From positions 67,704,001 to 67,768,000 of the forward strand of contig OX597831.1 in NCBI GenBank assembly GCA_951406725.2: DNA of 64,000 bases, in the 5' to 3' direction. The stretch's first letter is position 1. Every line of letters starts with the position of its first letter. Origin of the DNA: Octopus vulgaris. Lineage: Eukaryota. This document shows positions 1 through 64,000 of this stretch, one piece after another. The notes beneath the pieces are model-generated. The model searched no databases and was not told the origin of the DNA. It saw only the letters and a list, made by a program, of their open reading frames with translations. Both the position numbers and the translations under genes were made by a program.

Positions 1-124
1 ATCATTTGTAGGATTCATTAGAATCTGGGTATTTTAACGTTCAGGACGCCGAGAAAAATCGAGTTACTCATGTACGTCGAAGTATCATGTATATATAACA
101 CAATATACGCGTATATATACGAAT

Positions 125-303
125 ACACTCACTCACACACACACACAAACACACACACACCTACATACATGCTCGCACACACGCACGCACACACACAAAC
201 ACACAGACAGACACACTCACACACACACACACACATACATACATACTCGCACACACACAAACACACAGACATACACTCACACACACACACACCTACATAC
301 ATG

Positions 304-341
<38 letters not shown>
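125..341. repeat. Compound (CA)n microsatellite
   Basis: Direct reading. Confidence 0.95.
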
Positions 342-342
<1 letters not shown>

Positions 343-507
343 GCATGGTTTTTAAAAGGTTTATAACAACTATTTAAGGGCAGGTAGTATCGCATTGAAA
401 TTTTGTGGCAGGTGCTGATGATGAGGGTTACATCTTCCACACAGCATAGCCGATATTCTATTATAACGTAGAGGTTGAGTGGTATCTTTGTCTCTCTCGT
501 TAATCAG

Positions 508-740
508 GAGCTGGCAGAAACGTTAAGCACGCCGGGCGAAATGCTTAAAGGTATTTCGTCTGCCGCTACGTTCTGAGTTCAAATTCCGCCGAGGTCCACT
601 TTGCCTTTCATCCTTTCGGGGTCGATTAAATAAGTACCAGTTACGCACTGGGGTCGATATAATCGACTTAATCCGTCTGTCTGTCCTTGTTTGTCCTTTC
701 TGTGTTTAGCCCCTTGTGGGTAGTAAAGAAATAGGTATTT
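508..740 (+). mobile_element. SINE family B
   Basis: gagctggcagaaacgttagc..gagttcaaattcc..gcctttcatcctttcggggtcgat. Six copies in the window. Confidence 0.88.
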
Positions 741-744
741 AATA

Positions 745-1735
745 GCTACGTCTTATTCCTGTGTGGGATGTAATATATCTATCACAGGTTCAGGAGAGGC
801 TGTTCTTCCTATCAATGTTGCTGTTATCCTTTAAGTTGCGGGGCATGGGCCCATACATTGCTTTTTGGTATGATGCGTGCTTCTCTCCTAAGCTTTTGTT
901 AGGTAGGCTAGCCCCAGTCTCCTTAGGGTTGTATGAGACTGTTGTATTCTCAGAGTACCTTCTCAGCAGTTCTCTTTTGCTCTCACTTTTGAGTACGCAT
1001 TTAAGTACTCGTTTCTTTCCTTATTGTTCAGTAGGAGTTGTTTGATTGCTGCAATGTGACATTCAAATGCTGTTTGAACTGACTGTATACCTCAAAGATC
1101 ATTTCTTCATCTCACATAAATCCTATCGGTGTCGCCGTTGTGAAAGTTGCTAGTGGAGGTTAATATCTTTCTGGTTTTGATGCCCAGACTGCAGATCTCA
1201 TCAAGTGTCCAGGTCAATATACCAAATGTTGGTACTAGCACGGGTACTGCAAAGGCATTGTGAGACAAGGTCTTGTTAAATGCATACAACTCTGAGTTCT
1301 GTATTTTCTAGGGTCTACAGAAATACTCTTTTGTTACCTGGCTTAAGTCACAACGTCAACATATGCACATTCTTATCGACATTCCTTCCTCAATTGATTA
1401 TATACACATTCTGGTCGACAGTCCTTCCTCAATTGATTATCATGTATGCGCATCTATCTTGACCAAACTACATCCCAATGTCCCGTGAAAATTTTGTGAC
1501 TAGTTCTAATTGTCTCTTGATGTTGTTCATGTTACCAGAATATAACTTTAGGTCATCTACAAGAAACGTGTGGGTGATATTTAATTTTATTCTTTTCAGC
1601 ATATCCCAGCATGTCTCGGCATTTTGCTAACAGGGCTAACAAGGGGTTCAGTGCCAGCCCAAACAACACTACAGATAAACTATTACCCGGGAATATGCCT
1701 TGTTGATAGCTTAATTCAGCTACAAACAACAATTT
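745..1735 (-). pseudogene. Old degenerate R4/Dong-like RT fragment
   Basis: GIFPGNSLS..LF..ALNPL and AFAVPVLVPTFGILTWT..IKTRKILT in broken frames. Confidence 0.7.
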
Positions 1736-2020
1736 CAAATTATATCCTTTTTTTTTTATAACCCTAACTCCAAAATATTTTTTAAATTTTAATTTTGTCC
1801 TGATTAAATCGAGAAATACATGCATGCAGTGAATAAGTTAATAGTGAAATATAACGAAATATATGAAGCAGAATAAGTAATAGTGAAATAAGTGTAAATA
1901 CAAATGCATGTAGTATATTAAATATATATTGTTCACATATAGCGTATGATATATTTATTGATTAGATTTACTAATGAGTAAAAGGAGATAACTCATTCGA
2001 TCATAAGAAATTATGAACAT

Positions 2021-2428
2021 AGGCGCAGGAGTGGTTGTGTGGTAAGTAGCTTGTTTACCAACCACATGGTTCCGGGTTCAGTCCCACTGCATGGCACCTT
2101 GGGCAAGTGTCTTCTACTATAGCCTCAGGCTGACTAAAGCCTTGTGAGTGGATTTGGTAGACGGAAACTGAAAGAAGCCCGTCGTATATATGTATATATA
2201 TATATGCGTGTATGTGTTTGTGTGTCTGTGTTTGTCCCCCTAGCATTGCTTGACAACCGATGCTGGTGTGTTTATGTCCCCGTCACTTAGCGGTTCGGTA
2301 AAAGAGACCGATAGAATAAGTACTGGGCTTACAAAAGAATAAGTCCCGGGGCCGAGATGCTCGATTAAAAGGCGGTGCTCCAGCATGGCCGCAGTCAAAT
2401 GACTGAAACAAGTAAGAGTAAAGAGTAT
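2021..2428 (+). mobile_element. tRNA-derived SINE family A
   Basis: A box (tggttgtgtgg) and B box (ggttcagtccc), internal TA/TG microsatellite, (aaagagt)n tail. Many copies in the window. Confidence 0.9.
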
Positions 2429-3116
2429 AAAGACATTGGTTGAGCACTATGAAACAAAGAAAACAGCTGGCTATTGCGACCATTCTCGGACACCTACTTC
2501 AATAGGTTGTTCGAACGTATCAACCTTCGTGATTATTTTTAAGCAACAGAAATCTAAACGTACACTTATGCCCATATCTACATTGATCAACCCGGAGGTG
2601 CATGATCACGAAGCGAACTTTTGATCATACAGCCATGGCTACACCTTTGTTATTCTGATATCATTATTATTGCTTTAGAATCGACAGCTCAATGAGGCTG
2701 TTGCAATACTTCGTTCACTAAGCCATATGAACTTTTCTCTGATATGAAAATACGTAAATGTGTGATACAGCGTATCAAGATTTGTTGAAGCTTTACCAAC
2801 GTAGTCTCGCAATAGTTGGATAATATTACAGACAGAATATGTCTTGGATGTCATTCAAGAGTTAAGATTGTTTACTTACTGACGTAAAGTGAAAAATAAT
2901 GAATGACCAACTCGCAAGGTAGAAGAGGTGATAAGTGTAAAATAAAGATCGTTTTACATACCTATGTGGAATTTCCACAATCAAAAAGAACCAAATGCTT
3001 CGAGTCAAACACAATTTCGAAAGAAATACATTTCATGGTTCTCTACAGACTTCAAGTCATCTTTCAGTTTTCAAAATAACCGTGGAATTTTCACGAATAC
3101 TGCTAGTTATTATTGC

Positions 3117-3181
<65 letters not shown>

Positions 3182-3188
3182 AGAGTGT

Positions 3189-3570
3189 GTGGAGGCGCAA
3201 TGGCCCAGTGGTTAGGGCAGCGGACTCGCGGTTTCGATTCCCAGACCGGGCGTTGTGAGTGTTTATTGAGCGAAAATACCTAAAGCTCCACGAGGCTCCG
3301 GCAGGGATGGTGGTGATCCCTGCTGTACTCTTTCACCACAACTTTCTCTCACTCTTATTTCTTGTTTCTGTTGTACCTGTATTTCAAAGGGCCGGCCTTG
3401 TCACTCTCTGTGTCACGCTGAATATCCCCGAGAACTACGTTAGAGAACTACGTTAAGGGTACACGTGTCTGTGGAGTGCTCAGCCACTTACACGCTAATT
3501 TCACGAGCAGGCTGTTCCGTTGATCGGATCAACCGGAACCCTCGTCGTCGTAACCGACGGAGTGCTTCCA
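3189..3570 (+). mobile_element. tRNA-derived SINE family C
   Basis: A box tggcccagtgg and B box gtttcgattccc, sitting in (TG)n. Homolog at 48095-48386. Confidence 0.8.
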
Positions 3571-3744
3571 TGTGAGAGTGTGTTAACAAGGGTATGAGCG
3601 TGGGGTTTTGAACCTTAATACTTGTACGTGTATCCTGCAAGTGTACGTATGTGCTTGCTCGTACGCACGTGTGCGTACGCTTACCTGTGTATATTTGTGA
3701 GTGTGTGTGTGTATGTGTGTCTGTTTTATGAAGTGATGTGTATT

Positions 3745-4110
3745 ACTCATTTACTCATTTACTTGTTTCAGTCATTTGACTATGGCCATGCTGGAGCACC
3801 GCCTTTAGTCGAGCAAAGTGACCCCCGGACTTATTCTTTGTAAGCCTAGTATTTATTCTATCGGTCTCTTTTGCCGAACCGCTAAGTTACGGAGACGTAA
3901 ACACACCAGCATCGGTAAACACACAAGCGATGTTGGGAGGACAAACACAACAGACAAACATACACACATATATATACATATATACGACGGGCTTCTTTCA
4001 GTTTCCGTCTACCAAATCCACTCACAATGCTTTGGTCGGCCCGAGGTTATAGTAGAAGACACTTGCCCAAAGTGCCACGCAGTGGGACTGAACCCGGAAT
4101 CATGTGGTTT
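3745..4110 (-). mobile_element. SINE family A (5'-truncated)
   Basis: Reverse complement matches 2065-2425. Confidence 0.88.
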
Positions 4111-4656
4111 GTAATCGAGTTACATGTGCACTGTCTTTTCACATCGTCATCAGTATTTTCTCGATTCTATGTTTTTGACAACGAGAGTCATCAACAACAG
4201 GTAGCGAGTTTCGCTAAAGGGAAAATCAGAGAAACATCTGTTAACTTTAGCAAAGTAATAGTCATAGTGAACTTTAGAGTAGAAGATAAATCAGTTAGTA
4301 ACTTAAAAGAGGTGCACCGAGGAAGCATGCCTTGAATAAGGTCCTAGAGTATATTTTTAAATATTGTACTTATTTTAGTGATTTATATTTATCACAAGGC
4401 TAGGTTATGGGACATAAGCAGAGACCACTTTTGAAAATGATGTCAAACGTAAAGACAGAAATATACTTAGACACATACAAATACACAAACACACACGCAC
4501 ACAGACACACACGCGCGCGCGCACACACACAACTATTACTAATATATATCGTAAAATTCGTGTGGCTGGAACTTTTAAGTGTCTCCGGAAAACATATTTA
4601 ACCAATCTGTTGAATAAACTGTCAAGCTTGTTTTTTTTTTTTGTACAAAGCGCTTG

Positions 4657-5108
4657 GGATCTTTTCGGTTTGAATGGCAGTTTTTAACATAATTTCTAGG
4701 TAACTAAAAAATTTTAAACTTCGTATACTGGTAGAATGTGTTTATAAAACATCTTCTTCTCTTGGCTTTATTGAGAAAATTCTATAGTTTGTAAGATATT
4801 TGTTGTTTTTTTCTTCAATTTCTGCAATTTCAACCAATCACTGACGTCCATTGATGTAAAAAACATTCTGTCCCATATGAATATGTCCCTCGTTTAATAA
4901 ACAGATTGGGTTTATTTACATTTGTGAAGTAAAAAAGATACCCTTCCCCTCACCCCTAACTAACCCTAACTAACCATAACCCTAACCCTAACCCTAACTA
5001 ACCCTAAAACAGATTGAAATGGAATAGACCGATACTAGGGTCATAATTATGGGTAACAATTTCATATGACACCGCCAGAAAAAACTGCCGTTCAAACCGA
5101 AAAGATCC
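4657..5108 (+). mobile_element. Telomere-repeat-containing MITE, copy 1
   Basis: ~29-bp TIR GGATCTTTTCGGTTTGAACGGCAGTTTTT, internal (CCCTAA)n, decayed 8-bp TSD agcgcttg/aacacttg. Confidence 0.92.
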
Positions 5109-5860
5109 AACACTTGTTTTACGAAGCACTTGACAATACTCTCAGTAGTGAGCATTCCCATCAATAAATTTTTATAGTCTGTTGTTGCTATAAAACTTGC
5201 TCTAAAACATTGACTCTAATTTAAAATGTATACACCCACACATACACATATTTGCATAATCTATTTATTTTTTCTCTTTCTGAGGAAAAAAATTAAAAAA
5301 AACCAAAAGCATTGGCATCTTTTATCAGCAGATTTGTCAACTACACTTTGGAAAAATGTACCACTGAAACATTTCATTAAAAAATGTGTAAATGTCTAAT
5401 ATTCTTAGAAAATAAATTCGTGGGCGGTAGCAAACTGTAGTTATGCTATATCTTAAAAGAATTGAAGGGAATTAATTGGGAACTTGATAATAGCCAATAA
5501 AGATGGTATGATATGTTGTTTTGCTAAATGAAAATGAAAGAACAAATTTCGGGCAGTTAGAATTTTAGAATTTGTATCAACTAAGCAAAACTCTAAAAAC
5601 CGTATTTATGAATCAAACGCTTCAGCAAAATACACAAATATTTTGAACATCTGGAAGAAGAAAGTTCATTTATGCAAATTTGATTTCCAGAAAATGATAA
5701 TAACAACAATAAAGTTGACACACACGAAAGATGAATTAATTCGACATCGATAAATCTTCTGAGAACATTCCAGATAAGAACAAGGAAAGACGAATCAAAG
5801 CAATAAAAGCAACTTCTAGAAAGAATATCTCTATCCAAATTTAGAATGGAGGTATAGCTA

Positions 5861-6113
5861 TTGGGTTGGTGCATAATTATTGCGGGGTTTTTTTTCAACA
5901 AATTTTATTCAACAAAAATAATAACAATATTTAACAAAAACATCTTTAAATGACGGTCTGACCGTCTGCCAAGCAAATGGGCAGCAGTAATTGAAGTAGA
6001 TGGTGAATATGCTCCGGAATAATCATTTAAAGATGTCTTTGTTACATGTTGCTATAGTTTTTGTTGAATAAAATTTGTTGAATAAAAGCCACAATAATTA
6101 TGCCCCAACCCAA
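5861..6113 (+). mobile_element. Mariner-derived MITE with ~95-bp inverted arms
   Basis: ttgggttggtgcataattattgcgg ends, TA TSD. The core encodes the mariner C-terminus LPSKWAAVIEVDGEY. Confidence 0.85.
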
Positions 6114-6269
6114 TAGTAATGCAACCACTAATGAAGAGAAATATAAGACAATCGGTGGGGAAATAATTTTTGAAATCTCCAAGGAAGCAGAAAGAACACT
6201 TTCTCATAGTATCTGCAAACAACGTAAAGAATAATGTGAAAATGAAGAAATGATTTCGCTCAATAGACG

Positions 6270-7448
6270 GGCACTCCTCCCAATGCCCGGTAAGGTCATT
6301 GCAAGGGCTGCTCCTCTAAACACAGTGCGAAATCATCTGCTTACTTCTCAGCGGCTGGAGCAGTCAGAGGTCACGCCAAAGAGGTCAACTACCGACTCTC
6401 CATGTACTCATCAAGCGCAAAAAGGGTTTTTGAAGGGGCAAGGCTTGATGGGTAGGGATGTGCTCGGGACGATTAGAGCTGCGAGGTTTTGCACCCCTGA
6501 CTGGTTAGGCTGATGTCTTTGTACACTGGAACAGTGAGCACACTTAGTATTGGGGCTTAACATTTAACTTTATCTAGGTAGCTCTGGGGTCCGTCAGAGT
6601 TATGTTTTGGCTTCCACTCTGTTCAATGCCCGCAAGGACAGGATACTTGACCGGATGTTGGCTCAGTCAAGTTGGTGAAATCAGGATTACTGATCTGGAT
6701 TTTGATGATGATGCTGTTATTCTTGCTGAGTTTCTGGATATCTTGAGGAGTGCCCTTCTTTCACTAAGTGAGGAAGCTGAACCACTTGGCCTTAAAATTT
6801 CTTGGGTCAAGATAAAAGTCCAATCTTTCGTTGGCTTCTTGAGGGATTCCATCTCGTCTGCCTCCGTTGCAATTGAGAATGTTGAAGTTGTTGACCACTT
6901 CACTTATCTCAACAGCATGGTTCATAGCAGTATTAGCTGCGAGTTCGAAGTCCTAAAAAGACTTGGGAGTGCTGATGTAGTTGTGAACTCACTGGACAAA
7001 GATGTTTAGCACTACCGATATCTGAGCAAGAAGATAAAAGTTCGGGTCATGGATACTGTCCGGAGCCCTTAGGGGCTGCCTGAACTCCTTTGGTACTAAA
7101 ACGCTTTGCAAAATTATGGACTAAAATTGGTGGGATTTCGTATCCAGCCAATAACTATACTCAGAAACTGGGATATGTCCCCTTGTATAATTCGGTAGCG
7201 TCAGTTCACACTGTTTGGTCATGTTGCTCTACTTTCCGAGTTGGATCTTGCGTATTGTGTTCTGGGGTGACAGCACGTGTTGGTTGATCACATGTCTCAT
7301 GGTCACGGCGGATGAGGAAGTATTTCGTGGAGATTTGGAACTGATTGGGAGACTGCTCGGAGGGTAACGCTAGACGACTTGAGGGGATATCGACAAACAA
7401 TGGATGCAGAAACGAGCTGAAACGACGCATGCCTCTATACCTGACCTG
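6270..7448 (+). pseudogene. Degenerate RTE-type LINE 3' portion
   Basis: SGVRQ-like motif at ~6585, ITDLDFDDDAVILAE, GLKISWVK.K, VEVVDHFTYL. Ends in a short acctg repeat. Confidence 0.8.
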
Positions 7449-10254
7449 ATGTAGATAGGAGAAAAGTTACAATTCATTGCCTCATGCTTGCATGCACACA
7501 GTATATGCTTGAAATTCTGGAATGTCTACAGTTCCTTTCATGTCTTGTAACTGTAGTTTTCTAATTACTGGTATAGTTTCTAGTTTTGTGAAACCTAGCT
7601 TTTGAAGATTAGTACTGGGGCAGTCAGTTACTTTTCCGAATTCCTCAATGATTTTCGATATAAATCTAAATATATACCGTAAGCGGAGAATTTGCGGGTT
7701 TCTCATTTGTTTTGGGACAGACATTGTTTTCCACTTATCTTTAACATTGTCGACTGACAGACGACAAATTTCCACTAATGTGCTCGCATTCCTTTCTCTA
7801 TTCTAGACTATTATAACTGTTCTTACATTCCACAATTGTTCTTACATCCCGAAACATTCCACAATTATGGTTTCATACTATGAGTGAGTAAGCTTTCCAT
7901 GTCACTGTAATTATTTTGTATTTTTTACGTTCTTTACTATCTTTTTCATAGATTACATTACATAATGTTTTGGCCACCATATCATGCCACATAAGTGACA
8001 GCTGCAGAGTCAGCATTGTAGACGCATTTAAGAGAATTTTTTTTTACCTGTATTGCTATTCATTTTGTGTATTAGGTATTTCATTGTTATATCCTGATTG
8101 GAGTTTTAGAGTTTGTATTGACCGGCCATCTTCTCGATGACAAAGTTGTAAGGAAATGATTTTTTTAAAAAGAAAAGATGACTTTATTCTTTTCGTCATT
8201 CTCTGTACAACATTTTATATTTTGCGTAGGTATTGCTGATTTTAAAACAGGTTGGTTTCTAAAAGAACACTATTATCGTTGGTATTTAAATATCGTCACA
8301 CTTCGACACATATTTACATCTTCTAGGCTGTTGATCGTCACAAATGATCATAGCTTTTTTCTGAGTCAAATAATTAAATCAGTCAAGATTGTTGATAGTA
8401 TTCGACGGAATAGTTAACACATATGTAATAATTTTCCTTTTACTGATACGTAGCTATAGTTTCATCGCTAGAAATAGATTAAGCAGTGCCTTAATGACAT
8501 TTTGTAACTGCTGTTGATCACTCAAGTAATATCTTCCTCAGATATGTGACATAATTGGCATTTTCTGTTCTTGATTATTTCTTATTCTTTTTCAAGTGTA
8601 ATGTTACAGCTATCACTTGCTCATTGACTGGCGACAGTATAATACTGAAATGTAACAAGATGTAATCCAGTATAGTATCCAAAGTGTCGATACCAGAATA
8701 CCGGTACAACAAACGCTTTGTAGTATGTTGTCTTGCAGCAAGAGGTTCAGATAACCATCAGTGTTCAGAGCAATTTGTATGAGACAGAGTCATAAATAAC
8801 TACGTATTTGGAGAGGAAGAGAACATTGTGAAATTATTGATCATAATGTCTTTCGGTTGAAAAGCATTTTCCCAAGTTCAACTATAAGTATGAACATTTT
8901 TGTCAGCCAAAGTCAATTTCTTTATAAATCGCAAATGTTGTTATTAAATCCATTCCCCTCCTTTATTATAAATATTTCCAATGTAGATTTTAAGATCTTC
9001 AACAAAAAGATCATGAGTTACATTTGAGCTTCTTACAAACTTTAGCATAAAACTACTTCACCTTCATGAAACAATGACTGTTTGCTACCAAAATAAATCT
9101 ATAAACAAAGAGATTAATTCCCTAGAATATTTATTTTGAAATATGTTTTCAAATCAGTTACAATTCTATCCTTGTGTTTTCAGTTTCAAATAAGAGAACG
9201 ATTGATCAGATTTTTGTGAGGATTTCAATAACAGTAAACTAGTTCAGTGAACAATTTTGCTACATGCAGTGATTCCAGGTGTCATAAGTTGTGAATATAG
9301 TAAAAAGCCCTTTTGCCAAATTGTCACTAGGATTATGAGTTCCCAAATTTTCAAGAAGATCCCACAAAGTTTTCTAAAATAAGTCCACAACACCTACAGA
9401 AAAGCACACTCACATAATGTATGGGAGGAGGATAGAGGGATAACCTGGATTAGTTCTTGCACATTTTTATAATGCCTACTTTAATAAGTTCAAATAACAC
9501 ACTACTAAAAGGGTGCTCATGCTTAGAATCGAATGTAAGAAATATTTATAAAAACAGTCAACACATTTCACCTGCTTAAACACATACGTTAAGATGTATA
9601 AATTGCAACCAAATATTTTTCTCTAGTGCCAAATATGCCGACCAATAACAATTAAAACTACCTAAATACTCTTGTGAACATTAAAACATTTAATTAAAAA
9701 ATATTCCATACTAATATCACTGTAATATGTTTAAATGATAACCAACACCCTCCCAATAAAACATGCGAAAAGTCATAAATAATATCAATCTGCCAACTAA
9801 CTAAACCTTTTGTGAATCCTTAAATACCAACCCACTAAAAACTGACATACCCACATGAATACAAAGATCAAAACACTGAACTGAACTCTAAGATTTAATC
9901 TTCACATTCTCAAAACAAAAGGTAAATATCCCGAAAGGTAAATATCCCATTAATATCTAAACAAGACCAACGACAGTCAACCAAATGAAAAATTTGCTAA
10001 TAACCTAGCAACATTCCTTTGTGAACACCTTCAACTTAAAAAATGATACACCTAAACATACACACCTAATTACAAAGCATGAATAAATTCTAACCATTAG
10101 CACTTCTCCAAAGTTAATCAATAAAAATTCTACATTCTATCTTGTCACCATAACCTACCTTGCAGCATAATTACCATTCAGCAGAACTCTAGTTTCTCTA
10201 GACATTTTAAACTTAACATAGACTATATAAAACCAAAATGAACTCAAACGAATT

Positions 10255-10299
10255 ACAGTCCTGTGATGGCTTCCGTGGCCGAAACTTCGAAGTTACTGT
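10255..10299 (+). ncRNA. Degenerate type I hammerhead at the end of an A/C-rich, probably PLE-derived remnant (~9400-10400)
   Basis: ACAGT-C-CTGTGA-T-GGC(TTCCGTG)GCC-GAAA-CTTCGAAG-TT-ACTGT. One core base is missing. Confidence 0.55.
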
Positions 10300-10560
10300 C
10301 ATTACCATTCTTATTAAAGAATAATAAATTGCTACTCTACCAAATGTATTGAGTAGTCCTTCAATTGAATGTAATTACAACACAAAAAAACCATTAATAT
10401 ATATAAGTTAAAGACACCAGAATTTAGTATGGTATTATCCATATAATTTAAAATAAGGTGATTATAATTGATGTAATGTTTGCATTGTTCAATTAAATGG
10501 AGTCGCATGAAACGATCGTACTGAATTACCTCTGGGTATCCTTGTTGCTTATTTTAATTA

Positions 10561-10615
<55 letters not shown>

Positions 10616-11350
10616 CATCTGAATGTGGCTAGGGACAGGGCAGGGCGGTGGGGGTGTTACTGATGCATTTAGCCCCAGGCGATCATCAACGTCACCAGGA
10701 GGGCTGACACCATCACGGCGTCCTCTAGCCTGCAAAGGGAGATCATTCCCCGAAGAAGCGGATGCCACATACGGACCTAGGTTTCAAGGTGTTTGCCTAT
10801 TATCAACGTATGGCAGGCACCGCTCCCTCGACGAACGACTCTCTGTGCAGGCTATATATAAAGATTTTCACAGTAAATACATTTACTGATGTAGAAAATC
10901 TGTTCGACAGCCATAATAATTCTCTAAACGAGATATAGACAGTAACTGCTCCATAGCATAAGGGACGTTGGCCATCTGAATGTGGCTTATTGCTGTCGAA
11001 CAGATTTTCTACATCAGTAAATGTATTTACTGTGAAAATCTTTATATATAGCCTGCACAGAGAGTCGTTCGTCGAGGAGCGGTGCCTGCCATACGTTGAT
11101 AATAGGCAAACACCTTGAAACCTAGGTCCGTATGTGGCATCCGCTTCTTCGGGGAATGATCTCCCTTTGCAGGCTAGAGGACGCCGTGATGGCGTCAGCC
11201 CTCCTGGTGACGTTGATGATCGCCTGGGGCTAAATGCATCAGTAACACCCCCACCGCCCTGCCCTGTCCCTAGCCACATTCAGATGGTCAACGTCCCTTA
11301 TGTTATGGAGCAGTTACTGTCTATATCTCGTTTAGAGAATTATTATTGCT
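10616..11350. mobile_element. Fold-back element built from two circularly permuted copies of a ~357-bp unit, in (TA)n
   Basis: catctgaatgtggct occurs at 10616 and 10973. 10989-11350 is an inverted full unit starting at a different register. Confidence 0.88.
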
Positions 11351-11371
11351 ATATATATATATATATATATA

Positions 11372-12049
11372 TCCCTCTCTCGCTCATTCTTCTTTCTGGT
11401 TTTCTCTACCATTCTCTCCCTTTCACGTTCCCTTTCTCTTACTCCTCCTCCTCCTCCTCCTCCCTCTCATCACTGACATGTGACCAGAGGCCATCTGTCT
11501 TTCTGACCACAGCCTTCAACAAGTGTAGACAGCTTCCTATCCCTTTCTTAAGCCGTTGTTCTCACGCGTTGAAAATAATTTTTCCTTCGTTCGGCTTAAC
11601 AATCCTTACTGTTCGTATTACTGTTATTCTACTTGTCCTGTCGTTTACTGTTTTTATTTGTATTTTTACTGCCTTGTATTGTTTTTACTGTCCTGTTTTT
11701 GTTACCACTTTTACCCCTCCACAAAAAAATCTCAAATTTTATTTAATTTGCTTTGCGGGAAGGACCGTTTCACAGAAGTCGTGTCTCGCCTTTACCTTCG
11801 AAACACGGACTAGACGAAACGGAGACGGCTGAAGAAGGGGAATGTTCCTTGTGTTGTATGTCTTGTACCAAGTTTTTTCGTTGTTTAAAAATAATGTCCG
11901 TTTCCATGGTTCCGCTTTTATGTTTTCATTTCTCATTGTGTTCGACGTTCTTTTGGTGTCCTGTACCCATATATGCATGTATATATACATATTGATGTAG
12001 GTACGTACATATATGTATGTATATATGCATGTTTTATTTATTATTTTGT

Positions 12050-12052
<3 letters not shown>
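11372..12052 (+). mobile_element. TA-flanked non-coding element (family P1) with permuted hammerhead at 11765-11850
   Basis: Homologous to 49780-50450: shared ccttcgaaacacg, ctgaWgaagggg, ggtgtcctgtac and gatgtaggtacgtacatatatgtatg. (TA)n on both sides. Confidence 0.75.
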
Positions 12053-12104
<52 letters not shown>

Positions 12105-12120
12105 TAGATGTATGTATACG

Positions 12121-12220
12121 CAGAGGTGGGCACTGTTAATGGAAAAGTTAACATCGTTAATCGTTAATTCTTCAAAAACGTAAAGGAAGTTAACGTTAAT
12201 CCGTTAACGTTAACTTTTAT
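12121..12220 (+). mobile_element. hAT-like terminus with subterminal GTTAAC repeats
   Basis: cagaggtgggca followed by multiple (c)gttaa(c) motifs. I did not find the other end. Confidence 0.45.
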
Positions 12221-13989
12221 TGAAAAAAGGCATATCTACAGTTTAATACCTCACCTACTTTGTTGCCTCATAACTTCAGGAAAAACGGATAGTTTTTAAC
12301 GAGACTTCCATCAAATAATCGCTTATATCCTGTAGATTGAGTGTTTAGAAAGATGTGTTGGAAAACTTTACTGAGGGGTTGGGGAGAGGAGTTTCGGAAA
12401 AAACACAGGACCCGACATTTTCTCCTTCATAACTTTCTTGAAAATAGATATTTTTAATGAAAGTTTATACAAATACCTTTGAAACAGTGTAGATTACGAT
12501 TACCAAGAAATCTGTAGGCTAAATGTCTGGAAGGTGGCGGAGGGGGGAAGTTTCTGGAAAACGGAGTTTCGGATGAGATGGCTCACATAAGTTGGAATCT
12601 CTTCGTTTTGACAAGGATTTTCAATGTTTTTCACCAAAGTCTTCAGAATGATGGGAGGCATCTTTTCAAGAAAAACAGGAAAAAATTTTGAAATTTTTTT
12701 TTTCATTCCCGCCACCCCACTTACCAACCCAATCCGAAACGATCTTGGCCATTTTTTTTTTTAGTACACACTTAAAACCCGCCAGAAAAACATTTTCGGT
12801 TAAAAAAAATTGTTGATAATTTCAGAGGAAAATGTGTGATTGAAGGGAGATATTGCTGTTGTTTCTAACACATTCCAAAACCTCCCTCTTTGTTTCATTC
12901 TCACTCACACACCTATTGGTATTTTTCAATATTTTTCTCCCCATACATAAATTTTATGGAATGCTGATGTCAAAGTAACACACGTGTAGTCTCAACCGAG
13001 CGAGGCTGTGTTATGTTTTAAAAAAACGCCTAAAATATCTTTAGTGTTCATATTAATCTGTCAAATGTAATGCATATGTGTTCACGTTATTTTGAATTAT
13101 TCAGGTTCAAGATGGATGTCCACAATATTTGCTTGTAACTTAGTAAATTTTTTACATACAAATTTGAAATTTTGTGAGTGGGTGCTTTATATAACACTGG
13201 TTTATAGTTATTTAATCTTAACTGATCTTGCTGACTTTTATGGGCAGGTAAATTTAATTAACCGGTGTAAAAGCAATAACATTATGGATAAACACTAAAA
13301 CTGAAATTCGTAATGCATCTTACCTGTTTGATTTGTTACTAAAATTATCCCAGATGGCAACCGACAAAAATTTTGCCTCTTTTCAAAATACAGGGATAAT
13401 CAGTACAAGAATTTATTTCGTAAATATTTCGTACCTTGGTGGAGAATAATTGTTTTCACAGATTTTTTCGGGTGCATTCAACGTATCTGACCTCCAAACC
13501 CGCCGCAAGCCACTTTTTCTCGAAAAAGAAAGGTGAGAAGGGTAATGGGGACATCGGAGTTTTCCACGAAGGGAGTTTTGTTTCGCGGATCTTTTTTCTT
13601 TTCCAGGTTATTTTGCATGCTTTCAACGAATGTGACATCGAAATCACGCGTAAACGGCTCCTTTTTCCAGAAAAGGAAAGATTTGGCTGCTATTTCTAGC
13701 ATGCCCTGCTACCACGTAACAGCTATTTGCGTTCATACTGAAATATTTGTGTTCACACCAAAATATTTACCAACGTTTTTCCCTTCAACTTATTTTTTCC
13801 ACTTTATGGAAGGCAATATTTTCTCTGTTTACATTTACTTCAGTGAGGTCACGGATCAAGTGGAAACACATCAGTCACTGTTCCCTCTTGACAGGACAAA
13901 GAAATTTCCCGCTGTCATTGCAAGCAACAAGAGGGTAGATTGGGTTTCAAATCCAGACAGGACCAAACGAGGTCCTACTAATTATTTAT

Positions 13990-14135
13990 AATAAGGAGAG
14001 TTTACGAAAAAAAACAAAAGAGAAAGACAGGTGGTGTACAAAACAAACAGATGTATTAGTATAACGCTCAGGAATAGAAAAGTCTTTTACGTTTCGAGCC
14101 TACGCTCTTCTACAGAAAGGGACACAGAAAAAACA
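13990..14135 (-). mobile_element. Solo PLE pLTR-like unit with hammerhead-like motif at 14082-14123
   Basis: Reverse complement is nearly identical to 52560-52700, including CTGTAGAAGAGCGTAGGCTCGAAACGTAAAAG. Confidence 0.7.
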
Positions 14136-14181
14136 ATAATGTATGTATGTATGTATGTATGTATGTATGTATGTATGTATG

Positions 14182-14245
<64 letters not shown>

Positions 14246-14479
14246 CATATATACAAAGTATGGGGAGGTTAGTTCACAGGTGATCTAAACGAATAGGGAC
14301 GCTAGCTAAGTGCTGTAACGGATTACTGGAACTTCAAGGATATAGCCGAGACGGTAGTTATATAGCTATTGCAGATTTCCGATGCAGCGGATATATAATT
14401 GTTAAACAGGACGTCAAAAATTAAGGCAAGGCAAACATCTGAAGTCATATACAATATTATTATAGGAAGAAATTCAAAA

Positions 14480-14533
14480 TCTTACAGCTGTTTCTGAGAT
14501 ATCCGCGAATATGGGATATTCTGTCATCAGAGA
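14480..14533 (-). ncRNA. Type I hammerhead ribozyme with canonical core
   Basis: Minus strand: TCT-CTGATGA-CAGAATATCC(CATATTCGC)GGATATCTCA-GAAA-CAGCTG-TA-AGA. Stem III is palindromic. Confidence 0.75.
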
Positions 14534-14615
14534 CAAATTGAGGAAAAAAATATGGAAAATGAGAATGGTATATATCAATAAGATGTGTTGAAGTGGCGAT
14601 AAGCATTACTATGCA

Positions 14616-14675
<60 letters not shown>

Positions 14676-14887
14676 CCCACCCATATATATATATATATAC
14701 ATACGTATACACTATGACATATATGCATATAAGTGAGAGCGCATCTACGTATATATGTGTGTGTGCATATGTATGCATATATATACATATACATACATAC
14801 ATTCATATATATATATTCACGGGTGATGTATGCAATGTCTTGAGCCTAAAAACAACAAAACATGGTACAAGACTTCATACACCCCTC

Positions 14888-14924
<37 letters not shown>

Positions 14925-14945
14925 TCAATATATATAGATCAAAAA

Positions 14946-15175
14946 GGCGGCGAGCTGGTAGAAACGTTAGCACGCCGGGCGAAATGCGTAGCCGTATTTC
15001 GTCTACCGCTACGTCCTGGGTTCAAATTCCGCCGAGGTCGACTTAGCCTTTCATCCTCTCGGGGTCGATAAATTAAGTACCAGTTGCGCATTGGGGTCGA
15101 TGGAATCGAGTTAATCGCTTTGTCTGTCCATGTTTGTCCCCTCTGTGTTTAGCCCCTTGTGGGTAGTAAAGAAAT
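14946..15175 (+). mobile_element. SINE family B
   Basis: Matches 508-740. Confidence 0.88.
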
Positions 15176-15327
15176 ATATATATATATAGATCAATAAATG
15201 GTGGGGTTGTGTTGACCGCACGTGGAGAAATGATAAGTAAGGAAAAATTTTTTTAAAAATGCAGAATGGTCAAATGAAAGAAAATTTTAATAAAATGAGA
15301 AATTGATAAAATATATAAATATATATT

Positions 15328-15368
15328 TATTCAACCGGTTTTCGTCATTGTATGACTTGTCAAGAATA
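15328..15368 (-). ncRNA. Mirror copy of the U3-A8 hammerhead
   Basis: Exact reverse complement of 21699-21739. Confidence 0.75.
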
Positions 15369-15996
15369 TTTATGTTTTAAAAAGTTTTTTTAAAAATTAG
15401 AAAGGGGAAAAAAAGAAAATTGCATTGTTTTTTGTAAAAGAATAATGATAAAAATGTACAAAAATTAAAAAATAAGTTCTCCGATACATTGTGAGTTCGT
15501 TGTGTATCTTGAGTTTTATGGTTGTTTACGAAAAAATTACCTTGAGGTGTTAAGATCCAAAGGGATTAAGAGCATGTGTTGTGTTGTTAAATTCAGCATG
15601 TTTGCAGGACAGGAAGTAGTAGTAATTGTGGTCCTGGTTCTTCAGTTCCTGTGTTGTGAGTAAGGGGAGACAACTCTTTTGAGTTCTTCAATAAAACCCA
15701 AATTATAAAATTATCATTTTAGCTTCATTTGCGTTATCTTTTTTATATAATTGCTTGTTAACTTAACTTTCAGATTTTAACACTTTATTTATATTATTTT
15801 CTAATTATATAAATCTGCATAGACAATTGCATTTCAAATTGTCATATCATTTATAATAAAAATGATAGTAATAACAACAATAGTAAAAATGATATTTAAA
15901 GAATATAAGTTTTAGCTTGAAGTGATGAATGCATGGTATCTTTATATATTTGTGTTAGTCCATCCATGAAGAGTGAGGTAGAGAAAGGAAGTTTGA

Positions 15997-18900
15997 TCAA
16001 CGAGGAGTTTGCATATTAAGTTATGTTTGGAATTTTTCAATAAAGCGATTCTCCTTGTTAATTCTCTCCTGTGTGGTGATCCCGTCTTTACATTGGTAGA
16101 AGGGGAATATATAGAATTTTGGGTTTAAGTCTTTAGCACATGAGTCTAAGTGGTCACTCAGTGGAATTAGTCGGTATTCCGGGAGATTTATTTGTTCTTT
16201 ATGCACCGTTACTCGTTTACGTAACGGGAGACTCGTTTGTCCAACATAATTATGTTGGCAACCAGCGCATGTGAGAACGTAGATAAGGTTCTCGGAGGAA
16301 CAGGAGAAGTTAGTCTTGATTTTAAACTTCGTACCTTGTTTGAAGGTAAATTCAGAGCCTTCAAGTAGAAAGGGGCAGGTACCACAGTTTGAGCGTGCAC
16401 ATTTTTTTACTGTTGGGGGTGGATGTGGTGTGTGAAGTTTGGCATTTGTCAAGAGTTTTTTTTAAGATTTGTGTTGCCTTTTGCATTTGAGGATTTTGTG
16501 TGTATTTATAATGTTTTTCATTTTTGGGTCTGTTGACAGTAGACTGAGGTTTTGTATGATTGTGGTGTATGCTTCGATATTTTTGGGGTTGTGGGTGGAA
16601 ATGTATGGAAGTATTTTGAGGTTGTGTGTGGTGTTAGGTTGGGTGGTTTTCAGTGTAGTGTTGTCTAGTTCTTTGGCGCGTTTTATTCCATACTCTATAA
16701 GGGTGGAGGGATATTGACGTTGTAATAGTGTTTTTTTGAGGTCTTGAAGGCGTATTTCTCGTGTTTTTGGATCCGAGACAATGGTGCATACCCTTTTAGC
16801 TAAATTGAAAGGGATATTTGTCTAGGTGTGTTTTGGGTGGCATGAACTAAAGAGGAGGTATTGTTGTGAGTCTGTAGGTTTGTGGTAGATGTCTGTTATG
16901 ATTTCGTTCTTAGGTGTTTTTATAATTAGGAGATCAAGGAATGGGAGATGATGTTTGCTTAATTCCATAGTGAATTGGATGTTGGGATGTATGTTGTTTA
17001 GTATGGTTTTGAATTCCAGGAGTTTTTCATAAGGTTCTTTCCATATGATGAAACAATCATCTAAATACCTTTTCCAGTTTTCCATTAGGTAGGTGTGGAA
17101 AACATGTCCAAATTTCTGGCTTGATATTTCATAGAGTGACAGTTCGAAGTAACCCATTATGAGGTTCGCAAGGACTGGTGCAGCCTTGGTACCCATCGCA
17201 ATGCCACATTTTTGACGGTAGTGTGTGTCGTCGAAGAGAAAAAGATTGTTTGTCAGAATGAACTTGAGAGATTCTGTAATAAAAGACTTGTTAATGCGGT
17301 CAGGGAATGTCTCTGGGTGTTTTTCTAGCCAGAAGTCAATTGCCTCTATACCATACTCATGTGGAATGTTGGTGTAGAGGTTGATGACATCAAAGGATAC
17401 CAGGAGTGCCTCCTCGTTAACTGTTTTCGGGAGGTGTTTGAGCATGTCCAGATCATCCCTAATGAAACTTTTGATGTGGGTAAGGAAAGGTTTCAAAAGG
17501 ATGTCTAGGAAGTTACTCAGGCGGTGTGTTTCACAGGAGGTACCAGCCACGATGGGCCTTAGTTTTAGGTCCTCCGGTGCTTTGATGTTGATGTGGATGT
17601 CAGTGGAGAGTTTGCAGGCTTCGGTGATGTATTTGTTTTTATGGATTTTAGGAAGGCCATAAAAAAGGCTGGGCTTGCATTTGAAAATGGTGATATAATC
17701 CCTTTCTTTTTCTGTGAGTCCCTGGCCGTGTTGGCGTATGAGTGTGGTGAGGTTTCTGATTGTTTTTTGCTGTTTGTAGTTGTTAATAACCTCATAGAAA
17801 ATGTTATTGTTAAGCATGGAAAACACTAGGTGTTTATAAAATTCCGTGTCCATAAGGACCACAGCACTCCCTTTGTCCGCTTCTTTGATGGTGAGGTTTT
17901 TATCCAGTTGTATGTCACGTAGGTTTTCCCATTCTTCCTTACTGAAATTGGATTTTACCTTGGTTTTGCTTGGGGTAAAGGGGAGACTCTGGATGTGTTT
18001 GCAGAAATCGTCCAGTGTTTTATTTCTCCCTTGTGGTGGTAGGAAGTTGCTTTTATTTCTGATCAATGAATCGTCCCCATTGTTGATATCTGTCAAAGCT
18101 TCTGTTAGGCGAAGTTTTCTGCAGAATTCAGAAACGTCATCCTTGACCTCCGGGGGTTGGGTGTTCTTGGGGTGGGTGTGAATTTCAAACCTCTTGCTAG
18201 GATGTTGATTTGGGTTGGTGTCAGTGTTTTGCTGGAGAGGTTTATAATTTTTGTTTTCTTATTTTGGGTCTGTGTTAGCGGTGGTGTTTGTATTTCCCCC
18301 TCTGTCTAAAATATGGTTGTTGAGGTAAGGAGTGTATTCTTTGTTAAAGTTCTGGTTGTATGTGTAGGAGTGTTTTTGGGTGGGGAGGTTGGAGGGGGGT
18401 AGGTAGTTGTCGTATTTGTGTTGGTATGAGATGCGATGGTGTAAGGATTTGTGAGAAATGCGATGGGTTTGTGGGTGTGTGTCTGGTAGATTGTATGGGG
18501 GGATGTAGGGGGGATGTAGTTGTGGTGATTGGGTTCGTGTGGGATGTGAGGGTTTGGAGATCTGTAGGATATGTGGTAGGAATGTGGTTGTTGGATGGGT
18601 GGACTATAGGGGGTTCGTTGGGTGGGTATTATATGTATCGGTGTGGGTAGGATGCCTTGTTTGTTATTGGTGTGAGGGAGGGGAGCCTTGAGGGGAGGAT
18701 AATTTCTAGTGTATGGGAGGTTCTTGAAGGTTCTAATCGGTGGGGGAGGGGTGTTAGAGTGATTGGAAAACCAGGTTTTGTGGTGGGTCTTGTTTGAGAT
18801 GTTTCGGGGGGAAAAGGTTTTTTATATGGTTGGGGGAGGTTGTGTCCTGTTAGGAGGGGGTTTGGAGAGTATGTGTATTTGAGGTGCGGTTTGGAATGGT

Positions 18901-19758
18901 GTTTATGGGGTACAGTGGAAGTCTGTGTTGTGGGTACTTTTATGAATGGGTTTTGGGATTTATGGTTTAATATGAATTGTGTTTCATAGTTGAGGAAGAA
19001 ATCTTTGTTGTTTTCCCAGCGTTTAAGGGAGGTTCGTTCTTCCTTTTCACATTCATCTTTCCATAGTTTAATAACAAGTTCGAGGGGCTGTTCGTTGGTG
19101 TGTGAGGTTAGTTCTAGAAGTATCTCATCGTCTATTTTTGTGTATTTTTGTTCGTGGTTTTGTGCTCTGAGTTTTAGAAGTTCTACTTCGGTTTTCATTT
19201 TTTCCAATGTTAGTTTTTCTCTTAGGGAGCGTTGTTTTTCAGGTTCGTCTGGGATGTGTTTGATTTGGAATTTTCGGGGTAGTATGATAGGGGAGGAGTT
19301 TAACCATTTGTCGTAAATTTCAGCTTTGTTTTGGTTTTTGAGCATGTTCCAGAAGAGAAGTTTTCTGTTGTGTAGTTTCTTAGTCTAAGTAGTGATGATC
19401 TGGTTTTTTGTGCTGGGGTTGAAGTGTGTTCCTTCTGTGTGTTGAGTGGTGTCTGAGGTCTCTTTGGCGTTGAATTGGTAAGTAGAGTTTTCAGTGTAGT
19501 GTTGATTTCATTTAGGTTTACATCTATCTTATCCGAAAGTAGAGTTTTCAGTGTAGTGTTGATTTCGTTTAGGTTTACATCAATTTTATCCGAAAGTTGT
19601 TGATGATGGTTGTTTTCTGAGTTGTCCCGGGATTGATGGAGAAGTTCGTCAATTTTTTTGGAGAATGTAAGTAGATGTGTATTGAGTACTTTGAGTTCTT
19701 TTAGAATGGTCTTATTGGTGACTGTCTCTGTAAGAGTGCTCTTGTTTTTCGGAGGCAT
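15997..19758 (-). pseudogene. PLE polyprotein (N-terminal extension, RT, thumb, Cys motif, GIY-YIG endonuclease), disrupted by stops and frameshifts
   Basis: ORF pieces 19300-19758, 18629-19345, 16822-18096 and 16021-16452. Motifs: KEADKG, YGLPKIHK, RPIVAG, SFDVINLYTNIP, GIAMGTKAAP, WKRYLDDCF, YHKPTDSQQYL..SSCHP, CARSNCGTC, LIYVLTCAGCQHNYVGQT. Confidence 0.93.
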
Positions 19759-20274
19759 TCTGAATCACACGTGTGGTAGAGGGTACAGTTCAATAAATGG
19801 TGGGGTTGTGTTGACCGCACGTGGAGAAATGATAAGTAAGGAAAAATTTTTTTTAAAATGCAGAATGCTCAAATGAAAGAGAAGTTTGGCATTTGTCAAG
19901 AGTTTTTTTTAAAGATTTGTGTTGCCTTTTGCATTTGAGGATTTTGTGTGTATTTATAATGTTTTTCATTTTTGGGTCTGTTGACAGTAGACTGAGGTTT
20001 TGTATGATTGTGGTGTATGCTTCATATTTTTGGGGTTGTGGGTGGAAATGTATGGAAGTATTTTGAGGTTTGTGTGTGGTGTTAGGTTGGGTGGTTTTCA
20101 GTGTAGTGTTGTCTAGTTCTTTGGCGCGTTTTATTCCATACTCTATAAGGGTGGAGGGATATTGACGTTGTAATAGTGTTTTTTTGAGGTCTTGAAGGCG
20201 TATTTCTCGTGTTTTTGGATCCGAGACAATGGTGCATACCCTTTTAGCTAAATTGAAAGGGTATTCAGCTAAAA

Positions 20275-21070
20275 GGGTATGCACCATTGTCTCGGATCCA
20301 AAAACACGAGAAATACGCCTTCAAGACCTCAAAAAAACACTATTACAACGTCAATATCCCTCCACCCTTATAGAGTATGGAATAAAACGCGCCAAAGAAC
20401 TAGACAACACTACACTGAAAACCACCCAACCTAACACCACACACAACCTCAAAATACTTCCATACATTTCCACCCACAACCCCAAAAATATCGAAGCATA
20501 CACCACAATCATACAAAACCTCAGTCTACTGTCAACAGACCCAAAAATGAAAAACATTATAAATACACACAAAATCCTCAAATGCAAAAGGCAACACAAA
20601 TCTTTAAAAAACTCTTGACAAATGCCAAACTTCACATACCACATCCACCCCCAACAGTAAAAAAATGTGCACGCTCAAACTGTGGTACCTGCCCCTTTCT
20701 ACTTGAAGGCTCTGAATTTACCTTCAAACAAGGTACGAAGTTTAAAATCAAGACTAACTTCTCCTGTTCCTCCGAGAACCTTATCTACGTTCTCACATGC
20801 GCTGGTTGCCAACATAATTATGTTGGACAAACGAGTCTCCCGTTACGTAAACGAGTAACGGTGCATAAAGAACAAATAAATCTCCCGGAATACCGACAAA
20901 TTCCACTGAGTGACCACTTAGACTCATATGCTAAAGACTTAAACCCAAAATTCTATATATTCCCCTTCTACCAATGTAAATACGGGATCACCACACAGGA
21001 GAGAATTAACAAGGAGAATCTCTTTATTGAAAAATTCCAAACACAACTTAATATGCAAACTCCTCGTTGA
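20275..21070 (+). pseudogene. Inverted second copy of the PLE thumb and GIY-YIG coding region (frameshift near 20605)
   Basis: ORFs 20229-20618 and 20582-21070 are nearly identical in translation to the minus-strand region 15997-16800. Confidence 0.92.
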
Positions 21071-21698
21071 TCAAACTTCCTTTCTCTACCTCACTCTTCA
21101 TGGATGGACTAACACAAATATATAAAGATACCATGCATTCATCACTTCAAGCTAAAACTTATATTCTTTAAATATCATTTTTACTATTGTTGTTATTACT
21201 ATCATTTTTATTATAAATGATATGACAATTTGAAATGCAATTGTCTATGCAGATTTATATAATTAGAAAATAATATAAATAAAGTGTTAAAATCTGAAAG
21301 TTAAGTTAACAAGCAATTATATAAAAAAGATAACGCAAATGAAGCTAAAATGATAATTTTATAATTTGGGTTTTATTGAAGAACTCAAAAGAGTTGTCTC
21401 CCCTTACTCACAACACAGGAACTGAAGAACCAGGACCACAATTACTACTACTTCCTGTCCTGCAAACATGCTGAATTTAACAACACAACACATGCTCTTA
21501 ATCCCTTTGGATCTTAACACCTCAAGGTAATTTTTTCGTAAACAACCATAAAACTCAAGATACACAACGAACTCACAATGTATCGGAGAACTTATTTTTT
21601 AATTTTTGTACATTTTTATCATTATTCTTTTACAAAAAACAATGCAATTTTCTTTTTTTCCCCTTTCTAATTTTTAAAAAAACTTTTTAAAACATAAA

Positions 21699-21739
21699 TA
21701 TTCTTGACAAGTCATACAATGACGAAAACCGGTTGAATA
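21699..21739 (+). ncRNA. Minimal type I hammerhead ribozyme, U3-A8 core variant, at the PLE 3' end
   Basis: TATTC-TTGACAA-GTCA(TACAA)TGAC-GAAA-ACCGGT-T-GAATA. Stem I is TATTC/GAATA, stem II is GTCA/TGAC, stem III is palindromic. Confidence 0.75.
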
Positions 21740-22050
21740 AATATATATTTATATATTTTATCAATTTCTCATTTTATTAAAATTTTCTTTCATTTGACCA
21801 TTCTGCATTTTTAAAAAAATTTTTCCTTACTTACTATATATATATATATATATATATATATTCCTTATGAGTAGCTGAAGCCGTATTCGTTCGTAATAGC
21901 ACTCTGTATTTCATACTTAATTTATATATATCGTCGAAAGCGCGATAAGCTGTGATATTCGTCTATAAATAGCATCTGTTATAAGTGTACAATGTTAAAA
22001 ACTGAAATATATCAGTAGCGGATGAGAGGTGTCCACAGCGGTGATGTATT

Positions 22051-22090
22051 GCTAAAACGCGTTTCTGCCTATTTGAACTTCGTCAGTAAT
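22051..22090 (-). ncRNA. Degenerate minimal hammerhead-like motif
   Basis: Minus strand CTGACGA-AGTTCAAATAGGCA-GAAA-CGCG-TT. Stems I and II are imperfect. Confidence 0.4.
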
Positions 22091-23086
22091 AACTAGCCAT
22101 TAGAAGTGGCATGCTTAGAGAAACTCAATCACTACTGATATAAAAAAAACAGTGATTGAATAATCATTGATGTCGCAATTAGCCGGGAAACTAAATTAAA
22201 ATATGTTAAGAGAGACAGAAGTTGTATTAGTTCAAAATACCAACCAATGTATCATACTTAACGTATGATACTTATATACATCGTTGAAAATTTGATAAAC
22301 TAGTATTCGTCACGAAACAGTATATGTTATAGACAACTTATTACAACAAGTCATTTTTCAATCACTGTTTTTCTCTTTTAGTAGCATAGAGCAATACAAC
22401 TAAATATATCAGAAGATGAAAGTGACCATAAGAACACAATTTATAAATGTACTTAATACATGAAACGATAAGTAAATATAAAATTATTTATTTCCACAAA
22501 ATGTCGGTCTACTGTGAATTGTACTGTAAAGTTGGTTCATAATCTTTGTTAATACATACCTCTAATTATATTTCACAAATTACTGTTGACTTTACGTTTT
22601 GTCTACTGGTCTGTTATCGTCCATTATTGATACCCCAATTTACTTAATGAACCTACGCATAGGTATATGTATCTCATATTCTACAGTACATTGGTTCAAT
22701 TATTCTCTTACATTGGTCCAATTATTCCGTAAAATTCTTAAAACACATACACACACACACACACACGCGCGTATATATGTCTGAGGCATATTTGATCTGT
22801 AAAAAGACATTTTCAGTGCGGTTTTCTATGAAGGATCTGATTCTTAGTCTTTCGACCAGTTTAGAGCTGCCTCGCTTGATATCTAGTACTAAAGAGAGCA
22901 AAGAAGTTGAAATATCTGGGTATGCACTGAAATGACAGGTGTTTTTAACACTTTTTACCTAAAGCGAGAATTTTTTCACCATTGCAATCTGCAGGGAAAA
23001 CGCCTCTTTGCTGGTCAAATATGCCCTAAACATTCGCACTGATTTAAAGTTTGTTTATTTACGCCCTGCTTCAGTTGCCACTCATA

Positions 23087-23894
23087 CGAGGGGTTAGCCA
23101 AAAGTAACCGGGAACGTTCTCTGTGAGACAAGCCCGTTGTAGTTCAGGCGATGTCCAGTTAGGTCATACTGCCATTGAGTGCTTCTTTACTTTGCAGTGC
23201 TTCTCCCCTGTTCGTCGATTTTTGCAATGGCTGAAACGAAAGAATAGTGTGCTTCCGTGAAATTCTGTTTTCTGCTGGGAAAAACGGCGGCCAAAACAAT
23301 TGTCATGCTTCAAACAGCTTACAAAGCCGCTGCCATGAGCAAAACGAGTGGTTTTCACGCTCTTGGTTTCACTTGTCGCTTGAAGACCAATCTCATTTGG
23401 AGCGCCTTTTCGACCTTCCGAGCGAATGAAAACATCATGAAAATTCATGAACTGATCTTGGAGAACCATCACCAAATAACTGACGAACTTGTTGATGTGA
23501 CTGGTGTGTCCTGGAGCTTCTGCCAACGAATTTTGAGCGAATGAAAATAGTTGCAGCAAAATTCATGCTTTGCTTGCTCATTGAAGATCAAAAGCAGTCA
23601 CGACTGAATGCATGTCGTGAACTGAAAGAACAGTTGGAAGTTGATCTGGGAGTCTTTTCGAAGGTCATCACTGGTGACGAAAACTGGTGCTACGGAATTT
23701 GCAGATGTGGAAGAGGTGCTAAAAGGCATCACTTCGCAAGAGTTCTAGTACTGCTTCCAACAGTGGAAAACGCGTCTGGACGGATGTATTGCTTTTAATG
23801 GAGAATACTTTGAAGGTGATGAGAATGTAAACATAACAAAAAAAGTGAATAAAATAATATTGCAAAATTCCGGTTTCTTTTGGGTACCCCCTTG
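23087..23894 (+). mobile_element. Internally deleted mariner element
   Basis: TIRs cgaggggttagccaaaagtaaccgg / ccggtttcttttgggtacccccttg, TA TSD, VITGDENWCYG motif. Confidence 0.88.
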
Positions 23895-24039
23895 TATTAT
23901 GTACTAGGAATTGATAAGAAAGCCCTCATTTCATTGCTGGCGAACTTTTCCGTTCCTCTAGTTGTCAAATCCTGGATGCTCCACTGGATCAAATATGAAA
24001 GGCACGAAGTATTGTTTGTGGTTGTTAACTTGTTCAAGA

Positions 24040-24185
24040 GCACTTAAAACCATTTACAAAAGCATGGTTCCAGGTTCAGTCCCACTGTGTAGCACCTTGG
24101 GCAAATGTCTTCTATAGCCTCGGGCCGAACAAAGTCTTGTGAGTGGATTTGGCAGACGGAAAGTGAAAGAAGCCCGTCGTATATA
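24040..24185 (+). mobile_element. SINE family A, 5' part
   Basis: Matches 2045-2185. Confidence 0.8.
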
Positions 24186-24266
24186 TATGTGTGTCATCCT
24201 CCATTGCCAATGACTATTGTTGTGTCAAGTGCGTATGTGTGTTCTTGTGTGTTTGTCTGTTTGTAT

Positions 24267-24330
<64 letters not shown>

Positions 24331-24492
24331 AGTCATCTACAGACTAACCAGAGGCGGGTCTCACAATAGATTATTAAATTTTAATATATTAAACACATCT
24401 ACCGACTCCATCCAGTGCATTCACTTCTATGTAAAATATATTTCAATATGTAAAATATATTTCAATATATTATATATGTACACATACACACG

Positions 24493-24561
<69 letters not shown>

Positions 24562-24590
24562 GCATATTCACACAGATACATACATATATA

Positions 24591-24925
24591 GGCTCAGGCG
24601 TGACTGTGTAGTAAGAAGTTTACTTCCCAACCACATGGTTCGGAGTTCAGTCCCACTGCGTGGCACCTTCTTCTACTTTAGCCTCAGACCGACTGAAGCC
24701 TTGTGAGTAGATTTGGTAAAAGAAAGCCCGTCGTATATGTATAGGTGTTTGTCCCTTGCAACCACCTGATAATTGGTGTTGGTGATTCAGCACAAGAGAT
24801 CAATAAAATAAGTACCAGACTTAAAATAAAAGTACTGGGGTCAATCCATTCGACTAAAATTCTTCAAGGCGGTGCCCCAGCATGGCCGCAGTCTAATGAC
24901 TGAAACAAGTAAAAGATAAAAGAAA
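24591..24925 (+). mobile_element. SINE family A (diverged)
   Basis: Matches 2021-2425. Confidence 0.85.
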
Positions 24926-25037
24926 GATACTTATATACTCAAGGATATATGCGTTTGTGTTTTGTATAAACAGGAAAGTAGTACCCCAGTATGGCCGAGC
25001 AGTGAGGGCAAAATATAGTTTAAGAACTACACACATA

Positions 25038-26139
25038 CAGGTGTTGGACAAAATATTGAAAACATCTAGCATCAGAGCATCGTAATTTTGAAATATCTAT
25101 AAAACCGTCAAAATCTTGTTTATTTTTATGCTTTTTGATTTATTATTTTTGCTTAATATGTTTTGCTAAAATTGCTGTTTCTTTTCAGATATCATCAGAA
25201 AAAGGTAATTAAAATTCATTAAAATGATAGGATTATCGCATTTCCAAAGAGGTCAAATTGTTGGTGCTCGTATGGCAGGGGCTAGCGTAACGAAAATAGC
25301 CGAAATGCTTGGTGTATCAAGAAGTACTGTTTCGAAAGTAATGACAGCCTTTGAGAAAGTGGGAAAAACTTCCTCGTCGAAACAAAACTCCGAAAGTAAA
25401 CCAAAACTTTCAGATAGGGTCCGTCGGACTCATAGGCAAATTGTTAGAAAGGATCACAAAAGTACAGTTCTCAAGATTACTGCAGAGCTTAATGACCACC
25501 TCGAGAATCCAGTTTCCACAAAAACTGTTCGCCAGCTGCACAAAGCCGGATTTCACAGGAGGGCTGCAATCAGAAAACCACTACTTTCAAAAACAAATGT
25601 TGCAAAGCGTTTAGAGTGGAGTAAAAACCTACAGAATCAGTCCCTAGAGCAGTGGAAGAATGTTATTTTCTCGGACGAGTCATCCGTTACCTTATTTCCG
25701 ACCACCGGCCGAGTATACGTGTGTAGACAGCCAAAAGAAGCATTTGACCTAGACTGCCTTTTTCCAACTGATAAACATGGAGGAGAATCTGTGATGATCT
25801 GGGGTGGTGGGGCTATATCTTGGAAATCCGCCGGCCCAATGGTTTTTGAACATCTTATCTGGCCACCACAGTCCCCAGATCTCAATATTATTGAGCATTT
25901 ATGGTGCATTTTAGAAAAACAAGTAAGGAGTCGATATCCTCCACCATCATCACTACAAGAACTGGAGACTGTTTTAGCTGAAGAATGGACAAAAATTCTT
26001 TTGGAAACAATTCGAACTTTGTATGAGTCCATACCTCGTAGAATTCAAGCTGTAATCACTGCCAAAGGCGGTCCTACTTCATTTTAAAATGAATTTATTT
26101 GAAATATTAAGGTGTTTCCATTATTTTGTCCAACTCCTG
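25038..26139 (+). mobile_element. Tc1-family transposon
   Basis: TIRs caggtgttggacaaaata / tattttgtccaactcctg, TA target duplication. Confidence 0.95.
25224..26087 (+). CDS. Tc1 transposase, open but with an in-frame deletion removing the second catalytic Asp region
   Basis: Paired-like HTH, VIFSDES, WPPQSPDLNIIEHLW. The F.QDNAP.H block is absent (287 aa). Confidence 0.85.
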   Translation: MIGLSHFQRGQIVGARMAGASVTKIAEMLGVSRSTVSKVMTAFEKVGKTSSSKQNSESKPKLSDRVRRTHRQIVRKDHKSTVLKITAELNDHLENPVSTKTVRQLHKAGFHRRAAIRKPLLSKTNVAKRLEWSKNLQNQSLEQWKNVIFSDESSVTLFPTTGRVYVCRQPKEAFDLDCLFPTDKHGGESVMIWGGGAISWKSAGPMVFEHLIWPPQSPDLNIIEHLWCILEKQVRSRYPPPSSLQELETVLAEEWTKILLETIRTLYESIPRRIQAVITAKGGPTSF

Positions 26140-26151
26140 TATGTGTATCTA

Positions 26152-27687
26152 CACAGAACCGCAAAAGAAACGTGATTTTTGTCAAACGTCATTTTTATAT
26201 GGTAAATTCTGAAAATTATTTCAGGGATGTAAGTGTAAATATTCCAAGACATGCTGGTTTATGGCTGAGACCCAAATTGCAGGTAACCTTTCAACTTACC
26301 TGAAACGAGACACCAAAACGAAGCTGCGTTGAATGCCGTGGGTTGCAGTCGCAAACAGTTGTCATGAAAACCGAAATGCACGTGCATCATGTGGAGGTCA
26401 TAGGTATAAAAATCAACATGAACCGCGTTCCTGGCATTCTTAACTTGGACGCATCAGGTATGACCCGATTGTCAGCAGCGCAGGGAGAACACGCTATCGG
26501 CCGATTGCAAGCAGAGCAGCATGCCCTAGTTGTTGCGAAAGCTTACAATGTCCATGTCAGCACCATTTATCACCTGCAACAGCGATACAACAACAACAAC
26601 AGCACTGCAGACCGTGCCCGCAGAGGGTGCTCCCGAGTGACCACGCCCAGGCAAGACCGCTTCATTCACCTGTAACACCTCCATAATCGCTTCAGACCGG
26701 CCAGCGTGACATCTCGCAAGACCATTAGCATTTTACAGCGACGACGCGGCACGACTTCGACTGACCGCTAGCAACATGCGTTGCCGTCGACCTGCTCGAA
26801 GGTCTGTCCTCACCGCCCTCCACCGTCAGGCACGACTACAGCGGGCTACACTGCACCAACATTGGTGGCATCCACAATGGAGGTCGATAATCTTCTCTGA
26901 CGAGAGCCGCTACTGCGTATCCACCTCGGATGGCAGAGTGAGGGTGTGGCATAGGAGAGATGAACGCTACAGAGACACATGTGTCATGGAGAGAGACGCG
27001 TGGGGTAGCCAAAGCATCATGGCTTGGTGTACTATAGGCCTGAATCAGAGAATTGGGCCCCATGTGTTCCAAAATGTTGGTGCAGGCAGAGGGAATGGCA
27101 CCAGAGCGCAGGGTTACGTTGACCAGATTCTAAGACTTCACATAGTACCCTTATTCGCGCGTCATCATAGCAACGTGTTCTAGCAGGACAATGCTCTCTC
27201 CCACATGGTCAGAGTCATCATGGACTTCCTGCATCAGCGCAACATCAGAATCATACCGTGCTCGACTCTTAACCCGGATTTGAACCCAATTGAACACCTG
27301 TGGGATGAAATCCAGAGACGGCTAAACCAGGTAGTACCAAGTACCAAGGCCGACAACTCGTGTGGAACTTGAGACAGCTTTCCTCAAGGTGTGGGCATTG
27401 GTGCCAATGGCTTTTGTGAACCGTCTCATGCACTCCATGTACTGACGGTGTATGGTCGCTCTGAACGCCCTGGGAGGGCATACATGGTATTGAACACGTA
27501 ATGCCCTACAATCTCGATGTGCTGGATCCGCCCACTAACAGAACACATGACAATGACCCATAGACTGTGGTCAAAATGCATCCAAGAAATTGACTTTATC
27601 AGATTTATCAAAATTTATCTCTGACATAATGAAATTAAAACATATTTCACAGTCACAGACGTCCCGCGTTTCTTTTGCGGTTCAGTG
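26152..27687 (+). mobile_element. Second, unrelated Tc1-family transposon with decayed transposase (26460-27493)
   Basis: TIRs cacagaaccgcaaaagaaacg / cgtttcttttgcggttcagtg, TA TSD, IIFSDESR, QDNA, PDLNPIEHLW. Confidence 0.93.
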
Positions 27688-28021
27688 TATATATCAGTTT
27701 CTTTTTGAAAGTGTCTTGAATGCGAATATAACTATAAAAAAAATAGCTCATAATGCATTAGGTTAAGGGAAAAATGTCTTGAACGAAGAAAAGATGGACA
27801 GTCACTCGCGAGACTCGAACTGCGTATTTACTGTAAACGGACGGTGACAGTACCATTATATCAAAGCAACTCTCCGACTTTCTGCAGCCCAAATTCTAAT
27901 CTTACCAGCTGGAAAAGAAGTTTGTTTATCATATTCCGCCCAAGAGGTTTTCTTTTAAACCAATGTAACAATAGGCAATAATTTATAGCAGCATTCACAT
28001 ACAAGTCTCTTCGTAAAAGAG

Positions 28022-28293
28022 GGATCTTTTCGGTTTGAACGGCAGTTTTTAACATAATTTCTAGGTAACTAAAAAATTTTAAACTTCGTATACTGGTAGA
28101 ATGTGTTTATAAAACATCTTTTTCTCTTGGCTTTATTGAGAAAATTCTATAACCCTAACCCTAACCCTGACCCTAACTAACCCTAACCCTAAAACACATT
28201 GAAATGCAATAGATCGATACTTGGGTCATAATTATGGGTGAAAATTTCATATGACACCGCTAGAAAAAACTGCCGTTCAAACCGAAAAGATCC
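28022..28293 (+). mobile_element. Telomere-repeat MITE, internally deleted copy
   Basis: Same TIRs, perfect 8-bp TSD taaaagag. Confidence 0.92.
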
Positions 28294-28338
28294 TAAAAGA
28301 GATTTATTTTTATATCTCTCGATGCTTCTGCAAAAGTT

Positions 28339-28445
<107 letters not shown>

Positions 28446-28758
28446 TTGCTCGTGTGTGTGTATGTAACTGTGTGCATGCATATGTCTATGCATATAAGTA
28501 AATTTCCATTTCCGACGCTGCTACCACCCTCCCCAGCTTTTGGTTTCGAAGCATTAATTTAACAGTTATTACGTAGTAAGTAAGACGCAAATTGGACCAG
28601 AGATGAAAACGACAAAGCAAAAACGCACCAGTATTTCCGCATATTCGATTTTTTAAAATCAATTTCTCATTTTCATCATTTACGTCTTTCCTATGGCCAA
28701 GTAAATTAATAAATAAATAAACTATTTGAAAAAAAAATCTGTTACTGGAAATCTGATA

Positions 28759-29373
28759 TTCTTACATTCTTCTGCATAGTGTATTCTTACATTCTTACAT
28801 TCTTACATTCTTTTGCATAGTGTATTCTTACATTCTTACATTCTTCTGCATAGTGTATTCTTACATTCTTACATTCTTACATTCTTCTGCATAGTGTATT
28901 CGTACATTCTTACATTCTTCTGCATAGTGTATTCTTACATTCTTACATTCTTACATTCTTCTGCATAGTGTGTTCTTACATTCTTACATTCTTCTGCATA
29001 GTGTATTCTTACATTCTTACATTCTTCTGCATAGTGTAGTCTTACATTCTTCTGCATAGTGTATTCTAACATTCTTCTGCATAGTGTATTTTTACATTCT
29101 TACATTTTTACATTCTTCTGCATAGTGTATTCTTACATTCTTACATTCTTCTGCATAGTGTATTCTTACATTCTTACATTCTTACATTCTGCATAGTGTA
29201 GTCTTACATTCTTCTGTATAGTGTATTCTAACATTCTTCTGCATAGTGTATTTTTACATTCTTACATTTTTACATTCTTCTGCATAGTGTATTCTTACAT
29301 TCTTACATTCTTACATTCTTCTGCATAGTGTATTCTTACATTCTTACATTCTTACATTCTTCTGCATAGTGTA
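28759..29373. repeat. Two-module minisatellite (TTCTTACA and TTCTTCTGCATAGTGTA)
   Basis: Direct reading of the tandem units. Confidence 0.95.
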
Positions 29374-29689
29374 GATGTAACTGAGTGCGAATTCGCATGA
29401 GTGTGCATATAGCTGGTATGTAAGCTTTGCGCAGCTTTGGTATAAGCTTACTAGAAATCGCCGTACACATCCACGTACATACAATCGCTTGTATGTATCC
29501 AAGTTAAGCATTAAAATGGATAGAACGAATCTAGTCGTCTCTGACAGCTGGGCTATGCATTTAAAAATTCTGGGACACACCCTCGCAATATGCAACAATT
29601 CCATGAAAATTCAGTCTTTGATCACAAATTCTGTCTTTGATTTGGAAATCGAGAAGCAAAATAACTCGAACGCTCTGACTTCAATGTCG

Positions 29690-29845
29690 TTTAAAGCGAT
29701 TATGGAGGTGTTACAGGTGAATGAAGCGGTCTTGCCTGGACGTGGTCACTCGGAAGCACCCTCTGCGGGCACGGTCTGCAGTGCTGTTGGTGTTGTTGTA
29801 TCGCTGTTGCAGATGATAGATGATGCTGACATGGACATTGTAAGT
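29690..29845 (-). mobile_element. Inverted fragment of the second Tc1 element
   Basis: Reverse complement matches ~26541-26692. Confidence 0.85.
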
Positions 29846-30296
29846 CTCTCAATTTGTCACAAACTACGTCATTATTCAAAGATCACTATTATTATAAAAA
29901 CGCAAAACAAAATGATAAAAAATAATTATTATTCAATGCTGCCAAACAATTGACCATGTATAAGAGAGATACAGTTTTCGTGTATTCTCACAAAAAAACC
30001 CCAGTACTTTCGTCTTGTTATAGTGATAAATTAGATACGTTACACAAAAATTCTAGTGTTCAGAAAAGTCATCTTATTGATTCCACATTTTTTGTACACG
30101 TAATAAAAATGGGTTAGTAACTTTCGTCGGGAATAATTGTGATAATCGTTTTGTTCAGCATTTTAGAAGTTTAAGTTTTCTAATCTCCAGAAACCTTGCG
30201 AGAAATGCTTACATTCGTTTACAAGATTATCTGCACGTCTTTATAAAGGTGGGTGGTTGCTAGAAAGTATGTATGTTTGTATGTAGGTACGTATGG

Positions 30297-30636
30297 AGGA
30301 GACGCCCTTCGGTCATAAATGGCCATGGGGTTGCACCTAGAAAGTTACCTTCCGAGGCACAAGTCCAGGCAACGTTGTTTATGGAAGGCCAGCAGTCGCC
30401 CATGCATATCAGCCTCACCTCTCCACACCACTGATGTTATCCAAGGGAAAGGCAAAGGGGCCGATACAGCTTGCTACCAGTGACGTCGCAACTCATTTCT
30501 ACAGCTGAGTTAACTGGAGCAATGTGAAATAAAGTGTCTTGCTCAAGAACACAACACGCAGCCCGGTCCGGGAACGAACTCACAACTTCACGATCGTAAG
30601 CTCGACGCTCTAATCACTGAGCCATGCACCTTCACT
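30297..30636 (-). mobile_element. tRNA-derived SINE with RTE-like tail
   Basis: Minus-strand head tggctcagtgattagagc..gagttcgttccc, bounded by (CATA)n. Confidence 0.75.
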
Positions 30637-30642
30637 AAACGT

Positions 30643-31285
30643 ATACATACATACATACATACACGCATACATACATACATACATACATACATACATACAT
30701 ACATACACATACATACACACACATACATACATACATACATACACATACACACACATACATACATACGTACACACATACATACATACACACATACATACAT
30801 ACATACACACATACATACATACATACATACACACATACATACATGCATACATACACACACACATGCATACATACATACACATACATACATACATACACAC
30901 ATGCATACATACACACATAGATACATACATACACACATACATACACACATACATACATACATACATACATATATACATACATGCATGCATGCATACATAC
31001 ACACATACATACATACATACAAACATACATACGTACACGCATACACGCATACATACATACATACATACATACATACATACATACATACACGCATACATAC
31101 ATACATACATACATACATACATACATACATACATACATACATACATACATACATACATACATACATACATACATACATACATACATACATACACGCCTAC
31201 ATACATACGTACATACATACATACATAGATACATGCATACATACATACATACACACATACATACATACACGCATACATATATACA
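30643..31285. repeat. Long (CATA)n/(CA)n microsatellite
   Basis: Direct reading. Confidence 0.97.
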
Positions 31286-31966
31286 TGCGTGCTTGTGTGT
31301 GTGTGTGTGTGTTTTAGTGAGAGGCAATTCTATATTGCTGTTTCGGTTTAGTATTCATGAAAACTTATCTTTACTCTTTGAGATGACAGAAAATACTTCT
31401 GTGTTAATTTGACGGGAATTTGTACAGCTTAGATTACTCGACAGTGTTCGATCCATCTGAGGATTGCAGAGGTTTCATGTAATTTTACTGCTGCAATCGC
31501 GCTTGTACAGCAGATGAAAGTCTTTAATGATAGTATTTATTCGTTTTATAATCTTGATATTTTTAAGAGAATATTTTCCTTCAAAACAGCTTTGGACTGC
31601 AATCGTAATAGGTTGTATTTTCTTGTGTTTTTTTTTCAATGTATATTTAAGTTCCAAGCATCAAGATGACTAAAAAACACATCTCTAAAGCTCTTCAGGC
31701 ATATGATTCTTATTACGCCAAAAAATCGTCGACATTCTTGTAGATATTAACCAGTTTCGGTAGATGTTTCTAAACAGGAAATGACTTCGTATGAATGTTA
31801 TATTATCTTATCGTATCCACAGCTTACTACATGCTACAGGATATAAAGGAAGTAACAAATTCAATTATCATAAAATTCAATTTACAAAGAGATTTAATAT
31901 GACTATCACCAATTTTTAATATTGACTATAAAATTAAAACAAAAAATTAAAACAAAAAAGTTGAGT

Positions 31967-32476
31967 TTTATATATATAAAACTCAACTTGTGTGTCTATG
32001 TGTGTATCTATGTGTGTGTGTCTGTGTGTTTAACTTCCCGGCACATCTCCTCCTAGCCAACAAATCGTAGAACCACAAAAAATGGGTCACTTAAAGTTTA
32101 GGCGAATGAAAATTGAACTGCGCTATTTCTGTTCCGAAATTCATCTCGCAAGTGCAAAAATTGATAATGTGTTTGTTTAGGCCTTATCCCATGCATTTAA
32201 TAGTGAACTTTACTCAGTCAGCTGTTTGACGTGAACTGTGTTCACCAGGCGTGCAAGCATGCGTAAATTGCATGAAAAATAAAAATCAAGATATAAAAAC
32301 GAATCGCTGTAAACATTGTAGAAATTCAGCAAAGAAATTAATTTTTGGGATGTAGCCTGGAGGGTTTTTTCGTATTAATCGTTTGGACTTTGTGAACACA
32401 TACCAATTGTTTTCATAACATTTTTAACGCTTTGAATTAAATGTGACCATTTTGCAAAGCCGGGCAATACTGCTAG
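31967..32476 (+). mobile_element. Probable non-autonomous Helitron
   Basis: 5' tatatatataaaa plus (TG/TC) repeat, 3' gcaaagccgggcaatactgCTAG|T. Confidence 0.55.
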
Positions 32477-32519
32477 TAAAATATAAAATTAAAGGCGAGA
32501 ACATATATTAACCTCTACT

Positions 32520-33062
32520 TAGACGACTTTGAAACTTATTTCCTTCTAAGTTAATACAATAGGTCTAAATCCGATCGGACTAAACTGTCCATTTTTGCCT
32601 CACCTTCTGTGAACTTCAAGTCGTCAATGAATAGTAGGTAGTTAAGTTTTCCCTCCCCATTTCCCAAATCGTACCCCAACTTTGTCTTCTGCAATATTTC
32701 ACTCAAGGAGATCATTCCCAGCACAAAGATCAATGGGGATACACTGTACTCCTGCAAGATTCCTCTCCTGATTTTCACTTCTCCTCATACTTGATTTCTT
32801 GCTGTCAATTCAGTTCTGCAACATTTCATAGTTCCACACAAGGCATCTCATATTTTCTGCTATTCCATACATTTCTATACTTCTTGTTATCCAAGATGAG
32901 ATATCAAATCGTATGCTTTACGATGATCAATCCAAACCATGCTCGCGTTTGTGCGATTTCTCTTGCAGTTTCTGATAATTAGTTTATCAATTAATAGCTG
33001 ATCTTTCTTTCCCTGGCTCCTCTTTCGGCACCCCTTCTGCTCAATAAGTAGAAGCCCTCTTT
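32520..33062 (-). pseudogene. Degenerate R4/Dong-like RT fragment
   Basis: EQKGCRK..KDQLLIDK..WIDHRKAYD and IRRGILQ..SPLIF..LLFIDDLK. Confidence 0.75.
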
Positions 33063-33289
33063 TTTCGCGACGGACGATGCAAGTACAAGTAACAACATTA
33101 GCAACATCAACAAAATCAGCAGCACCATCAACATCTACAACAATAGCAACGGTGACAACAACAACAACAACAACAACGAAAGAAGTGAGAAACAAACCGG
33201 TGCAACAGTTTGGAATAACTTTAAACTTTCCTTCGCTGGAGTTACCAAGTCATCTCATCAGAGAATACAATTCTCTGAAGAAGAACCTA

Positions 33290-34940
33290 AAAATGCCAGG
33301 CATCTAGTCAAGAGAGACGGGCTAGCTTTGAAGCTAAATGCCCCCTTTGAGACTATCCAGGATACGATATGTCGCACACTGACATACCTTACAATCAGAT
33401 TAAAATCAAGGAGGGTAGAAAGAGCCACAGAGGCTCAAATGCAAAAAGCTTTAGGTTCCTTCTTGAATCTAAAGGAATATATACAGAGAGGAAGGGGCTA
33501 TGAGATGGTGGAGGTCAGATTTCACACAGAGGAAGAAGCGAAATATCACTCTCTGAATCGCCTCATAAGCGAGGGGTCAGAGACTGGCCAAAATCATCAT
33601 TCACCAGGTGCCGCCAGAAATAGCCATTCCTTGGCTAATTGCCTCAGTAACGATAGGCATCGAGGAAAACTCGAAAATCCTCGAAGTCTATCAGACCAAA
33701 AAGGAGCACAGGTCCGGGATGACGTTAGAGGTCCTTATCCAAACGACCCAAAACAATGTGGATCTCATCCCGGACTAGATCCTTCTTTCTGGAGGCAGCA
33801 AAATTCCAGTCAGGGTAGATGAAAGGAAAGCAAAGTGTCATATTTGATTTTCGACTAATTATTTAAAAGTTTTTTGCCCTAGATTGAAGGAAAAAGAGAG
33901 GGGGCACCTCTCCTCCCTACACCAATAACGGCTACCAAAATTCGAGCGACAACAGCAGAAGCACCATAACCGTCAGCAGATTCAGCTGTGGAACCAGCGA
34001 CACCAACCATACCGACACCGAGTTTTCCCAAACACTTCTCAGTGCCCGAAGATGTTCCACTTCCGGATGCGGAGCGGGTGGACATCACAAGTGGAGAGTC
34101 GGACCGCTATGAGGAGTGGAAGTTGAAAACAAAAAAAAAAAATGGAAAAGAGACAGAAAAAAAACAAACATATGGACAAACAACAACAATCCCCATCCAC
34201 ACAAGAAGTGGAAAGACGAAAATCAAAACAACAAAAACAAATACACCCAAAACAAACACTGCATTAACACCACCACCTCTAACACCTGAAACACAAGCCA
34301 CCCCACAACCACAGGCACCATCACAACAACAGCAACAAACACAAATTAAAGAGACCAGCGTTACAAACTACATGGCAATAAGCACAAAAAACAATGAATT
34401 AATGAAGTACATAATAACACACACACAAACAAACATTACGCCAGAAGATTTTATTGCACTCACAATCTCCCTACATGCGCACATACAAATCATTCAAACA
34501 ATACAAAAACATATACACACTTAAAAACCCAATTCCCACAGGAAATCGGATATTTTCGAGGGAATATCACCAAGAGAATTCTTGGTGATTTAGTAATGAA
34601 AACACCCCAAACCGAAAAGATCCGACAGTTCTTTACAAAATAATTGGAATAAAAATTAGAAGAATAAATACAGGCAACATACCAGCAGATAGAAAAATAT
34701 CTGTGACCAATTTGAAAGAACAAAACTTATATAGTCAGGGGGAAAAATATAGGACTGTCGAAGTGGGGTACATTTCAGAGGAGGAGGCCAAAAATTACTC
34801 AGCAGCCCACCCTATTGTGTAATGAACTCATCTTCATGCCCATTTCCCTTGGCTGGAGGGTGTTCAAAAGAAGAATGCTAGACATAGTACCAGAAATCAA
34901 CATCTGCTGGTTGGTGGTCACGGTTCTCTTCAACATGGTT
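33290..34940 (+). pseudogene. Probable LINE ORF1-like (RRM-like plus low-complexity) remnants
   Basis: YIQRGRGYEMVEVRFHTEEEAK and a diverged second copy near 34725. T/P/Q-rich stretch. Family not certain. Confidence 0.45.
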
Positions 34941-35054
34941 GTGATGCGTGTTCCTAATGTACTCCTATCAGACTGGTAGTCTTGATGGTTATGTTTGGTT
35001 TCGTATATTTGTTCCCTAGGGTCACTTTGATGTCATGTGCTGCTCTCTAACGCA

Positions 35055-35088
35055 ATGATAATAATGATGATGATGATGATGATGATGA

Positions 35089-35175
<87 letters not shown>
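35055..35175. repeat. (GAT)n(ACT)n(AAT)n compound microsatellite
   Basis: Direct reading. Confidence 0.95.
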
Positions 35176-36494
35176 GTTATTCTTTTATTGGCCAGAAGGA
35201 CTAATAAATACAAACATACAATAACATTAAGGGACATACAATAACATTAAAAGTCAAAAACCGGACGATACAATAGGTTTTGACGTTCGTGTACACAGTA
35301 AATAACAATAAAAAAAATAAACAAGGGGCAGGCGCTTTTGAGGAAGTTCCGGTTTTATCTTCACTATTTCCGACAGTTCCAGTCCAGCATCAACAATCAC
35401 CATCCTTATCACTGTCTTCATCATAGTCATAAGGCCTATTAATTACGAAAGTATTAGAAAAGTAGCTAAGAAAAGTGTTGGCTACTGCCCGTAAGAGTTT
35501 TGTGGAAAATCGTCGTAAACATTATTGTCGGAAACATCTTGGTTGAAAGACATTCTCTAAAAGAACAACTGGTTAGAAGAACAAATTAATCCTAAACATA
35601 TTAGTCGAAGAAGAAGCGGAATATTCGCTCAAATTTCGATATTCTTCAAAGCGATAGAAAAAAAAATGTTTTATTAATATTTGAATTATCTGTCAAAATC
35701 TCTAAGTCTTAAAATTTAGAAATTATTAGCATAAACATAAGAAGTTATGGTTGATATATGATTTTTAAAAATCTGACGCTGACTGAAGTTGTTTGCAAAA
35801 ACCATGAAATATAAACATTTATGACACCAAATCAATAGCATTTTTAAAGAAAGATGCAATTGACGCAATCGACATCAACTGCTTAAATATCGATCCGGTA
35901 CTTAGTATCCATTGATTGTTCTGGTCGTTTGTCTATGCTAGAAGTATTGGATCTTTTCGGTTTGAACGGCAGTTTTTTCAAGCGGTGTCATATGAAATTG
36001 TCACCCATAATTACAACCCTAGTATCGATCTATTGCATTTCTATCTGTTTTAGGGTTAGTGTTAGTTAGGGTTAGGGGTGGGAGGAAGGGTATCTTTTTT
36101 TCTTCACAAATGTAAATAAACCCAATCTGTTTCTTAAACGAGGGACATATTCATACGGCACAGAATGTTTTTTTTTACCTCAATGGACGTCATTGAAATT
36201 GCAGAAATTGAAGAAAAACAACAACAAATATCTTACAAACTATAGAATTTTCTCAATAAAGCCAAGAGAAAAAGGTGTTTTATAAACACATTCTACCAGT
36301 ATACGAAGTTTAAAATTTTTTAGTTACCTAGAAATTATGTTAAAAACTGCCGTTTAAAAACTACGGGGGGAAGGGTATCTTTTTTCTTCACAAATGTAAA
36401 TAAACCCAATCTGTTTCTTAAATGAGGGACATATTCATACGGCACAGAATGTTTTTTTACCTTAATGGACGTCATTGATTGGTTGAAATTGCAG

Positions 36495-38954
36495 ATACAT
36501 TCTCAACACAAAAAAAATATCAGAAATAGAAATAGAACACCTAAAAGAAAACATACACCAGGAAAATGTAGGTAGAAGCCGCACAACAATCCCCAATAAT
36601 ATAAACACTGAAACTGTAAAACACGAAGACAAACGCAACATTCCCAACAAACACGATGTAAACAACGAAGGGGAGCCTAATGATTATGATAATATAAAAA
36701 ATAAAATAATCAAAGAACTGAAAACCACAGAGCTCACAATGGACCACCGACCATACCTCCCAAGAATCAAAATAAACAAAATAACAACACCTATTATAAA
36801 CAGCATAAACCTAGCCGTCACTGAACTGATAGCCACTGAATAAAAAAAAAGTGATATCACTGAGCTAAATAACCTAATATACGCAGCAGCCACTGCAGCC
36901 ACAAAAGAAGCTGGATACTCACCCAAACCCGCCCAAACAGGAGTACCACCACCCAAACAAACTCTGTGGATAAATAACATCCAAAGCAAAATAAAAAAAA
37001 ATAGAAAAGACCTATCGATTCTTAATGAAATCAGCAAAGAATCAACGCTACTGAGCAACAAAAAGAGAACAAAAATACTCCGCAAATATAACATCACAGA
37101 AAAAGATTTGCCTGAAATAAAAGAAAAGCTGGAGTAAGATATCCTTGCCAAAGCACAAAGGATCCGCCGGTACAAGAAACGCCAACACTTCTTTGAAGAA
37201 AACAAAAAGTTCAACTCCAACCCCAAAAGTTCTACCAAGAACTGGGCAAAAATAAAATAGAAGTCACTGCAGCACCAACGGCAGAAGAATTGGAAGAATT
37301 CTGGGGAGAAATATGGTCGGCGAACGAACCACCAAAAAAAGGAGTATCAAAATAACAAACTCGGCATCTGAACAAACTTGGACCCCCCCATAACAACTGA
37401 AGAGGTCACCCAGGCACTGCAAAGACTAAGCAACTGGAAGGCACCTGGGCATGACAAGATCCCCAACTTCTGGTTGAAATATCTAACAGGAATGCACAAA
37501 AAGCTGGCTGAAAATTTTAACAACGTACTAGCAGAGCCAGAGACAATGCCTGAATGGCTCACGAAGGGGAAAACCATCTTAATTCCCAAATCAAATGAAA
37601 CAGAAAAACCAGAAAACTACAGACCAATAACCTGCCTCCCTACTATGTTCAAGGCATTTACTGCAGTGATATCACAAAGGCTGAACAAGCACCTGGACGA
37701 AAACAAACTGTTCCCAGAAGAGCAGAAAGGATGCCGCAAAGGCTCATATGGCTGTAAAGATCAACTAATGATTAATAAAGCCATAACTGAAGACAGCCAC
37801 AGAAAGAAGAAAGGCCTCAGTATGGCCTGGATTGACTACAAAAAGGCGTTTGATAGCATCCCCCACACATGGATCCTCGAAACACTAGCGGCAGATAGCG
37901 GCAAAACACGAGCAAAACAAAAAACTGTTCTCAGTATTTAAGGAAGCTGACAAATACAAACAAGAAATCATACCACCTAATAAACATGAAGAAGAAGAAG
38001 AAGAAGAAGATGAAGAAACAACAAACGCTATAAAAAAAATGAAATCCAAACTAAAAATAGAACAGCAACGAACCATGATAAAACGATGGCAAGAAAAGCC
38101 CCTTCATGGTAAATACTGGACTAAACTAAACGCAAAAGAAATAGACAAAGAAAAATCCCAGCAATGGTTGAGAAGCTCAGGACTCAAAGCAGAAACAGAG
38201 GGATTTTTAATTGCAGCACAAGACCAAAGCCTCCCCACCAGAAATTACCAAAAACATGTAATGAAAAGAAATATTACAAGTAACTGCAGAATATGTGGAG
38301 ATGGACAAGAAACAATAAATCATATTATCTCTAGCTGCCCAGTCCTGGCTAAGAAGGAATATATTCACAGACATGACAGAGTTGGAACTTACATACATTG
38401 GAAGCTATGCCAACATTATGGAATAACAACAGAAAAAAGATGGTATAGGCACACACCAGAAAAGGTCACAGAAAACGAGAAAGCAACCATACTCTGGGAT
38501 ATGCCGATACACACAGATAGAGAAATTAAGGCCAACAGACCAGATATAGATGTCAGAGACCATGAAGAAAAAAAATGCTTTCTAATTGATGTATCAGTAC
38601 CGGCAGATGACAACGTGTCTCTAAAAGAAATGGAGAAACTCTCAAAATACAAAGACCTGGAAATAGAGGTAACTAGAATGTGGAATCTGAAAACAGAAAC
38701 AATTCCTATCATAGTAGGTGCATTAGGCATGATAAAAAAATATTCAGACAAATACATAACAAAAACACCAGGACTTACAAACACATATAACATACAGAAA
38801 ATTGCACTACTAGGCACTGCACACATCCTACGCAGAACACTTTCCAAACAATAACCATCAGAGCATCACAACAAATCACAGCACATACCCAAGGCACACA
38901 GAGCTGCGCTCGGTAGTGAAGTGAAAGCACGCTATAAAAATAAAAATAAAACTA

Positions 38955-39007
<53 letters not shown>

Positions 39008-39057
39008 TAATAATAATAATAACAATAACAATAATAATAATAATAACAGCAACAACA
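36495..39057 (+). mobile_element. R4/Dong-type non-LTR retrotransposon (RLE endonuclease), RT internally deleted, (TAA)n tail
   Basis: NWKAPGHDKI, YRPITCLPT, EEQKGC, AWIDYKKAFDSIPH, then a jump at ~37890. C-terminus has CRICG..ETINHIISSC, RHD, RPDI..LIDV..K..KY. Tail 38958-39057. Confidence 0.92.
38039..38854 (+). CDS. Open C-terminal part of the R4/Dong ORF (CCHC knuckle plus restriction-like endonuclease)
   Basis: 271-aa ORF with a CCHC motif and a PD..D/E..K-like motif. It is a fragment, not an independent gene. Confidence 0.8.
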   Translation: MKSKLKIEQQRTMIKRWQEKPLHGKYWTKLNAKEIDKEKSQQWLRSSGLKAETEGFLIAAQDQSLPTRNYQKHVMKRNITSNCRICGDGQETINHIISSCPVLAKKEYIHRHDRVGTYIHWKLCQHYGITTEKRWYRHTPEKVTENEKATILWDMPIHTDREIKANRPDIDVRDHEEKKCFLIDVSVPADDNVSLKEMEKLSKYKDLEIEVTRMWNLKTETIPIIVGALGMIKKYSDKYITKTPGLTNTYNIQKIALLGTAHILRRTLSKQ

Positions 39058-39575
39058 AAAATACGTAAGCTCCTCACAGTGCACCGCATACCGCACTTAA
39101 AGGCAGATATACATACATTAAAAAAAAACAACAAATATCTTATAAACTACAGAATTTTCTCAATAAAGCCAAGAGTAAAAGGTGTTTTATGTTTATAAAT
39201 TCTACCACTTTACGAAGTTTAAAATGTTTTAGTTACCTAGAAAGTATGCTAAAAACTGCCGTTCAAACCGAAGAGATCCCAGTATTGCGATATTTCTGCG
39301 TATTAAGACATTTTCCAAATTCGGCGTTGTTAGAACGCCAAACACGTTAAGTTAGATATAAAGACTGTCTTTTGGTATTAAATACTGCTTTTGTCGATGA
39401 TAATTATTTTAAATAAGCTTGCAGGTTGTTTGCGACATCGTGCTTGATGAGTCACTGTAATTCTATATATGGTTGGCAGTGAAATTTGGCTGGTATGTGG
39501 CGAGCAGGTACCTGTCGCTGAGAGACGTAGTATGTGATCTAAACTACGTGATCTGGCAGTTCCGGCGTTCATAGC

Positions 39576-40013
39576 AGATCTTTTCGGTTTGAACGGCAGT
39601 TTTTAACATAATTTCTAGGTACCTAAAAAATTTTAAACTTCGTATACTGGTAGAATGTGTTTATAAAACATCTTTTTCTCTTGGCTTTATTGAGAAAATT
39701 CTATAGTTTGTAAGATATTTGTTGTTTTTTTCATTCAATTTCTGCAATTTCAACCAATCAGTGACGTCTGTTGAGTTAAAAAGCATTCTGTGCCGTATGA
39801 ATATGTCCCTCGTTTAAGAAACAGATTGAGTTTATTTACATTTGTGAAGAAAAAAAGATACCCTTCCCCCACCCCTAACCCTAACCCTAACCCTAACTAA
39901 CCCTAACCCTAAAATAGATTGAAATGCAATAGATCGATTCTAGGGTCATAATTATGAGTGGCAATTTCATATGACACTGCTAGAAAAAACTGCCGGTCAA
40001 ACCGAAAAGATCC
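39576..40013 (+). mobile_element. Telomere-repeat MITE copy
   Basis: Same TIRs and body, TSD ttcatagc/ctcatagc. Confidence 0.92.
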
Positions 40014-40574
40014 CTCATAGCAGACGATTCCTGATTCTCATCTGCTAATAATATGTATCTGCATGAGAGGAACTCTCAAGACAAATACCGCAGTATTCGG
40101 TGTTGTAACAAAACATTCCAGTTAAATTGGATATAATGTTAACTATTTACGATTTGTGCGACTATGGAAATCGATTTACCATGTTCATTTGTACGTATTA
40201 CACACGGTGTTAAACTTATATAAGTTTTCAACGATTTTCATCATTAGAAAATGCTTTTATTATGCAGAAATCAAACACTTAATTCATGAAGATGTGACTG
40301 AATTTAGTCATTTTCCTTGGAGAATATACGTATAAGTTTTCGAAAAGGAAATAAAAAAAAAAGATTCACTAAAAAGTTGCACCTATCGATCTATTCGTGC
40401 AGAAGGTCGTCATAGATGTTTATATATCAATTTTTTTTTCATATTGAAGATCAGCCATCAAAGGTTCATATGTAGACAACCTCTTCATTTGTGACGAAAC
40501 TGAGTAATGTCTTACTTAGTGTTATCGATCTATTCAAGCGAGTGCTGGAATGGTTATGCGATTAAGAATTTCAT

Positions 40575-40988
40575 GGATCTTTTCGGTTTGAACGGCAGTT
40601 TTTTCTAGCGGTGTCATATGAAATTGTCACCCATAATTATGACCCTAGTATCGATCTATTGCATTTCAATCTGTTTTAGGGTTAGGGGTGGGGGAAGGGT
40701 ATCTTTTTTTCTTCACAAATGTAAATAAACCCAATCTGTTTCTTAAACGAGGGACATATTCATACGGCACAGAATGTTTTTTTTTACCTCAATAGACGAC
40801 ATTGATTGGTTGAAATTGCAGAAAATGAAGAAAAAACAACAACAAATATCTTACAGACTATAGAATTTTCTCAATAAAGCCAAGAGAAAAAGATGTTTTA
40901 TAAACACATTCTACCAGTATACGAAGTTTAACATTTTTTAGTTACCTAGAAATTATGTTAAAAACTGCCGTTCAAACCGAAAAGATCC
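40575..40988 (-). mobile_element. Telomere-repeat MITE copy
   Basis: Same TIRs, perfect 8-bp TSD aatttcat. Confidence 0.92.
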
Positions 40989-41771
40989 AATTTCATTTAA
41001 ATATAATCTTGTGTGTATCAACGAGCCATGTTTCATTACGACAAATGCACACTGCCTCTCTTACACATTAATATATTTATTTATTTTATGTCGCAGTTGG
41101 TTTCAATTTCCTATAATTTGTTTAATTCACTACTGACAGCGAAAGGGACAAGGAAGTGTCATTAACTCGATACAGAACCAATATTCTTAACGCACCGATT
41201 TTTTAACGCACCAATATTTTTAACGCACCGATTTTTCGATTTTTGCCGCCGCTATTGCTACAATGATAAAAGGTAAAAATTATGGGCTACACAAATCTCC
41301 AACACTTTTCTAAACATACATACGCGCGCAAACACAAACACGTAACCATACACTCAAATTCATGTATGCATATATAGAAGAGTGTTGGCGTTAGTGTACC
41401 ATTATATTTGTTTATTTTTCCTATTTTCATAGTAGTTCCTCCTCCCCCTTCGTCTTTCACCATCTTTCACCCTTTTAGTTTTATACCCTTGAACATCCGT
41501 GGACTACTCACTCGACAGCATTATTACTGAAATGAAGCCCCACTTGCTAGATCAGCAAGTTAGAGAAAATTTATTATTTTGGCTATTACTGCTCGTTATC
41601 TCATTTTAACCAAATCCAGTAACTTGCTTTCCCCACTGCAGCTTGGATATCACTCATGTTAGTATATTTTTTTTTACGTTGAGGTAGGCCTTGCAACAAT
41701 AACCATCGCTTCGTATTGCTTCCAAGGAATCCTCTACATTTAACTTCGATTGGATAATATTCTACTAAATC

Positions 41772-41985
41772 AGCGAGCTGCTAGAATCGTTAGCACACCG
41801 GGTGAAATGCTTAGCAGAATTTCATCTGTCTTCACGCTTTGAGTTCAAATTTCGCCGAGGTTGACTTTGCCTTTCATCCTTTTGGGGTTGATAAAATAAG
41901 TACCAGTTGAGTACTGGGGTCGATGTAATCGACTATCCCCCTCCGAAAATGCTGGCCTTGTGCCAAAATTTGAAATCAATATTCT
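41772..41985 (+). mobile_element. SINE family B, variant tail
   Basis: Shared head and core, different 3' end (ggccttgtgcc). Confidence 0.8.
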
Positions 41986-42465
41986 ACTTTCCTGCTTGCA
42001 TCTTCATATTTCTCGACATGTTCATAATGATTGATCTTTCCGACCGTTATCAACGGCGTCTATCCGAGTGGCATCTAGATGGGAACCGTCAGCTCAACCA
42101 AATTTACCATTTCTTTTCTGACTAGATGACAATATTTGACTTCTTCGTAACTGAAATAGGAAAGTTTCTTTGGCATCCTAGCAAATCTGCAACCATCACC
42201 TAACAGCCTTTCCAGTTTTCATCGTTCATAGGAACTTTCTTCTTCAAATGAATCTGCTGAGTCGGACGAACGAATGTGATGAAATCTCTGGCTGCTTTCC
42301 TGTCTAGTTTCTTGCCACTGTTGCTTAGAGTGATTTGGTTCTTTACTGTATTGAAGAGAACTTTAAGAATCAGATAGTGTCTACGTGTATCCAACGCAGC
42401 GAACAAGTTGGAAAAGATGTGCTTCAGTGTTCCTACTTACCCACACCTGCATTTATCACTCTTTG

Positions 42466-42703
42466 ATACCTATTTCTTTATTACCCACAAGGGGCTAAAC
42501 ATAGAGGGGACAAACAAGGACAGACATAGGTATTAAGTCGATTACATCGACCCCAGTGCGTAACTGCTACTTAATTTATCGACCCCGAAAGGATGAAAGG
42601 TAAAGTCGACCTCGGCGGAATTTGAACTCGCAACGTAACGGCAGACGAAATACTGCTAAGCATTTCGCCCGACGTGCTAACGTTTCTGCTAGCTCGCCGC
42701 CTT
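42466..42703 (-). mobile_element. SINE family B
   Basis: Reverse-complement match. tatcactctttgatacc is duplicated on the flanks (42455 and 42707). Confidence 0.88.
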
Positions 42704-43421
42704 AGGTATCACTCTTTGATACCTTCCAACTCACAGGGTTTGTAGGGACGGCGCGGCATCATAAGATGAATAAATAAAAAGAACTTAGTCGTGTTGTACT
42801 CTACTTCCATATTTCATCCCAAGTTATTTTTTCCTCATTTACGTGCTCCTCCTATCTTGTCATCTGTCCTTGTATCAAATGAAACTCTCTTCTTTGCTTC
42901 CCTCGCCTCGACTCTGTTACTAACAATAAGCTTGTGTTCGCTCTGCATCATACCTGAAAATGGCCTGAAGGGATCTGAGCCAAACTAAACCCAAGTCCCT
43001 TCTGATCAGTTTGTGTGACACCCACAGTATCTCGGTGTTCAATTAAAGAAAGAATATCATCGTCTGTTTTTGCTTCTGCTTCCCACTTCCTGGCTATTTT
43101 TTATATCTCGTGGATCACGGCTTATTTCTTTGTCCTCCCACTCCTTTAGTATCATCACTACTTATTTGTATCTTCCATGACAACTGGCGTCCGCTGTAAT
43201 TACCTTGAACCCCTTTTACAATAAAGACCCGAGCTATTCATTGTGGTCTTTCTGCTTAGTATATATAACGAACACGCAAAGTACAGAACACACATGGGTT
43301 CATATCCGTATGGTCCTTTTTAAATAGTCAAGGAAGAACTTCGGCATTGTGTTCACAGATGCGTTACTTTCAGCGTTCATCTTGCACCATGCAGTGTTCA
43401 TTGTAATATTCACTGTGATGA

Positions 43422-43635
43422 AGGTGGCAAACTGGCAGAAACGTTAGCACACCAGGCGAAATGCTTAGCAGTATTTCGACTGTCTTTACGTTCTGAGTTC
43501 AAATTTCGCCGATGTTGACTTTGCTTTTCATCCTTTCGGGTTGGATAAACTAAGTACCAGTTGCGTACTGGAGGCGATCTAATCGACTGGCCCCTCCCTC
43601 AAAATTTCGGGCCTTGTGCCTAGAGTAGAAAAGAA
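43422..43635 (+). mobile_element. SINE family B, variant tail
   Basis: Matches 41772-41985. Confidence 0.8.
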
Positions 43636-45499
43636 TTTTTACTATGATGTTTATTGTGATTTATATTACAATGTTCCTCGTTTCAAAATAATGAAACTGG
43701 GTTTTCCTATTAATACAAAACTGATGTTTGTTGCTACCGATTTCATAGTGATTAAGAGTCAGCGTGGAGAGCAGGGAAATTTAAATTCAGGAAGAAGTAA
43801 AATGTAACTAAATACTGTAAGGCATTTAGACCAGCGTTGTAATGTTTTTTGTTAATTCCTCACTCGGAGTGAGTAGTGTACAGAAATTTCGAATTTAGAA
43901 CATCTTAATTTTAGGAGGGAAAAATTTAATCAAATTGTTCTCAGTGAATTACTGCTATTTATTTATCGATTCCTATCGATAAAATACCTAAATAATTGGA
44001 ATAAAATGGTAGCTAGATAATTTAATACATTTAATTCAGCGCTCCATCTTTATTGCCTTCACTTCTTTTGTTAATAAGTAGTTCATGTGCCGGTTCTTAC
44101 TTTTTGTTCAGCAAGCGTTTGTTTGGATATCAAAGAAAATATCCAGTATTCAAAATAGCTGCTGAACACCAAGCTGTTACGCGTCTTCAACTTGTCTCTT
44201 GCCAATGAATAAACACAAGACAATCTACTGTTAACGTCTCACTATTCAATACTGTGGAAAATTTCCAGATTTTTATATCGATAATAATTTCGCTTTTTCT
44301 TTCTTTTGTTCTAATCTTTCTGTTTATTTTATTTTATTTCTTTATCTCATTTTACTCAGAAATTTAGAATAATATTTGCTGTTCCAGAAATGATCGCCGT
44401 CGTCAGGAATAACGTCACCATCACCATCGTCATCCTTATATTGCCATTGTTTTCTTTCAATGTATGTATTTCATATGTACCATAAGAAAGTTATGATCTT
44501 ATGTTTTAGTTACGTTATCAAAATATATAGAGATTTACATGTTTATGCAAAACTTGATACACACAAATGGACAAACACTTACACACGCACATTGTTGTTC
44601 ATTTTTACCTATCTTATATTACTTTTCATGAATAGTGATTGTTCGGCCTGCATCCATTATTCCGCAGCCAATAGCCTGGGGCCAGCCCCACTGACATACC
44701 GTTCTGAATGACGTAATTAGGAGCCTCGACACGGCTGGCTTCCCGTTGCAACTAGAGCTAGTAGGTATTGACTGCGGGGATAGTAAGCGCCCCGGTCGAA
44801 TAACCCTCTTTCAATACGAAGGGGGCAAATCCCTAATCTGGGACGCGGCGTACTGAGACACGTTCTTTGACCCCAAACTTGCAGCATCGGCTGAAAACCC
44901 GAGTGTTATGCATTGTCTCGTTCTTGATGAGATGATAGACAACTCAATGAAGGCATTGTTATTGTTTTACGTGTTTATTTACTTTACCTGTTACACGAAC
45001 TGTCAACATTCAGCGTAGTGATACACATTCTCTTTAGACACAGTTCGTACTGTTTACTAACAAAATAGTGTCAAAAGTGGGGATGTATTCTACACACGTA
45101 TACCTACGTATACACATAGATATGAATGTGTAACACCGAGTATCCCCGTCCGCAACGCAGAGGAGCAGAAGATAACCGGTCGCTATCAGTTTGTGTGCGC
45201 ACTTATAGATCACAGCAGATAATTCTCGCCTGCTACGATTTATGCGCCAAACATTTATATGAGAGGATCTTTTAATAACTCAGTATTCGGTGTTTTAACA
45301 AGAAATCCATGTTAAGTTAGATACAAAAATTACCTTTACATATATATATATATATGTGTGTGAGTGTGTGTGTGTGTGTGTGTGTATACTCTTTTACTCG
45401 TTTCAGCCATGCTGCTGCGGTCATGCTGGAGCACCACCGTGGTCTTTCTGATTTCCTTAGTCTGGGGTGTTTCCCATCACCACCTCTGTATGTGTCTTT

Positions 45500-46150
45500 A
45501 CCCCAGCTGTTGACCCATTTGGTGTATAAGGGAGTTTGATTCCGCTTCCCTCATCTGCACCTCATGTCGGGCTGTTGGTTCATCCTGTATTGTGGAGAGG
45601 AAGATGTCCAGTCCCTTTTTTGAAGACTTCTGCTGCCACTTTATGCAGATATCTTAATTTTGGGCATGGCATTGAAAAGCTGTAGACCTTTGAACCTTAG
45701 ACTATTGCAATATCTGGTCCTCAATTTAGACGGAGTGGATGGTATCTTTGGATGGCGGCCAGTTCTGGCATTTGTATAACACTCAAAACTGAAATTAGGT
45801 TCTAGCCCATCTAGAGTTTTCCATATGTAGATTATTGTATATCTCTCACGCTTTCGCTCCAGGCAGTAAGTTGCAGTTTTCTCAGCCTATCCCTGTAGCT
45901 CATCCTCTGCACTGCTTCAGTCTTTTTAGTGTAGTGGTGATGGACTGCTTCAAGCTCCGCTGCTAGTTTGGCAGTATGTGGTGACCATAATAAGGAGCAG
46001 TAGTCAAGGCGGCTGAGAACAAAGGTTCTCCTCAGGGTCAACAGAGTTTCTTGGTCTCTTGTCTTGAAGGACCTCAGTATCAATCCTTCCAGTTGTCTGC
46101 ACTGTGCTGCCATTTTGCTTATGTGCATATAAAATGATGCGTCATCGTAC
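45500..46150 (-). pseudogene. CR1/L2-type LINE 3' fragment
   Basis: LILRSFKTRD..FVLSRLDYCSLLWSPH..LEAV. Confidence 0.75.
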
Positions 46151-46154
46151 ATAG

Positions 46155-46340
46155 TGATCCCCGAGTCTTTCGCTGCCTGCGACTGCGGAGATTGTAAGCG
46201 CCCCGACGGAATAACCGTCCTTCAATACGAGGGAGGCATATCCTTAATCTGGGACGTGACGTACTGCGACACGTTCTTCGCCTTCAACCTTGCTGGATCG
46301 GCTGAAAATCCGAGTATCCCCGCCCGTAACGCAGAAGAGC
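46155..46340 (+). pseudogene. CRE-like RLE endonuclease fragment; related pieces at 44640-44910 and 45133-45190
   Basis: KRPDGIT..EGG.SLIWDVT..DTF motif. Similar DNA at 44785-44905. Confidence 0.65.
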
Positions 46341-46427
46341 AGAAGATAACCGGTCGCTATATATACATATACATATACATACATACATACATACATACAT
46401 ACATACAAACATACATACATACATACA

Positions 46428-46499
<72 letters not shown>

Positions 46500-46501
<2 letters not shown>

Positions 46502-46960
46502 TATAAAAATTATATATAAAAAGGGACAAGAACGTGAAATACACAAAGAGACGACACAAAAAACGGACGGGTCATTCGAAGCCTTTAATCTTCAGTCAGG
46601 AACCGGATCATCATAGCAAATTTCGGCTGATTAATCCTGATATTGCTCCGAAACGGCCAGCCTCAATGAAAAACTAAGTTGCGAGCATTAGATTTCTTGG
46701 AAAAAGGATCGAATGTAAACGAAACAAGGACAGAAAAACGGACGAAGCCACACGAATATAAATAAAAAAAACAAAAATAAAATTAAAAACAAGAATGGTA
46801 ATAACAGGACAACAGCAGGTGTCTTACGACTTTAGACAAATTTAACTTATCTAGCAGGCGTGTTTTGAAAAAATGCCTTTTCGGCGGACGAAGACAATGT
46901 TGAACCGGCAGGTCACGTGAGGGTAGAGAGAGAGAGAGAGAGAAAGAGAGAGAAGGAATT
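46500..46960 (-). mobile_element. TA-adjacent non-coding element (family P2) with permuted hammerhead at 46580-46658
   Basis: Same layout as P1 (CT-rich, then T-rich, ribozyme motif, T-rich tail into TA) but different sequence. Confidence 0.6.
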
Positions 46961-48094
46961 AAAGAGGATGTACGTATGTATGTGCATGAGCGCATAGACG
47001 TACATATGCACACTTGTTTACGCGTCTGCGCGTATATATATACATACATCTATATGCGCGTGTGTGCGTGTATATGAGTTTGTGAAAAAAACTAAGCATT
47101 TTTCAGAGTTTGTCGCTAATTCTGTTCTTAACCAAATTGAAAACTGTAAAACTTTTGGAAAAGGTACATTTTGGCATAAAAATGATTGAAATTTGGTCCA
47201 GTAGAAAAAAGTTTACATCAAAATTTTTAGTAACGCTATAGGAGAGTAAGTAACGCCATCAATCAAATTTAGATCTAAATTATTTTTTCATTTTAAATGC
47301 AAAATATACTTATCTTAGCTTCAGTGACAGAAGAAAACATGAGAACTTTCATAGTTTTGGTCCCATGCAACAAACATTTGTTTCAAAAAAGTTCAGAGGT
47401 AAAATATCATGAAAAAAATGTTAGGCAAAAAATTGGATTGAAGTATAAGGAACTTTTTTTAGATTTTAACAACAAACCATATTTTAATCAAGCTTAAATG
47501 ATAGGGCTCAATTCAAGGAATTTCATGGTATCAATCTCATGCAATGAAGTTTTAAAATAAAAAAGTTACCATAAAGGGTTTTGTTCCAGGAACTCATTCA
47601 ACCCGCACCTCTCCAACTACAGGTCCTCCTTCAGAGTTGTGAAAAGGAGATATGTAACCTCACTGGCCAGCCACGTCTGGCAACTAAGAGACGATGGGAT
47701 TCCATACTTGATCTCATAGAAAATCCTTGAGAATCCAGTCCCCTACATCAACGGGATGAAATGTGAGAATTCTAAAGGACTCGCTTGAACCAGGGAACAT
47801 TAACTCCAGAATGGATATTTTCGGGTCATGTTTACATTTTAGGTGGTCCCTGCTAGCGTTTTGGAGCCCACAAGATGGCGACACAACCAAAAATCAATAG
47901 CCAATAGCAAAAGGAGATAATCTCCAACTGTTACCTTTGAGTAGCGAGACATTTCCCCTCCTTATTTTGAAGAGGTCATGGGTCAACAGGTTTGTGGGAT
48001 ATGGTGATACACCATGAAACAAAACCCTTTATGAACGGAAAACCTAAGGTAATCCCATAAACCGGTCTTCCCCATTTTAATTATTTATTTATTT

Positions 48095-48386
48095 ATGCGT
48101 CCTTTTCAAGCCTAACCAGGCTCATGGGCCCGATTTCCCGGTTTCTGTGGCGTATGTGTTCCCCCTAGCTGGATGGGATGCCAGTCCATCGCAACGTTAC
48201 TCAAGAAACAGGAAGAAAGAGTGAGAGAAAGTTGGGGCGAAGGAGTACAACAAGGGTCGCCACCACCCCCTGCCAGAGCCTCGTGGAGCTTTTGGGTGTT
48301 TTCGCTCAATAAACACACACAACGCCCAGTCTGGGAATCAAAACTGCGATTCTCCGACCGCGAGTCCGCTGCCCTAACCACTGGGT
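48095..48386 (-). mobile_element. SINE family C (different tail)
   Basis: Reverse complement matches 3203-3370. Confidence 0.8.
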
Positions 48387-48624
48387 CGTATATGTGTGTG
48401 TGTGTGTGTGTGTTTTTGTGTCTGTGTTTGTCCCCCCCCCCCAACATCACTTGACAACCGATGCTGGTGTGTTTATGTCCCCGTAAACTCGCAGTTTGGC
48501 AAAAGAGACCGATAGAATAAGTACTAGGCTTACAAAGAATAAGCCCTGGGGGTCGATTTGCTTGACTAAAGGCGGTGCTCCAGTATGGCCACAGTCAAAT
48601 GACTGAAACAAGTAGAAGAGTAAG
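48387..48624 (+). mobile_element. SINE family A, 3' half
   Basis: Matches 2182-2425. Confidence 0.85.
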
Positions 48625-49180
48625 TGTGTGTGTGTGGGGGGGGTGTATACGTGTAAACAGAAAGAAGAGAAACGCTGAAGATTTTCAGGTGATGAATACT
48701 TAAGTATAAATGTATAGATATTTATATATTAATTGATCAAACTTACACAGTGTACAAATGACAGTGAAAATTAAAGGGGAGGATGTAGGTCCAACAATTG
48801 CTTCTGGGAGCTTGGAGATCCGTCATAATGTTGATAGATGTAGTTCACCCAAATATGCAGCCAATATTGGAAGCAAATAAACATTGGAGGAATTTGAGCC
48901 TCTGTCATTTCAGATCATGATGCAGAGAAGTTTATGTAAAATATGTAATATTTCAAGGAGACAGAGTTGGCAATTCCAAGTTCTAGTTGAGTAAGGTGTA
49001 ACCTTGTCAATGATACTCCATTTGATGTTGGAAGAATCGTGATATATAAATACACATGCACATACACATATACGACCGGACATAAACTTAACTGCATATA
49101 AATATATTACTGATTTATGCTTTACAGAGCATTTCTTTTTTTGATATATGAAACTTTGACGATATACATATATATATATA

Positions 49181-49667
49181 TATTAGAGGGAAACCACTAT
49201 GTGGACACCCTTATGCTAGAAATAGATCCGCTATGGTCTTACCACTAAGAAATGTTCTCAAGAAAAATTTAGTAAAACAACCAAAACGTAATCGAGCAAG
49301 ACAAAAGAAAAAGCAATAAAAATATGGATTCTTCGCATACATGTTTCACTATTACCATATTACGTAAGTTTACTGACATAAATGTCCGTAGATCATCGGT
49401 GCGACCGAGTATGCAGTCCTGCAAATTATATTCATCTGGACGGTCGCACCGATGATCTACGGACATTTATGTCAGTAAACTTACGTAATATGGTAATAGT
49501 GAAACATGTATGCGAAGAATCCATATTTTTATTGCTTTTTCTTTTGTCTTGCTCGATTACGTTTTGGTTGTTTTACTAAATTTTTCTTGAGAACATTTCT
49601 TAGTGGTAAGACCATAGTGGATCTATTTCTAGCATAAGGGTGTCCACATAGTGGTTTCCCTCTAATA
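49181..49667. repeat. Fold-back element: two ~227-bp inverted arms, 33-bp spacer, one hammerhead per arm
   Basis: 49181-49407 is the reverse complement of 49441-49667 with about 1 mismatch. Flanked by TA. Confidence 0.92.
49444..49515 (+). ncRNA. Type I hammerhead (CCGAUGA core, long stem II); mirror copy at 49333-49404 on the minus strand
   Basis: TCGCA-CCGATGA-...-GAAA-CATG-TA-TGCGA. Perfect 5-bp stem I, palindromic ACATGT stem III. Confidence 0.7.
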
Positions 49668-49779
49668 TGTATATAATACAATTTTACTGAACCTTCAGTT
49701 TTTTTTTATGCTAGACCATCGATGAAATCGATGTTAATTAAATTAATATCTAATTTTTCACCCTCATTCTAAATTTCTA

Positions 49780-50455
49780 TATAATTATGACGCGAAACTC
49801 TATAACTCTTTCTTCTCTCTTTCGTTCACCCTCTTTGGCTTCCTTCCTCTCTATCTCTCTCTCACTCCTCCTCATCTCTCTCACAGCCGGATCGACGAAC
49901 TTCCTTTTGCTGACGGCCTCCTTCAAGTAAACATGTTTCTTCTTGCGCTCTTGAATTTTTCCTCGTCTAGGCTTATAGGCCCTCATTGTTTGTTTTCCTG
50001 TCCTGTTTCTATTCCTTCTTGTACTGTATTTTTTTGTAATTGTATTTTTATTTTGTAATTGTTTTTAATTGTATTGTTTTTACGTCCTGTTTTTGTCACT
50101 ATTTTTTTCCTTGTTTTTACCCCTCTGCAAAGGAATTTTATTTAATTCTTTCGCAGGAAGGATTAGTTCGACGAGTCGTGTTCTGTCCTCACCTTCGAAA
50201 CACGCTGGAGTTGAACTAGGGACAGCTGATGAAGGGGATTTTTCCTTGTGTAATTTGTCTTGTACTCTGTTTTTTTTTCGTTGTTAAAAAAAGGTCCGTG
50301 CCATGCTTGTTTTTACGTTTTCGTTTCTCGTTAAGTTCTACGTCTATTTGTGGTGTCCTGTACTCACGTATATATATTTATATATGCATGTATATATACT
50401 TGTAGATGTAGGTACGTACATATATGTATGTATGTATATATTTTATTTATTACAC
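49780..50455 (+). mobile_element. TA-flanked non-coding element (family P1) with permuted hammerhead at 50164-50245
   Basis: Diverged homolog of 11372-12052, directly upstream of the truncated PLE. Confidence 0.75.
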
Positions 50456-50487
50456 TATATATATATAGTGTCGTTACATATATATAT

Positions 50488-52410
50488 ATGTCGTTACATT
50501 GACGACATTATCGGTGCCACCTCACTCTCCCGTGAACATCTAGATTCCTTCCTCTCTTTCGTCCAATCTTTCCATCCAGCCCTCCACTTCACTTCCACTA
50601 TCTAAAACACCTCTGTCTCCTTCCTCAACATTTCGGTTAGCATTCTTCACTCCACTCTTACCACCTCCATTCACTACAAACACACAGACTCACACTCATA
50701 CCTCAACTTCTCTTCCTCCCACCCAGAACACACCAAGCTTTCCATCCCCTATTCCCAATTCCTCCGTCTACGTAGGCTCTGTAGTGACGACCATGACTTT
50801 GAGACTCAGTCTCAACATATGGCTCACCACTTCACCCTACGTGGATACCCCCTCACCACTATCCACACCGCCCTTGCCAGAGCACGGTCCGTGGACCGTG
50901 TATCTGCTCTCTCTCCCCGAACCCGCCCTGTAGTCTCCCGCCTCCCTTTTCCCCTCACTTACCACCCCACGATCCTACGTCTCCAACGCACCATTCTTCG
51001 AGCTTTCCGTCATCTCCAGTCCGACCCGTCCACTTCACACCTCTTCCCTAACCGACCCCTCCCCTCTTTCAAACGAGCCCACAACCTTCGAGACCTTTTG
51101 GTCCATAGCTCCTTCCCTGACCCTACCTCCCAGCCCGGCTCGTTCCCCTGCTCCCGCCCACGTTGCCGCACTTGCCCTTACCTCTCCAACACCACCCACC
51201 TCACTAGCACCCACCATCGACCCTATCCCATCATCCACTCCTTCACCTGCACCTCCAGCAATATTATCTATTGCGTCTCTTGCTCTCTCTGCAATTCCTT
51301 GTACATCGGACAAACGGGACGCCGCTTGGCTGACCGGTTCGCGGAACACCTTCGTGACATCCACCTTGCGAACGACACACCGGTCTCACGCCATTTCCGC
51401 TCCACCAGTCACTCCTTGCAACACCTATCTGTGTTTGGTTTGTCCTTACACAGAGGCCATCCGGATTCCCGTTTGCGCCGTGAACAGGAATTAATCTTCT
51501 CTCTTCGCTCTTATACGCCATTTGGTCTCAACTCTCCCCCCTCTCTCCCCCCTCCTCACCTATCCTTCCCCCCCCCCCGACCCCTACTTCTTCAGTCCTT
51601 CATCCTTTCACCCCCTACTCCCCTTCCCTTCTTCCCTCTTTCTCCCTCCCTCCTTCCCTCTTCCCTCTGCTCCCTCACTCCCCTTCTCTCCCCCGCCCCC
51701 TCTTTCCTCCTTCCTCCTTCCTCCCCTCCCCTCCCCTCCCCTTCCTTCCCCCTCCTCTCTCCCCCTCCCCTCCTCTTCCCCCTCCTCCCCCTCTTCTTCC
51801 CCTCCCCTTCTCCCCCTCTTCTCCCCCTCTTCTCCCCTTCTCCCCCTCTTCTCCTCACTACACCACACGACTTTACACATCACACCATATATGATGTGCC
51901 ATACTAATACATACACCAACTAATACATACTAATACGTACTAATACATACTAATACATACTAATACATACACCAACCCTATACATACACACGTCCAGACC
52001 CCTCATACGCACTTATACTCTCTCATACACACACACACACACTTATACATACTAATACGTACTAATACATACACCAACCCCATACATACGCCTGTCCAGA
52101 CCTATCCTAGGGTCATTCAACCCTATTATCAACCCTATTATCTCCCCTTATTTCGCTCTCGCGTCTCATGTTTGATCTTTGACCTCTGGCCGAAATCAGA
52201 TCGCCATGTTGATTCGTTAGTTACTGCACGCATTTTTTTTCTCTCCTTCTTTCTGTGTTTTTTTTCTCTCTGTGTATCTTTCTGTTGAAGAGCGTAGGCT
52301 CGAAACGTTAAAGACTTGTTTTATTTATATTTCCTGAGCGCCATACTAATACAATTGTTTGTTTGTTTTCCACCTGCCTTCGTCTTTTGTCTATTTTCAT
52401 AAAGCTTCCC
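50488..52410 (+). mobile_element. 5'-truncated Penelope-like element (RT C-terminus, GIY-YIG, CT-rich 3' region, hammerhead pLTR)
   Basis: RYIDDII at ~50493, IHYKHTDSHSYLNFSSSHP, CSRPRCRTC, IIYCVSCSLCNSLYIGQTGRRLADRFAEH. Begins and ends at TA repeats. Confidence 0.9.
52277..52314 (+). ncRNA. Minimal type I hammerhead-like motif (CUGUUGA core)
   Basis: TCTTT-CTGTTGA-A-GAGC(GTAG)GCTC-GAAA-CG-TT-AAAGA. Confidence 0.7.
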
Positions 52411-52424
52411 GTTATATATATATA

Positions 52425-52464
<40 letters not shown>

Positions 52465-52466
<2 letters not shown>

Positions 52467-52697
52467 CGATGATAGATCGTTAGCCACTACACACATTTTT
52501 TCTCTCCTTCTTTCTCTCCTTGTTCTTCTCTCCTTTTTTCTCTCCTTGTTTCTCTCCTTGTTTTTTCTGTGTCCCTTTCTGTAGAAGAGCGTAGGCTCGA
52601 AACGTAACAGACTTTTTCTATTCCTGAGCGTTATACTAATACATCTGTTTGTTTTGTACACCTCCTGTCTCAGTCTTTTGTTTTTTTCCTAAACTCT

Positions 52698-52700
<3 letters not shown>
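52465..52700 (+). mobile_element. Solo PLE pLTR-like unit with hammerhead-like motif at 52571-52612
   Basis: CTGTAGA-A-GAGCGTAGGCTC-GAAACGTA. Similar to 52230-52410 and flanked by TA. Confidence 0.7.
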
Positions 52701-52734
<34 letters not shown>

Positions 52735-52738
<4 letters not shown>

Positions 52739-53146
52739 TGCAGGCATGGCTGTGTGGTAAGAAGCTTGCTTCTCAAACACATGGTTCCAGGTTCAGTCTC
52801 ACTGTGTAGCACCTTCAGCGAGTTTCTTCTACTATAGCCTTGGGTTGACCAAAGCCTTGTGAATGGATCTGGTAGACAGAAACTGAAAAAAGCCCATCAT
52901 ATATATACATATGTACATGTATATATTTGTGTATGTGTGTGTGTTTGCCCCCCCATCATCACTTGATAACCGATGCTGGTGCGTTTATATCCCTGTAACT
53001 TAGCAGTTTGCCAAAAGAGACTGATAGAAGAAGTACTAGGCTTACAAAGAATAAAGTCTGGGGGTGATTTCTTCGACTAATACTCTTTAAGGTGGTACTC
53101 CAGCATGGCTGCAGTCAAATGACTAAAAAAAAGCAAAGGAATAAAA

Positions 53147-53148
<2 letters not shown>
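52735..53148 (+). mobile_element. SINE family A
   Basis: Full-length match to 2021-2425. Confidence 0.88.
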
Positions 53149-53185
<37 letters not shown>

Positions 53186-53187
53186 CA

Positions 53188-53780
53188 CTAGCAGCTAAGC
53201 CCAGTTTCACCCAGTCAGTTTGGATGCTGTGGCTGTAAAACCTGCTCTGTGTAAGCATTCGACTTGTTTGGGCATGCTTACGTTAAAAAACAATTTTCAA
53301 ATGACATTTTTCTGTCAAAATTCTAAAAATAACTACCCCCCCCCAAAAAAACAACCAAGATTCAACCAAATCAAAAAATAAACCCAAATACTAAGTGAAC
53401 AAAGATGAATCATCCCACTTTCATTGCACACACATGTGCACACACACACACATGTGCACACACACAAGCACATATCCCTTTTTACATACACACACATATA
53501 TTCGCACAGAGTTGAAACGCTGTTTGATTTATTTTTTTCAGTATACAATTTTCATTATCCCACTACCAAGTATGACATCACTCCTTCCTTTCTCATTCAT
53601 AAACACAAGAGTATTATTATAGTAGATAATCTCAGTAACCATGGGATCTATGGAAAAAATACAATGCCACTGGATCACCACTGGATCATTCCACACATCT
53701 GTGTAATTTTTCTCGCAATTCCACCCAGCCATTTGACCGTGACAAGAAAGAATCGCCCATGTCAAATTTATATGTATAGA
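53188..53780 (-). mobile_element. Non-autonomous Helitron
   Basis: Minus strand reads A|TCtatacatataa ... ctgggcttagctgCTAG|T. No TSD, internal microsatellite. Confidence 0.7.
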
Positions 53781-55279
53781 TATATATATATCAGTTTCCT
53801 ATCTCTTCTGGAACAGGCAATGTGTATTTTTATGCTTAAAATTTGTCTCTTGCTATATTGAGGCATTCTTGTGATATGTGGCTGTGGAACAGTGCATATT
53901 TAGTATTTCAAAAACTTTATTCTGGGACCAGTTTTATATGACTAAGTTGTACATCCATACAGCATGTAACACAATACATTTTGTGCATATAAACATTTTT
54001 ATATAATACTCTAGCCTATTATTCCCATCTTTTATTGTGTTTAGAATGGTTATACCTATACTATGTTGTGATCAGTTTCATTTCTGATCTTTGTTGGGGT
54101 TCATAGACACAGAATGAGATGTACATCCCTAATAACATTCTATTGCATACAGAAAAGTTCTGCTTTCATGAAAAATAAAATAATCCCTGAATTCTTTCCA
54201 CACAGTATGTAACATAATTCATTTTGTTTCAGTAAGTTCACTTTGCCTTGCTGAACGATATCTATTAGGTGCTTGTGACAAAACGAGAGAATATTGTGTT
54301 TTATTTAGTATAGGTAGGTGAAAATTATGATAGTCATTCAAAGTGTAGGTTGAGACTGATAATATCTCTCAGTTTCAAAATGAAAGACTTGTAGAGTAAT
54401 TAGTAGACGTTATGTGAAGAAATGAGAAGCAAGTGAGCCCAAATATCCAGTTCTCAGTGACACAGCAGTACTAATTGTAACTTTAATCTGAAACAATATT
54501 TATCTCAAAAGACTGTTTTTACATGTGGAAAAAATTGTATCATATATTGGTAGGTCAAGTTCATCATTTGATGGACAAAACTTTAAATAGTTTGTTTAAT
54601 CTCTCACTCATCAACTAGAAGTGATGTATATCTATACTTTCAAAAGCTCCAATAAAACTTAAGTTTTGTAAGGTGATTTTCTTAAGGTTATTTTACAGGT
54701 GTCTCACAGAGCTTAAACATACAAACTTCCAATCAGTTTCATTGTACAAATTTTGTATACTGTATCATACTCATGAAGAAATTATCAGTTAGACTCTAAG
54801 ATTTTCATCTTTACCAAAATTATCTTACTAGCTATTTAAATCCATTATCTGGTCCATTAAATTATTAAGCAATGAAAACTAATCTTTACATTTGATTTGT
54901 TGATATGATTCTATCTCTGAGGCATAAATAGGTCAGGAATTCTTTACATTTGAAATTAACATCATAAGCTAATCTTAGTTAAAAATTCTGTGTTAATCTT
55001 ACTTGCAACACAAAAATTATGTATGGCCTGTAATGCATGACTATGATACTATAATAGCATTGCTGGCTTGCCAACAATGCTATTATATAACTATGATGCT
55101 GATACATCAGTCACTGGGGATTATGCCTTCCTGAATAACCTGATTAACTATATGGGCAACTAGACCATATCCAACTCTACCAGATATCTTAAGTATCTCA
55201 GCAGTGACCCCTGATGTTACCACGGGCCTTCCCTGTCTCCATATTGCCTTACTTATCATGCTGCCAACAACTTGATTAA

Positions 55280-55512
55280 CTAGTTAAGTTAAGTTAAGTT
55301 AATTTTTTTGGCTCAAAAAGCAAAGCAAGGCCATGTAGGGGGACAGGGAGTTATGTACAGGGAGGGTGTTCATGCAAAGAGTTCAGGCCATTTCTGGTCA
55401 AGAGAGTCTTTGAACCGAGCGGTCATCGGCATCTTCACTATCTTGTCCGGCAGCTTATTCCACGGATCTGCAACCCGGACGGAGAAAGCCCCTCTCCTTC
55501 GATTGAGATGAA
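55280..55512 (-). mobile_element. CR1-like LINE 3' end with (TTAAC)n tail
   Basis: Homologous to 58800-59030 in the opposite orientation. Confidence 0.7.
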
Positions 55513-55983
55513 ATCATGGGGGAGACTACCTTTGTTTCATTTATTCTCCACATTGAATAGCCTTTCATAGTAGCTTTTCCACACTTCTTTCTTTTCAGGG
55601 TCATTAAGAACAAGCATACCATTATCCATCCATACACACTTCTCTCTAACACACTCTCTGGCAATCTGGAACATCTCAAGTTTCTGATCTTTATGCTGTA
55701 AGACATAGACAAACCTCTTCCTTTTTGCATCTGCCCTAGCTAGATAAAGCTGACACATGTGTACACATAAGTGCATACATGGATAATGCATTACACATAG
55801 AAACATGCATGTGGGACCCACAGGTTACTTATATGCATTACATGTACCCATATAGCTATGCACTCATAAAACAGTTCACAGAGTGTAATATTGTCAAGTG
55901 CAGTATCTATATATATAAATACACACATACACACATCATACATAGACATGCATACATATAATTATGTGTGTAAATAAATACCC

Positions 55984-56373
55984 ATAGAGTGGTTGTATAC
56001 TGTCAACTTAACATGACAGTAGGGGATTACACCACCGCTGTTTAGCCCTAGGAAGCATTGATGCTTCCTGTCGGCTTCGACACATTTCCTGTGTCCGTAT
56101 AACTTAACATGACAGTAGGGGATTACACCACCGCTGTTTAGCCCTAGGAAGCATCGACGCTTCTTGTCGGCTTCGACACATTTCCTGTGTCCTTATATAT
56201 TTACGACACATTTCGAAGTCGACAGGAAGCGTCGATGCTTCCTAGGGCTAAACAGCGGTGGTGTAATCCCCTACTGTCACGTTAAGTTGACAGTATACAA
56301 CCACTCTATCGCCCCACCACTGTACATATCTCTATGAGATATTTAGAAATTTAATATTTCTAAATACCCATAG
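55984..56373. mobile_element. Mini-element: 96-bp direct repeat plus inverted copy, bounded by a 13-bp direct repeat
   Basis: aacttaacatgacag occurs at 56005 and 56101. 56213-56309 is the inverse of 55984-56080. taaatacccatag occurs at 55975-55987 and 56361-56373. Confidence 0.85.
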
Positions 56374-56707
56374 TTCTCCCATAAACATGCCCATATGTGA
56401 GCAGAATAAACAAACATATATGAGCATCATTACATGTGTTTGTTCTTGAACATCCATCACAAAGCTGGCAGTGTTGAAACAAGATTCAATTCAGATTGCA
56501 TAAATAGATGCTCCTCCGTGAAGATTTCGAGGAGAGAATTGAAAATTTTTGATTTTCCAACTGAAATTGAAAGTAGATAGAGAAAGAGAAAATGACTGCA
56601 ATATCAAAGGGGAGAAAGGGGGGAATTGAAAATTTCTGATAGAAATTGGAAGTTAAACCTGTAAGAGAGATTGATAGACAGATTGGGATATGTCCATAAT
56701 ATCACAT

Positions 56708-56729
56708 AGAGAGAGAGAGAGGGGGAAAA

Positions 56730-56784
<55 letters not shown>

Positions 56785-56839
56785 TGAGAGAGAGAGAGAA
56801 AGAGAGAGAGAGAGAAAGAGAGAGAAAAAGAGAGAGAGA

Positions 56840-56881
<42 letters not shown>
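56708..56881. repeat. (GA)n/GAGAAA microsatellite
   Basis: Direct reading. Confidence 0.95.
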
Positions 56882-56884
<3 letters not shown>

Positions 56885-57575
56885 GACTTTTATTTTGCTG
56901 GTGGATTGTAGTGTCACCATTGTAAAGAACAAAGACAAAAACCAACTATCAGTTGTATTAAAATCTAAATAAAAACTGCAGCCACGAATGTAAATTCGAA
57001 TTCAATAACACGTTGTTCTGTAACCTAAAATCATACTTAATCAAAACTGACAAAGCAAGACCTATCCACCCACACAGTAAAATCTTAGGGAGAAAAGACA
57101 AACTTGAGAACCTTCTCAGCATCATACACAGGAAATATCTATTTTTTCTTCTTGCATTGTGACAATTTGCATCCAATCATCTATCTGTCGTTTATAGATC
57201 CACTGAAGACATGAAACAGCAGGGAGGTGTTCTCTTTAAGTGTATGAAATTGGTGAATCTTATATTGAAAGTGAAGATGTGAAATTTTATATAGACTTAT
57301 TTATTGTTGGTGAGAATCATTTGCAATCAGGCTGTCTTAACGGATGCTTTAGTTTGAAGATAAAAAATATATATTTTATTGACGTCATGACTGTTGACTA
57401 AAACACAGGAATAGTTATTGTATATTAAATGCAATGAGTGAACAATGTACTTGACTTTCTTGCAAATACAAAGTTCAGTAGTTACAGGATTTTCTAACAT
57501 ATACTCAAGTATATGTATTTTGTGGAGAGATTTATTTGATTAAATCGACTTCAAGGAGTTCACTAATACCTAAGT

Positions 57576-57798
57576 GAGCTGGCAGAAACGTTAGCACGCC
57601 GGGCGAAATGCGTAGCCGTATTTTGTCTGCCGTTATGTTCTGAGTTCAAATTCCGCCGAGGTCGACTTTCCCTTTCATCCTTTCGGGGTCGATAAATTAA
57701 GTACCAGTTACGCACTGGGGTCGATATAATCGACTTAACCCGTTTGTCTGTCCTTGTTTGTACTCTCTGTGTTTAGCCCCTTGTGGGTAGTAAAGAAA
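57576..57798 (+). mobile_element. SINE family B
   Basis: Matches 508-740. Confidence 0.88.
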
Positions 57799-58764
57799 CC
57801 AATTTTATTGACCTAAGCGAGATGAAAACTAAAGTCAGTCTTATTCAGAATTTGACATCAAAAAGTGGAATAACCATGTTGATTGCTCATATAACTGGGT
57901 CTAGACTAGGCCTGTTATGAAGGAGCTTCAGAGTTAGAAAAATAAGTTACTAGTTTCTAGTTGAGAATTTGAAGAAAGAAAATAGGTTGAGATGGGAACC
58001 CACTAGGGGGATAATAAAGAAATCTGAGGGGATTTCCTTATAACAACTGCCATCAAGGCATACTACATGGAGTTAAGCCATGAGGAACATTGAGAGTAAA
58101 TGTAACAAAATATGTTATTTAATAATATGTTAACAAAATACTTTAATATAACAAAATATGTTAATTTTTGCATGCACAAATATGTGTGTGCACATGCACA
58201 TGCAAATATGCATACATGTTGTGTGTGACATATGTGAGTCATTATGTGTGTATGTGTGTATGTCTGATCAGGTCAGTGGGTGCATGTACCATTGCAGTAT
58301 GTCACTATTTGCTATTTGCTTGGGTCATCTCAGACAACCCATTGAGCAGTGTCTCAATCAGTCTGCATCTCTCCAAGATAGTTCCTCATCTGCTGTGACC
58401 ATGTGGCATGTGTCCAACTAACACAAACCATCACCCTAGCTTGATTCTCAGAGAAGAACATGGTACGCAGGACCCAGGTAACTTGGAAAGTCAAGCAATA
58501 TGACCAAGTAGTCAGAGCTGATGCTCCCAAATCATACAAGCAGCATGATGCATACTAGTTTCTTTAGTATAATCCGTGGTCAGATGCAAAATCCAGCCAA
58601 CAGCTATCCATAATCCTGCAAAGTGTCCTGATACCAAAAGAGTTTGGACAGCTGTTAAGAGCCCTGGATAACAATGCTCAAGTCTTGCAGCTATAGTGTG
58701 TGTGTGTAACTTTTATACACACACATGTTGGTGGTGGATGCCAGTCATTTGATGATAAAAATTA

Positions 58765-59030
58765 AGTCTGCGGGGTCATTCTGAAAAGCTCTATATGCGA
58801 CGATTTCATCTCAATCGAAGGAGAGGGGATTTCTCCGTCCGGGTTGCGGATCCATGGAACAAGCTGCCAGACGAGATGGTGAAGATGCCGACGACCGCTT
58901 TGTTCAAAGTCTCCCTTGACCACAAGTGGCCTGAACTCTTTACATGAACACCACCCTGTACATAACTCCATGTCTGCCTACATGGCCTTGCTTTTTGAGC
59001 CAAAAAATTAACTAACTAACTAACTAACTA
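58765..59030 (+). mobile_element. CR1-like LINE 3' end with (CTAA)n tail
   Basis: RRRGDFSVRVADPWNKLP-type terminus followed by a short-repeat tail. Confidence 0.7.
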
Positions 59031-59125
59031 AGTCGTTCAATTATCCTAATTACTTGTTCCTGAATTAATGTGTCAGTGACTGAACATTCATCAGACACGT
59101 GTACCCATGATTTTCTGACAGAATC

Positions 59126-59530
59126 AGCAGGAGTGGCTGTGTGGTAAGTAGCTTGCTAACCGACCACATGGTTCTGGGTTCAGTCCCACTGCATGGCATC
59201 TTGGGCAAGTGTCTTCTGCTATAGCCCCGGGCCGACCAATGCCTTGTGAGTGGATTTGGAAGACGGAAACTGAAAGAAGCCTGTCGTATATATGTATATA
59301 TATATATATGTGTGTCTGTGTTTGTCCCCCTAGCATTGCTTGAAAACCGATGCTGGTGTGTTTACGTTCCTGTCACTTAGTGGTTCAGCAAAAGAGACCG
59401 ATAGAATAAGTACTGGGCTTACAAAGAATAAGTCCCGGGGTCGATTTGTTCGACTAAAAGGCGGTGCTCCAGCATGGCCGCAATCAAATGACTGAAACAA
59501 GTAAAAGAGTAAAAGAGTAAAAGAGAGAGT
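59126..59530 (+). mobile_element. SINE family A
   Basis: Full-length match. Confidence 0.9.
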
Positions 59531-59981
59531 ATGATACAATGTGTGATAAGATTGTACCTCATGAATTACAGGTACATTTCCCTTGATGTTTTCTGTAAAG
59601 TTTCTGTTTACAAGGTATGGATTGTCTCACGAGGTTTGAGTTGACCCGAGGCTAATGAATATAGCATTTACATTGAAGCCAGAACCACATGATTACATAG
59701 AAAACTTCTCAGTCATTCAGGTTGACATACATACACACATATGCACATGTATATATATGTGTGTGAAAGAAAGAAACGGAGAAGCTTATATTATCTAAAG
59801 TGAGAATATTTTCCATACCAAATAGCAGTGAAAATTGTTTTTTTTACAAGTCAAATATGCCCCATACATATTTGAACTGATCTAAATGTTTGGTTAATTC
59901 ACAACACTGCTTCATGTGCCTACAACATATACATATATACATATTTATATATGCATGCATACATACATACATACATACATA

Positions 59982-60272
59982 TGGCCGATGCCAGCACCGC
60001 CCCGACTGGCTTCCGTGCCGGTGGCACATAAAATACACCAATCTGACCGTGGCCGTTGCCAGCCTCGCCTGGCACCTGTGCAGGTGGCACGTAAAAAGCA
60101 CCCACTACACTCACGGAGTGGTTGGCGTTAGGAAGGGCATCCAGCTGTAGAAACATTGCCAGATAAGACTGGAGCCTGGTGCAGCCTTCTGGCTTCCCAG
60201 ATCCCCGGTCGAACCGTCCAACCCATGCTAGCATGGAGAACGGACGTTAAACGATGATGATGATGATGATGA
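59982..60272 (+). mobile_element. SINE 3' part with (GAT)n tail
   Basis: ggttggcgttaggaagggcatccagctgtag..ggacgttaaacgatgatgat. Confidence 0.7.
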
Positions 60273-60296
60273 TACATACATACATACATACATACA

Positions 60297-60848
60297 TGGT
60301 GGTGGCTGCCCCCTCGTTATCGAGTAAGGCCATTGCACAATGTTGTTATCGTGCAATGCCTGTGCAAGAAGATTCTTTTTAAAGTGAGGAAAGGCTGTGC
60401 ACTGAGTCAATCCCATTCACTAAGCAACAGCAGCCATAATCTGAAAAGAAGAACAAGTCAACATCATCAGTAACCACTGAGCAGCAGGTTTTATGTCGGA
60501 ATTATCCCAGTTACCTGAGTTACCTTCTCCTAGAAGGATGCCCTAACAAAGGCTATAGGAGTCCTTCACTCCCAATGGTTTAACCGCACGATCGGGTATT
60601 CAGTCCGATTATTTCTATGTCCCCGCGCATGATACAGCCTTAAGACATTTATTGGATGGCCGTTGACTCTCAAGAGTTCCTCCGCCTTTTGACGGGTTTT
60701 GTTTTTCATCCTGCAGGAGTGTCCTATAAACACCCTCCTCACCAAGCAAGCTTGGTAGGTATGCTGGATTAGTCGCCGACAACCCAACCATGCAACAGGT
60801 TGTACTGGGTTACATGTTGCCAGTAGCACTCGAAAGTGACCTGACATG
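60297..60848 (-). mobile_element. Non-autonomous RTE-like element inserted in (CATA)n
   Basis: Bounded by (CATA)n on both sides, with an RTE-like 3' end (ctcgataacgagggggcagcc). No ORF. Confidence 0.5.
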
Positions 60849-60895
60849 ACATACATGCATACATACATACATACATACATACATACATACATACA

Positions 60896-60926
<31 letters not shown>

Positions 60927-60930
60927 GAGT

Positions 60931-61131
60931 ACGAGAGAGTGCTGAAAAGTTCCTGGTTTTGAGTAAAAGAAAATACAGGAGAATCATATAATTATGATTT
61001 TATTCAACATATTCCCCTCTCAGATTCACACACTTATTGCAGCAGTCCTTCAGCCTTGTAAAAAAACTCGGAAAGTTGGGCCACCAGCCAAGCCTTTCAT
61101 GATACCCTCAAAGCTTTCCAGCATCCCCTTG
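60931..61131. mobile_element. Degenerate mariner-type MITE
   Basis: ta-cgagagagtgctgaaaagttc with imperfect inverse ctttccagcatccccttg. Confidence 0.5.
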
Positions 61132-61197
61132 GATATACATTTTCTACTGTGAAAGCATAAGTTTAACCCTAAAATGAAAATTTAAATGAACCCTAAT

Positions 61198-61363
61198 AGG
61201 CATAGGAGTGGCTGTGTGGTAAGTAGCTTGTTTACCAACCACATGGTTCTGGGTTCAGTCCCACTGCATGGCACCTTGGGCAAGTGTCTTCTACTATAGC
61301 CTTGGGCCAACCAAAGCCTTGTGAGTGGATTTGGTAGACGGAAACTGAAAGAAGCCTGTCGTA

Positions 61364-61418
<55 letters not shown>

Positions 61419-61640
61419 ATATGTTTGTGTGTCTGCGTTTGTCCCCACAACATCGCTTGACAACCGATGCTGGTGTGTTTACATCCCCATAACTTAGCGA
61501 TTCGGCAAAAGAGACCGATAGAATAAGTACTAGTCTTACAAAGAATAAGTCCTGGGGTCGATTTCCTCAACTAAAGGCGGTGCTCCAGCATGGCCACAGT
61601 CACATGACTGAAACAAGTAAAAAGTAAAAAGTAAGTAAAG
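61198..61640 (+). mobile_element. SINE family A
   Basis: Full-length match. Confidence 0.9.
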
Positions 61641-61949
61641 TATATATATTTTTAACTCTTGGGATATGTGCCTATTCTCCACCCACTTAGTTATGCTCCC
61701 ACTTGCAAATAATATAAAATGTAATTTCGGTAAGAAAAGCAACTCCACATTCATATTGTTGCCAGCTACAACAGTTCAAACAGAGAAAAACATACTGAAG
61801 AGTTAGTGAGCAGAGAGGGCCATAATTAAGAATGTATTTGATTAGAGTGTGGTTTAAAGGAGATTTGGTTACATGGCCAAATAACTTTCTTGTTTTGGAT
61901 CTAACACCCGTGGGCATAATTACAAAGTCAGAAAACAGCACAGCTCCCA

Positions 61950-62224
61950 TGACTTTAGGAAACGTTTTTTCACGCTGAGAGTTGATGAAGCATGGAACAA
62001 ACTGCCGGCATCAGTTGTTAGTTGTCAGAGCACTGCATCCTTCAAAACTTCCATGCTTTCTGAGATTCGCCAACACTACACCTGATTTTCTTCCCTCCAT
62101 ACACACACAAGCATGTATCTGACTCATGCATTGTTCGCTTTCCAGACATTTGTACATTACTGCATACACTTTACATGCACTTTCTGACAAGTTGTGGTGC
62201 ACCTGAGCACTGTATACAATAATT

Positions 62225-62255
<31 letters not shown>

Positions 62256-62310
62256 CATTATTATTATTATTATTATTTTTATTATCATTATTATTATTAT
62301 TATTATTAAA
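61950..62310 (+). mobile_element. CR1/L2-like 3' end with (ATT)n tail
   Basis: FFTLRV.EAWNKLP motif, then a 3' UTR and (ATT)n. Confidence 0.6.
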
Positions 62311-63239
62311 TTGTGTAATTTACTGATACACATGTAATATAAAGGCATAAAGGCACTATACTTCTATGGATGCTAAGGATTGTTTTTTGCTAACTTGAAC
62401 TTGAATTTGCCAGTAATTTTTCAGTTGTGTTCATATTTTATCAAGAGTAAGACAAAAAGGATTACTGCAAATTATTGTAATTAACTGAATGTTGCTATCC
62501 ATATCTATTGATAATGGTCTAAGTTGAGAAATGTGAGAAAGAGTAAAGAATTTTCCTATAAAATTATATGTTGATCAAAACTAAAAAGGAGAATTCATTT
62601 GCTTGCAAGATAAAAATAATATGCAAAAATGAAATTTGTCACATTTTTTGAGAATAATATTATAGAACCATTGAAGTGACTAAATCAGTTGCAAAAATAT
62701 TCCAAATTACTAAATTTTTTTCTGATTGATTTAAAATGATACCAACCACAAGAATGAGTTTTATGGAAGTTGTTTGTTAGATCTTGTTTAACTTATAAAG
62801 ACCTTCAGTTTAAAAGATTACTGCAAGGATAAATTGCATTTGAGTTTTATCAGCATTATACCAAAGGTTTAAACATATCAATTGATACTAGTATATGTCA
62901 ACAAAACAAAAGAATTAACGATTTAGCACAAGTATAATCTTTATGAATTTCTAAAGTAGTGAACTAAATATGAACAGTAATATATATGCCTTTAGTCTTT
63001 TCAAAAATTGTGTTTAATGGTTTCAATATACCTAAACATATTACATGTTAACCAAAATTCAAAGAATAGTTATATCAAATGTTGTAATTTTTATAGTATA
63101 ATTAATTTGAATGCTTCATTTATTGCCTCACCACAGATAAAAAATAATTTAAGTCTATTATCAATAAAACCTTTAGTTTTTGCTGGAAACGGGGAGGCAT
63201 TAAATAAATTCAGCTATAAAAAGCCTCTTCGTTTGAACG

Positions 63240-63400
63240 AGCATGGGTATGTAGCAAAAAGGTTTGCTTCCCAACCACATGGTCCTGGGTTCAGTCTTGC
63301 ATGGCACCTTGGGAAAAGTGTTTTCTACTCTAGGCTCAGGCTGATCAAAGCCTTGTGAATGGATTTGGTTGATGAAAACTGAAAGTAGTTCATCATAATA
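63240..63400 (+). mobile_element. SINE family A, decayed 5' part
   Basis: Matches the family A head. Confidence 0.75.
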
Positions 63401-63423
63401 ATGCATATGTGTGTGTGTGTATG

Positions 63424-63490
<67 letters not shown>

Positions 63491-63702
63491 TTATATAGTA
63501 CAAAGTAAGATAGGGGTTATGAAAGTAGCCCACTATGGGATATCAGTTATCCAATATACTGCTGGTTAAAGTACCCCAAATACTAAATACATAAATGCTT
63601 ATAATTGCAATGCAATTAATTCATTTATTGTATTGAATGGGTGATGGTAAAAATTATTTTACTGTAAATTCATAATACAAATAAGAAAATGGAGGAACAA
63701 AT

Positions 63703-64000
63703 TCATTTCGATCATCAACTTACAGATATTACAATTTCACATTATTTATTAATTATACAAATAGGAACATGAAAATCGAACAAAACAATATACATCAATA
63801 TGCAAAATAATAATAAAAAAAAATAATACAAATAAACTGTTCCTCACAGCTGTTTCAGCCTGAGCAGTTTATTTGTATTATTTTTCTAATTATTATTTTG
63901 CATATTGATGTATATTGTTTTGTTCGATTTTCATGTTCCTATTTGTATAATTAATAAATAATGTGAAATTGTAATATCCGTAAGTTGATGATCAAAATGA
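63703..64000. repeat. Fold-back element running off the window end, with half a hammerhead in the spacer
   Basis: 63703-63840 is the inverse of 63863-64000. The spacer reads GAAACAGCTGTG on the minus strand. Confidence 0.85.

Follow-up and report, generated by a model that had tools for sequence, protein, structure and literature searches.

The question raised by this locus is whether a short stretch of a repeat copy in the genome of Octopus vulgaris, at 11765..11850 of the 64,000-nucleotide window of DNA analysed here, is a hammerhead ribozyme with its blocks in permuted order, and whether its helices are maintained by selection on structure rather than on sequence. Both had been proposed in a sequence-only reading that compared two copies of the repeat, P1, in the window. 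Comparison of these copies with their relatives makes it likely, in our view, that the first is a slightly decayed copy of a putatively self-cleaving hammerhead, non-circularly permuted and opened in its core, which is carried by a non-coding Penelope-type retroelement and whose helices have been kept by compensatory changes between subfamilies. The two copies are as follows.

11372 to 12052 (ends approximate), + strand: P1 element copy (the 11.7-kb copy), a 5'-truncated, non-coding Penelope-type repeat between (TA)n runs
49780 to 50455 (ends approximate), + strand: second P1 copy (the 50-kb copy), of the other subfamily
50120 to 50237, + strand: the fold in the 50-kb copy, with 32 of 32 pairs intact; helix X at 50120-24, hairpin H at 50125-56, stem II 5' strand at 50157-61, predicted cut after 50182, GAAA at 50197-200, CUGAUGA at 50226-32

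The fold and the placement of stem II

All boxes quoted in the sequence-only reading were found at their claimed positions in both copies. In the 11.7-kb copy they are CCGTTTC (11765-71), CGTG-T-C (11780-85), TCGCCT (11786-91), CCTTC-GAAA-CACG (11795-807), GAAACGG (11816-22), AGACGG (11823-28), CTGAAGA (11829-35), and AGGGG (11836-40); in the 50-kb copy they extend from TAGTTC at 50164-69 to AGGGG at 50233-37. As had been stated, the core boxes of the two copies match except at N7 (A versus U) and H17 (C versus U), and the outer helix differs in sequence yet pairs, with 7 bp in the 11.7-kb copy versus 6 bp and a U.G in the 50-kb copy. The six pairs of stem I in the 11.7-kb copy do include one C.A mismatch (11789/11825) and one U.G beside the cut, and the cut predicted after 11785 agrees with hammerhead numbering. 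The proposed extent, 11765..11850, holds the boxes but is too short, as the modelled fold is larger and begins at 11714. Its parts in the 11.7-kb copy are listed below.

11714 to 11718, + strand: CCCCU, the 5' strand of helix X, with 11836-40 as its predicted partner; the least certain helix
11719 to 11758, + strand: hairpin H, whose closing pair abuts G10.1; a private G-to-A change at 11721 breaks one pair
11759 to 11763, + strand: GAAGG, the 5' strand of stem II, which starts with G10.1 and lies upstream of the cut
11765 to 11771, + strand: 5' strand of helix P (the outer helix above), in which five of seven pairs show two-sided change
11780 to 11791, + strand: block S, with the stem III 5' strand, U16.1 (11784), C17 (11785), the predicted cut after 11785, and the stem I 5' strand (11786-91)
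11795 to 11807, + strand: block G, with the stem II 3' strand (C11.1 at 11799), GAAA (11800-03) and the stem III 3' strand
11816 to 11822, + strand: helix P 3' strand, running straight into stem I
11823 to 11835, + strand: block C, with the stem I 3' strand (private G-to-A change at 11825) and the CUGAAGA core box
11836 to 11840, + strand: AGGGG, the 3' strand of helix X, immediately following A9; read as the in-line strand of stem II in the alternative discussed below
11846 to 11850, + strand: conserved UUCCU, which can pair with 11760-64 and so compete for the stem II 5' strand

Conservation was scored in an alignment of 103 P1 copies, which omits 49 of the 152 copies collected, those without the upstream half, and in which about 58 copies had been retrieved for their similarity to the pair in the window; the sample is weighted to two subfamilies. 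Each of the fixed hammerhead core letters (C3 U4 G5 A6 G8 A9, G12 A13 A14, A15.1-U16.1, G10.1-C11.1) is kept in 101-103 of the 103 copies, and at H17 102 copies carry C, U, or A. All three stems, I to III, are present around the core, and I and III covary in P1. Stem II forms five Watson-Crick pairs with 11795-99, each in 93-102 copies, and in helix X a Watson-Crick pair is kept in 88-101 copies per position. UUCCU at 11846..11850 is kept in most of the 103, and when the 50-kb copy is folded to minimum energy with nested pairs, UUCCU does pair with the 5' strand of stem II. Single-strand folding (z 0.47 and −0.44) was uninformative because the fold is pseudoknotted, and Rfam returned no hammerhead match up to E 10, which is likewise uninformative for a permuted fold. 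The motif is not a product of chance. A pattern for the core, covering blocks G and C, had 2,573 matches in the genome versus 0 for a reversed control, and a descriptor scan of 345,878 bases, from loci partly picked for the motif, gave 74 matches versus 1 in reversed or complemented controls.

The blocks stand in the order S, G, C and not in the order C, G, S of types I, II, and III, whose three-way junction forms free of pseudoknots. In the fold as modelled, the core is opened between A9 and G10.1, which would lie on different strands, with G10.1 76 nt upstream of A9. Viroids reportedly offer a precedent for an insertion at hammerhead position 9/10.1. The claim of a permuted hammerhead is thus borne out as to block order, but the arrangement is not that of the plain type SGC as published, as the stem II strand comes from upstream and two further helices lie upstream. 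Since block C would not be contiguous, the wiring would be a variant undescribed in the literature that we searched.

The main question then is where the 5' strand of stem II lies. In one alternative, the locus is a plain type-SGC hammerhead in which, after one extra A, GGGG (11837-40) pairs with CUUC as an in-line stem II, and the upstream AAGGA and the downstream UUCCU make up the outer helix. A relaxed descriptor with an in-line stem II fits 71 of the 152 P1 copies. The type-SGC descriptor of Eckert et al. (2023), in which the stem II strand comes directly after CUGAnGA with at most 1-2 inserted nucleotides, matches none of the 152, and in the other families in-line pairing is close to chance. 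An in-line stem II is possible in P1 only, and there it is weak, with two G.U among its four pairs. This plain type-SGC reading with an extra A had been our own initial one and was dropped after stem II was compared across families.

For that comparison, motifs were picked on the core boxes and stems I and III only; the resulting 135 copies fall into 10 groups, six of which have at least two members. In these six, the five bases before GAAA make 4.0-4.8 of 5 Watson-Crick pairs with the upstream strand, 1.6-2.5 with the in-line strand, and 1.2-3.0 with a control window of equal width. The upstream strand sits 19-26 nt 5' of the cut, and its 5-mer is distinct in every family. The four groups of a single copy are less clear (upstream versus in line: 4 v 1, 4 v 3, 3 v 2, and 4 v 4). 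Among the 85 copies, from six families, that have a perfect stem II, 74 show a hairpin of at least 4 bp abutting G10.1; helix X came out weak in the automated cross-family check. Within P1, stem II and helix X rest on conservation because neither has a two-sided change, and an upstream stem II draws its support from five other families besides P1; across families stem II covaries. Against the in-line reading, neither these five families nor the Naiad tails in print offer a complement in line, but all have an upstream one of 5-6 bp, and in P1 the covarying hairpin H abuts the upstream strand. We therefore regard a plain type-SGC hammerhead as unlikely and prefer the core-opened fold.

Several further repeat families, unrelated by sequence, carry the core-opened fold (L032, L065, L066, L081, L091-L120, L124-L142), and a looser pattern for it had 3,714 matches in the genome versus 1,155 in the control. 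In one P1 subfamily (L239, L246, L250, L295), UU replaces the single A after CUGAUGA; it resembles the UU linker before helix X of another family and would fit an open, tolerant junction after A9.

The P1 element and its 5' ends

The P1 family has at least 2,573 copies of roughly 0.75-0.8 kb, mostly dispersed, with a fixed 3' region and a variable 5' end; no coding frame was found in P1. Head-to-tail repeats occur at 12 loci (unit 744-814 nt in nine of them), and inverted partners occur among the copies. The 3' ends of the 152 copies stop in (TA)n in 56 cases, carry a further tail in 37, end otherwise in 5, and lack the anchor in 54. P1 shows the traits of a non-autonomous Penelope-like element or retrozyme, namely partial tandems, an optional 30-40 bp tail, 5' truncation, insertion in a microsatellite, and no ORF; tandems, tails, and (TA)n are marks of Penelope-like and Naiad elements (Craig et al. 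2021, PMC8557442). The Poseidon enzyme was shown to use two internal start sites (PMC11167929), to which we relate the two classes of P1 3' end. In some copies (L013, L018, L026, L028) the tail after the 3' end has a splice-donor-like AAG/GTAAGT, which recalls the intron of the Penelope terminal repeat. The 11.7-kb copy is closely preceded by a perfect inverted repeat of 211 bp, with arms at 10616-10826 and 11076-11286.

If P1 RNAs were cut at the predicted site before being copied, 5' ends should reflect it. An earlier mapping of ends by blastn was confounded by TA runs and was replaced by a census anchored on a pattern that lies downstream of the fold; it has 1,518 matches, and the first 90, all on one contig, were used. 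Of these copies, 38 extend at least 95 nt upstream of G12, and the 5' ends of the other 52 fall at −94 to +43 relative to G12. The two positions on either side of the predicted cut account for seven of these starts (p 1e-5 versus uniform), and 33 copies begin within 30 nt after it versus 5 within 30 nt before it (p 2e-6). In a partly overlapping set of 73 copies, 22 ends fall at −15..−1 versus 16 at −94..−16. By eye, about four of the ends included in the count resemble internal deletions, and many ends cluster at −7/−8, where there is a TA able to pair with the target; neither does away with the step in 5' ends. The ends are indirect evidence that template RNAs may often begin at the predicted cut. 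Because 49 of the 90 copies run across the site, many templates would have been uncut or re-joined.

A dip in depth over the core and contigs ending at 11785, in public sets, had been considered as a sign of cleavage. Both features are also seen in the putative DNA sets, and the public contigs (five putative RNA and three putative DNA sets) are for that reason uninformative on cleavage or expression.

These ends also bear on the possibility that P1 carries a conserved RNA structure that is not catalytic, for example one that binds a protein or stops reverse transcription, the ends then being due to stalling of the enzyme together with TA microhomology. It would account for the half of the copies that extend through the site and for the spread of ends over some 40 nt after it, with a cluster at TA; moreover, the published permuted hammerheads are slow (PMC10085705), and catalysis is here a prediction from sequence. 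On the other hand, all 13 core positions are without a change on the internal branches of the P1 tree while the stems vary, the ends step at the very site for which the cut had been predicted in advance, and few ends occur at the longer TA-rich runs that lie upstream. A non-catalytic structure is therefore improbable in our judgement, and we take the predicted ribozyme to be most likely active in the source elements.

Selection on the helices

The majority sequences of the two main subfamilies differ at 8 of the 32 modelled pairs; seven of these changes are two-sided, one is C-G to U.G, and none breaks a pair. Covariation among P1 copies is seen in helix P, in hairpin H, and in two of the stems (I and III), with two-sided changes in four of the six pairs of stem I and two of the four base pairs of hairpin H. 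In 33 copies chosen to span the subfamilies, 95.2% of the cells pair and 13 of the 32 pairs show two-sided change, compared with 40-47% of cells and 2-6 pairs in a control with slid partners. Shuffles of the same 33 copies reached the pairing or the covariation score in 0 of 500 cases and the count of two-sided pairs in 14 of 500, while the number of further pair types was not above shuffles (495 of 500 reach it).

As the copies are related, such shuffle controls overstate the support, and a tree of 103 copies was used for this reason. Internal branches, taken as those with at least three leaves, hold 38 changes, of which 29 keep pairing and 9 break it (7 of the 9 in helix P); at the tips 53 of 154 changes keep pairing and 101 break it. 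The contrast is significant (Fisher p 6e-6) in a test that omitted 11 changes on two-leaf branches (3 keep, 8 break) and on a tree that in part shares columns with the pairing test. The 13 core positions have no internal-branch changes and 16 changes at tips, while 60 stem positions have 54 internal-branch changes. The claim that substitutions are compensatory beyond chance is upheld by the two-sided changes, which exceed those with slid partners, and by the contrast of internal branches and tips.

The 11.7-kb copy itself looks different from its kin. It differs from the majority of 31 relatives at 15 of 392 positions (3.8%), whereas the 50-kb copy has, against its own subfamily majority, one difference, C-G to U.G. 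Stem I is restored in the subfamily: the mismatch at 11825 is private decay, since 28 of 29 relatives have G at this position. Likewise, 27 of 29 have a G at the position of 11721, which restores the pair in hairpin H, and the U.G beside the cut is common to all 29. With C.A mismatches in both stem I and hairpin H, the ribozyme of the 11.7-kb copy is probably weakened or dead, to judge by its pairing. The proposal that structure rather than sequence is under selection thus stands where the helices do vary, in stems I and III, outer helix P, and hairpin H, with the refinement that selection would act on retrotransposing source elements, the 11.7-kb copy being in decay. Since shared changes keep pairing and private ones do not, we read the data as selection on source elements able to spread, with inserted copies left to decay. 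This evolutionary control, by which shared changes preserve pairing and private ones do not, is the specific contribution of the present analysis.

Every core letter of the 11.7-kb copy is intact, as would be expected if this copy were kept by selection for a function in the host; its two private pair-breaking changes and 3.8% divergence are instead consistent with decay on a tip branch, and we consider a host function very improbable. That the pairing is an accident of common ancestry among repeat copies is scarcely credible and, we believe, already contradicted: although the copies are related, shuffles overstate the support, and further pair types do not exceed them, ancestry would have to explain seven two-sided changes with none broken between subfamily majorities, the contrast of internal branches and tips, and an identical layout in families unrelated by sequence.

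Mobilisation, proposed mechanism, and known systems

Another pertinent question is which enzyme mobilises P1. By eye, the Naiad_Obim and Naiad_Ovul consensuses end with the layout X, H, II, P, III, I in unrelated sequence, and three coral Naiad consensuses and two others end, in the published excerpts, with the same fold. In two Naiad consensuses from the nematode part of the published file, the core boxes stand in canonical order, and Naiad_Omin has no motif, so that the fold is not universal among Naiad consensuses. Naiads are reported by Craig et al. (2021, PMC8557442) to be without hammerheads, while the metadata of that paper tag several of them 'HHR_core' or 'HHR_half_core'. A Naiad-tail motif has 175 matches in the octopus genome versus 0 in the control, and lies downstream of a Naiad reverse transcriptase on the same strand at 9 of the best 30 loci and 3 of 7 more distant ones; it was absent from 14 loci around Naiad endonuclease fragments. 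No blastn likeness was found between P1 and 30 Naiad tails, and none of the P1 copies proved continuous with an ORF, such as that of Naiad with its N-terminal GIY-YIG and C-terminal reverse transcriptase; other Naiad lineages may still be the source. A Naiad mobiliser is put forward from the shared fold and target, and a Penelope-like reverse transcriptase of the Naiad type is the most likely one by this reasoning.

Neptune elements were considered as mobilisers and rejected. A Neptune fragment near a related motif has no link to it and runs on the other strand; the ORF of Neptune type at 50492 belongs to a separate insertion with its own canonical hammerhead; and P1 adjoins a young Neptune family (753-codon frames) at 1 of 13 loci, with (TA)n between. 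The insertion at 50492-52410 (+ strand) is a 5'-truncated Neptune-type Penelope element that starts right after the 50-kb P1 copy, retains traces of reverse transcriptase and GIY-YIG at 50492-51418, and has at its end, near 52280-52320, a minimal type I hammerhead of canonical order with a U3 variant; the same motif occurs in L357. A young Neptune element at 15234-21833 is in inverted arrangement (arms of 1,228 nt, 100% complementary), and in its relatives at other loci the frames of 753 codons are intact and preceded by an upstream frame. Its 3' end holds, by eye, a possible type I hammerhead variant at 15368-15328 (− strand), with U3/A8 for C3/G8, a stem II of 5 bp, and a stem III that is palindromic.

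In the mechanism that we propose, the upstream strand would deliver G10.1 on the RNA, and A9 would lead on to helix X rather than to stem II. A three-way junction of stems I, II, and P would take the place of the usual contact of loop I with loop II. Tandem or read-through transcripts would be cut after H17 into unit RNAs whose 5' end is the cut, and a Penelope-like reverse transcriptase, most likely Naiad, would copy these from internal start sites into (TA)n. Only source RNAs that fold correctly would spread, so that shared changes keep pairing and private ones do not.

Tentatively, and with somewhat less than even confidence, we suggest that P1 represents a natural hammerhead whose core is built from non-adjacent strands, that, with helices X, II, P, and III spanning the cut and retaining the products, it may be a reversible cut-and-join device yielding unit-length linear as well as circular templates, that it is the missing ribozyme of many Naiad elements from corals to octopuses, and that it is the first non-circularly permuted RNA in animal genomes. 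If it cleaves, it would explain why descriptor searches find no hammerhead in Naiad elements. The step in 5' ends would be a genomic footprint, by which the role of hammerheads in Penelope-like elements becomes directly testable. In the literature searched, mostly open papers, there was no account of the core-opened wiring or of permuted hammerheads in animals; Weinberg et al. 2015 could bear on this. That work is reportedly cited for hammerhead variants with additional helices.

Among known systems, the minimal type I hammerheads of Penelope-like elements (Cervera and de la Pena 2014, PMC4209133; review, PMC6765202) share with P1 the site in a terminal repeat, a proposed role in cutting precursor RNA, and an insertion between positions 9 and 10.1, where single inserted nucleotides are tolerated (PMC4209133). 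They are of canonical order and are thought to act as dimers with a tiny palindromic stem III, whereas P1, with a stem III of 5 bp, should act as a monomer; a canonical type I example lies 2 kb from the 50-kb P1 copy, in a Neptune element. The parts of PMC3088659 and PMC10162972 available describe short core insertions and length variants only. Animal (non-LTR) retrozymes (bioRxiv 10.64898/2026.07.22.740005) are likewise non-coding, hammerhead-bearing, tandem, non-autonomous Penelope-like derivatives, but their ribozyme is wired otherwise, and P1 is mostly dispersed and 5'-truncated, with partial tandems; the main text of that preprint, in the part available, does not mention octopus, cephalopods, or type SGC. 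Naiad elements (PMC8557442) share with P1 the targeting of (TA)n, partial tandems, inverted copies, a 30-40 bp tail, and, at the 3' end of several consensuses, the fold itself; P1 differs in being without an ORF and without detectable likeness to octopus Naiad tails.

The nearest relatives in wiring are the type-SGC (and CSG) non-circularly permuted hammerheads (Eckert et al. 2023, PMC10085705); type SGC has in common with P1 the core order S, G, C, the pseudoknotted crossing of stems I-III, a linker between stems I and II some 3 nt long, and perhaps an extra helix that ties these two stems. Helix P would by its geometry join the far ends of stems I and II, and it covaries, but it uses an upstream strand. 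In type SGC, stem II follows CUGAnGA directly, whereas in P1 its 5' strand is upstream, and hairpin H and helix X come between A9 and G10.1. Eckert et al. (2023) assume that block C is uninterruptible; if P1 cleaves, it would break the assumption that CUGAnGA and the stem II strand cannot be separated (PMC10085705). Finally, the type-SGC RNAs described there come from metatranscriptomes and none from the genome of a known organism, whereas P1 has thousands of genomic copies in an animal, and its cleavage would move non-circular RNA permutations from unassigned metatranscriptome contigs to animal genomes.

Follow-up and report, generated by a model that had tools for sequence, protein, structure and literature searches.

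The minus strand of Octopus vulgaris contig OX597831.1 (assembly GCA_951406725.2) carries, in a window of 64,000 nt (the whole stretch analysed, positions 67,704,001 to 67,768,000), the sequence words of a hammerhead ribozyme in rearranged order. This raises the question of how these words fold, whether the RNA would cut itself and what kind of element carries it. An initial annotation had placed a permuted hammerhead at 46580..46658, and its words all lie at the claimed minus-strand places between 46647 and 46580: AGCAA-TA (46647-46641), TTAATCAGCC-GAAA (46634-46621) and TTAAAGGCT (46588-46580). The interval contains these words and likely misses the 5' strand of stem II, which starts at 46662. 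The locus probably represents a hammerhead opened between A9 and G10.1 and predicted to cleave itself, housed in a short non-coding repeat for which Naiad-type Penelope-like elements (PLEs) are the likely means of mobilisation.

The architecture of the motif can be followed along the minus strand. From 5' to 3', the order is the stem II 5' strand, helix P, the stem III 3' strand, the UH cut site and the stem I 3' strand, continuing with the stem II 3' strand, GAAA, the stem III 5' strand, the helix P partner, the stem I 5' strand and CUGANGA. At the locus, the strand before GAAA (46629-46625) has a perfect 5-bp partner 22 nt upstream of the cut site, GGCTG (46658..46662, G10.1 at 46662), so that the motif begins with the stem II 5' strand, which does not follow A9 here. 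Directly following is the 5' strand of helix P (46650..46657), whose other strand, GATCCGGT (46602..46609), abuts the stem I 5' strand; six of its eight pairs form in the locus copy, in line with the partly kept outer helix described earlier. The stem III 3' strand AGCAA with U16.1 (46642) and A17 (46641) occupies 46641..46647, these core nucleotides being read in the sequence, and the stem I 3' strand TCAGGA occupies 46635..46640. The second half consists of the stem II 3' strand CAGCC with the core GAAA (G12 to A15.1; 46621..46629), the stem III 5' strand TTTGCT (46615..46620), with one bulged T in the subfamily of the locus, and the stem I 5' strand TCCTGA with the core CTGAAGA (C3 to A9; 46589..46601), the chain exiting the motif after A9. 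Both the perfect stem I, of 6 bp, and the single extra T in stem III had been correctly recognised. Since the strand before GAAA pairs best with the strand at the 5' end, the chain is opened between A9 and G10.1. The core nucleotides of a hammerhead (CUGANGA, GAAA and NUH) are all present, the boxes being search criteria; stems I and III are in register with the core and backed by covariation, and stem II is backed by complementarity across families.

The initial annotation had formed stem II differently, from AGCC and the downstream GGCT, and had seen in GATTAA/TTAATC a conformational switch. Under that arrangement the motif would be an ordinary type SGC hammerhead with stem II downstream of CUGAAGA. 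A 4-bp downstream partner does occur in the locus copy and, at offsets of 0 to 6, in 55 of 89 P2-superfamily cores, and the unrelated P1 family has a wobble-rich one. Yet pairing with GGCT requires a 5-nt insertion after A9, where insertions in the available text of Eckert 2023 are at most 1-2 nt (PMC10085705), and the upstream partner, to which helix P adjoins, pairs better. The upstream partner is found in 74 of the 89 cores and a stem II strand 0-2 nt after A9 in none of them. In the P2c subfamily, where four stem I pairs differ, the upstream partner is kept and the downstream GGCT is lost. As for the switch, its TTAA is a palindrome, and a direct repeat of a palindrome pairs with itself. 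An ordinary type SGC fold with a switch is accordingly very unlikely.

Covariation separates the two models in the same direction. The set comprised 24 P2-superfamily copies chosen for diversity and intact leaders; their relatedness inflates the counts, and the search pattern itself dictated the 3' strand of stem II. For the four-helix upstream model 90.6% of 576 cells were paired and 10 of 24 pairs had two-sided changes, four in stem I (95% paired), three in helix P (87% paired), three in stem III and none in stem II; none of 500 shuffles reached this score and slid controls were 16-44% paired. The downstream stem II with its switch was 76.7% paired, and neither part showed a two-sided change or did better than shuffles; the first two pairs of this model were broken in 10 and 7 of the 24 rows. 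Among 145 matches chosen on stems I and III only, after microsatellite leaders were dropped, upstream stem II and helix P beat the downstream alternative in 127 and lost in 16, and G10.1-C11.1 was present upstream in 133. The cleavage triplets of these matches were AUC (42), AUA (41), GUU (31), GUA (20), GUC (9) and other (2). At p<=0.01, the upstream stem II and helix P were significant in 7 of 20 clusters and the downstream partner in none. The 13 cluster representatives missing this threshold include that of the locus copy, at 27 of 1000; decay, mis-anchoring or a chance match affects several representatives. When leaders were swapped between families, a family's own leader averaged 22 vs 14 for foreign ones and was best in 10 of 20. 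A further wobble-rich helix between leader and tail (46580-46666, minus strand) was 86.9% paired, no better than shuffles and free of covariation; it could possibly close the opened junction or sequester stem II. Nested folding gave a z of -0.15 and did not recover the opened fold; it is uninformative on this fold because crossing helices and pseudoknots cannot be modelled by it.

The opened architecture is not confined to one family in the window. A six-permutation descriptor found the S-G-C block order at only two window sites, P1 at 50177-50237 and the P2 locus, upholding the earlier statement that the two have identical strand order. P1a (50157..50232, plus strand) is unrelated to P2 and has the same opened architecture with stem II GAAGG/CCTTC and a GUU triplet, which nearly all fetched P1a copies share. 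A relaxed search of the window added, near 11800, the diverged subfamily P1b (11759..11835, plus strand), of the same architecture with a GUC triplet; P1c has GUA. The final window descriptor, combining stems I and III, upstream stem II and helix P with thresholds fixed after seeing the matches, found three window sites and none in 100 dinucleotide shuffles. Rfam scans of the window and the locus returned no ribozyme family, and no hammerhead family at E<=10.

In the genome (2.8 Gb, 227 contigs), the superfamily pattern CAGCCGAAA-N23-27-CTGANGA had 10,633 matches vs 3 for a reversed control, the exact P2a 25-mer had 75 and the anchor of a large sister subfamily had 5,237. Two generic patterns built so as to leave out P1, P2 and the Naiad end gave 3,424 matches vs 745 in the control (GAAA..CUGAUGA) and 2,103 vs 1,248 (GAAA..CUGAAGA). 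Stems I and III were present in 8 of 60 loci taken from the generic patterns and absent from 52; the eight comprise five new families, each with an upstream stem II and a helix P of its own, as well as two decayed loci and one misfit. Another 20 loci picked by eye as repeat-like included nine with stems I and III. Many of the misses are truncated or decayed copies, and others are background. The matching stem II pairs are specific to their families: GGCTG/CAGCC, GAAGG/CCTTC, GACACC/GGTGTC, GCGCT/AGCGC, GCACCA/TGGTGC and GCCCAA/TTGGGC. Families with helix sequences of their own bear out the suggestion that rearranged hammerheads form a diversified class, carried by several non-coding retro-passengers that are unrelated to each other and insert into TA. 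In the P3 family (L190, L191, L212, L249, L250, L258, L263) some copies have stems I and III and stem II is weak on both sides; P3 may be a decayed or further variant.

These families also bear on the notion that the short words of the motif came together by chance and were then multiplied by a repeat. One expanded repeat does yield many non-independent copies, and L209 and L133, two clusters out of the 20, probably match by chance. Against this stand the 100 shuffles without a match and the recurrence of the same geometry with different helices in unrelated families and in the inspected ends of published Naiads. A chance origin, already contradicted by the cross-family data, is extremely improbable.

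Two other repeat families were noted at the centres of fetched loci. One (L189, L200, L214) has GAAA upstream and CTGATGA inside a hairpin, and no hammerhead layout tried fits it. The other (L187, L188, L197, L213) combines GAAA and CTGATGA with what may be a stem I and, downstream, a 5-bp stem II, and no convincing stem III was found in it.

Non-circular permutations of the hammerhead, SGC, CSG and GCS, are described in the part of Eckert 2023 available to us (PMC10085705), and the S-G-C block order was therefore known in print. As presented there, the six-permutation scheme assumes that CUGAnGA and stem II are inseparable, and the non-circular types come essentially from environmental sequence alone. 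Like types SGC and CSG, the opened motif has the reversed ring order and the core, and its helix P corresponds to their helix that connects stems I and II at the outer ends. The difference is that the 5' strand of stem II no longer follows CUGAnGA and stands at the 5' end. The blocks S, G and C do occur in that order, but the motif is not type SGC, because block C is broken. Cleavage of types SGC and CSG was shown in the cited work, whereas that of the opened motif is predicted from sequence. As far as the published descriptors are given there, they cannot match the opened motif because they require stem II directly after the core. CSG, SGC and the opened form are one ring cut open at different points, the opened form at a fourth. 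A pseudoknot (pistol-like) hammerhead, PDB 8YDC (Zhan et al. 2024, PMC11300833), likewise combines a hammerhead core with a pseudoknotted periphery; according to the portion of that report at hand, helix II is replaced by a pseudoknot-forming loop, a connectivity unlike that of the opened motif. A description of the opened wiring, or of permuted hammerheads in Naiads, was not found in a literature search that left most subscription papers and preprint supplements outside its reach. What appears to be new is hence a hammerhead-type RNA, as predicted from its sequence, with a strand order not found in print and distinct from type SGC.

The host of the motif is an ORF-less tandem unit of 0.7-0.85 kb inserted in (TA)n, the longest Met-started frame of which is 93 aa. 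Tandem periods are 804 nt (L026), 713, 769, 844, 779 and, twice, 843 nt, and one locus (L299) contains three cores of identical sequence 843 nt apart. Of 30 P2a loci, 23 have their 3' end 140-144 nt beyond the predicted cut, and by a script rule TA repeats follow the 3' end in 20. The locus itself is a 5'-truncated copy (46500..46970, minus strand) that extends for about 141 nt beyond the predicted cut to its 3' end and is bordered at the 3' junction by a (TA)n/(TATG)n microsatellite (46359..46499) that is its likely target. Other P2 copies are also 5'-truncated and some are inverted, and a tail of about 37 nt occurs in L006, L008 and L013. Insertion in (TA)n, 5' truncation, partial tandem and inverted copies and a tail together match the insertion marks given for Penelope-like elements in Craig 2021 (PMC8557442). 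The insertion in L026 spans 1.2 units, passing the cut site twice. In another locus (L006:448-1918), six truncated P2a pieces lie head to tail 183-216 nt apart along with an inverted piece; five of them begin at the same point inside stem II and bear the tail. Contigs of four sequencing runs, which are not recorded as RNA and from which strand, ends and expression cannot be read, partly cover the P2 unit.

ORF-less tandem units with one hammerhead each are also the hallmark of animal non-LTR retrozymes, as described in the accessible parts of two reports (PMC7229834; 10.64898/2026.07.22.740005). Retrozymes have type I hammerheads, units of about 170-400 nt and circular RNAs that have been shown, whereas P2-type units are 700-850 nt long, have a pseudoknotted fold that is not type I and are known here from DNA. 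A dependence of animal non-LTR retrozymes on Penelope-like elements has been proposed in this literature. The hammerheads of canonical PLEs also differ from the opened motif, being of type I order with a minimal stem III and dimer-dependent in the sections seen of PMC4209133.

A coding partner for P2 was not found among 60 flanking loci, and a word-based protein search returned nothing. PLE fragments in two loci (L007, L031) were considered as partners and were taken as separate insertions, TA repeats separating them from the units. The P2 unit shows no DNA similarity to Naiad loci and, unlike Naiad PLEs, encodes no protein, with no ORF bearing GIY-YIG, CxC, DKA or RT. Naiads as described in the available part of Craig 2021 (PMC8557442) nevertheless share with P2 insertion in (TA)n, tandem and inverted copies, a 30-40 bp tail and core boxes in the 3' UTR. 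According to the same text, Naiads are without canonical hammerheads, the labels 'HHR_core' and 'HHR_half_core' are used, the latter for eight families, the core boxes in the 3' UTR are given with no fold, and hammerheads may be dispensable.

A motif taken from the 3' end of the published Octopus Naiad consensus had 523 genome matches vs 0 in the control, and this Naiad-end family has the same opened fold. Decayed RT pieces and the opened fold lie on one strand in L116 and L297, with other insertions between them, and in L122 everything between RT and the 3' end is colinear and the core is decayed. A profile search with one RT piece returned 587 proteins; an N-terminal GIY-YIG match was found in two of the seven long ones scanned, and CxC and DKA motifs were seen by eye in three full-length RT relatives. 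Pfam did not recognise the short Naiad fragments. The features of a Naiad ORF were present solely in relatives of this separate Naiad family bearing the same fold, and other Penelope-like clades and fragments are also found in the genome.

Of the 54 Naiad consensus sequences in print (Craig 2021 File S5, record names assigned by file order), 18 were inspected by eye over their last ~430 nt. The opened form is found in six of these 18 (Obim, Ovul, Esco, Movir-2, Chem-3 and Bfor), with one stem II mismatch in Esco and a very short stem I in Bfor, and type CSG with a long helix P in four (Nbra-2, Nbra-3, Hpol and Smim); neither fold was seen in the ~430 nt viewed of the other eight. Among the ends inspected, opened-fold Naiads come from a ctenophore, cnidarians and cephalopods, with the same five-part geometry and different helix sequences. 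Together, the opened and CSG forms cover 10 of the 18 ends, and the opened fold would explain the lack of hammerheads reported for Naiads in the text available, where core boxes appear without a fold (PMC8557442). Because P2 shares no Naiad DNA, we infer from the shared fold and target that P2 units are likely mobilised by Naiad-type Penelope-like elements.

Most likely, a tandem or read-through transcript would fold helices P and III and then II and I, and would be cut after H17 (A17, 46641), which puts the predicted cut between 46641 and 46640. Two such cuts would release a monomer of 0.7-0.85 kb whose two ends could rebuild the motif. By analogy with type I retrozymes, for which this has been shown, the monomer may be circularised. 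Reverse transcription by a Penelope-like RT/endonuclease, with the Naiad protein as the presumptive helper, would then be primed where (TA)n is nicked, starting on a TA-rich point that lies about 141 nt beyond the site. The resulting copy could be longer than a single unit, as it is in L026, an outcome that an uncut tandem template would explain equally well. With its bulged stem III and two mismatches in helix P, the locus copy is a less certain candidate for cleavage than the motif class.

An active form assembled from two copies or as a dimer in tandem transcripts would leave the opened fold intact. Tandem copies with periods of 713-844 nt could supply such pairs, and minimal type I hammerheads of canonical PLEs act as dimers according to the available part of PMC4209133. 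Since stem III of the opened motif is a full, non-palindromic helix of 4-7 bp, a monomer has every needed strand, and a dimeric form is highly improbable.

Junctions of 5'-truncated copies bear on cleavage by the opened motif under the premise that, if the RNA is cut, some reverse transcripts end at the cut; they were counted by eye. Among the first 100 of 316 matches in the sister subfamily with 5,237 anchors, there were 96 distinct TA-junction loci, of which 60 begin exactly at the predicted cut (2 ambiguous). Of the others, 7 start at +1/+2, 23 further upstream and 5 at -2/-3 despite the longer microhomology there, and 1 is unclear. A complementary pattern, with loci partly overlapping the first set, gave 36 at 0, 32 at +1/+2 and 28 upstream out of 96 (first 100 of 127 matches). 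Position -1 is C in 19 of 19 leader-intact copies of the sister subfamily. Counts for the other families were smaller: in P2c, 5 of 26 junctions lie at 0 (3 more ambiguous) and 1 at -2 (p=0.11); in P1b, 3 of 8 lie at the predicted cut; in P2a, 3 of 5 do so, ambiguously through microhomology; and in P1a, none of 6 TA junctions does. A GUU triplet is a poor hammerhead substrate. The pile-up is not unique to the cut, because in a control interval a larger one occurs at +10, with 61 junctions among the first 100 matches out of 538, and a smaller hot spot near +20. Junction density is high from 0 to +10 and drops just upstream of the predicted cut; across the families the junctions are mixed, and they support cleavage indirectly. 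The +10 hot spot of the P2 superfamily, the strongest among the 5' junctions, coincides with the start of the stem II 3' strand, for which AT microhomology is the sole explanation offered.

The same counts allow the fold to be hammerhead-derived and to cut negligibly or not at all, serving as a recognition or priming signal for a Penelope-like protein. The broken A9-G10.1 link has no match in the tested natural hammerheads found, copies end about 141 nt past the site and not at it, the hot spot at +10 exceeds that at 0, and P1a has many copies despite its GUU triplet and no junction at the cut site. A purely structural signal fits less well with the drop in junction density just 5' of the predicted cut and with the retention of the core boxes (themselves search criteria), NUH and G10.1-C11.1 across unrelated families and phyla. 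We regard a non-cutting signal as unlikely and retain the self-cleaving opened hammerhead as the probable form.

If the motif cleaves, the assumption that CUGAnGA and stem II are inseparable fails, and an animal genome has more than 10,000 copies missed by standard descriptors and Rfam. On balance, we lean towards a broader proposal as well: the opened form may be a seventh natural hammerhead wiring, active from comb jellies to cephalopods, in Naiads and in tens of thousands of non-coding passengers. Together with the CSG Naiads of nematodes and spiders, non-circular hammerheads would then be standard in animals, and Naiads would never have lost their ribozyme.

Two stretches of possible coding sequence were noted in the window. 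Shortly after P1a, across a TA repeat, a 418-aa open frame (50606-51859, plus strand) resembles that end of a canonical Penelope-like element which holds the thumb and GIY-YIG (Pfam GIY-YIG E 0.0096, a match that misses the cut-off). The segment 45430-46200 (minus strand) resembles the 3' coding end of a LINE reverse transcriptase.

Follow-up and report, generated by a model that had tools for sequence, protein, structure and literature searches.

Two diverged fold-back elements of an octopus genome share a hairpin module that is probably the 3' recognition module of a mini-Penelope-like lineage

Two fold-back elements in the analysed stretch of Octopus vulgaris DNA (64,000 nucleotides, hereafter called the window) share a module of hairpins, H1-H2(-H3), which we consider real and moderately supported in its structure, and which is probably the 3' recognition module of a lineage of small Penelope-like elements (mini-PLEs). 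The module lies between hammerhead and tail, and its structure is kept between two families that can no longer be aligned by sequence. Both fold-backs are likely non-autonomous Penelope-like insertions belonging to two diverged families. The animal DNA of the window is rich in repeats, among them numerous microsatellites and several retroelement remnants, and its short repeats may resemble octopus SINEs.

Element 1 (55984-56345) sits in AT-rich DNA and consists of two direct units and an inverted arm, flanked by 13-nt direct repeats. An earlier note on this DNA had described a 96-nt repeating unit at this place, and the tandem is indeed real, spanning 56005-56197 with 2.0 copies at 95% matches. 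The words and hairpins that the note had pointed out were also found, at 56012-56096 and, in element 2, at ~10641-10722. The features of element 1 are as follows.

55984..56096, minus strand: copy B, with H1, H2, linker, H3 and the first part of the tail; its 5' end, probably a truncation, lies directly ahead of H1
56101..56192, minus strand: copy A, the upstream copy of the partial tandem; its 3' end is the end of the H3 loop
56213..56345, plus strand: inverted copy, head-to-head with A and B, without H1
56079..56095, minus strand: H1, 6-bp stem with 5-nt loop, pair probability 0.94-1.0
56044..56076, minus strand: H2, 4-bp base, internal loop and top stem of 7-8 bp
55999..56020, minus strand: H3, 7-bp hairpin, the loop of which marks the short 3' end
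55975..55987: left copy of the 13-nt direct repeat, possible target-site duplication
56361..56373: right copy of the 13-nt direct repeat

Both left units begin at the same G just before H1, and the inverted copy carries the full tail of ~57 nt, which closes in a small hairpin. There is a likeness, too, between the 13-nt flank repeat and the tail end read in reverse complement. In a separate observation, the tail end and the right flank together form a 42-nt imperfect palindrome at 56332-56373; the target is thus similar to the element 1 tail in reverse complement, and homology-guided priming of element 1 at its target is possible.

Element 2 (10616-11350) lies between (TA)n tracts and comprises a 357-nt unit, part of a further copy upstream of it and a complete copy in inverted orientation, with the following features.

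10616..10987, minus strand: left arm, a partial upstream copy (10909-10987) and a full copy; its short 3' end at 10616 adjoins (TA)n
10988..11348, plus strand: right arm, a full unit of ~360 nt with tail, adjoining (TA)n
11090..11134, plus strand: minimal type-I hammerhead motif with palindromic stem III, its U3-A8 core at 11096-11102 and its GAAA at 11117
11049..11176, plus strand: long, imperfect stem with the hammerhead at its tip; a portion of the 3' arm recurs in the element 1 family
11180..11196, plus strand: H1, 6-bp stem with 5-nt loop, pair probability 0.57-0.99 in the whole unit
11197..11231, plus strand: H2, predicted only without the tail
11273..11288, plus strand: H3-equivalent segment, where the left arm ends (equivalent of 11286); pairing possible, not predicted
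11287..11348, plus strand: tail of ~62 nt with weak similarity to the element 1 tail

A descriptor for minimal type-I hammerheads detected four sites in the window, two in element 2 (cores at 11096, plus strand, and 10806, minus strand) and two in a larger Penelope-like element (PLE) at 15200-21835 (cores at 21704, plus strand, and 15363, minus strand). All four motifs feature the U3-A8 core, a variant described for PLE hammerheads (PMC4209133). Five of 20 shuffled windows gave one match with this descriptor, and none of the 20 gave a match with a palindromic stem III like that of element 2. The right-arm motif has its predicted cut after 11128 and is mirrored by the copy with the core at 10806; the module starts 51 nt downstream of the predicted cut. 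The suggestion of the earlier note that the module replaces the hammerhead is thus not supported, as element 2 has a minimal U3-A8 hammerhead motif in each arm and the element 1 family runs upstream into sequence matching the hammerhead-bearing stem.

Read in the hammerhead sense, the 3' ends of either element face outward, which is the layout described for PLE insertions (bioRxiv 2021.04.23.441226). Because of this layout and the hammerhead orientation, the RNA strand is most likely the reverse complement of the strand that had been read first. Fold energies and model matches also place the functional strand most likely opposite to the one quoted in the earlier note: the predicted fold of the element 2 unit has -127.9 kcal/mol (z -5.77) in the hammerhead orientation, compared to -116.4 kcal/mol (z -3.30) for the other strand, and H1 and H2 alone fold better on the hammerhead strand in all three copies tested. 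On the non-hammerhead strand, element 2 contains a canonical G-quadruplex pattern at 10632-10654 (plus strand) that is absent from element 1.

The assignment of both elements to the PLEs is based on several of their traits. Each shows a partial tandem with a head-to-head inverted, 5'-truncated copy at the 5' side, an arrangement described for PLEs (bioRxiv 2021.04.23.441226), and each inserted into AT-rich or microsatellite DNA. A tail extension is found at one end, measuring ~57-62 nt here compared to the published 30-40 nt, and the minimal type-I hammerhead is present in element 2 and absent from the window copy of element 1. The same layout of partial tandem and inverted copy is displayed by the larger PLE of the window.

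15200-21835: PLE with remnants of reverse transcriptase (RT) and GIY-YIG domains, in head-to-head inverted copies

Its RT domain is located at 16822-18258, a weak GIY-YIG match (E 0.0008, below the Pfam cut-off) at 20435-21070, and its tail of ~35 nt at one end only. It does not carry the module; no autonomous partner carrying the module was found, and the element 1 and 2 sequences were not found in the PLEs of this window. Neither element had an Rfam match to tRNA, 5S or SRP RNA. The definition of an active non-LTR retrozyme (bioRxiv 2026.07.22.740005) asks for at least two consecutive tandem units, each with a complete hammerhead, and does not cover the present elements, because the hammerheads of element 2 are inverted and the tandem units of element 1 lack them.

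Further repeats were observed in the window. A second PLE-like, 5'-truncated element lies at 50490-52410 (plus strand); its ORF aligns to the endonuclease region of the PLE at 15200-21835 with 26% identity (E 3e-16), and a hammerhead-like stretch at ~52280-52320 was spotted by eye and not found by the hammerhead descriptors. At 63703-64000, an AT-rich fold-back, the centre of which by eye resembles the 3' half of a PLE hammerhead, looks like another 5'-truncated inverted insertion. A near-perfect 235-nt fold-back with TA-rich flanks occupies 49173-49675, where the descriptors found no hammerhead. An inverted-repeat element of ~1.4 kb at 39577-40987, with telomere-like hexamer repeats inside, is probably a non-autonomous DNA transposon.

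Turning to the likeness between the two elements, a 12-letter core occurs five times in the window at one mismatch or fewer, in all five cases inside the two elements; 0.34 occurrences were expected and none of 100 shuffles reached five, for a pattern that was picked after the fact. Sequence-only alignment is not significant, neither for the unit, where 1220 of 2000 shuffles reach the local score, nor for the arm with tail (156 of 2000); for tail against tail, 105 of 2000 shuffles reach the score. Structure models were built from each element, and their E-values are to be taken as rough. The model from element 1 listed element 2 as the best non-self match in the 64-kb window (E 0.32 and 0.88), and at E 0.0018 when element 2 was searched alone; the sequence-only model from element 1 did not list element 2 up to E 10. 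Conversely, the structure model from element 2 found element 1 at E 0.0052 and 0.025, the next unrelated match being at 0.029. As each model ranks the source of the other first, the two are reciprocal best non-self matches, on the hammerhead strand. The third-ranked match at 60771-60871 and a match at 12097-12212 were read as well and discarded, as they do not share the core.

A likeness that arose by chance or by convergence of unrelated repeats would agree with the insignificant local alignment and with window-wide E-values of 0.005-0.9; a chance locus scored 14.1 bits, compared to 13.4 bits for element 2. We nevertheless regard it as extremely improbable, given that the elements are reciprocal best matches in the hammerhead orientation, that independent contig data show a 9-letter match with the offset expected, and that the 3' ends coincide, the last two points being described below.

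At the level of single helices, with registers set by hand, 18 of 18 pairs are standard in both elements, six of them changed on both sides and one on one side; automatic model alignments put H2 in another register, and the comparison takes in two families only. In either element H1 consists of 6 bp closing a 5-nt loop, with two pairs changed on both sides. H2 combines an identical 4-bp base with a 5-bp top showing three double-sided changes, and H3, in a 3-bp register, shows one double and one single change. In full-length element 2, the pair probability of H2 is 0.0, since the tail pairs with the 5' strand of H2; for RNA ending at 11286 it amounts to 0.65-0.95, and H2 is predicted to be lost once the RNA reaches 11300. 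H3 in element 2 stays at a pair probability of 0.05 or lower in every context tried. We take H1 as the firm part of the module, H2 as probable, and H3 as a position rather than a demonstrated helix. The functional cis RNA element proposed in the earlier note receives moderate support from compensatory changes and structure-model matches.

One explanation of these data is that the hairpins were inherited from a mini-PLE ancestor and kept only for the stability of a compact RNA, or circle, without specific recognition by a protein. We consider this possible, although rather doubtful. The element 2 unit as a whole has a strong fold (z -5.77), self-pairing is general among retrozyme RNAs, and neither H2 nor H3 is predicted in full-length element 2, all of which suits mere compaction. 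H1, however, holds exactly 6 bp and a 5-nt loop despite two double changes, the hammerhead-bearing stem by contrast shares only ~11 letters, and the short 3' ends coincide.

The element 1 family was surveyed by matching assembled contigs of four public runs to 55930-56128, which yielded 766-1542 contigs per run. The family is highly repeated; its summed depth in run X1 is 675,865, a measure that differs from copy number, versus 56.3 for the contig holding the flank. A search of public runs listed no RNA run containing the sequence, a result that has no bearing on expression. In the contigs the family extends past both ends of the window copy. Contigs running on behind 56100/56101 carry TGCAAAGGG or a one-letter variant of it, 11 nt from the GTCC closing H1, in rows from runs X2, X5 and X6 (three of the four), among 24 of 287 rows listed. 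Element 2 has TGCAAAGGG at the same offset from H1, within the 3' arm of its hammerhead-bearing stem, a 9-letter match. At the other end, contigs running on before 55984 match the tail of the inverted arm (25-41 contigs in the main row in each of the four runs). With TGCAAAGGG upstream and a matching tail downstream, the two families are collinear from stem to tail. Judged from this upstream continuation, element 1 is most likely a 5'-truncated copy, which would best explain its missing hammerhead.

Variation within the element 1 family comprises 13 listed sites, two of them among 48 paired positions and 11 among 69 unpaired ones (Fisher p 0.04); p rises to 0.23 once a hairpin found in the family only is counted as paired. 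CpG decay could account for the look of several of these variants. In the hammerhead orientation, each of the two variants within stems produces a G-U pair, and a stem change of window copy A is in favour of the opposite strand. Within the TTTAG core, position 56042 is variable, at 5-48% of depth. Many family copies carry a 6-letter insertion after 56020, and in these the GGGG run has other letters ahead of it. As a side observation, many copies hold two short words 7 nt apart at 56011-56030 (plus strand), spaced as at 50221-50240 (plus strand) around the core of a type-SGC hammerhead candidate described below, with non-core letters between the words in the element 1 family; this may be chance or a distant link.

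The earlier note had found no match by eye to hammerhead, HDV-like or twister consensus. The motif itself contains no hammerhead core word in either element on either strand, and a hammerhead descriptor covering six orders of segments found no match there. A strict HDV-like descriptor, run without a positive control, gave no match in the four strand-regions; a loose version gave 1, 1, 7 and 5 matches that, among the matches listed, were not homologous between the elements, and Rfam returned no HDV-like match to E 10 at either of them. Signature words of twister, twister-sister, pistol, hatchet and hairpin ribozymes, again without positive controls, included none common to both elements, a twister-like word being present in element 1 only. 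These five classes had no Rfam match to E 10 either, a weak negative given that Rfam also missed the minimal hammerhead of element 2. In the Rfam scan that the earlier note had suggested, none of the 97 window matches reached the gathering score, and the matches at the elements were generic hairpins. Pistol-, twister- and HDV-like readings of both strands were dropped after the signature and descriptor scans. A TRGGG/CCCYA pseudoknot that looked compensatory between window copies was also dropped, on account of the six extra letters in many family copies and of the GGG already being used in H2.

The idea of an unrecognised ribozyme finds no support in the Rfam scan or the class descriptors. 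We consider it very unlikely that the module itself cleaves RNA as a ribozyme of a class not yet described, whether alongside the weak minimal hammerhead or in its place. Such an activity could account for the two left units of element 1 starting at the same G before H1, as from a fixed RNA cut, an alternative GGG/CCCC pairing exists in both elements, and minimal hammerheads are poor cleavers (PMC4209133). Many family copies, however, continue past the same G, and the two units may stem from one duplication. Moreover, we see no multi-stem junction and, with the GGG used in H2, no compatible pseudoknot; the strict HDV-like descriptor and the class signatures gave nothing in common, and a hammerhead is already present. 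A more specific version, in which H1-H2 would be a new small catalytic RNA or a switch that cuts 5' of H1 and is turned off by tail pairing, is in our view similarly improbable.

Evidence of another kind comes from the 3' ends. The short 3' ends of element 1 copy A and of the element 2 left arm fall within one alignment column, a small sample with one such end per element, and close a 10-nt segment with 7 of 10 letters in common. Longer copies extend ~57-62 nt beyond the short end; measured from the predicted cut of element 2, the short end is reached after 158 nt and the long end after 220 nt. A third end, at 55984, corresponds to neither of these two. For comparison, the protein of an anole PLE depends on RNA that follows the hammerhead and probably binds inside the initial 172 nt of the ORF. 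Its reverse transcription begins internally, in a stem-loop, the two RT start sites enclose the tail, and hammerhead cleavage is dispensable in vitro (PMC11167929). As the module sits where the RNA handle of the anole PLE would be, it is by analogy a candidate RT-recognition site. The RT-recognition signal that the earlier note had offered as its second option fits this position between hammerhead and tail, and we lean, at somewhat better than even confidence, towards the module acting as binding and initiation site for a borrowed Penelope RT, with DNA synthesis beginning immediately 3' of the module.

Following this analogy, partial-tandem copies would be transcribed by read-through, and the resulting RNA may be trimmed by the minimal hammerhead, which would probably need to dimerise or to be assisted by a protein, as its described activity would suggest. 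A PLE protein made elsewhere would then bind H1/H2, and the PLE endonuclease would nick AT-rich DNA, upon which the RT may start at one of two or more sites, the H3 loop or the tail end. Two start sites would yield the short and long 3' ends that are observed (PMC11167929, by analogy). Synthesis would often stop early, leaving 5'-truncated copies such as element 1 that keep the module and have lost the hammerhead.

The signal might instead act as DNA, either as an internal promoter of a pseudo-LTR or as a site for the GIY-YIG endonuclease near the tail. Promoters are held by the pseudo-LTRs of PLEs, the endonuclease of Drosophila Penelope needs the tail (PMC11167929), and the 13-nt flank repeat of element 1 resembles the element's own tail end. 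This option nevertheless seems distinctly unlikely, as double-sided pair changes and G-U-tolerant changes on one strand point to folding of a single strand.

Pattern scans outside the window returned three loci in viral contigs (2 loci and 1 locus), 24 in metagenome contigs and one in prokaryote genome contigs, none of them convincing. By eye, none of the 28 pairs an H1 hairpin with the core, and 26 of them, all except L027 and L028, scored at best E 0.12 and 0.41 with the two structure models, so that these loci were treated as chance matches. Eight near-identical metagenome loci (L005, L009, L017, L018, L019, L020, L022 and L024) belong to a single repeat family without relation to the module, which is probably an insertion-sequence gene; locus L016 has the same match length and a different sequence. 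In the literature we found no description of the module, although repeat libraries may hold the families as unclassified or Penelope consensus sequences. The passages of PMC13282606 covered here and its supplement mention neither hammerhead nor ribozyme.

The six-order hammerhead descriptor, applied to the whole window, gave a single match, of type SGC, at 50178-50237; one of 100 shuffled windows gave any match. The minimal type-I sites are not listed by this descriptor because it demands a stem III with an unpaired end. The match belongs to a dispersed T-rich repeat that ends at (TA)n and is a family separate from elements 1 and 2. Two copies, 71% identical, were seen.

50160-50245, plus strand: SGC candidate copy 1, in a T-rich repeat at ~50051-50420; predicted cut after 50182
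11762-11845, plus strand: SGC candidate copy 2, in a T-rich repeat from 11674 to ~12009-12050; predicted cut after 11785

In copy 2 the order of the blocks is unchanged, and stems I and II are again joined by a 3-nt linker, which has been noted for SGC ribozymes (PMC10085705). The cores of the two copies differ only at the free position 7, and the cleavage-site base of copy 2 is C, not U. Stem I shows 7 of 7 pairs in copy 1 and 6 of 7 in copy 2, with two pairs changed on both sides; stem II has four pairs, two of them G-U, and stem III five pairs plus a diverged, still paired extension. Pseudoknot-free prediction gave no better fold for this region than for shuffles (z -0.16), and a local hairpin competes for stem II. 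The SGC pattern had no loci in the viral contigs. We are fairly confident that this repeat carries a real, non-circularly permuted type-SGC hammerhead family. PMC10085705 reports no SGC ribozyme in the genomes of known organisms, and our literature search found no report of a type-SGC hammerhead in such a genome. If real, the candidate would extend these non-circular permutations, described from metatranscriptomes and metagenomes (PMC10085705), to a genomic repeat of an animal.

The interest of the module lies in the enzyme that it may serve. Penelope-type RTs are the closest relatives of telomerase. Regarding their choice of RNA, we found one in vitro study, in which the site is mapped only to a 172-nt stretch (PMC11167929). 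As non-autonomous minis must keep what the enzyme needs, the conserved module of ~110 nt is a candidate RT handle. It brings built-in compensatory mutations for testing RNA recognition by PLEs, and it is of help in annotating a family of many repeats, the truncated copies of which seem to lack a hammerhead.

Among known systems, a G-C-U-A-A word after a hairpin may resemble the catalytic joiner of HDV-like ribozymes; the candidate C, however, takes part in the pairing of H2, and family copies vary at the final A of the word. Judged with the strict descriptor, the module also lacks the nested double pseudoknot of the HDV-like ribozymes of non-LTR retrotransposons (PMC6765202). With animal non-LTR retrozymes (PMC7229834; bioRxiv 10.64898/2026.07.22.740005), the elements share a non-coding unit of ~360 nt with a type-I hammerhead motif, a compact predicted fold and insertions of more than unit length. 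Retrozymes, in contrast, are head-to-tail arrays with a hammerhead per unit, whereas partial tandems, a head-to-head inverted arm and a tail are found here, and the retrozyme descriptions, as far as these two sources extend, contain no conserved hairpin module downstream of the hammerhead. Element 2 resembles the minimal PLE hammerheads (PMC4209133) in its U3-A8 core, the extra base before stem II and the palindromic stem III; the module is distinct from this hammerhead and begins 51 nt past its predicted cut. The anole Poseidon PLE PAc (PMC11167929) is similar in layout, with its region likewise following the hammerhead, a tail that separates two 3' ends, and AT-rich targets. The PAc region is the start of the ORF, while the module region here is non-coding; PAc starts 111-118 nt into the ORF, in an AC-rich stem-loop, compared to ends 158 and 220 nt after the cut in element 2, and its tail measures 30-40 nt, compared to ~60 nt in the octopus elements (PMC11167929).
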